In this document: positions 1 through 13,095 of the stretch, piece by piece | Position numbering within the stretch: the first letter of the stretch is position 1 | Layout: the number at the start of each line of letters is the position of its first letter | DNA from: an uncultured bacterium | GTDB taxonomy: Bacteria; Hydrogenedentota; Hydrogenedentia; Hydrogenedentales; JAEUWI01 | Length of the DNA stretch: 13,095 nt | Direction: 5' to 3' | Assembly: GCA_963977445.1 (NCBI GenBank) | Contig: CAXBPH010000201.1 | Coordinates: forward strand, 1-13,095 | Notes under the pieces: model-generated | The model's database searches: none | What the model was told of the DNA's origin: nothing | The model's input: the letters and a program-made list of their open reading frames with translations, nothing else | Made by a program: the position numbers and the translations under genes

Positions 1-54
1 GAAGGTGAAGGTGAAGGTGAAGGTGAAGGTGAAGGTGAAGGCGAAGGCGAAGGC
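1..54 (+). repeat. GAAGGY hexamer tandem repeat encoding (Glu-Gly)9, truncated by the window edge
   Basis: gaaggt/gaaggc repeated nine times in frame. Confidence 0.95.
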
Positions 55-378
55 GTCGGAAACCTGGAACAAATTGCCGACGACCTGCTCACCGACTTTA
101 ACGACCTCGACGATGATGATAACGGCAGCCTCTCTATCGACGAAGCGCGGCGCGAGACACCCAGCCTGACGGCAGCCCAATTCAACACCCTCGACACCGA
201 CCACAACGGCGAACTCAGCCAGGCCGAACTCCGGGCCCAGCTACCGACGACCGGCGCAGGCTGTGCGGCAAAGATGAGCACTATAAATTCGGCCATTACG
301 GGGAAGCTCGAAGCACTCTTCCTACTCAGCATGACGGTCATGATTCTTGCCACCTGGCCCCAAGCCAAGAGCCCATAA
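1..378 (+). CDS. C-terminal fragment of a surface/secreted protein: (EG)n linker, two EF-hand-like Ca-binding loops, Gly-Cys motif plus hydrophobic tail (5' partial)
   Basis: Frame +1 is open from base 1 to TAA at 376-378: EGEGEG...VGNLEQIADDLLTDFNDLDDDDNGSLSIDEARRETPSLTAAQFNTLDTDHNGELSQAELRAQLPTTGAGCAAKMSTINSAITGKLEALFLLSMTVMILATWPQAKSP*. DDDDNGSLSIDE and DTDHNGELSQAE fit the 12-residue EF-hand loop. Absent from the ORF track because the start lies outside the window. Confidence 0.85.
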   Translation, partial: EGEGEGEGEGEGEGEGEGVGNLEQIADDLLTDFNDLDDDDNGSLSIDEARRETPSLTAAQFNTLDTDHNGELSQAELRAQLPTTGAGCAAKMSTINSAITGKLEALFLLSMTVMILATWPQAKSP

Positions 379-403
379 TCTTTCACCCAATCGTGGAGCC
401 TGT

Positions 404-1378
404 CACCCGGGGACTGCACCGACCCGCCTACGTAGTGGCAGCGTGATGCTGTCTTGGTGCCAAGTAGAATGCGGGTAAAGCGGATGTCCTTGATGGTCGG
501 GGCCGTCCCCCTGAGGGCAGTGACACTCGGGGGGACGGCCCCGACGCTCAAAGCTTGTCTTCGTGGGTCCCTTTGTCTTTGGCACCCCATAAACGTACTC
601 GATTCAAAACATGGCGTGGTCGGTGCAGTCCCCTCCCGCCAGCCACAAGGAGATCACAAGATGAATAATCACCGCACAGGGACAGACTCGCCCCCATGCC
701 GTTCCACACCAAAGCACACGCCCCGCTAAACAAGACGACTCCTCCAAGGGCCGACAACCACGGTGGGCGTGGATGTCATGTTGTTGGCGAAGTCGACCTG
801 ACCCGATCCGGAAGTTTCTTAGGCTCAGGGCGTGACACCCGGGGGGACGGCCCCGACGATCTACGCTTGTCTTCGTGGGTCCCTTTGTCTTTGGCACCCC
901 ATAAACGTACTCGATTCAAAACATGGCGTGGTCGGTGCAGTCCCCTCCCGCCAGCCACAAGGAGATCACAAGATGAATAATCACCGCACAGGGACAGACT
1001 CGCCCCCATGCCGTTCCACACCAAAGCACACGCCCCGCTAAACAAGACGACTCCTCCAAGGGCCGACAACCACGGTGGGCGTGGATGTCATGTTGTTGGC
1101 GAAGTCGACCTGACCCGATCCGGAAGTTTCTTAGGCTCAGGGCGTGACACCCGGGGACTGCACCGACCTGGAATACGTGGTGGCAGGGCGACGATATCTT
1201 GGTACCAAGTAGAATGCGGGTAAAGCGGATGTCCTTGATGGTCGGGGCCGTCCCCCTGAGGGCAGTGACACTCGGGGGGACGGCCCCGACGCTCAAAGCT
1301 TGTCTTCGTGGGTCCCTTTGTCTTTGGCACCCCATAAACGTACTCGATTCAAAACATGGCGTGGTCGGTGCAGTCCCC
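404..1378. repeat. Modular REP/REPIN (BIME-like) array, module order A-B-C-B-C-A-B
   Basis: The motif GGGGAC(T/G)GC(A/C)CCGAC and its reverse complement occur as five inverted pairs: ~409/510, ~531/633, ~843/945, ~1153/1255, ~1276/1378. B+C repeats at a 312-bp offset. A+B repeats at a 744-745-bp offset. Confidence 0.85.
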
Positions 1379-1425
1379 GCAGCGCGTCAAAAACAAAATC
1401 ATAGTAAGCAAGCGTCGGTACGCCA

Positions 1426-1455
1426 TTGAGGTCCACCGTGGCAGAATGGTAGTCT
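1426..1455 (+). promoter_or_regulatory. Possible sigma-70 promoter for xylA
   Basis: TTGAGG (1426-1431), 18-nt spacer, TAGTCT (1450-1455) preceded by TGn (extended -10). Confidence 0.35.
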
Positions 1456-1506
1456 GTCCCGCGTGAATAGACGCAAAACCCCATTCCTACAGTGGAGAGA
1501 ATCACC

Positions 1507-2820
1507 ATGGCCGAATATTTCCCGACCGTTAAGAAGATAAAATACGAAGGCCCCGACAGCAAGAATCCCCTGGCCTTCAAACATTACAAAGCGACCCAGA
1601 AGGTCCTCGGTAAGACCATGGAAGACCACTTCCGTTTTGCCGTCTGCTATTGGCACACCTTCAAGGGCCTCGGCACCGATCCCTTCGGTGGACCCACGAT
1701 GATCCGGAGCTATGACGACGCCCCGACGGTCGACGGTCAGATCGAGCAAACCATGGACGCGGCCTTCGAGTTCATCAGCAAGCTCGGTGTCCGTTTTTGG
1801 TGTTTCCACGACGCCGACATCGCCCCCGAAGGCGAGACGCTGGACGAATCCCAACGTCGTCTCGACACGGTCGCCAAGCAGGCCAAAAAGCTCCAGAAAG
1901 AGTCGGGCATCAAACTGCTCTGGGGCACGAGCAATATGTTTTCCCACCGGCGCTTCATGTCCGGTGCGGCGACCAATCCCGATCCCGCCATCTTTGCCTA
2001 TGCCGGCGCCAAGGTCAAGAAGGCCATGGAAGTCACCAAATATCTTGGTGGCGAAGGTTACGTATTCTGGGGCGGCCGCGAAGGCTATGAAACCCTCCTC
2101 AACACCGACATGGGACGGGAACTCGACCGCCTGGCCCGCTTCCTCCACATGGCCGTGGACTACAAAGAAAAAATCGGCTTCAAGGGACAGTTCTTCATCG
2201 AACCCAAGCCCAAAGAGCCGACAAAACACCAGTACGACTTCGACGCGGCCAGCTGCCATGCCTTCTTGCAGAAGTATGACCTGGACAAACATCTCAAGCT
2301 CAATATCGAAGCGAACCATGCCCCCCTCGCTGGCCACACCTTCCACCACGAGCTCGAATATGCCGCAGCCAACGACCTCCTCGGCTCGGTGGACGCCAAC
2401 CGGGGCGACGAGCTGCTGGGTTGGGACACAGACCAGTTCCCCACCAACCTCTACGACACGACCCTCGCCATGTACACCATCCTCAAGGCAGGCGGTTTCA
2501 AATCTGGTGGCCTCAATTTCGACGCCAAACTGCGGCGCCAGTCCATCGACCCCGAAGACCTGTTCCACGCCCACATCGGTGCGATGGACGCCTTCGCCCG
2601 GGGCCTCAAGGCCGCTGGCAAGATGGTGAAAGACAAACGACTCGAAAAAATCGTGCAGAAACGCTATGCCGGTTGGGACACAGCCTTTGGCAAGAAAATC
2701 GAGTCCGGCAAGGCGACCTTGGATGACATGGACGCCTACACCCGCGCAAATGGCGAGCCCGAGCCCAAAAGCGGCCAGCAGGAACTGCTGGAAAACATTC
2801 TGAACGAATATATCGTATAA
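1507..2820 (+). CDS. xylA: Xylose isomerase (class II)
   Basis: Motifs FAVCYWHTF, FHDADIAPEG, WGGREGY, FIEPKPKEPTKHQYDFD, NIEANH, GWDTDQFP, GGLNFDAKLRR, SGQQELLE. ATG at 1507 follows the GGAGAG RBS, preferred over the GTG at 1492. Confidence 0.98.
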   Translation: MAEYFPTVKKIKYEGPDSKNPLAFKHYKATQKVLGKTMEDHFRFAVCYWHTFKGLGTDPFGGPTMIRSYDDAPTVDGQIEQTMDAAFEFISKLGVRFWCFHDADIAPEGETLDESQRRLDTVAKQAKKLQKESGIKLLWGTSNMFSHRRFMSGAATNPDPAIFAYAGAKVKKAMEVTKYLGGEGYVFWGGREGYETLLNTDMGRELDRLARFLHMAVDYKEKIGFKGQFFIEPKPKEPTKHQYDFDAASCHAFLQKYDLDKHLKLNIEANHAPLAGHTFHHELEYAAANDLLGSVDANRGDELLGWDTDQFPTNLYDTTLAMYTILKAGGFKSGGLNFDAKLRRQSIDPEDLFHAHIGAMDAFARGLKAAGKMVKDKRLEKIVQKRYAGWDTAFGKKIESGKATLDDMDAYTRANGEPEPKSGQQELLENILNEYIV

Positions 2821-2839
2821 TTCTATGGATCCCATATAC

Positions 2840-2867
2840 GGTGGTGGCTTCGGTCACCACCTTTTTT
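2840..2867 (+). terminator. Rho-independent terminator after xylA
   Basis: GGTGGTGGC-TTCG-GTCACCACC followed by TTTTTT. Confidence 0.92.
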
Positions 2868-2884
2868 GTATCTGGCACCTGACA

Positions 2885-2913
2885 TTGCCCTCTGAGGGCG
2901 ATGAATGTACAAT
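2885..2913 (+). promoter_or_regulatory. Sigma-70 promoter for the msrB-msrA fusion
   Basis: TTGCCC (2885-2890), 17-nt spacer, TACAAT (2908-2913). Confidence 0.6.
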
Positions 2914-2915
2914 TA

Positions 2916-2931
2916 TGTGATCCTTGTCACA
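2916..2931. promoter_or_regulatory. CRP/FNR-family (or Rex-like) operator palindrome
   Basis: TGTGA-TCCTTG-TCACA is an exact TGTGA-N6-TCACA with AT-rich flanks, immediately 3' of the -10 box. Confidence 0.6.
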
Positions 2932-2959
2932 AAAGCCTCTGAACGGGAGTTTCGCCATT

Positions 2960-4210
2960 ATGTCTGCCAAAAAAATGACACTACCTCAAACCATGTTAAC
3001 TTTGGTCATCGTGGGGGCAGCCCTTGGTCTTGGTTGGCGCGTCCTCATGCCCATCGTCGACGCCGCAGGCTCAGGCACGAAGAACGCCGGGGCAACATTC
3101 GAGCCCGACGGCCCCATTACGATTCGCACCTTCACCAAGGACGGCACACTGAGTGAACCCGTCACGACGGAGCCGGTCGTCCTCAGCGAAGCCGAATGGA
3201 AAAAACGACTCTCGGCGAATCAGTACAACATTCTCCGTGAAAAAGGTACGGAACGTGCCGGTACCGGTGCCCTCTTGAAAAATAAGAAAGAAGGCGTCTA
3301 CACCTGCGCAGGCTGCAAACTGCCCTTGTTTGAATCCACGACCAAGTTTGAGTCTGGCACCGGCTGGCCCAGTTTCTTCTCCCCCATCACCAAAGAAAAC
3401 GTACTCGAAGAATCCGATAACACCTATGGCATGGTGCGCACCGAAGTGCTGTGTGCCCGATGCGCTGGCCACTTGGGACACGTATTCAACGACGGCCCCA
3501 AACCTACGGGCCTCCGCTATTGCCTCAACTCGGCCTCCATTGAATTTACCGAGAATGATAACCTCAAGAGCCTCGCGGAAGAGCCCAAAATCATCGTTGC
3601 CTCAGCGGCATCGGGTGATACGCTCCCCTTCGTCACCCAAGATGTACCGCTGGCAACCGAATCGGGTAGCGCCAAGCTCGTTGTCGGCCTCGGTTGCTTC
3701 TGGTGCTCCGAGGCGGTCTTTGAGCAGCTGGATGGGGTGACGGACGTCATTTCCGGCTACGCCGGCGGCGATGCCAAAGGGGCCAACTACAAAGCCGTCT
3801 GCACCGGCACAACGGGTCATGCCGAAGTCATCGAGATTAGCTATGACCCCTCAAGAATCACCTATGGACAGCTGCTTCGGGTGTTCTTTACCGTCCATGA
3901 CCCCACCACCCTGAACTATCAAAAACCGGACAGTGGCACCCAATACCGCTCCGCCATTTTCTATCAAAGTGATGCCGAGAAGGCCCTCGCCGAAGCCTAT
4001 ATCGCTCAATTGACAGCCACAGGTAAATTTGGCGGTCCCATCGTCACTACCTTGGAACCCCTCGAAAAGTTCTATCCTGCCGAAGAGTATCACCAGGATT
4101 TTGTGAAGAAAAACCCCAACCACGGATATGTCCAGGCGTGGGCCGTGCCCAAGTTACACAAGCTGGAGAAAATGTTGAAGGCCGACAAGGCGGCAGCATC
4201 AAAAGGCTGA
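2960..4210 (+). CDS. msrAB: Bifunctional peptide methionine sulfoxide reductase, MsrB then MsrA domain, with N-terminal membrane anchor/signal
   Basis: MsrB motifs [45 protein letters not shown]. MsrA motifs [44 protein letters not shown]. Hydrophobic N-terminus [18 protein letters not shown] at 2960 follows GGGAG. Confidence 0.95.
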
Positions 4211-4227
4211 ACCCAATCACATTTCAG

Positions 4228-4266
4228 AGAGACACGTCAGCAGACCGGTGACGTGTCTCTTTTTGT
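4228..4266 (+). terminator. Rho-independent terminator after msrAB
   Basis: AGAGACACGTCA (4228-4239) pairs with TGACGTGTCTCT (4249-4260), followed by a T-run. Confidence 0.88.
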
Positions 4267-4485
4267 CTCGCCGTAGGGCAATACGTCCAAAAAGACTACG
4301 ATGCCCCCAGCATGGAACCTTTCTGGGTCAAGGTGGATTACACACCAACGTCGTCGCCCGGGCAACAAAGACTCCAGGCACGTGAAACGCCCCATACTCC
4401 CGGAAGTGGTCCCGAAATTTTATGACCGCGCCACAATGTGCTAGCATACGCGGACCGGGGTAAACTCTTTGTCAAAAGGATTAAC

Positions 4486-5655
4486 ATGCAGTTCCACACG
4501 CCATTTCGGGCAGCCGTCACCACCCTTGTATTTTTTTCCAGCCATCTGGCCTCCGCCGACCAGACCCAGCTCAAAGACGGCTCTTTGCTGGTGGGAGACA
4601 TCCAACAATTGAGCGAAGCGGTCCTTGGTATCAACACGCCCTACGGCCCCCTCTCCGTACCTTGGGACCAGGTCGCGAATCTCAACACGGCAGCGCCGGT
4701 CACGGTCAATCTGGAAGACGGCACCCAGGTAGCAGGCGTGCTCAACGCCGTAGACGGCCAACAGTTTGTACTTGGAGAAGGCACCGAGGAAATCCCCTTG
4801 ACCCTGACCGCCGTTACCGCCATCGCACGCGTCCCCGATGAGACCGAGGCACCGGCCGATGCGGAAGCTGCACCAGCAATGACGGAGGCCGACGAAGCAG
4901 CCGCTGCCGCACCAGCGATCTGGAAGGGTCGCGCGGAATTCGGTCTCAATGGCCAGTCCGGCAACAAGGAGCGCATCGATATGCGCTTGGGCATCGACGT
5001 CAATCGGGAAGCCGAGAACACCCGTCTGAATCTCTATTTGAAGGGTGAATACGCCGAAACCAATCGCGAAAAATCCGCCAATGAAGTCATGGGTGGGGCC
5101 CGCCTCGAGTATGATTTCAGCGAGCGGACCTATGTCTTTGCCAAGGTGGACCTGGAGTATGACGAATTTGAAGACCTTGACCTCCGTGCCACCGTCACCA
5201 CAGGTCTGGGTCATTTCTTCGTAAAACGAGAGAAGCTGGAGCTCAAAGGCTGGGTCGGTGCCGGTTACGAGCACGAGACCTTCACAAAAGACGCTGAACC
5301 CCTGCCCAGACCAACCAATTCCGAAGAATACGTGCGTCAGGCGCTACGTAGTCAGTTTATCGACAACGAGATCACCACCACCGAAGATTCTGCGGTCGTT
5401 GAGCTCGGCTACACCCTGCGGAAAGACTTCAAAGAGAACTTCCGCTTTAAACATGGCCTCACCTACTATCCTTCACTCGACAACCCCGGCTCCGAGTATC
5501 GCCTCGTCGCTGACACGGGCTTCGAATTCCCCCTCGGGAAAGAGCCCGACTGGACGCTGCGCACCGGTGTTCACCACGAGTACGATGCGACGCCCCGGGA
5601 AGGCATCGAGTCACTGGATACGACCTACTATCTGAACCTTGGTTACAACTGGTAA
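4486..5655 (+). CDS. DUF481/YdiY-like outer-membrane beta-barrel protein with signal peptide and small N-terminal domain
   Basis: Signal-like N-terminus ending HLASA-DQ, then LKDGSLLVG, an Ala/Glu/Pro linker, WKGRAEFGLNGQSGNKE, YDEFEDLDLR, alternating beta-strand pattern and terminal LNLGYNW (BAM-type aromatic C-terminus). ATG at 4486 follows AAGGA. Confidence 0.8.
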   Translation: MQFHTPFRAAVTTLVFFSSHLASADQTQLKDGSLLVGDIQQLSEAVLGINTPYGPLSVPWDQVANLNTAAPVTVNLEDGTQVAGVLNAVDGQQFVLGEGTEEIPLTLTAVTAIARVPDETEAPADAEAAPAMTEADEAAAAAPAIWKGRAEFGLNGQSGNKERIDMRLGIDVNREAENTRLNLYLKGEYAETNREKSANEVMGGARLEYDFSERTYVFAKVDLEYDEFEDLDLRATVTTGLGHFFVKREKLELKGWVGAGYEHETFTKDAEPLPRPTNSEEYVRQALRSQFIDNEITTTEDSAVVELGYTLRKDFKENFRFKHGLTYYPSLDNPGSEYRLVADTGFEFPLGKEPDWTLRTGVHHEYDATPREGIESLDTTYYLNLGYNW

Positions 5656-5685
5656 ATCACCCCACCACGCCGGAGAAGAATTTTC

Positions 5686-5811
5686 ATGGATTATGATGAC
5701 CTGACCCAAACCTTTATCGACAGCTTCATCAACGTCATCATTACGGTACTTCAAGAGTACTTTGGTGCCGTATTTGAGCTTATCGACACCATCCTGCTCT
5801 TAACTTCCTGA
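5686..5811 (+). CDS. Small acidic/hydrophobic hypothetical protein (41 aa)
   Basis: GGAG RBS at 5672-5675, ATG 5686, TGA 5809-5811: MDYDDLTQTFIDSFINVIITVLQEYFGAVFELIDTILLLTS. Fills the gap between the DUF481 gene and the convergent rtcR, with C-ending codons like its neighbours. Confidence 0.6.
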   Translation: MDYDDLTQTFIDSFINVIITVLQEYFGAVFELIDTILLLTS

Positions 5812-5855
5812 GCCTATCGCGGTGTTGCGGCTGGATGCCCACCCCCCGGTCGCTT

Positions 5856-7463
5856 TCATCCTTCCACCACCTGCGCCCAACTCAGCCCAAACTTGGCCAA
5901 GTACTTTCCGAGCCTGTCTGCGTCATTCGTCGACTTCCGCTTCACGCGGGACACGGCGAAGAGCGTCCGGCCAGCCTCAGAAAGACTGCGGCTTTCCCGA
6001 CATACCCGCACCACCTCGGCCAATTGCACCCGATCAAAGGGGTCAATATCGGCAATGGCTTCGGACGATAATACCCGTCTCAGGGTTTCCCGCCCCGGGT
6101 CGACCGTCGTCCCTTCCCAGTCATGGCGAAGCCGCTCTATCTCCCGGTCCACTTCCCGCAGCGTAATGCGCCCGCCCGTCGCCAGGGTCATCATGCGGGT
6201 CACCGCTGCGCCCAGATCCCGAAAATTTCCATTCCACTTCCCCTCGGGCCCCATGGCGAACTTCAAAAATTTCGCCCGGGCCTCCTTATTAAACTGCACG
6301 TGGGTACCGCGTCGCTGAATATTCTTTTCCAGCTCGAATTCCAGGTTAGGGGCCAGGTCTTCCTTTCGGTCCCCCAATCCAGGCAAGGTGAAAGACCACA
6401 AGTTGATACGGGCCAACAGGTCTTCCCGAAAACGCCCTTCGACCACTGCATTCTGCAGGTCACGATTGGTGCCACAAATAAGCTGAAAATCGCTCTCTGC
6501 CGACCTGTCTGAGCCCACGGGAAGGAAACGCTTCTCCTCAATCGCCTGGAGCAACATGGCCTGCTCGTCCAGGCCCAACTCCCCCACTTCATCGAGAAAT
6601 AAGAGGCCTTTGTCCGCCGTTCGGAGCAATCCAGGGCGGTCCGTCGTCGCCCCCGTGAAGGAGCCTTTCACATGACCAAACAAGGACGCCATGGCCGTAT
6701 CCCCCCGCAGGGTCGCGCAGTTCACGGAAACAAAGTCCCCCTGCAGTCGTTGACGCAATTGCTTCAACGCGTAAATCTGGCGGGCGAGCTGCGATTTTCC
6801 CGCGCCCGTCGGTCCCGCAAGCAATATGGGCTGCCGACTGTTCACCGCTACCGTTTCCACCTCGTCAATCAGGGCATTGAAGGCGGCATTCTTCGTCTGA
6901 ATACCCAACTTGAGCAGGGAAACATCATCACGGTGTTCCTGCTTGAATCGCTTCGCCAACTGGTCATATTTCGAGAGGTCCAGGTCAATAGTGCTCCAGT
7001 TTCCCGGACTCCGCGCTCCCTCCTCGCGCCCCGGTCCCGTCTGCAACAGCTTCCCCGGCAGGTAGCGCGTCTCGGTAAGCAGGAAGAGACAAATCTGAGC
7101 AACGTGGGTGCCTGTCGTGAGATGAACCAGATACTCTTCCTTTTCCAGGTCGAAAGGATAATTCCGGGCAAACTCAAAGAGCATGGAGTAGACCTCCACA
7201 AAATCCCAGGGATCTTCACAGTGGGCGTCGTGGAGATTCACCTTTGTAGCGGCTGAAATCTCCCCAATGTCCGCACATACCCGCTTCGCGGTGCGAAAGT
7301 GTTTTTGCGACGCAAGCAGCTCGAAACGGTCCACCGCGAGATCGTCATGACGACACAAATCTACCGAGGGCCGCCATCGTTCCCAACGGGCCTCGCCCCG
7401 GCCATGGGCATCGAGCACCGTGCCCAGGAAGCCGATTACGACGGTTTTCTTCTTTTTCGACAT
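5856..7463 (-). CDS. rtcR: RNA repair transcriptional activator RtcR (CARF sensor, sigma-54 AAA+, HTH)
   Basis: N-terminus KKTVVIGFLGTVLD...RWERWRPSV, DPWDFVEVY, HLTTGTHVAQIC, Walker A GPTGAGKS, GHVKGSFTGA, LFLDEVGELGLDEQ, FREDLLARINLW, GNFRDL, and C-terminal SLSEAGRTLFAVSR...NDADRL.KYL.KFGL. Confidence 0.97.
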   Translation of the reverse strand: MSKKKKTVVIGFLGTVLDAHGRGEARWERWRPSVDLCRHDDLAVDRFELLASQKHFRTAKRVCADIGEISAATKVNLHDAHCEDPWDFVEVYSMLFEFARNYPFDLEKEEYLVHLTTGTHVAQICLFLLTETRYLPGKLLQTGPGREEGARSPGNWSTIDLDLSKYDQLAKRFKQEHRDDVSLLKLGIQTKNAAFNALIDEVETVAVNSRQPILLAGPTGAGKSQLARQIYALKQLRQRLQGDFVSVNCATLRGDTAMASLFGHVKGSFTGATTDRPGLLRTADKGLLFLDEVGELGLDEQAMLLQAIEEKRFLPVGSDRSAESDFQLICGTNRDLQNAVVEGRFREDLLARINLWSFTLPGLGDRKEDLAPNLEFELEKNIQRRGTHVQFNKEARAKFLKFAMGPEGKWNGNFRDLGAAVTRMMTLATGGRITLREVDREIERLRHDWEGTTVDPGRETLRRVLSSEAIADIDPFDRVQLAEVVRVCRESRSLSEAGRTLFAVSRVKRKSTNDADRLGKYLAKFGLSWAQVVEG

Positions 7464-7538
7464 TGATAATTATTCCTTCACCTGTCGCGCCGCCCCGCTT
7501 CGACGGAAGCGGAATGGTAACTATCACGGAGCACCGCG

Positions 7539-7726
7539 CAAAGGATCTTGGACATTCCTGTCCGAGGCAAGGCACTCCCAGGCATGGCCGCGCTATTGCC
7601 GTCTGTCGCAAAAACTCGAATCACAAGGGTAGCCCCCTGAATACTGTGGGGTTTCGATGCTTGAACATCGTACCCTTGGACACACCAGTGTGCTTTGCCT
7701 CGGACAGGAATGTCCAAGATCCTTTG
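7539..7726. repeat. 37-bp inverted repeat pair (36/37 match) flanking a 114-bp core; REPIN/MITE-like element
   Basis: CAAAGGATCTTGGACATTCCTGTCCGAGGCAAGGCAC (7539-7575) and GTGCTTTGCCTCGGACAGGAATGTCCAAGATCCTTTG (7690-7726). Each arm has an internal palindrome GGACA-N4-TGTCC. Confidence 0.85.
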
Positions 7727-7791
7727 TACCTACGCCCCCGGCACCATGCTGCCTTCCAATAGCCGCCTGCCGACAAAATACTTTCCTCGCA

Positions 7792-7915
7792 AATTTTATA
7801 AGTCACTATCCCACAGCCTAGCCCATTCGTCAATAAAAAATATATCCGACAAGATATCGCACTTCAGCTTTACCAATTTACCCTTTTATTTACGGCCCTT
7901 TCATAAACATAAAAG
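7792..7915. promoter_or_regulatory. AT-rich upstream activator region; candidate RtcR site ATATC-N6-GATAT (7842-7857) and possible IHF/bending tract
   Basis: AT-rich island in a GC-rich genome. The palindrome lies about 100-115 bp upstream of the predicted sigma-54 start, a typical enhancer distance. Confidence 0.5.
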
Positions 7916-7929
7916 TGCACCGTGGACTA

Positions 7930-7946
7930 TTGGCACGGCTCGTGCG
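7930..7946 (+). promoter_or_regulatory. Sigma-54 (RpoN) -24/-12 promoter divergent from rtcR; predicted start ~7957
   Basis: TTGGCACGGCTCGTGCG: GG at 7932-7933 and GC at 7944-7945, the canonical spacing of TGGCACG-N4-TTGC, next to a sigma-54 activator gene. Confidence 0.88.
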
Positions 7947-8186
7947 TTACGCACTTCAGTTGCGCGCACACCACGCCGCAACGTCACACAGTTGAATCAA
8001 GGACGCTTGCCAGGACCGCAACACCGGAAGGTACACGGCTCCCCTGGTACGTGGCTTGTCCAAACCGGACAAGTAATAGACGCTGACGCCCCGAGACCGG
8101 CGGCGCGGTTCGCCCAACACCCTTAACCGGATGCCATTGGCGTTCCGCGTTCCGTGAACGGGTTCTAAACTCTGGTGTCAGAAGCC

Positions 8187-8253
8187 CGGAGATGGCTCAC
8201 CGGTAGAGCCCGATGGTATCCCCATCGCACAGGTTCAACTCCTGTATTTCCGA
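8187..8253 (+). ncRNA. tRNA-like unit 1 (aberrant, probably non-decoding)
   Basis: Acceptor CGGAGAT/ATTTCCG (7 bp), D-arm GCTC-ACCGGTA-GAGC, stem CGATG-GTATCCC-CATCG, T-arm ACAGG-TTCAACT-CCTGT. Only 1-nt linkers before the D-arm and T-arm, and no encoded CCA. Confidence 0.75.
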
Positions 8254-8325
8254 ACACGGGTAGCTCAGTTTGGTTAGAGCATCGGCCACAAGCCGACAGT
8301 CGCGGGTTCGATTCCCGTCCCACAC
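8254..8325 (+). ncRNA. tRNA-like unit 2 (5-nt anticodon loop, 3-bp acceptor)
   Basis: TA-GCTC-AGTTTGGTTA-GAGC D-arm, TCGGC-CACAA-GCCGA stem, CAGTC variable region, GCGGG-TTCGATT-CCCGT T-arm. The acceptor pairs only GGG/CCC. Confidence 0.78.
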
Positions 8326-8803
8326 TCTTGAAACGAGTGCACCGTTCCGCAAGGAACACCAGAAGCCTCGAAGGAGGCGGTTTGCGTCTGAATGCCGTCG
8401 CACGGGAAGCCCATGAAGCCCGTCTACCGTGAACCTTTGTGGTCACGGGGAACGAAGCAGATCGGGCCGCCGGGCGACAACAGGCAAGACACCATGCGGC
8501 CGTTGGCGTTCGACTACGGACGAAACATTGGGATGTGCTGCCGAAAGCCCCTGCCAAGGCAAGGCTATCTTCAGCATCGGAACAATGGACCCCCTTGGGG
8601 GGGCGAGATGCTCCGGCAACTCACCCGAAATCCGCAGCGTATCCACCGGCCCCGTGTCGACCCCGTGCAATCAGGCACAGACCGTCTCCTGACGGGCCAA
8701 CTAACAAGCGGCTGACTGGCTATCCACAGGATGCCAGCGACCATAGAAATCACTTCGGTGATGCAATAAAAATCCGGAAATATCCCAGGAAAGGAGGAAC
8801 ATC

Positions 8804-9937
8804 ATGATACATACCATCGCAACCCTTGCACGGCACACATGGACCCGCGTCCGCGTGCGGAAACACGAAATCGGACTGCTCTTCAAGGATAACGCCTTCG
8901 AGGCCATCCTCGAGGCGGGAGCACACCACTTTTTCGACCCCTGCGGTCGCCTCATGGTGAACCTCCTGGACGAGCGAAGTGCCGTGTGGACCCATCCCTA
9001 TATGGATGAGGTAATCAAGGCAGGTGCTTTTGAAAACCGGGCTCTGGTGCTGGACTTGAAGGAGAATGAGCGGGCCATCGTGACGGTGGACGGCATGATC
9101 CGACTGGTTCTCGACGCCGGGCGGCACGTCGTACCCAATACCCTGAAAACAGTAACCGCGGAAGTGCTAAGCACCGATGAGATTCGCTTCAACCATGCCC
9201 GGATGAATGCGATCCTCAACACCGGTGGTACGGCGGCTATCTTCAGCGTCCATCAGGTTGAAACCGGTCAAGCGGGCCTCCTGTATGTCGACGGCGTGTA
9301 TCAGGATACGCTGACATCCGGGCGTCATGTCTTCTTCAAAAAAGTGGGTGTCGTCAAAATTCAGATGGTCGACCTGCGGGAGCGGGTGCTCGATGTCGGT
9401 GGCCAGGACATCATTACGGAAGACAAGGTCTCCATCCGCCTGAACGCCGTGGTGGCCTACCGGGTGACGGACGCCCGACGTTTTGATGAAGCGACGGAGG
9501 ACGGAGGCCAGACCCTCTATCGGGACACCCAGCTCGCACTGCGGGCAACGGTAGGTACACGCAACCTGGATACGCTGCTGGCGGAAAAGGATGCTGTCAC
9601 CCAGGAACTCGCAGAAACCCTGCGGGCCCGGGCCGAGCAGCTGGGATGCGTGGTGCTCAATGTGGGTATCCGGGACATTATCCTTCCCGGTGACATGAAG
9701 GACCTGATGAACAAGGTTACCGAAGCGAAAAAGGTGGCGGAAGCCAACCTCATCGTCCGGCGCGAAGAAACGGCAGCCATGCGGAGCCAGGTAAACACGG
9801 CGAAGCTGCTGGAAAACAACCCCACGCTCATGCGACTTCGTGAGCTGGAAGTACTGGAAAAAATCGCAGGCCAGAATAAGCTCAAAATCATGTTGGGCGA
9901 AAAAGGCCTCAGCGAGCGGGTGATGAACCTGCTCTAA
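8804..9937 (+). CDS. SPFH/Band-7 domain 'slipin' family protein
   Basis: AGGAGG RBS at 8792-8797. Three repeated N-terminal beta modules (EIGLLFKD..LEAGAH, ERAIVTVDG..LDAGRH, QAGLLYVDG..LTSGRH), then SPFH core VDLRE..GQDIITEDKVSIRLN, QLALRATVG..LDTLL, GIRDIILPG, RREETAAMRS, NPTLMRLRELE. Confidence 0.92.
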   Translation: MIHTIATLARHTWTRVRVRKHEIGLLFKDNAFEAILEAGAHHFFDPCGRLMVNLLDERSAVWTHPYMDEVIKAGAFENRALVLDLKENERAIVTVDGMIRLVLDAGRHVVPNTLKTVTAEVLSTDEIRFNHARMNAILNTGGTAAIFSVHQVETGQAGLLYVDGVYQDTLTSGRHVFFKKVGVVKIQMVDLRERVLDVGGQDIITEDKVSIRLNAVVAYRVTDARRFDEATEDGGQTLYRDTQLALRATVGTRNLDTLLAEKDAVTQELAETLRARAEQLGCVVLNVGIRDIILPGDMKDLMNKVTEAKKVAEANLIVRREETAAMRSQVNTAKLLENNPTLMRLRELEVLEKIAGQNKLKIMLGEKGLSERVMNLL

Positions 9938-9977
9938 CACGAGCAGGTTGACGTGGGCTGTGGCAGTCCGGGGACGG

Positions 9978-10020
9978 GCCGCTTCCGGTGTTCTTTAGAG
10001 CACCGGGAGCGGCTATTTTC
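9978..10020 (+). terminator. Terminator hairpin closing the RtcR-dependent unit
   Basis: 16-bp stem GCCGCTTCCGGTGTTC-TTTA-GAGCACCGGGAGCGGC (two G:U pairs) followed by TATTTTC. Confidence 0.8.
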
Positions 10021-10281
10021 ATTCCTACGGTCGCCAAACCGCACAGGTTGGCGAACTCATTAAACCCAGCGAGTCGAAGGATATCGCCGTTCTCGTTCAC
10101 ACCCGGGAACCGGGCAGAAACCCTCAGGACGGGCTGCACGGGCGGGTATTCCTGTGGGAACGATGAATCAGCGAGGTGCGGGCGGAGCGCCAAACAACGG
10201 AACCCGCTGTGCCCGAGTAATGGTTGGAACCCAAAAGGGAAAATTCACTTCCATCCAAACGTGCCCCGAAGCGGTCATTTA

Positions 10282-10290
10282 TGCTACAAT
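10282..10290 (+). promoter_or_regulatory. Extended -10 sigma-70 promoter candidate for the helicase
   Basis: TGCTACAAT matches TGn-TACAAT, about 70 bp upstream of ATG 10363. Confidence 0.45.
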
Positions 10291-10362
10291 CCCTCTCCTT
10301 AAGCCGAAGTGGGCAACGGCAGTTTTATACGCCCCGAATACCAAGGATGGAACACGCCATAC

Positions 10363-13044
10363 ATGCGACATGCTTTACGACTTTCCCCCGGCGGGCAATT
10401 GCGCTGGGAGTCGCTACTTGACGATGCCAAAGGCCTCGCGCCTCTACAACAGCGATTTTCTGAAGACTGGCGGGTCGGTTTGTTTGCCCTCGCGGCAGAT
10501 AAACTTTCGGTGGATACCTATCCCACGTTGCTCTTCTGGCAGGAATTTTCCAGCCATTTTCTCACGACCCTGTGCCACATCCCCGGCAATACGGATGAGG
10601 TGGTGGTACCCCGACTCAGTGATGAAGAAATAGAGTCCATTGTGCTTCATGCGCCGCCCATGACGGGTGGCGAGTATCTATCCGTAACGATGCTGGGGCG
10701 CATCTGGAAGTCTCTCGAAACCTGGGTGAATGATCGGGCTGCCCTTGATGGCGGACTGGAAGCCTTTCTGCGCCAGCATGCGCCCGCGTGGCACAAAGTC
10801 GGCATGGTCTGTTTCCAATTGGCCGAAAACCCATCGGACTCCGGTCGGCCCTTCGCCTATATGGCCACCTATACACCGGGATTTAACGCGGCAGGCAACC
10901 TGAAGCACCTCCCCCTCCGTAGTGCCATCGAACAATTCACCGAATCAGGCAATGAATCTGCCTTGCAGAAGCTGCTCAACCCCGTCCGTCTGGCCGGCAA
11001 GCGCTGCCCCTGGGTTAAAGATCTGCTGGAGTCGGGCGAGGTCTATGAGGCGTGCGCCTGGACGACTCCCGAAGCCTATCGGCTATTGCAGGACGCGGAA
11101 GTGCTTGAAGAATGTGGTTTGGCCCTGCGACTTCCCGATTGGTGGAAAAAGCGGGCCCGTCCTCAGGTGGCCGTGACCATTGGTGACGAAACCATGACCG
11201 CCATGGGTGCCTCCGCACTCCTGGACTTCAAGATGGATATCGCCCTGGGCGATGAACATCTCACCGACGACGAAGTAAACGACTTGCTCCTGGGTGATGA
11301 TGGACTGGTCCTTTTGAAAGGCCAATGGATTGAGGTAGACAAGGCCAAGCTCAATGAAGCCCTGGCCCATTGGCGGGCCATCGAAGAGACCGTCAAAGAT
11401 GGTGAAATCGATTTTATAGAGGGAATGCGTCTCTTGGCGGGTGCTTCCAAAGATCTCACCGCCGAAGTAGAGGCCGACGACGATCACGACTGGGTCCATA
11501 TCACGGCAGGTACGGCCATGCGCGAGCTACTGGCCAACCTCCACGACCCAGCCAATCTGGACACCCTGAATGCACCGGAAGGCCTCAAGGCCACCCTGCG
11601 CCCCTATCAGCATGACGGCCTCGCCTGGCTCCACCTCTTGAGCGAGCTCGGCCTTGGTGCCTGTCTGGCAGACGACATGGGCCTGGGTAAAACCGTCCAG
11701 GTCCTGGCAGCACTCCTTTGTCGGCGACGGGACGAACGGGCGGACACCCTGCCCCCCGCGCTCCTCATTGTGCCCGCATCACTCCTGGGCAACTGGAAGA
11801 ACGAATCGAACCAGTTCACACCGGCCCTGCGAATTTCCATTCTTCACGCTTCCGAAATGGACCCCGAAGAAATGGATGTGCTCGCGGACGAAGAAGACCC
11901 CAATCGCTTTGCCAATATCGACGTCCTCATGACGACCTACGGCATGATTACCCGACTGGATTGGCTCCAGAACCTCGTGTGGGACATGCTAATCCTCGAC
12001 GAAGCCCAGGCCATCAAAAATCCGGGCACCCGTCAGAGCAAGACCATCAAGAAGTTACAGGCCCGCTCCCGGGTTGCCCTTACCGGTACGCCCATTGAAA
12101 ACCGCCTGGGTGACCTGTGGTCCCTCTTCGATTTCCTGAATCCCGGCCTCCTCGGCTCGGCCAGTGTCTTCAAGACCTTCCTGAAGGGCCTCCGCGCCCG
12201 GGAGCATGATCACTATGCGCCCCTGCGCCGCCTGGTCAACCCCTATATCCTTCGGCGGCTCAAGACCGACCGCAGCATCATTGCCGATCTGCCGGACAAG
12301 ACAGAGACGACCCGGTACTGCAATCTTTCCAAGACACAGGTACGCCTTTACCAGAAAACCGTGAACGCCATGACGCGCGCCCTCGAGCATGCCGATGGAA
12401 TTTCACGTCGTGGCCTGGTCTTGCAGACCCTCATGCGCCTCAAGCAGATTTGTAACCATCCGAGCCAGCTTTCGGGTGACGGAGAATACCGCGCCAGCCA
12501 CAGTGGCAAGTTTCAGCGCCTCGCCGAGATCTGCGAAGAACTCGCCGAACGCCAGGAACGTGTGTTGGTCTTCACCCAGTTTCGCGAAATCATCCCGGCA
12601 TTGGAAGAGCATCTGGCCGAAGTGTTTGGCCGTCGCGGCCTCGCCCTCCACGGCGGCACGGCCGTCGGCAAACGCCGCACCCTCGTTGACCGTTTCCAGG
12701 AAGATGACGGTCCGCCCTTCTTCATCCTGTCCATCAAGGCAGGCGGCACCGGGCTGAATCTCACCGCAGCGTCACACGTCATTCACTTTGACCGCTGGTG
12801 GAACCCTGCTGTGGAAAATCAGGCCACCGACCGGGCCTTCCGAATCGGACAGAAGAAAAATGTGCTCGTCCACAAGTTTGTCACCCTCGGAACAGTGGAA
12901 GAACGCATCGACACCCTTATCGAGGAAAAGCGCCACCTGGCCGACGAAATCCTGAGTAGCGATGGTGAAATCAACCTGACCGAATTGGGCGACGACGAAC
13001 TACTCGAATTGGTCCGACTCGACGTAAACCGCGCGACGGTGTAA
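10363..13044 (+). CDS. SNF2/SWI2-family DEAD/DEAH-box helicase
   Basis: LRPYQHDG, LADDMGLGKT, ILDEAQAIKN, LTGTPIENRL, LRRLKTD, LVFTQF, AGGTGLNLTAASHVIHFDRWWNPAVENQATDRAFRIGQ. ATG 10363 is preferred over GTG 10309, but the start is uncertain. Confidence 0.95.
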   Translation: MRHALRLSPGGQLRWESLLDDAKGLAPLQQRFSEDWRVGLFALAADKLSVDTYPTLLFWQEFSSHFLTTLCHIPGNTDEVVVPRLSDEEIESIVLHAPPMTGGEYLSVTMLGRIWKSLETWVNDRAALDGGLEAFLRQHAPAWHKVGMVCFQLAENPSDSGRPFAYMATYTPGFNAAGNLKHLPLRSAIEQFTESGNESALQKLLNPVRLAGKRCPWVKDLLESGEVYEACAWTTPEAYRLLQDAEVLEECGLALRLPDWWKKRARPQVAVTIGDETMTAMGASALLDFKMDIALGDEHLTDDEVNDLLLGDDGLVLLKGQWIEVDKAKLNEALAHWRAIEETVKDGEIDFIEGMRLLAGASKDLTAEVEADDDHDWVHITAGTAMRELLANLHDPANLDTLNAPEGLKATLRPYQHDGLAWLHLLSELGLGACLADDMGLGKTVQVLAALLCRRRDERADTLPPALLIVPASLLGNWKNESNQFTPALRISILHASEMDPEEMDVLADEEDPNRFANIDVLMTTYGMITRLDWLQNLVWDMLILDEAQAIKNPGTRQSKTIKKLQARSRVALTGTPIENRLGDLWSLFDFLNPGLLGSASVFKTFLKGLRAREHDHYAPLRRLVNPYILRRLKTDRSIIADLPDKTETTRYCNLSKTQVRLYQKTVNAMTRALEHADGISRRGLVLQTLMRLKQICNHPSQLSGDGEYRASHSGKFQRLAEICEELAERQERVLVFTQFREIIPALEEHLAEVFGRRGLALHGGTAVGKRRTLVDRFQEDDGPPFFILSIKAGGTGLNLTAASHVIHFDRWWNPAVENQATDRAFRIGQKKNVLVHKFVTLGTVEERIDTLIEEKRHLADEILSSDGEINLTELGDDELLELVRLDVNRATV

Positions 13045-13052
13045 TCGGGGAC

Positions 13053-13068
13053 GACACGGGGACTGCAC
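13053..13068 (+). repeat. Degenerate copy of the REP-like motif from 404-1378
   Basis: GACACGGGGACTGCAC compared with GACACCCGGGGACTGCAC at 1146-1163, located just after a stop codon. Confidence 0.55.
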
Positions 13069-13095
13069 GAATGGCGCTTACTTAAGGCCTCTTTT

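Follow-up and report, generated by a model that had tools for sequence, protein, structure and literature searches.

Architecture of the locus

The analyzed window, a stretch of 13,095 nt from an uncultured bacterium of the Hydrogenedentota, contains a unit in which rtcR on the minus strand faces a plus-strand sigma-54-type promoter, behind which come 847 nt of non-coding sequence (7957-8803), a slipin gene, and an intrinsic terminator (Table 1). The remaining genes of the window encode an EF-hand fragment, a TIM-barrel protein, MsrB-MsrA, a DUF481 protein, and an SNF2 helicase, and ARAGORN called no tRNA genes across the whole window.

Table 1. Coordinates of the unit, its RNA, and its flank within the window.
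Feature	Position	Strand	Evidence or details
rtcR, sigma-54 activator with N-terminal RtcR/CARF-type sensor domain	5856-7463	-	Pfam, NCBIfam, PADLOC
Window-specific insertion beside rtcR start	7464-7748		no counterpart in L001, L002 (alignment A2)
Sigma-70-like promoter candidate for rtcR, TTGACG-17-GATAGT	7805-7833	-	consensus scan only; weak
Sigma-54-type promoter	7931-7946	+	-24 GG 7932-7933, -12 GC 7944-7945
Clade-specific 5′ extension, hairpins	7957-8081	+	alignment A2 and RNAalifold fold
Family-wide 5′ domain	8082-8181	+	upstream of tRNA-like module in alignment A5 (53 sequences)
tRNA-like module 1, cloverleaf	8187-8253	+	Rfam tRNA 24.8 bits, under gathering score 29
Second tRNA-like module	8258-8321	+	Rfam tRNA 40.5 bits, model positions 5-66 only
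Two small hairpins: P1 (8323-8339) and GCAA-tetraloop hairpin (8344-8357)	8323-8357	+	sequence and 3-sequence fold
3′ domain	8365-8697	+	long-range closing helix, 8365-8380 with 8682-8697
Spacer with UUCG hairpin (8749-8762) and ribosome-binding site AAGGAGG (8791-8797)	8698-8803	+	sequence
Slipin, 377 aa	8804-9937	+	Band_7 3.7e-27 (Pfam)
Intrinsic terminator closing the unit	9977-10024	+	17-bp stem (9977-10014), 11 GC pairs, then ATTTTCATTC (T-rich tail)

The regulator is a bona fide RtcR, with Pfam matches to RtcR (1.1e-77) and Sigma54_activat (4e-48), a score of 783.5 bits against the NCBIfam equivalog NF038308 (cutoff 650), and the PADLOC label RtcR--CARF_AAA_HTH. As the original prediction held, rtcR lies opposite a sigma-54 promoter. 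Its sequence, TGGCACGGCTCGTGC at 7931, is the only plus-strand site of the window that fits TGGCA[CT]-N5-NTG[CAT], a pattern found exactly once in each of the ten rtcR-linked intergenic regions (0.95% in shuffled regions), and the site is kept in L001 and L002, the two closest relatives (alignment A2); judged by itself under loose scoring with two mismatches, the site is unremarkable in frequency (7 found, 6.4 expected). Counting from the -12 element, transcription is predicted to start near 7957, the same position proposed originally. On the rtcR side, the sigma-70-like consensus scan returned one site where 1.1 were expected, and the adjacent insertion, which carries a 37-nt inverted repeat (7539-7575 and 7690-7726, 97% complementary), lies outside the conserved unit according to the alignment.

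The rest of the predicted layout was likewise borne out, including the ~850 nt of non-coding DNA, whose open reading frames had no Pfam matches, the single Band-7 gene, and the strong terminator behind it. Absence of rtcB, rtcA, and Ro60/TROVE genes had also been claimed, and scans of window ORFs (sets of 12 and 8 ORFs) detected neither RtcB nor RTC nor TROVE domains.

Structure and conservation of the RNA

The output proposed for this unit, a large structured tRNA-mimicking RNA plus one slipin, agrees with the analysis, and the RNA is much bigger than a tRNA mimic. It spans ~740 nt in the window, against a consensus of ~540 positions. A 5′ extension specific to the clade comes first, followed by the 5′ domain, the two tRNA-like modules, and a 3′ domain of ~375 nt. 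Hairpins of the 5′ extension show compensatory changes among three Hydrogenedentes-type sequences (the window, L001, and L002), beyond which nhmmer gave only partial matches, in L023 and L026. The 5′ domain has the motif order CUGAYGCC, CGGCGC, a variable hairpin, GUGUUCCG, GGGUUCUGA, and GUGUCA, and includes the 7-bp helix GGCGCAC/GUGUGUU, in which three pairs covary strongly. The 3′ domain contains eight long-range helices (33 pairs) with covariation in the 56-sequence consensus, and its outer helices recur in the 3-sequence fold. Rfam contained no family covering either domain.

Mimicry of tRNA was supported by the Rfam matches, but two modules lie in tandem rather than one. In the 3-sequence consensus fold, module 1 has an acceptor stem of 7 bp and an "anticodon" loop of 5 nt; it is an addition particular to the window's clade. 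The second has D, anticodon-like, and T arms with an acceptor-like stem of just 3 bp, and a homologous module with covarying arms is found in related loci, most of which also have the P1 hairpin. Its anticodon-like loop is 5 nt in the window and 7 nt in the other 55 of 55 aligned members. The 5-nt loops of the window are atypical and were counted against the explanation preferred below.

Across the 56-sequence alignment, 46 consensus pairs were predicted and 40 of them showed double-sided changes. Paired cells reached 91.5% (77.9% when shuffled) and double-change cells 372 (113 when shuffled), values matched by none of 500 shuffles, and moving the 3′ partner by 1-3 columns left only 34-48% paired; part of the window's row is out of register in this alignment, and its fit to some inner helices was judged by eye and from the 3-sequence fold only. 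The plus strand was assigned because of the orientation of the tRNA-like modules and the frequent G-U pairs (for example, GU in 43 of 56 and 49 of 53 sequences); single-sequence folding did not discriminate between the two strands (z = -3.44 plus, -3.78 minus).

Relatives and repair-gene context

Of the 69 related loci with more than 700 nt of upstream DNA, 68 have the RNA ahead of slipin and on its strand. In 66 of these 68, the match covers over 70% of a profile with 431 positions, which was built with 55 of the loci later counted for this linkage. These loci belong to Planctomycetota, Hydrogenedentota, Desulfobacterota, and further phyla. Almost every relative keeps the RNA core linked to slipin, irrespective of the other genes of the locus. 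Among 80 related loci, RtcB is encoded in 13, RtcA in 9, RlaP in 5, Pnkp in 2, and an HNH protein in 26, and in 23 the RNA-slipin pair closes an array of 11-39 tRNA genes on its 3′ side. That distant relatives carry rtcB, rtcA, RlaP, or Pnkp within the unit supports its proposed place among RNA-damage-response loci.

The spacer between RNA and slipin has no T-run after the closing helix in the window, L001, or L002, so the two are probably made as a single transcript in the window; a T-run is present in 22 of 66 related loci, so cotranscription is not universal.

The slipin protein

An AlphaFold2 model of the slipin (pLDDT 80.9) shows three beta modules together with an SPFH core and long helices at the C-terminus. 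Foldseek matched it to stomatin, prohibitin, and HflK/C at 1e-14 to 1e-10, and the best matches were cage-forming SPFH proteins. To our knowledge, all solved SPFH proteins form a ring or cage. The protein had been described as membrane-associated, a description that found no support: there is no predicted hydrophobic or transmembrane segment, and the highest 19-residue Kyte-Doolittle window is 1.27. Judging from its fold family, the slipin is probably soluble and assembles into a ring or cage.

In Foldseek the full-length protein also matched vault chains, with E values down to 2.4e-10 over 405-454 columns. Like the vault, which consists of the major vault protein, vault RNA, and the TROVE protein TEP1, the unit would combine a soluble SPFH-type shoulder and long helix with a paired small RNA; the likeness is only an analogy. 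Identity of the N-terminal 195 residues with vault repeats was considered and rejected, as the match was not significant (rank 37, E 0.16) and internal repeats (E 8e-9 and 3e-4) indicate duplicates of the SPFH N-terminal beta module instead.

Comparison with known systems

The rsr-yrlBA-rtcBA operon of Salmonella is controlled by RtcR and sigma-54 and encodes Ro60 (Rsr) with the RNAs YrlA and YrlB. The window shares this control and the placement of an RNA with a tRNA-like domain beside a protein, which in the operon is the ring-forming, RNA-binding Ro60, whereas the window encodes an SPFH-family partner and no TROVE protein. Rfam's YrlA model, at 114 positions, is several times shorter than the RNA and scored 19.2 bits on the window interval (gathering score 69). 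The window also has in common with E. coli rtcR-rtcBA a sigma-54 promoter and a divergent rtcR, but its unit contains neither rtcB nor rtcA.

Ligase-free slipin units with a GG-N10-GC promoter also occur in a Citrobacter record (L082), where rtcR adjoins the unit, and in E. coli as yjbD-slipin-NTase-lysC. These enterobacterial slipins are 34-36% identical to that of the window over ~90% of its length; unlike the window, their loci add a nucleotidyltransferase gene, and their ~300-nt leader has only a T-arm-like hairpin and no nhmmer match to the RNA profiles.

A "band 7-associated tRNA", resembling tRNA and located ahead of a Band-7 gene in RtcB/RtcR neighborhoods, was reportedly predicted in 2016. 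The central module (8258-8321) matches this element and is the homolog of the tRNA-like element in related loci. In the accessible part of the source, that RNA is a prediction beside Band-7 and RtcB, not validated, and is described as tRNA-like only (bioRxiv 10.1101/312249), whereas the tRNA-like part of the window is the middle of a larger RNA with its own 5′ and 3′ domains, in a unit without RtcB.

Slipins appear with repair genes elsewhere as well. In Anabaena, a slipin gene and an upstream "hypothetical" gene were reported to be derepressed 42-fold and 71-fold in a translational-stress regulon, together with rtcB and a 26-tRNA operon (PMC10272220). The tRNA-array loci described above and this TrcR regulon, in which the slipin reportedly responds with rtcB, an HNH endonuclease, and a tRNA array (PMC10272220), resemble the window, which differs in having no tRNA array and RtcR in place of TrcR. 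An SPFH gene is also reported inside the rtc locus of P. aeruginosa (PMC13086221). In E. coli strains, rtcR, rtcB, and rtcA are unannotated in the 7.7-kb region around the sigma-54-promoted slipin unit, and RtcR activation in E. coli reportedly needs RtcA and RtcB (PMC9650030). The ligase genes of the window's organism may therefore lie elsewhere, and the ligase-less unit may depend on genes outside the 13-kb window.

Interpretation

The window is read here as a variant of a known but uncharacterized RNA-repair-associated module, and its unit is, with modest confidence, the ligase-less form of an RtcR-controlled RNA-damage module centered on slipin and a partner RNA. RtcR, a regulator that responds to broken tRNAs, would oligomerize and fire the sigma-54 promoter, yielding a transcript with the structured RNA first, then slipin, then the terminator. 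RNA and slipin oligomer may form one ribonucleoprotein, with the tRNA-shaped elbow and flanking domains docking the RNA onto slipin and perhaps also onto tRNA-handling enzymes. Such a particle could offer a holding place or shelter to damaged tRNAs or to the enzymes that repair them, comparable to Ro60-YrlA of Salmonella rtc operons, with ligase and cyclase encoded elsewhere in the organism or dispensable.

A decoy or sensor RNA, in which the tRNA-shaped module baits anticodon nucleases or other tRNA-cutting toxins, is unlikely. The induced RNA would soak up toxins, or its cleavage would supply further cyclic-phosphate fragments to RtcR, with slipin only stabilizing or sequestering it. In its favor, the body of the module hardly varies across 56 sequences, whereas 40 different loops occur among them; the hypervariable positions are 34-36, and C32 (48 of 55) and A38 (52 of 55) are kept. 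Such variability may just mean absent constraint. The RNA stands at the end of many long tRNA arrays, and array tRNAs have been proposed as possible sponges for toxin RNases (PMC8421152); however, both 5-nt loops in the window copy a 7-nt anticodon loop poorly, and ~470 nt of covarying 5′ and 3′ domains would be superfluous for a simple bait.

Still less probable is a cis-acting leader, a 5′ UTR without a role of its own that gates slipin transcription or translation, for example via a tRNA-related signal. The RNA lies immediately upstream of slipin in most loci, no terminator separates the two in the window, and the T-runs noted above are attenuator-like. However, the stem of such terminators is the RNA's own invariant closing helix, an alternative fold was not found, the ~540-nt consensus far exceeds known leaders, and Rfam scans of the window interval and the equivalent stretch in two related loci returned no riboswitch or leader family at or above its gathering score. 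Moreover, in L018 and L052 the rtcB gene separates slipin from the RNA, and in L028 the gap is ~930 nt; that the RNA stays with slipin despite interposed rtcB or upstream tRNA arrays favors a functional pair over a leader.

That the interval is a decayed rtcB/rtcA or tRNA array with functionless pseudogenes is highly improbable and contradicted by the covariation: although rtcB is part of the unit in six of the nine relatives linked to rtcR, tRNA arrays lie upstream in many relatives, and ARAGORN rejects both modules as tRNAs, tblastn with RtcB, RtcA, RlaP, HNH, and Pnkp found no trace in 7464-8803 at E below 0.4, different phyla share the RNA with compensatory changes in its pairs, and L001 and L002 have the same architecture (79-80% identity over 8082-8364) and have no ligase at the equivalent position, so that the deletion remnant named in the original prediction as what would refute it does not hold for near relatives.

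The pairing of slipin with a partner RNA, on which the preferred module centers, recurs across bacterial phyla.

A large structured RNA upstream of slipin genes

From the predicted promoter that faces away from rtcR to about position 8375, the window is strongly conserved with its two closest relatives, the loci L001 and L002, and contains hairpins that carry compensatory changes; conservation is weaker but continues from ~8375 to ~8700 (three-sequence alignment A2). The consensus fold of these three sequences consists of many hairpins, including two tRNA-like modules, with two small hairpins after module 2 and, beyond them, a large 3′ domain whose ends are joined by a long-range helix. A wider slipin search returned 4536 related proteins, many of them named 'slipin family protein' by their sources, and an alignment of 29 of these was then used to scan genomes, one for each species, which gave 536 confirmed places, the best 80 of which were kept. 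Almost all loci matched profiles built from three and later from 56 sequences, over the tRNA-like module and the ~370 nt that follow it. The RNA lies upstream of slipin, on the same strand, in 68 of the 69 loci with more than 700 nt of upstream sequence, and in 66 of those 68 the match extends over more than 70% of the 431 positions of the profile; the profile was built with 55 of the loci, and the remainder are independent. Locus L026 was left out of the 56-sequence set because of an ambiguous anchor. Alignments were made by E-INS-i and MAFFT and are not structure-aware.

RNAalifold applied to the 56 sequences gave 46 base pairs, 13 in the tRNA-like module and 33 in eight long-range helices of the 3′ domain, and for 40 of the 46 both sides are changed in at least one sequence. 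Standard pairs occupy 91.5% of alignment cells, compared with 77.9% when the 3′ letters were shuffled and 34-48% when the partner was slid by 1-3 columns; cells changed on both sides number 372, compared with 113 after shuffling and 51-76 after sliding. None of 500 shuffles reached the observed value on either measure. Single-sequence folding z-scores carry no weight, as they are similar on both strands. Directly 5′ of the tRNA-like module lies a 5′ domain of ~100 nt, conserved in a 53-sequence alignment, with near-invariant stretches (CGGCGC, GUUCCG, GGGUUCUGA, and GUGUCA) and a 7-bp helix; for each of three pairs in this helix, both bases are changed in three or more sequences. The profile of the whole RNA has 536 positions.

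Searches of Rfam 15 at E up to 10 with the window, L023 (an rtcR-linked locus), and L078 (a tRNA-array locus) returned only tRNA-type and chance matches, and no covariance model in that release, large bacterial RNAs included, matched over the 5′ or 3′ domain. No account of either domain was found in the literature covered, a scope outside which Burroughs and Aravind (2016) falls. Genomes carrying the family are labeled Planctomycetota, Hydrogenedentota, Desulfobacterota, Geobacter, Phycisphaerae, Thermoanaerobaculia, Entotheonella, and an actinomycete bin. Beyond the closing helix, 22 of 66 loci have a T run of at least four, which the window, L001, and L002 lack.

tRNA-like modules

The RNA had originally been predicted to mimic tRNA, and a tRNA-like element does stand beside the Band-7 gene; the resemblance is divided between two modules, each with an atypical 5-nt loop in the window. 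Module 2 matches the Rfam tRNA model at 40.5 bits, over model positions 5-66 only, with the outer acceptor stem missing, and module 1 matches more weakly, at 24.8 bits, which is below the gathering score. ARAGORN accepted neither as a tRNA, and neither combines the full cloverleaf, 7-bp acceptor stem, and 7-nt anticodon loop of a genuine tRNA. The three-sequence consensus fold (window, L001, and L002) gives module 1 a full cloverleaf, its acceptor stem 7 bp and its loop 5 nt long; the acceptor-like stem of module 2 has 3 bp.

Across the family, the D-loop and T-loop columns of the tRNA-like module are nearly invariant and the anticodon-like stem covaries strongly. The anticodon-like loop has 7 nt in 55 of 56 sequences, the window being the sole 5-nt case, and keeps C32 in 48 of 55 and A38 in 52 of 55, as well as A37, while positions 34-36 take 40 different forms among the 56 members; outside the loop, the module hardly varies. 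A second, weak tRNA-like match (23.1 bits) occurs in L023 at 6350-6414, upstream of the 5′ domain; extra modules are thus not confined to the clade of the window, and their position differs.

Gene content, RtcR, and the promoter

Features of the window, with coordinates and basis of assignment
Feature	Position	Strand	Basis or remark
EF-hand fragment	1-378		Pfam scan of ORFs
TIM-barrel protein	1492-2820		Pfam scan of ORFs
MsrB-MsrA fusion	2924-4210		Pfam scan of ORFs
DUF481 protein	4438-5655		Pfam scan of ORFs
rtcR	5856-7463	-	Pfam RtcR and Sigma54_activat; NCBIfam NF038308
rtcR-slipin gap	7464-8803		1340 nt
Insertion peculiar to the window	7464-7748		285 nt
Inverted-repeat arms in the insertion	7539-7575 / 7690-7726		37 nt, 114 nt apart
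-24/-12 promoter pattern	7931-7946	+	TGGCACGGCTCGTGC at 7931
tRNA-like module 1	8187-8253		Rfam tRNA
tRNA-like module 2	8258-8321		Rfam tRNA
Anticodon-like loop of module 2	8287-8291		Columns 55-61 of family alignment A4
Slipin/Band-7 gene	8804-9937	+	Band_7 3.7e-27
Duplicated beta modules of slipin	8840-9430		Residues 13-209
Strong terminator	9977-10014	+
SNF2 helicase	10309-13044		Pfam scan of ORFs

The window RtcR scores 783.5 bits against the NCBIfam equivalog NF038308 (cutoff 650), and its Pfam matches to RtcR and Sigma54_activat fit a protein with a CARF-type sensor, an AAA+ domain for interaction with sigma-54, and a DNA-binding region at the C-terminus; judged by its sequence, it is a full member of the RtcR family. 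The original prediction that the unit has no rtcB, rtcA, or TROVE gene was borne out, with no RtcB, RTC, or TROVE domain among the 20 ORFs scanned with Pfam in the 13-kb window. Activation of RtcR is described as needing RtcA and RtcB (PMC9650030). RtcR homologues are also described at the head of defence operons (PMC11090510), so rtcR without rtcBA is not unprecedented.

The site divergent from rtcR is not unusual when scored loosely, with 7 matches in the window versus 6.4 expected. Under a tighter -24/-12 pattern, it is the sole plus-strand match in the window, and that pattern occurs exactly once per rtcR-linked intergenic region (10/10; shuffled regions, 0.95%). The site is also aligned column for column in L001 and L002 (A2), and the start anticipated near 7957 would agree with a promoter at this position. 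The insertion that adjoins the rtcR start codon is absent from L001 and L002 (A2); the arms of its inverted repeat are 97% complementary, and its possible identities are a small mobile element and a structured insert within the promoter region of rtcR. In L020, another rtcR-linked locus, a run of N at ~6264-6360 masks the DNA between rtcR and the promoter, which is why the rtcR match there begins only at query residue 73.

Slipin protein

An AlphaFold2 model of the slipin (29-sequence alignment, pLDDT 80.9) comprises three five-stranded beta modules, an SPFH core, and long helices. By BLASTP, beta modules 1 and 2 are copies of module 3, with which the SPFH domain begins (E 8e-9 and 3e-4). The top Foldseek matches are the cages of stomatin, prohibitin, HflK/C, and QmcA, the first three of which align with the SPFH core and the long helices that follow at E 1e-14 to 1e-10 over 220-247 columns. 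The protein had been expected to be a membrane-associated oligomer, and its sequence does not support the membrane association: no membrane anchor was found in 19-residue hydropathy windows, the highest of which reaches 1.27 (median of 120 homologues, 1.34), and with no window above that value the slipin is predicted to be soluble. PADLOC holds no model for this protein, and phage records yielded no slipin homologue at E ≤ 1e-5.

Neighbors of the RNA and slipin in related loci

A divergent rtcR precedes slipin in 9 of the best 80 of 536 places (L001, L002, L012, L018, L019, L020, L023, L052, and L071; tblastn with RtcR). L001 and L002, from Hydrogenedentes-type genomes, match the order of the window, msrBA, rtcR, gap, slipin, SNF2. 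In tblastn searches with representative neighbors, RtcB was found at 13 of the best 80 loci, RtcA at 9, RlaP at 5, Pnkp at 2, and HNH endonuclease at 26, and 18 of the 80 carry some repair enzyme. In L018 and L052, rtcB separates the RNA from slipin; at the other loci that have it, rtcB is downstream of slipin. In L006, a tRNA-array locus, an in-frame stop codon interrupts the slipin reading frame (7001-7540) and may reflect a pseudogene or an assembly error.

Between 11 and 39 same-strand tRNA genes precede the RNA-slipin pair in 23 of the best 80 loci (L004, L005, L006, L009, L013, L030, L036, L045, L078, and 14 others, with arrays upstream of ~7000). These arrays lie on the slipin strand and close with tRNA-Cys, after which come the large RNA and slipin; those examined have an HNH endonuclease gene between tRNA-His and tRNA-Trp; two bins hold two arrays each (L009 with L013, and L030 with L078). 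Long tRNA arrays have been described from seven phyla, Planctomycetes among them (PMC8421152); they hold as many as 43 genes, an HNH gene is conserved, and rtcB is regulated together with them. The word stomatin does not occur in the text of that article, and the passages covered on long tRNA arrays make no mention of a link to slipin and the large RNA. In Anabaena, loss of TrcR is reported to derepress the slipin gene alr0740 42-fold, the upstream 'hypothetical' gene alr0739 71-fold, rtcB 77-fold, and an HNH gene (PMC10272220, Table 1), together with a 26-tRNA operon (PMC10272220). It might be that alr0739 is the RNA region annotated as a gene.

Enterobacterial slipin units were found as well. 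Plasmid-labeled records encode slipins that are 34-36% identical over ~90% of their length (tblastn), and in a Citrobacter record (L082, 3957-7910) 448 nt separate rtcR from slipin, a nucleotidyltransferase gene follows, and no ligase is present. A slipin-nucleotidyltransferase unit of E. coli lies between yjbD and lysC without an adjoining rtcR (L083, 3001-5454) and is present, at ≥80% query coverage, in 1629 of 5426 complete genomes (about 30%). Its leader has a GG-N10-GC promoter, possibly a second RtcR-dependent one, and a ~300-nt conserved stretch in which the only structure is a T-arm-like hairpin. The leader was considered as a small homologue of the RNA, with motifs that look alike by eye; nhmmer returned nothing at E up to 10 against both RNA profiles, and homology is not claimed.

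Comparison with known systems

The closest described arrangement is the Band-7/b7a-tRNA module, in which Burroughs and Aravind (2016) predicted a 'band 7-associated tRNA' beside a Band-7 protein and RtcB, a prediction described as not validated (bioRxiv 10.1101/312249). The window shares with it the Band-7 (SPFH) gene and the adjacent tRNA-resembling RNA but, like L001 and L002, has no RNA ligase adjoining the Band-7 gene. An SPFH gene is also described within the rtc locus of P. aeruginosa (PMC13086221). The window unit differs from the rtcBA RNA-repair operon in having neither the RtcB nor the RtcA gene. It differs from the Ro60-Y RNA module in having no TROVE protein, and the YrlA model scores 19.2 bits (gathering score 69, E = 1).

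Vault chains match the full-length slipin model at E 2.4e-10, with a low TM-score. A separate model of residues 1-195 (pLDDT 89.6) gave no Foldseek match at E ≤ 0.001 and placed the vault at rank 37 (E 0.16), so vault repeats are not claimed for the slipin N-terminus, and the vault likeness is kept as an analogy only.

Interpretation of the RNA-slipin unit

We read the conserved core as the RNA and slipin, with RtcR, the ligase and cyclase, and the tRNA arrays as interchangeable company, and the window as a pared-down RtcR version whose RNA is enlarged by a 125-nt 5′ extension and a further tRNA-like module. We propose that the RNA joins an oligomer of soluble slipin in a particle that would take part in the response to tRNA breakage. 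The fullest form of this reading, offered tentatively and with considerable doubt, is that the b7a-tRNA is just the part so far noticed of a large structured bacterial RNA whose class has not been described before, with ~540 consensus positions, ~740 nt here, and an embedded tRNA-shaped module. With a soluble, anchor-less SPFH protein, the RNA might form a ribonucleoprotein resembling a cage, turned on when tRNAs break and able to work without an operon ligase, a bacterial counterpart of Ro-Y RNA particles and, by analogy, of the vault.

Among three rival accounts, the likeliest gives the RNA a decoy role. A cis-regulatory role ranks below the decoy and above the last, that the RNA is a relic, which is the least likely of the three. 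The original prediction would have been undermined if relatives carried rtcB at this position and the interval were a deletion remnant. On the first part, six of the nine rtcR-linked relatives have rtcB within the unit and L001, L002, and L071 lack it; the second was not borne out. Relatives' ORFs for RtcB (9), RtcA (7), RlaP (8), HNH (16), and Pnkp (1) were used as tblastn queries against the window, L001, and L002, and left no protein-level trace in the intergenic region of any of the three, which in the window is the rtcR-slipin gap; the best window match (E 0.029) lies inside rtcR. The gap encodes an RNA rather than a decayed gene.

To our knowledge, few large structured bacterial RNAs combine strong covariation with an unassigned function. 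Every such RNA so far has led to new structural and functional studies. The RNA upstream of slipin is tractable in this respect: its inducing signal is known, namely the tRNA damage that RtcR senses; its protein partner is constant and comes from a family that forms cages; and it is linked to long tRNA arrays and to the translational-stress regulon for which Anabaena provides experimental evidence. About 30% of complete E. coli genomes have a related slipin unit behind a sigma-54 promoter, which puts an easily handled host at hand for bench tests. The system would join three fields that are usually separate, RNA repair, SPFH scaffolds, and tRNA arrays, and it hints at a role for SPFH proteins without a membrane anchor.

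Follow-up and report, generated by a model that had tools for sequence, protein, structure and literature searches.

We propose that the DNA between a predicted sigma-54 promoter and the gene for a slipin (SPFH/Band 7) protein encodes a large, multi-domain structured non-coding RNA; it would make up the 5′ portion of a transcript dependent on RtcR and sigma-54, and would act as a partner of the slipin. We assign this combined reading a probability of about one half. The region lies within a 13,095 nt stretch of DNA, referred to here as the window. For the putative RNA, our analysis established conservation and covariation, the strand, the order of the genes and the genomic setting. A conserved core (8083–8697) recurs upstream of slipin homologues in 65 of the 80 loci fetched, in several phyla; in 10 of the 15 slipin loci that gave no match, the available upstream sequence was shorter than 600 nt. 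The features of the window are as follows.

5856–7463, − strand: rtcR, transcribed away from the RNA; its product is a sigma-54 enhancer-binding activator carrying a CARF-type RtcR domain
7931–7945, + strand: sigma-54 type −24/−12 promoter, TGGCAC-N6-TGC, the single match in the window (0.17 expected by chance)
7957–8075, + strand: lineage-specific 5′ leader of three hairpins (7957–7983; 8005–8052, with a conserved internal segment; 8053–8075)
8083–8181, + strand: 5′ domain, with an outer helix, P-a (8083–8090/8174–8181), a further helix, P-b (8100–8108/8145–8155), and a variable hairpin, P-c, between
8186–8253, + strand: tRNA-like unit 1, a lineage-specific insertion that folds as a cloverleaf; acceptor of 7 bp, 'anticodon' loop of 5 nt, variable loop absent
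8258–8321, + strand: tRNA-like unit 2, a conserved b7a-tRNA-like cloverleaf with intact D and T arms, a 3-bp acceptor and, in the window, a 5-nt anticodon loop
8323–8357, + strand: two hairpins, one anticodon-arm-like (8323–8339; 5 bp, 7-nt loop UUGAAAC) and one with a GNRA loop (8344–8357; GCAA)
8365–8697, + strand: 3′ domain, closed by a long-range helix (8365–8384/8678–8697)
8480–8484/8662–8666, 8486–8505/8643–8659 and 8507–8520/8631–8640, + strand: inner long-range helices of the 3′ domain
8698–8803, + strand: variable tail, with a UUCG hairpin (8749–8762) and the slipin RBS, AAGGAGG (8791–8797)
8804–9937, + strand: slipin (SPFH/Band 7), which starts with three beta repeats and has a long helix at its C terminus; Pfam Band_7 at residues 151–322
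10309–13044, + strand: SNF2-family helicase (DUF3670, SNF2 and Helicase_C by Pfam), the next gene of the presumed operon

Gene setting and promoter

The divergent activator was identified by Pfam (RtcR, 260 bits, together with Sigma54_activat) and by the NCBIfam equivalog RNA_repair_RtcR (783.5 bits against a cut-off of 650). The promoter at 7931–7945 is kept in the two loci closest to the window (L001 and L002), and in L012, L019 and L023 the TGGCAC-N6-TGC pattern also occurs no more than 300 nt ahead of the 5′ domain. The juxtaposition of an RtcR-family activator and a sigma-54 −24/−12 promoter makes the RNA a predicted member of the RtcR regulon. Across the 80 loci, a divergent upstream RtcR is present in nine, and RtcA or RtcB is encoded after or near the slipin gene in L012, L018, L019, L020, L023 and L046. 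The closest slipin relatives share 73–75% identity at the protein level, and the slipin of the planctomycete Schlesneria paludicola shares 52% identity with that of the window. The helicase gene is syntenic in L001 and L002, with 69% amino-acid identity.

From its predicted start at this promoter to the slipin RBS, the transcript would comprise about 850 nt of non-coding sequence. The interval is regarded as non-coding because tblastx matches among the spacers occurred on both strands with frame switches and because no Pfam family was found in any of the four interval ORFs tested. Of 6294 tblastx matches, 3075 were +/+ and 3181 −/−, and the frame changed within locus pairs. On the same evidence, a small protein encoded between the tRNA-like unit and the slipin gene was rejected.

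Two covarying domains flank a tRNA-like element

Read 5′ to 3′, the conserved core begins with the 5′ domain, followed by a cloverleaf resembling tRNA whose acceptor has 3 bp. Two hairpins come next, the first like an anticodon arm and the second of the GNRA type, and the 3′ domain of ~330 nt completes the core; the order and spacing of these parts are fixed across loci. A preliminary description of the region had proposed a single structured RNA of some 800 nt, and had named the lack of conservation or covariation outside the tRNA-like part as evidence that would count against it. Both conservation and covariation were found there. The folding energy of the interval, which that description had also singled out, was better than that of shuffled sequence (+ strand, −332.6 kcal/mol against −297.0 ± 7.6 in 20 shuffles, z −4.7; − strand, z −2.9). 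The strand is set by conserved G-U pairs, with GU in 44 of 65 rows at one P-b pair and in 52 of 66 rows at one pair of the 3′ domain.

For the 5′ domain, covariance model R1 gave 66 matches, at most one per source and all on the + strand, comprising the window (67.6 bits, E 2e-15) and 65 of the 82 other loci searched, in each case upstream of slipin. The alignments were based on the covariance model and on plain MAFFT. In the 5′-domain alignment, which was fitted to the very structure being counted, 78.7% of cells were paired compared with 31–50% in slid controls, a level reached by none of 500 shuffles. Kinship alone can allow sequences to beat shuffles without any structure, and the covariation argument is therefore carried by the slid controls. 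It should be added that the P-a row of the window is out of register in the model-made alignment, and that misalignment of P-a between groups in the 5′-domain MAFFT alignment limited a first RNAalifold run to 13 pairs, after which a hand-drawn structure was supplied. The MFE structure of the window contains both P-a and P-b. Folded alone, the 5′ domain behaves like shuffled sequence (z −1.4; 18 of 200 shuffles equally good).

The 3′ domain was aligned with MAFFT from sequence only, and its structure was derived from the same alignment on which it was counted: over 66 sequences, 44 RNAalifold pairs were 85.6% paired, against 32–47% in slid controls. Changes on both sides were seen in 38 of these 44 pairs, and none of 500 shuffles reached the paired level. 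The window row forms 32 of the 44 consensus pairs (11–21 when slid), and the MFE of the 3′ domain has a z of −4.06. With the window, L001 and L002 left out of its construction, an HMM of the 3′ domain based on sequence alone matched 69 loci, again all on the + strand and at most once per locus; it missed the window and L002, and matched L001 at just E 8.6e-6. Homology of the window's 3′ domain is accordingly argued from the alignment, from L001 as an intermediate and from the preserved pairs, and the window is best seen as a divergent family member. In the proteobacterial loci L081 (Citrobacter) and L082 (Burkholderia), whose slipins show 31–36% identity, neither domain was matched by the 5′-domain model or the 3′-domain HMM. 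L082 carries a tRNA-like element with a full acceptor, no such element was detected in L081 at E up to 0.1, and a megablast search of RefSeq for an E. coli counterpart of the Citrobacter region gave no match.

Nested long-range helices had been anticipated in the preliminary description. Such helices do exist, but the two that it named, TCTGGTGT (8171–8178) with ACACCAGA (8356–8363) and AGACGC (8078–8083) with GCGTCT (8384–8389), were not borne out. The letters are complementary as described; their pairing does not exceed chance. The interval holds two perfect 8-mer complement pairs, compared with 6.6 ± 3.5 in 300 dinucleotide shuffles, and 81 6-mer complement pairs, compared with 99.7 ± 13 in such shuffles. 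Nor is the first helix conserved: across 62 loci, the longest contiguous pairing averaged 4.61 within the same locus and 4.42 ± 0.11 between mismatched loci, and equivalents of at least 7 bp were found in just six of the 62. Its 5′ strand overlaps 8174–8181, the partner of 8083–8090 in the covarying P-a, while the 3′ strand of the second helix sits within the closing helix of the 3′ domain. Being at chance frequency, unconserved and in competition with supported helices, the two named helices therefore do not enclose the tRNA-like units in the manner suggested.

tRNA-like units and lineage-specific additions

Both of the tRNA-like units reported in the preliminary description are present, and its view that they are domains of one larger conserved RNA, as opposed to stand-alone genes, agrees with our results. 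Unit 2 scores 40.5 bits with the Rfam tRNA model (RF00005; gathering score 29), over model positions 5–66 only. In 65 of 80 loci, nhmmer placed this unit 402–718 nt ahead of the slipin gene; in the window it lies 483 nt upstream of the Band_7 gene, with RtcR divergent. The letters of the D- and T-loops are conserved, consistent with a tRNA-like elbow. Unit 1 (8187–8253) reaches 24.8 bits, under the gathering score, yet none of 200 shuffles equalled its cloverleaf fold (z −3.5). Outside the window, L001 and L002, its occupancy in the MAFFT alignment is ~0.05.

A functional tRNA gene was considered and rejected: ARAGORN found no tRNA in the window, the acceptor of unit 2 has 3 bp (that of unit 1 has 7 bp) and both units have 5-nt loops. 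Across loci, the anticodons that ARAGORN assigned to unit 2 were inconsistent. The GCAA and UUCG tetraloop hairpins noted in the preliminary description are both present, the former as the second of the two hairpins after unit 2. Across loci this second hairpin is often of the GNRA type; in 36 of 66 sequences the loop of the first is 7 nt long, and most of these loops resemble CUNNNAA.

The view of the entire ~800 nt as a single conserved unit did not hold: the first 125 nt (7957–8082), unit 1 and the last ~100 nt are variable or confined to the window and its two closest relatives. The 5′ leader was found by nhmmer in the window, L001 and L002 and in no other locus. RNAalifold on these three sequences retains all three leader hairpins, with some pairs changed on both sides, a result that represents two effective lineages only. 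The tail (8698–8803) has no counterpart in L001 or L002. In the window's lineage, the conserved core has gained three hairpins on its 5′ side and another tRNA-like cloverleaf.

The slipin protein

The AF2 model of the slipin has a pLDDT of 79.9. Foldseek matched it to stomatin, PHB and HflK/C at E values of 3e-15 to 1e-11, and to major vault protein (MVP) over 401–454 columns at E 2e-10 to 4e-8. The modelled slipin looks like SPFH proteins that form cages and, along its entire length, like MVP; with a TMq of 0.35–0.37 (TM-score normalized to the query), the similarity of the model to MVP is one of fold, from which homology does not follow.

Proposed role and alternative explanations

The function that we favour, and to which the even odds given above apply jointly with the existence of the large RNA, is that of partner or scaffold of a vault-like slipin in an RNA-damage response. 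RNA damage would activate RtcR, a step proposed because the RtcR of Salmonella binds tRNA halves ending in a 2′,3′-cyclic phosphate. The RNA would then be made together with the slipin and act as its RNA partner, the two flanking domains anchoring it to an oligomeric, vault-like SPFH assembly. The tRNA-like module may present a non-decodable tRNA shape, and this shape could recruit tRNA-directed repair or processing enzymes (RtcB, RtcA, RNase P or Z) or soak up tRNA-targeting nucleases.

We tentatively extend this scheme, with the balance of probability against the extension, to a general one: a widespread tRNA-elbow RNA of ~550–750 nt may be a dedicated subunit of a bacterial vault-like SPFH cage, produced under RtcR control on tRNA damage or as the terminal gene of stress-induced tRNA arrays, and may serve to handle, shelter or repair damaged tRNAs. 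It would then join Ro60–Y RNA and the vault with its RNA as a third scaffold-plus-RNA pair, and would represent a new class of large RNA that Rfam lacks.

The main rival explanation is a cis-acting leader with no independent existence, which would control transcription read-through, stability or translation of slipin and the downstream genes; it might, for instance, respond to a signal related to tRNA or be cleaved at the tRNA-like unit. The RNA always lies directly upstream of the first gene of the operon and on the same strand, and in the window no + strand terminator separates it from the slipin RBS. The distance from the end of the 3′ domain to the slipin start (median 60 nt, range 8–306 nt across loci) suits a leader equally well, and in 18 of 66 loci the closing helix is followed by a run of at least four U residues, a possible regulated terminator. 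Against this, the RNA precedes rtcB in L018 and L052, where slipin is farther downstream, and in tRNA arrays it abuts tRNA-Cys with a gap of 0–17 nt in many loci, as expected of a processed stable RNA. Moreover, an RNA of ~600 nt with an embedded tRNA elbow is unlike the known Rfam leaders, none of which matched, and the reported interchange of b7a-tRNA and Y RNA points to a trans-acting partner (10.1101/312249). We consider a leader rather unlikely.

Less probable still is a decoy or sentinel independent of slipin, which would serve tRNA-cleaving toxins as a sponge or as a sensor of their damage, either titrating them or being cut into cyclic-phosphate fragments that activate RtcR. The elbow with its conserved D- and T-loop letters and the RtcR control would fit such a role, as would the position of the RNA at the end of stress-induced arrays whose tRNAs have been proposed as sponges of toxin RNases (PMC8421152). 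A specific anticodon-nuclease target is unlikely, given the 5-nt loops in the window and the inconsistent anticodons across loci, and a decoy leaves 430 nt of conserved flanking structure and the strict linkage to slipin unexplained.

The reading that there is no large RNA, only one or more decayed tRNA genes and a GC-rich spacer with incidental hairpins, could draw on the chance-level helices of the preliminary description, the unremarkable folding energy of the isolated 5′ domain and a high GC content in the window that inflates apparent structure, but is already very improbable in the light of covariation in both flanking domains across several phyla, the fixed order and spacing of the parts and the exclusively + strand, single-copy matches to both domain models.

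Comparison with known systems

The tRNA-like core has a precedent. [quoted passage not shown] Unit 2 answers to this description, as a tRNA-like element beside a Band-7/SPFH gene in an RtcB/RtcR repair context, and the tRNA-like unit and Band_7 occur together in 65 of 80 loci, some with RtcA or RtcB. It differs, by comparison with this secondary description, in its 3-bp acceptor and 5-nt anticodon loop, and in being embedded between covarying 5′ (~100 nt) and 3′ (~330 nt) domains, flanks that the 2016 original may mention. The preliminary description had suggested an undescribed RNA class; this does not hold for the tRNA-like core, but may do so for the flanking domains, which matched no Rfam family and were not found in the literature searched. 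The 2016 prediction thereby gains a concrete anatomy, in which the 'tRNA' is one module of a much larger fold.

YrlA and other Y RNAs share with this RNA the mimicry of tRNA and the control by RtcR; they are encoded in rsr-yrlBA-rtcBA operons and are presumed partners of the scaffold protein Ro60 (Rsr) in the repair or degradation of RNA (PMC4201824, PMC7790460). The RNA described here is 5–7 times longer than the 114-position YrlA model (RF02553), whose match (19.2 bits, E 0.54, gathering score 69) runs from the T arm of unit 1 into the D arm of unit 2 and was rejected; a T-arm/D-arm dimer artefact of this kind is one that the YrlA authors warn of (PMC4201824). No Ro60/TROVE domain was found in the 12 window ORFs scanned, and the operon may run past the end of the window.

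In many Planctomycetota, a long array of up to 39 tRNA genes ends with the cassette. At least 10 tRNA genes lie upstream in 23 of 65 loci, and in 35 loci a tRNA ends within 150 nt of P-a, being tRNA-Cys(GCA) in 28 of the 35. Such L-arrays have been reported in Planctomycetes, where they are induced by translational stress and adjoin rtcB and HNH endonuclease genes (PMC8421152); a term search of that study returned no mention of SPFH, stomatin or band 7. The window differs in having no array and, instead, an RtcR/sigma-54 promoter. In Anabaena, a slipin gene, rtcB and a tRNA array are listed as derepressed together in a trcR mutant (PMC10272220, Table 1), and an SPFH gene is described within the rtc locus of Pseudomonas aeruginosa (PMC13086221).

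To our knowledge, large bacterial RNAs that are supported by covariation and have no known function are rare, and each has opened new biology. The present RNA resembles OLE, GOLLD, ROOL, HEARO and raiA, which we take to be families in Rfam 15, in size class, in multi-domain long-range architecture and in being supported by covariation only. No Rfam match at or above the gathering score was obtained to any of these, to T-box or, in keeping with the preliminary description, to RNase P, tmRNA, group I/II introns or Y RNA families; permissive scans of 7600–9000 and of L007 560–1300 yielded nothing relevant. In the window and nine related loci, tRNA was the sole Rfam family to reach its gathering score.

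The vault particle offers a further parallel, in the SPFH-type shoulder, N-terminal beta repeats and long helix of the slipin model and in a putative dedicated structured RNA. The differences are that a TEP1 or PARP partner is absent, that the RNA is unrelated in sequence and that the protein resemblance is one of fold only; the bacterial MVP homologues discussed in 10.1101/872010 are, as far as they are described there, different proteins from slipin. The proposed pair would parallel the Ro60–Y RNA and MVP–vault RNA pairs. It would bring together three topics that are usually treated separately, namely RtcR/RtcB RNA repair, SPFH/slipin cages and stress-induced long tRNA arrays. Should the pairing of slipin and RNA prove true, it would provide a bacterial model for vault- and Ro-type ribonucleoproteins, the functions of which are still debated.

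Genomic context and relatives of the interval

The features listed here lie around the interval between rtcR and the slipin gene (7957–8765); the list also gives the outer helix of the RNA described below.

Main features of the window
5856–7463, − strand: RtcR; Pfam finds RtcR and sigma-54 activator domains, and the NCBIfam equivalog scores 783.5 bits (cut-off 650)
7931–7945, + strand: sigma-54 −24/−12 pattern, the sole match in the window (0.17 expected by chance)
8083–8090 with 8174–8181, + strand: P-a, outer helix of the 5′ domain, CUGACGCC with GGUGUCAG, as seen in the consensus fold of three sequences and in the local MFE structure
8804–9937, + strand: slipin (SPFH/Band 7) gene, start at 8804, with an AAGGAGG box in front
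10309–13044, + strand: SNF2-family helicase (DUF3670 and SNF2), the next gene after slipin

None of the four ORFs tested in the promoter–slipin interval matched a Pfam family. Of 8000 candidates scored, 4536 proteins were homologues of the slipin at E≤0.001; a relative was encoded in 536 of 600 candidate stretches checked, and the best 80 loci, one genome per species, made up the locus set. The closest relatives, L001 and L002, are Hydrogenedentales MAG loci that share the gene order of the window (MsrBA, RtcR, gap, slipin, SNF2); at the amino-acid level RtcR is 77–78 % identical, slipin 60 % and SNF2 69 %. By blastn, 8082–8364 alone aligned with these two loci, at 79–80 %, and a MAFFT alignment of the three sequences showed a conserved promoter and three 5′ hairpins retained with changes on both sides. 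RtcR is divergent upstream in 9 of the 80 loci, and five of these nine have a sigma-54 pattern no more than 300 nt upstream of the 5′ domain. RtcA or RtcB is found after or near slipin in L012, L018, L019, L020, L023 and L046.

As the cargo of an operon under RtcR control, the SNF2-family helicase is unusual. It also follows slipin in L001 (5900–8608) and L002 (8324–11032), a place not taken by RtcA or RtcB, and among NCBIfam models the SCO1167/SCO6262 family helicase matches it best (592 bits; cut-off 1200). The slipin–SNF2 gap (9938–10308) measures ~370 nt in the window versus ~190 nt in both relatives, and holds a 104-aa ORF (9988–10302) without a Pfam or NCBIfam family. In the window a DUF481 gene (4438–5655) lies between MsrBA and RtcR; its place is taken in L001 (1470–2081) and L002 (3897–4622) by a PRiA4_ORF3-like gene, a local gene replacement adjoining the rtcR locus.

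A conserved multi-domain RNA upstream of slipin

The window carries a conserved multi-domain RNA with its core at 8083–8697, in which b7a-tRNA, the previously predicted tRNA associated with band 7, is one module, flanked by a 5′ domain (8083–8181) and a 3′ domain (8365–8697). The preliminary description had proposed a single structured RNA of ~800 nt spanning the whole interval, which does fold better than shuffled sequence (z −4.7 on the + strand with 20 shuffles, and a weaker −2.9 on the − strand). The larger RNA stands for the core, but the 5′ hairpins (7957–8075), the first tRNA-like unit and the tail (8698–8803) are confined to the lineage of the window.

A covariance model of the 5′ domain was built from the conserved block upstream of the second tRNA-like unit (50 sequences, hand-drawn structure). 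It gave 66 matches in 83 sources, at most one per source and all on the + strand, with the window at 67.6 bits (E 2e-15). In the model-made alignment 78.7 % of cells were paired, compared with 31–50 % when partners were slid, and the covariation score of 0.381 (0.085–0.125 slid) was reached by none of 500 shuffles; this alignment was itself made to fit the structure being counted, and the P-a row of the window is out of register in it. Both sides had changed in every one of the 8 P-a pairs, and in 9 of 11 for helix P-b.

For the 3′ domain, the stretch between unit 2 and the slipin start was aligned for 66 sequences by plain MAFFT, giving an RNAalifold consensus of 44 pairs. The proportion of paired cells was 85.6 % (32–47 % slid) and the covariation score 0.425 (0.07–0.11 slid), with 38 of the 44 pairs changing on both sides and no shuffle among 500 reaching the score; the structure derives from the very alignment used for counting, and therefore the slid controls bear the argument. 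The window row retained 32 of the 44 pairs, against 11–21 slid, and its own MFE structure (z −4.06, 100 shuffles) had the same closing helix, 8365–8384 with 8678–8697. An HMM built without the window, L001 and L002 found the domain in 69 loci, all on the + strand. It missed the window and L002 and found L001 at only E 8.6e-6, and we therefore consider the window to be a divergent member. Similarity of the unit 2–slipin spacers by tblastx was divided between +/+ (3075) and −/− (3181) among 6294 matches, with frame switches within a locus pair, which argues for non-coding conservation. The Shine–Dalgarno-like AAGGAGGCGG (8372–8380), conserved and ~430 nt upstream of the slipin start, was rejected as an RBS because it is the 5′ strand of the closing helix.

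Neither flanking domain was found in two proteobacterial slipin loci (31–36 % identity), one of which carries a tRNA-like element whose acceptor stem is complete. In two Desulfobacterales loci (L018, 5068–7001; L052, 5125–7001) the order is RNA, rtcB, slipin; their 3′ domains gave weak partial HMM matches only (E 5e-7 and 4e-8).

The tRNA-like units

Unit 2 (8258–8321) matched the Rfam tRNA family at 40.5 bits, over model positions 5–66 only. This was the sole family above its gathering score, whilst the flanking domains, which are backed by covariation outside the tRNA-like part, are absent from Rfam 15. The suggestion of an undescribed RNA class does not hold for the tRNA-like module, which had been predicted before. 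An nhmmer search placed unit 2 upstream of slipin in 65 of 80 loci, at 402–718 nt (median 489) from the start of the gene, and ARAGORN sometimes calls it a tRNA, with many different anticodons; no tRNA was called in the window. In 36 of 66 sequences the first hairpin after unit 2 has a loop of 7 nt, mostly an anticodon-loop-like CUNNNAA, and the second is often GNRA; the loops in the window are UUGAAAC and GCAA.

The second tRNA-like unit proposed previously, unit 1 (8186–8253), is a clean cloverleaf (7-bp acceptor, 5-nt loop, z −3.5) between the P-a 3′ strand and unit 2, but appeared only in a permissive Rfam scan, below threshold (8187–8253, 24.8 bits). Its alignment occupancy is ~0.05 outside the window, L001 and L002. 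In another locus, L026 (1864–2130), ARAGORN called a full tRNA-Leu(tag) at 1973–2059, in the place of unit 1, with the 5′ domain on one side and the conserved tRNA-like unit on the other. The junction of the 5′ domain with unit 2 seems to tolerate or attract tRNA insertions. A YrlA candidate (19.2 bits, 69 required) combined unit 1's T arm with the D arm of unit 2, and was judged false since this is the artefact of which the YrlA authors warn for tandem tRNAs (PMC4201824).

Revision of the long-range helices

The structured RNA is real, but its first drawing needs revision. The complementary words and the GCAA and UUCG hairpins reported initially are present in the sequence. However, the two long-range helices drawn around the tRNA-like units (helix 1, 8171–8178 with 8356–8363; helix 2, AGACGC 8078–8083 with GCGTCT 8384–8389) did not exceed chance: the interval contains 2 perfect 8-mer complement pairs, where 300 shuffles gave 6.6±3.5, and for 6-mer pairs the count is 81 against 99.7±13. 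Across 62 loci, the longest contiguous pairing equivalent to helix 1 averaged 4.61 within a locus versus 4.42±0.11 between mismatched loci, and reached 7 bp in only six, including the window, L001 and L002. In these two relatives 7 of the 8 pairs of helix 1 persist, none through a compensating change, and helix 2 is left with 4 of 6 and 5 of 6.

The segment UCUGGUGUCAG (8171–8181) can pair either with the P-a 5′ strand (8083–8090) or with ACACCAGA (8356–8363), 3′ of the tRNA-like units; the latter pairing is retained in L001 and L002 without covariation. Helix 1 and P-a may be alternative conformers in the lineage of the window.

Association with tRNA arrays

In many Planctomycetota (ARAGORN, 60 loci), the RNA–slipin cassette ends a long one-strand array of up to 39 tRNA genes. 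Among 65 loci with a 5′ domain, 23 had at least 10 + strand tRNA genes upstream and 15 at least 20. A tRNA ended within 150 nt of P-a in 35 loci, was tRNA-Cys(GCA) in 28 of these 35, and left zero gap in eight. No tRNA array was found in the RtcR-linked loci. The usual 3′ order is ...Trp, Thr, Arg(n), Cys, with tRNA-Cys(GCA) often abutting the first helix of the RNA; examples among L004–L078 are L009 (421–6383), L013 (420–6401) and L045 (1559–6335).

Long tRNA arrays are described in Planctomycetes with rtcB and HNH endonuclease genes as neighbours (PMC8421152), and a term search of that text for SPFH, stomatin and band 7 returned no mention. In an Anabaena trcR mutant, the slipin gene alr0740, rtcB and a long tRNA array are all derepressed (PMC10272220).

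Possible function and comparison with known systems

The RNA could be a cis-acting leader. No + strand terminator was found in the promoter–slipin interval, 18 of 66 loci have a U-run of at least four after the closing helix, and the distance from the end of the 3′ domain to the slipin start has a median of 60 nt (8–306) and is 107 nt in the window. We regard a leader as the less probable reading, and infer instead, with a probability of about 0.5, that the RNA is a partner of slipin.

The abstract of Burroughs and Aravind (2016) reportedly links SPFH/Band-7 scaffolds with 'a novel tRNA-like molecule'. We found no description of the flanking domains in the full-text literature searched; subscription papers and supplements may hold one. 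The b7a-tRNA, which those authors predicted, is described as strongly resembling real tRNA, as occasionally swapped with YrlA beside Rsr, and as without experimental validation at the time of that account (10.1101/312249). An SPFH gene lies within the rtc locus of Pseudomonas aeruginosa (PMC13086221).

In the AlphaFold model built for the slipin (27-sequence alignment, mean pLDDT 79.9), three N-terminal beta repeats precede an SPFH domain, which is followed by a long helix. A Foldseek search of the PDB matched stomatin, prohibitin and HflK/C cages over ~220–250 columns (E 3e-15 to 1e-11), and major vault protein chains over the whole length (401–454 columns, E 2e-10 to 4e-8), with TM-scores of 0.35–0.37 normalized to the query. 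The predicted architecture of the slipin therefore appears vault-like, a resemblance to the major vault protein that we consider a lead rather than proof of homology.

Follow-up and report, generated by a model that had tools for sequence, protein, structure and literature searches.

The two tRNA-like units that abut at 8187–8321 of the stretch of DNA analyzed here (13,095 nt in full; the window) are quite probably folded domains of one long non-coding leader RNA, for which we propose a role as a tRNA-like scaffold linked to an SPFH protein. Homology of the RNA, its architecture, selection for the cloverleaf and its elbow, the lack of decoding constraint and synteny with RtcR, a sigma-54 promoter and a Band-7 gene are all established by the comparisons below. 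Both units appear to belong to a structured RNA of roughly 750 nt, which would extend from the sigma-54 promoter to about position 8700. The order is promoter, conserved 5' domain, tRNA-like core and 330-nt 3' domain, and the whole is divergent from rtcR. Judged by its sequence, unit 2 is the family-defining core, a tRNA body with a 3-pair acceptor set between the conserved 5' and the large 3' domains, and unit 1 is apparently a second cloverleaf inserted in this genus only, where it occurs in 7/7 genomes. The features are as follows.

5856..7463, minus strand: rtcR, encoding a sigma-54-dependent activator with an RtcR/CARF-type N-terminal domain (Pfam RtcR, 260 bits, and Sigma54_activat)
7539..7726, no strand assigned: a repeat dispersed through the genome, inserted here as two 37-nt copies in inverted orientation that lie between rtcR and the promoter, outside the RNA
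7931..7945, plus strand: sigma-54 (-24/-12) promoter, TGGCAC-N5-GTGC, the single motif match in the window (0.09 expected by chance)
7958..8068, plus strand: genus-specific 5' stretch with conserved hairpins (conserved blocks of a 7-genome alignment; probable boundaries, the start taken from the promoter position)
8069..8187, plus strand: conserved 5' leader domain of b7a-type (band 7-associated) RNA (covariance model R2), closing stem 8083-8090 with 8174-8181
8187..8256, plus strand: unit 1, inserted compact cloverleaf, tail included (body 8187-8253; from sequence, Rfam and congener folds)
8258..8321, plus strand: unit 2, the b7a tRNA-like core, which has D, anticodon-type and T arms, an acceptor of 3 bp and a variable region of 5 nt
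8323..8339, plus strand: hairpin CACUC-UUGAAAC-GAGUG directly 3' of unit 2, conserved with covariation
8344..8357, plus strand: second short hairpin GUUCC-GCAA-GGAAC, 100% paired, compensatory changes in 3 of 5 pairs
8365..8697, plus strand: large 3' domain, long-range closing helix 8365-8384 with 8679-8697
8804..9937, plus strand: gene for a soluble, stomatin-like SPFH/Band-7 protein that has additional beta units at its N-terminus (Pfam Band_7, 95.9 bits)
10309..13044, plus strand: gene for an SNF2-family helicase with a DUF3670 N-terminal domain (Pfam); gene order the same in congeners

The two tRNA-like units

ARAGORN finds 0 tRNA genes in the window, and the 42 ordinary ARAGORN tRNAs of the genome are located on other contigs. 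Units 1 and 2 are each single-copy in the 7.1-Mb genome. A preliminary description of this DNA had recognized two tRNA mimics with canonical D and T arms, and both are present in the sequence as described. Unit 1 is built from a 7-bp acceptor stem (CGGAGAU/AUUUCCG), a D arm (GCUC-ACCGGUA-GAGC), a hairpin (CGAUG(G)/(C)CAUCG) and a T arm (ACAGG-UUCAACU-CCUGU). The 1-nt linkers that join its arms, the nominal ATC followed by a pyrimidine and the missing CCA, all pointed out earlier, are readily seen, as the 7-nt reading of the hairpin gives AUC and then C, and the 3' tail is A-ACA where N-CCA would be expected. In the case of unit 2, the 5-nt anticodon loop (CACAA, on the stem UCGGC/GCCGA) and the 3 acceptor pairs (GGG/CCC) were likewise read correctly; they accompany a D arm (GCUC-AGUUUGGUUA-GAGC) and a T arm (GCGGG-UUCGAUU-CCCGU). 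The features of a decoding tRNA fail in both units. A 7-bp acceptor followed by CCA is lacking, with 3 pairs in unit 2 and 7 pairs in unit 1 ahead of the ACA tail, and neither unit has a 7-nt anticodon loop in which position 33 is U and position 37 is a purine.

With the Rfam tRNA model, unit 2 reaches 40.5 bits (E 8.4e-06 for the window; gathering score 29), in a match confined to model positions 5–66 of 71. With a core model built without this genus (R1), unit 2 scores 69 bits, and genuine tRNAs of the same genome score up to 72.9 bits. R1 cannot separate unit 2 from true tRNAs and on its own is useless as a test of membership; unit 2 is assigned to the family by its truncated acceptor together with its flanking domains and synteny. 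The flanking-domain criterion (5' leader, 3' hairpin and 3' domain) was derived here from 59–66 loci rather than from the literature. The 67 sequences of the family were picked by their D- and T-arm motifs; the acceptor and anticodon stems played no part in the selection, and it is these two stems that covary most in the alignment. Across the family, 99.8% of cells are paired and compensatory changes are seen in 12 of the 17 pairs. Control alignments behave differently: none of 500 shuffles reaches the observed level, and slid controls are 27–48% paired. No acceptor pair beyond the three exists in 41/67 members, and the full 7 pairs exist in 1/67. The loop is 7 nt long in 62/67, and in those 62 the residues at 34–36 form 30 different triplets, positions 32, 37 and 38 are tRNA-like, and position 33 is U in 33 and C in 27. 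The 5-nt loop of this genome is the only one among the 67. The 3-bp acceptor of unit 2 is characteristic of the family, whereas the 5-nt loop and the lack of CCA are seen in this genome alone.

Unit 1 scores 24.8 bits with the Rfam tRNA model (gathering score 29; E 0.018 in 1.4 kb). Its minimum free energy fold is a cloverleaf in 7/7 congeners, in which the D loop contains GG and the T loop reads UUCRAYU, and 44 of the 49 acceptor cells are paired across the congeners, with compensatory changes. Relative to its nearest relative, the unit is 79% identical, and the hairpin stem is nevertheless fully re-paired. The hairpin loop ranges from 3 to 7 nt in the congeners. CCA is encoded in 6/7 congeners and is replaced by ACA in this genome. 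A conserved aminoacylation identity was considered for unit 1 and rejected, the G3-U70 pair being found in one congener only. Neither the 59 loci outside the genus nor 3 further genomes of the phylum contain unit 1. The two derived defects seen here, ACA in place of CCA at the end of unit 1 and the shortening of the unit 2 loop to 5 nt, could reflect relaxed constraint.

Since both units are kept with compensatory changes in relatives, their likeness to tRNA is more than chance. With the tRNA elbow under selection and the decoding features absent, the units mimic tRNA structure and are not pseudo-tRNAs in decay. This agrees with what had been proposed from the window itself, although the particular roles suggested there (nuclease decoy, source of RtcR ligand, ligase/nuclease adaptor) find no support in the present comparisons. 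Indeed, comparison of homologues finds the D and T arms kept and the central triplet free; the relatives have no ordinary functional tRNAs at this place, and their substitutions are not scattered at random.

The leader RNA and its operon

Model R2, which represents 59 loci outside this genus, matches 8069–8187 with 58.4 bits (E 5.3e-13). This is the only strong match in the genome, and it stops with unit 1's first base. In the 3 further genomes of the phylum, the core begins at the end of the leader. The 5' leader domain carries compensatory changes in 13 of its 16 predicted pairs (66 sequences). A candidate second locus, an R2 match of 25.5 bits on contig C145, looks spurious, and no second Band-7 gene of the same type is present in the genome. 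On the other side of the core, hairpins equivalent to that at 8323–8339 are present in the alignment of other phyla, with which the 3' domain also has sequence blocks in common. RNAalifold on the 7 congeners yields 82 pairs for 8319–8712 (the 3' domain and the two hairpins), 38 of them with compensatory changes; none of 500 shuffles matches this result, and slid partners give 7–18 pairs. The ORFs in the 480-nt spacer (8392–8715 and 8439–8807) were examined as a possible protein gene and rejected, as they have neither a Pfam family nor a tblastn relative in 80 loci.

The identities of RtcR, Band_7 and SNF2 are those given by Pfam. The rtcR product scores 783.5 bits with the NCBIfam model RNA_repair_RtcR (equivalog cut-off 650), and a search of the whole genome with PF06956 returns this one match, making it the sole RtcR. 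The sigma-54 motif upstream of the RNA is kept in 7/7 congeneric sequences by alignment. Its distance from rtcR is about 140 nt in two congeners versus 468 nt in this genome. The 37-nt repeats located here (7539–7726) form an inverted repeat that is 97% complementary, have many copies on other contigs of the genome and are absent from this site in the congeners.

Unit 2 ends 482 nt before the Band-7 ORF, on the same strand. The Band-7 protein matches stomatin in the PDB (E 1.8e-20). Its predicted structure (pLDDT 81.8) is likewise closest in fold to stomatin (Z 18) and other SPFH cages, and the solved relatives form assemblies of 16 to 26 chains. The N-terminal beta units of the model are spanned in the fold search weakly, and by the vault protein only. 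In PADLOC, the Band-7 protein matches no defence family, and the matches of the SNF2 protein are to the generic helicase cores of ZorD, DpdE and DrmD only. In the congeners, a gene for a SWIM+HTH protein follows the SNF2 gene, at a position that lies beyond the end of the window. A tblastn search of four congener loci with the ORF at 9988–10302 gives no match.

RtcB, RtcA and RlaP are not encoded in this operon, and RtcB is absent both from the window and from the operons of the congeners. The rtcB and rtcA genes of this genome lie on contig C154, away from the RNA operon. The sigma-54 motif has 3 one-mismatch matches there (2.4 expected), all below position 2,400; as the first gene of the cluster starts at 4255 on the minus strand, none is upstream of it.

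Relatives across phyla and known systems

The search for Band-7 relatives confirmed 214, of which 80 loci were kept. Upstream sequence of at least 700 nt is available for 72 loci, and in 60 of these a unit with D and T arms is located 300–900 nt upstream of the Band-7 gene; the offset seen in this genome has its equivalent, also 300–900 nt, in 61 related loci. RtcR adjoins the RNA and Band-7 gene in 3/80 loci, so its adjacency is not universal in the family. Downstream sequence of at least 3 kb is available for 66 related loci, and 57 of them have none of RtcB, RtcA and RlaP. In Planctomycetota, arrays of 10–39 tRNA genes often have the homologous RNA and Band-7 gene at their 3' end, on the same strand and with no promoter of the RNA's own nearby, and some of these loci have a hairpin and U-run before Band-7. 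In one complete Planctomycetota genome, the array is additional to a dispersed tRNA set. A literature search returned no link between tRNA arrays and Band-7, including in the available part of the Anabaena array paper (PMC8421152).

An RNA of this kind has been predicted before. In NAR in 2016, Burroughs and Aravind reportedly predicted a b7a-tRNA with a Band-7/SPFH protein in RNA-repair operons. According to the accessible portion of a preprint (bioRxiv 10.1101/312249), the b7a-tRNA (band 7-associated tRNA) was predicted in RtcB/RtcR operons by Burroughs & Aravind 2016 and was never validated. Beyond this preprint, a literature search returned no mention of b7a-tRNA. As in that prediction, the tRNA-like element here is directly upstream of a soluble Band-7/SPFH gene and close to RtcR and a sigma-54 promoter, and unit 2 aligns with 66 such elements, with which it has the flanking domains in common. 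The operon differs in that it is without RtcB, RtcA and RlaP and has an SNF2 helicase and a SWIM+HTH protein instead; the RNA differs in its inserted second tRNA-like module, unit 1, and in that the element forms part of a larger structured RNA, about 600 nt in length or more. In addition, the b7a-tRNA in print, as far as the excerpted account goes, strongly resembles authentic tRNA, whereas here and in 66/67 relatives there is no full acceptor stem. The kind of RNA appears to be one already predicted, and the apparent additions are the unit 1 module and the unusual partner genes SNF2 and SWIM.

YrlA (Rfam RF02553) is a bacterial Y RNA with a tRNA-like domain, the partner of which is Ro/Rsr, and it is found in rsr-yrlBA-rtcBA operons. 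Similar to the RNA described here, it is an RtcR-controlled non-coding RNA that has a tRNA-mimicking elbow (D and T arms) and is encoded beside the gene for a scaffold-type protein, although the control by RtcR is in our case presumed. In the accessible text of bioRxiv 10.1101/312249, YrlA and b7a-tRNA are proposed to be functionally interchangeable. The RF02553 model, however, reaches only 19.2 bits in the window (gathering score 69), in a match that does no more than link unit 1's T arm with unit 2's D arm. A permuted YrlA-like fold across both units was considered on this basis (19–20 bits) and rejected: each anticodon-type stem is complementary to itself and the two are not complementary to each other, so each unit pairs within itself and no permuted YrlA fold with its closing, Ro-binding stem is formed. 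The genome, at 94% completeness, gives no match to TROVE/Ro (PF05731).

Two further systems are pertinent. In the vault particle, the major vault protein, which has an SPFH-like shoulder domain, is accompanied by vault RNA. The Band-7 protein resembles it in its predicted succession of repeated beta units, SPFH domain and long helix and in its putative pairing with a structured RNA, and the vault protein is the only solved family that also spans the N-terminal beta units (model residues 14–339; Z 10–11). In contrast, the best fold matches are those to stomatin and other SPFH cages noted above, and the repeat match is weak (rmsd 5.7 Å). Finally, Anabaena 7120's trn operon is, in the available part of its report, a stress-induced long array of supernumerary tRNAs, or L-array (PMC8421152). 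Such arrays are brought to mind by the Planctomycetota loci, in which the RNA and Band-7 close tRNA arrays, and by unit 1, which has a tRNA acceptor, a T arm and, in congeners, CCA; however, this window is without an array and has two non-decoding mimics that would, by gene context, be under RtcR.

Possible roles of the RNA

We propose that damage to tRNA causes RtcR to fire the promoter at 7931–7945, by analogy to Salmonella, in which RtcR is activated by tRNA fragments according to the accessible part of PMC7790460. Production of the RNA would go along with that of the SPFH protein, SNF2 helicase and SWIM protein. Its tRNA-shaped domains would then provide a scaffold ribonucleoprotein, built with the cage-forming SPFH protein, with a handle resembling tRNA, much as Y RNA works with Ro, and this handle may recruit, or compete for, proteins that recognize the elbow, be they repair, end-processing or cleaving enzymes. 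For unit 1, with its full acceptor/T minihelix and its CCA in congeners, a site for RNase P or 3'-end processing seems most likely, and such processing would most likely cut the leader domain from the core or release a small, stable tRNA-like RNA. Since the operon has no RNA ligase and rtcB and rtcA lie elsewhere, a role as a repair scaffold would be less direct here than in RtcB-linked loci. In P. aeruginosa, the rtc locus contains an SPFH gene, and its deletion had no phenotype in tests of growth, motility, biofilm, virulence factors and peroxide, as given in the portion available of PMC13086221.

Alternatively, the RNA might be a cis-acting regulatory leader, which would respond to a signal, for instance damaged tRNA, a protein that binds tRNA or the SPFH protein, and set the translation of, or read-through into, the Band-7, SNF2 and SWIM genes, rather than acting as a free RNA. 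We consider this unlikely. The position of the RNA between the promoter and the first gene would suit such a leader, as would the lack of a terminator-like site on the plus strand before Band-7 (none in 7464–8900), a position about 100 nt before the Shine-Dalgarno sequence and ATG that is conserved in the genus, and the constant placement of the RNA ahead of Band-7 in the 61 loci. About 600 nt of covarying structure is, however, large for an attenuator, and the CCA encoded in unit 1 in most congeners points to processing. Moreover, the RNA in Planctomycetota comes after long tRNA arrays and lacks a nearby promoter of its own, and the hairpin and U-run before Band-7 in some of those loci fit a separate RNA product.

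That the units act as decoys or sensors for anticodon nucleases, soaking up ribotoxins or being cut into 2',3'-cyclic-phosphate fragments that feed back on RtcR, strikes us as improbable. The predominance of 7-nt loops in the unit 2 family, with tRNA-like positions 32, 37 and 38 around a free triplet, is what would be expected of such decoys. However, the mixed position 33 indicates that the U-turn read by many anticodon nucleases is not kept, and the 5-nt loop of unit 2 here and the 3- to 7-nt loops of unit 1 make for poor mimics of an anticodon loop. In addition, YrlA of Salmonella is uncleaved by the damage-induced nuclease, according to the part of PMC7790460 available. Finally, neutral relics, that is, functionless tRNA genes in decay such as the tail of a lost array, would account for the absence of an ARAGORN tRNA, the low Rfam score of unit 1, the lost CCA and shortened loop of this genome and the proximity of the homologous locus to real tRNA arrays in other phyla, but this reading is very improbable and appears largely refuted by covariation, since compensatory changes keep every helix of both units (7 congeners, 67 family members) and the 3-bp acceptor and flanking domains are conserved across phyla.

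Returning to the scaffold RNA that we favor, a bolder version of it can be drawn, to which we give little credence at present. The RNA and SPFH protein would form a vault-like cage with a tRNA-shaped bait, and in Planctomycetota this particle would be the module that closes inducible arrays of spare tRNAs, so that array, RNA and cage would jointly serve as an emergency kit when the tRNA pool is damaged. The kit would, in this genus, have been rewired such that RtcR drives a two-module RNA, one module being a processable, CCA-ended mini-tRNA, along with an SNF2/SWIM motor, in a tRNA-damage response without an RNA ligase.

RNA-repair operons under RtcR are widespread in bacteria. The locus described here shows that the tRNA-like element is one domain of a large, covarying RNA common to several phyla, and that evolution can add to it a second tRNA-shaped module with a CCA end. 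The pair of RNA and SPFH protein appears to have been coupled to varied partners, among them an RNA ligase, a nucleotidyltransferase, an SNF2/SWIM motor and whole arrays of spare tRNAs. The locus also provides constructs and predictions, in the form of processing sites, binding partners and dispensable domains, that may inform how tRNA mimicry is used in the response to tRNA damage.

Unit 2 and its relatives beside Band-7 genes

The preliminary description had placed two abutting tRNA mimics at 8187-8325, with the elbow intact and the decoding and acceptor parts defective, and all of the features it described are present there. The units and their surroundings comprise the following features.

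5856-7463, minus strand: rtcR, with Pfam RtcR and Sigma54_activat domains
7931-7945, plus strand: sigma-54 motif, the only one in the window (chance expectation 0.09)
8187-8253, plus strand: unit 1, with a 7-bp acceptor stem, single-nucleotide linkers, D arm, hairpin and T arm (reading of the sequence)
8258-8321, plus strand: unit 2, with an acceptor of three pairs only (GGG/CCC) and a canonical D arm (reading of the sequence)
8323-8339: hairpin directly 3' of unit 2
8344-8357: second hairpin
8365-8384 with 8679-8697: long-range helix closing a 3' domain of ~330 nt
8804-9937: Band_7/SPFH gene, downstream of the units
10309-13044: SNF2/DUF3670 helicase gene, downstream of the Band-7 gene

The middle of unit 2 consists of a 5-bp stem, the 5-nt loop CACAA and a 5-nt variable region, and its T arm is canonical. 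Neither unit, nor any other part of the window, is called as a tRNA by ARAGORN. Unit 2 passes the Rfam tRNA model with 40.5 bits (gathering score 29), in an alignment confined to positions 5-66 of the model's 71. Both units are single-copy in the genome (7.1 Mb in 464 contigs, 94% complete), which has 42 ordinary tRNA genes outside the window.

Relatives of the Band-7 protein were confirmed 214 times in one-genome-per-species contigs, and 80 loci were kept, mostly from Planctomycetota, plus Desulfobacterales and others. In 61 loci, Band-7 is preceded at 300-900 nt by a unit with both arms, D and T; among the 72 loci whose upstream sequence extends to 700 nt or more, the number is 60. The alignment of this core comprises 67 units (the window, six other genomes of the genus, hereafter congeners, and 60 others); its cloverleaf is 99.8% paired, with compensatory changes at 12 of 17 pairs, a result matched by none of 500 shuffles, while slid partners are 27-48% paired. 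The units were chosen by D- and T-arm motifs, which biases those two arms; the acceptor and anticodon stems played no part in the choice and show the strongest covariation of all stems. The acceptor has three pairs family-wide: in 41 of the 67 units nothing pairs beyond these three, and seven pairs are possible in one. The loop is 7 nt long in 62 units, the sole 5-nt case being the window. Of these 62, 33 carry U and 27 carry C at position 33, and 30 different central triplets occur among them. A core covariance model built with the genus left out scores 69 bits on unit 2. It also reaches 72.9 bits on true tRNAs of the same genome, and therefore the core is a tRNA body to which the model alone cannot assign membership.

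Read from sequence, unit 2 is the core of a "band 7-associated tRNA" (b7a), and the RNA as a whole is very probably of this type. According to the available text of bioRxiv 10.1101/312249, which holds the only mention of b7a-tRNA in the literature searched, Burroughs and Aravind (2016) predicted such an RNA beside a Band-7 protein and RtcB; it is described there as strongly tRNA-like, possibly redundant with YrlA and not yet validated. Upstream of Band-7 in a few loci (L022:5460-5560, L045 and L049), the core is reduced to its T arm and 3' part or has a degenerate D arm; these may represent decay or variants of the RNA.

Unit 1 within a larger structured RNA

A leader domain of ~100 nt, present in all loci, lies directly 5' of the core and has compensatory changes at 13 of 16 predicted pairs (66 sequences). 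A model trained on 59 loci, the genus left out, matches the window at 8069-8187 (58.4 bits, E 5.3e-13), the sole strong match genome-wide; a second, at 25.5 bits, was judged spurious. Of 135 genomes of the phylum, 10 carry the RNA according to this model: 7 of the 9 in the genus (window counted) and 3 of the 54 in a single other family. The leader abuts the core in the training loci and in the three genomes of that other family (in L120, leader end and core start are both 1606). In the window, the match runs up to position 8187, where unit 1 begins, and unit 1 is therefore an insertion between leader and core.

The whole region is found in six congeners at 75-80% identity (L004 and L089 are identical in sequence). 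In unit 1, the D arm has the stem GCUC/GAGC and a loop with GG, the hairpin, read with a 7-nt loop, presents AUC followed by C, and the T-arm loop is UUCAACU. The Rfam tRNA model gives it 24.8 bits, below the gathering score of 29, and the core covariance model 29.6 bits. A four-way cloverleaf is the minimum-free-energy fold in all seven distinct copies. The acceptor is paired in 44 of 49 cells, with two-sided, pair-keeping changes at each of positions 1 and 3-7 (pair table read by eye), and the T stem in 35 of 35. The anticodon-type hairpin differs wholly in sequence among copies, always keeps its pairing and has loops of 3-7 nt; D loops, read by eye, are 3-7 nt long in the seven folds and all contain GG. 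An N-CCA end is present in six of the seven copies, the window copy having A-ACA. Together, the folds, pairing, GG loops and CCA ends argue that the acceptor/T minihelix and elbow are kept with no decoding; judged from sequence, unit 1 is a selected, genus-specific cloverleaf for which decoding is impossible.

The 3' structure shows compensatory changes at 38 of 82 predicted pairs in seven congeners, a count reached by none of 500 shuffles and compared with 7-18 for slid partners, in a test that favors the structure because it was predicted on the same alignment as was scored. Sequence blocks of this domain also occur in other phyla. Except for tRNA, Rfam holds no family matching the units or the surrounding RNA.

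Neighboring genes, promoter and tRNA arrays

The rtcR product scores 783.5 bits against the NCBIfam RtcR equivalog (cut-off 650) and carries the only RtcR domain found in the genome. No terminator-like site was found on the plus strand at 7464-8900, and ORFs of the 480-nt spacer before Band-7 have no Pfam family and no relatives in the 80 loci. The rtcB and rtcA genes lie on another contig (C154; L003:246-4255, minus strand), where they follow the gene for a PcfJ-like protein (519 aa) in what looks like one operon, with no adjacent RtcR and no upstream sigma-54 motif. No TROVE/Ro gene was found in the 94% complete genome. Between rtcR and the promoter lie two inverted copies of a 37-nt repeat (7539-7575 and 7690-7726) that is dispersed over many contigs, tandem on one (C48), and absent at this site in congeners. 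Since the promoter-to-rtcR-start distance is about 140 nt in two congeners versus 468 nt in the window, insertion of the repeat element moved the promoter away from rtcR.

The Band-7 protein is stomatin-like (sequence E 1.8e-20; fold Z 18 for the predicted model). In the model, three five-stranded beta units lie in tandem (residues 13-56, 80-123 and 147-190), followed by the SPFH core and a long helix, and there is no membrane helix. The third beta unit corresponds to the part that normally opens stomatin-type SPFH domains, the other two being additional; the only alignments spanning these two are to vault protein (Z 10-11, rmsd 5.7 A).

In congeners the gene order is msrAB, rtcR, promoter, RNA, Band-7, SNF2 and SWIM+HTH, the last lying past the window's end. 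Among the 80 other loci, RtcR adjoins in three, RtcB and/or RtcA follow Band-7 in five (both in L006, L015 and L016, RtcB alone in L027, RtcA alone in L028), RlaP follows in three (L025, L058 and L068), and an SNF2 helicase in none. Where downstream sequence reaches 3 kb or more (66 loci), RtcB, RtcA and RlaP are all lacking in 57. In the array-linked L058 (7248-12306), the genes after Band-7 encode an SMC/AAA_23-like ATPase of 1195 aa and an RlaP nucleotidyltransferase.

The Planctomycetota homologues of the RNA and of the Band-7 gene close the 3' end of same-strand tRNA arrays (among L005-L083; examples are L058:719-5376, L050:2029-5321 and L068:1391-5315), with a conserved order of ... His, Trp, Thr, several Arg, Cys. 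Upstream sequence of 3 kb or more is available for 56 loci; the tRNA count is 10 or higher in 28 of them and 20 or higher in 22, with a maximum of 39. By hand tally, the complete genome of L068 has 69 Rfam tRNA hits, 26 within one 4.1-kb stretch, one of which (model positions 3-68 only) is taken to be the b7a core; with 43 elsewhere, the array is therefore supernumerary. No printed link between tRNA arrays and Band-7 was found in the available text of the literature searched.

A possible scaffold RNA

These results establish homology, architecture, a tRNA shape selected without decoding, and linkage to RtcR, sigma-54 and SPFH. In the available text of PMC7790460, tRNA fragments activate RtcR in Salmonella; in that of PMC13086221, the P. 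aeruginosa rtc locus contains the SPFH gene PaFlo8, and a PaFlo8 deletion was without phenotype in the assays described. As a tentative mechanism, possible rather than probable, damage-activated RtcR would drive one transcript, whose tRNA-shaped domains would form the handle on a scaffold particle with the SPFH cage protein and bind tRNA-recognizing enzymes, in analogy to the Y RNA-Ro pair. Unit 1, because of its full acceptor/T minihelix and CCA end, would be a likely target of RNase P and of 3'-end processing. The rivals to this scaffold are a purely cis-regulatory leader and a nuclease decoy or feedback source. Neutral relics are largely excluded by covariation in both units (67 core units, seven unit 1 copies), which upholds the earlier rejection of random pseudo-tRNA decay.

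The finding is thus real and its class already predicted. Three elements are new: a second cloverleaf of CCA type, cargo genes that encode SNF2 and SWIM proteins but no ligase, and, in other phyla, an association with spare-tRNA arrays. The extended RNA of several domains that surrounds the core may be another.
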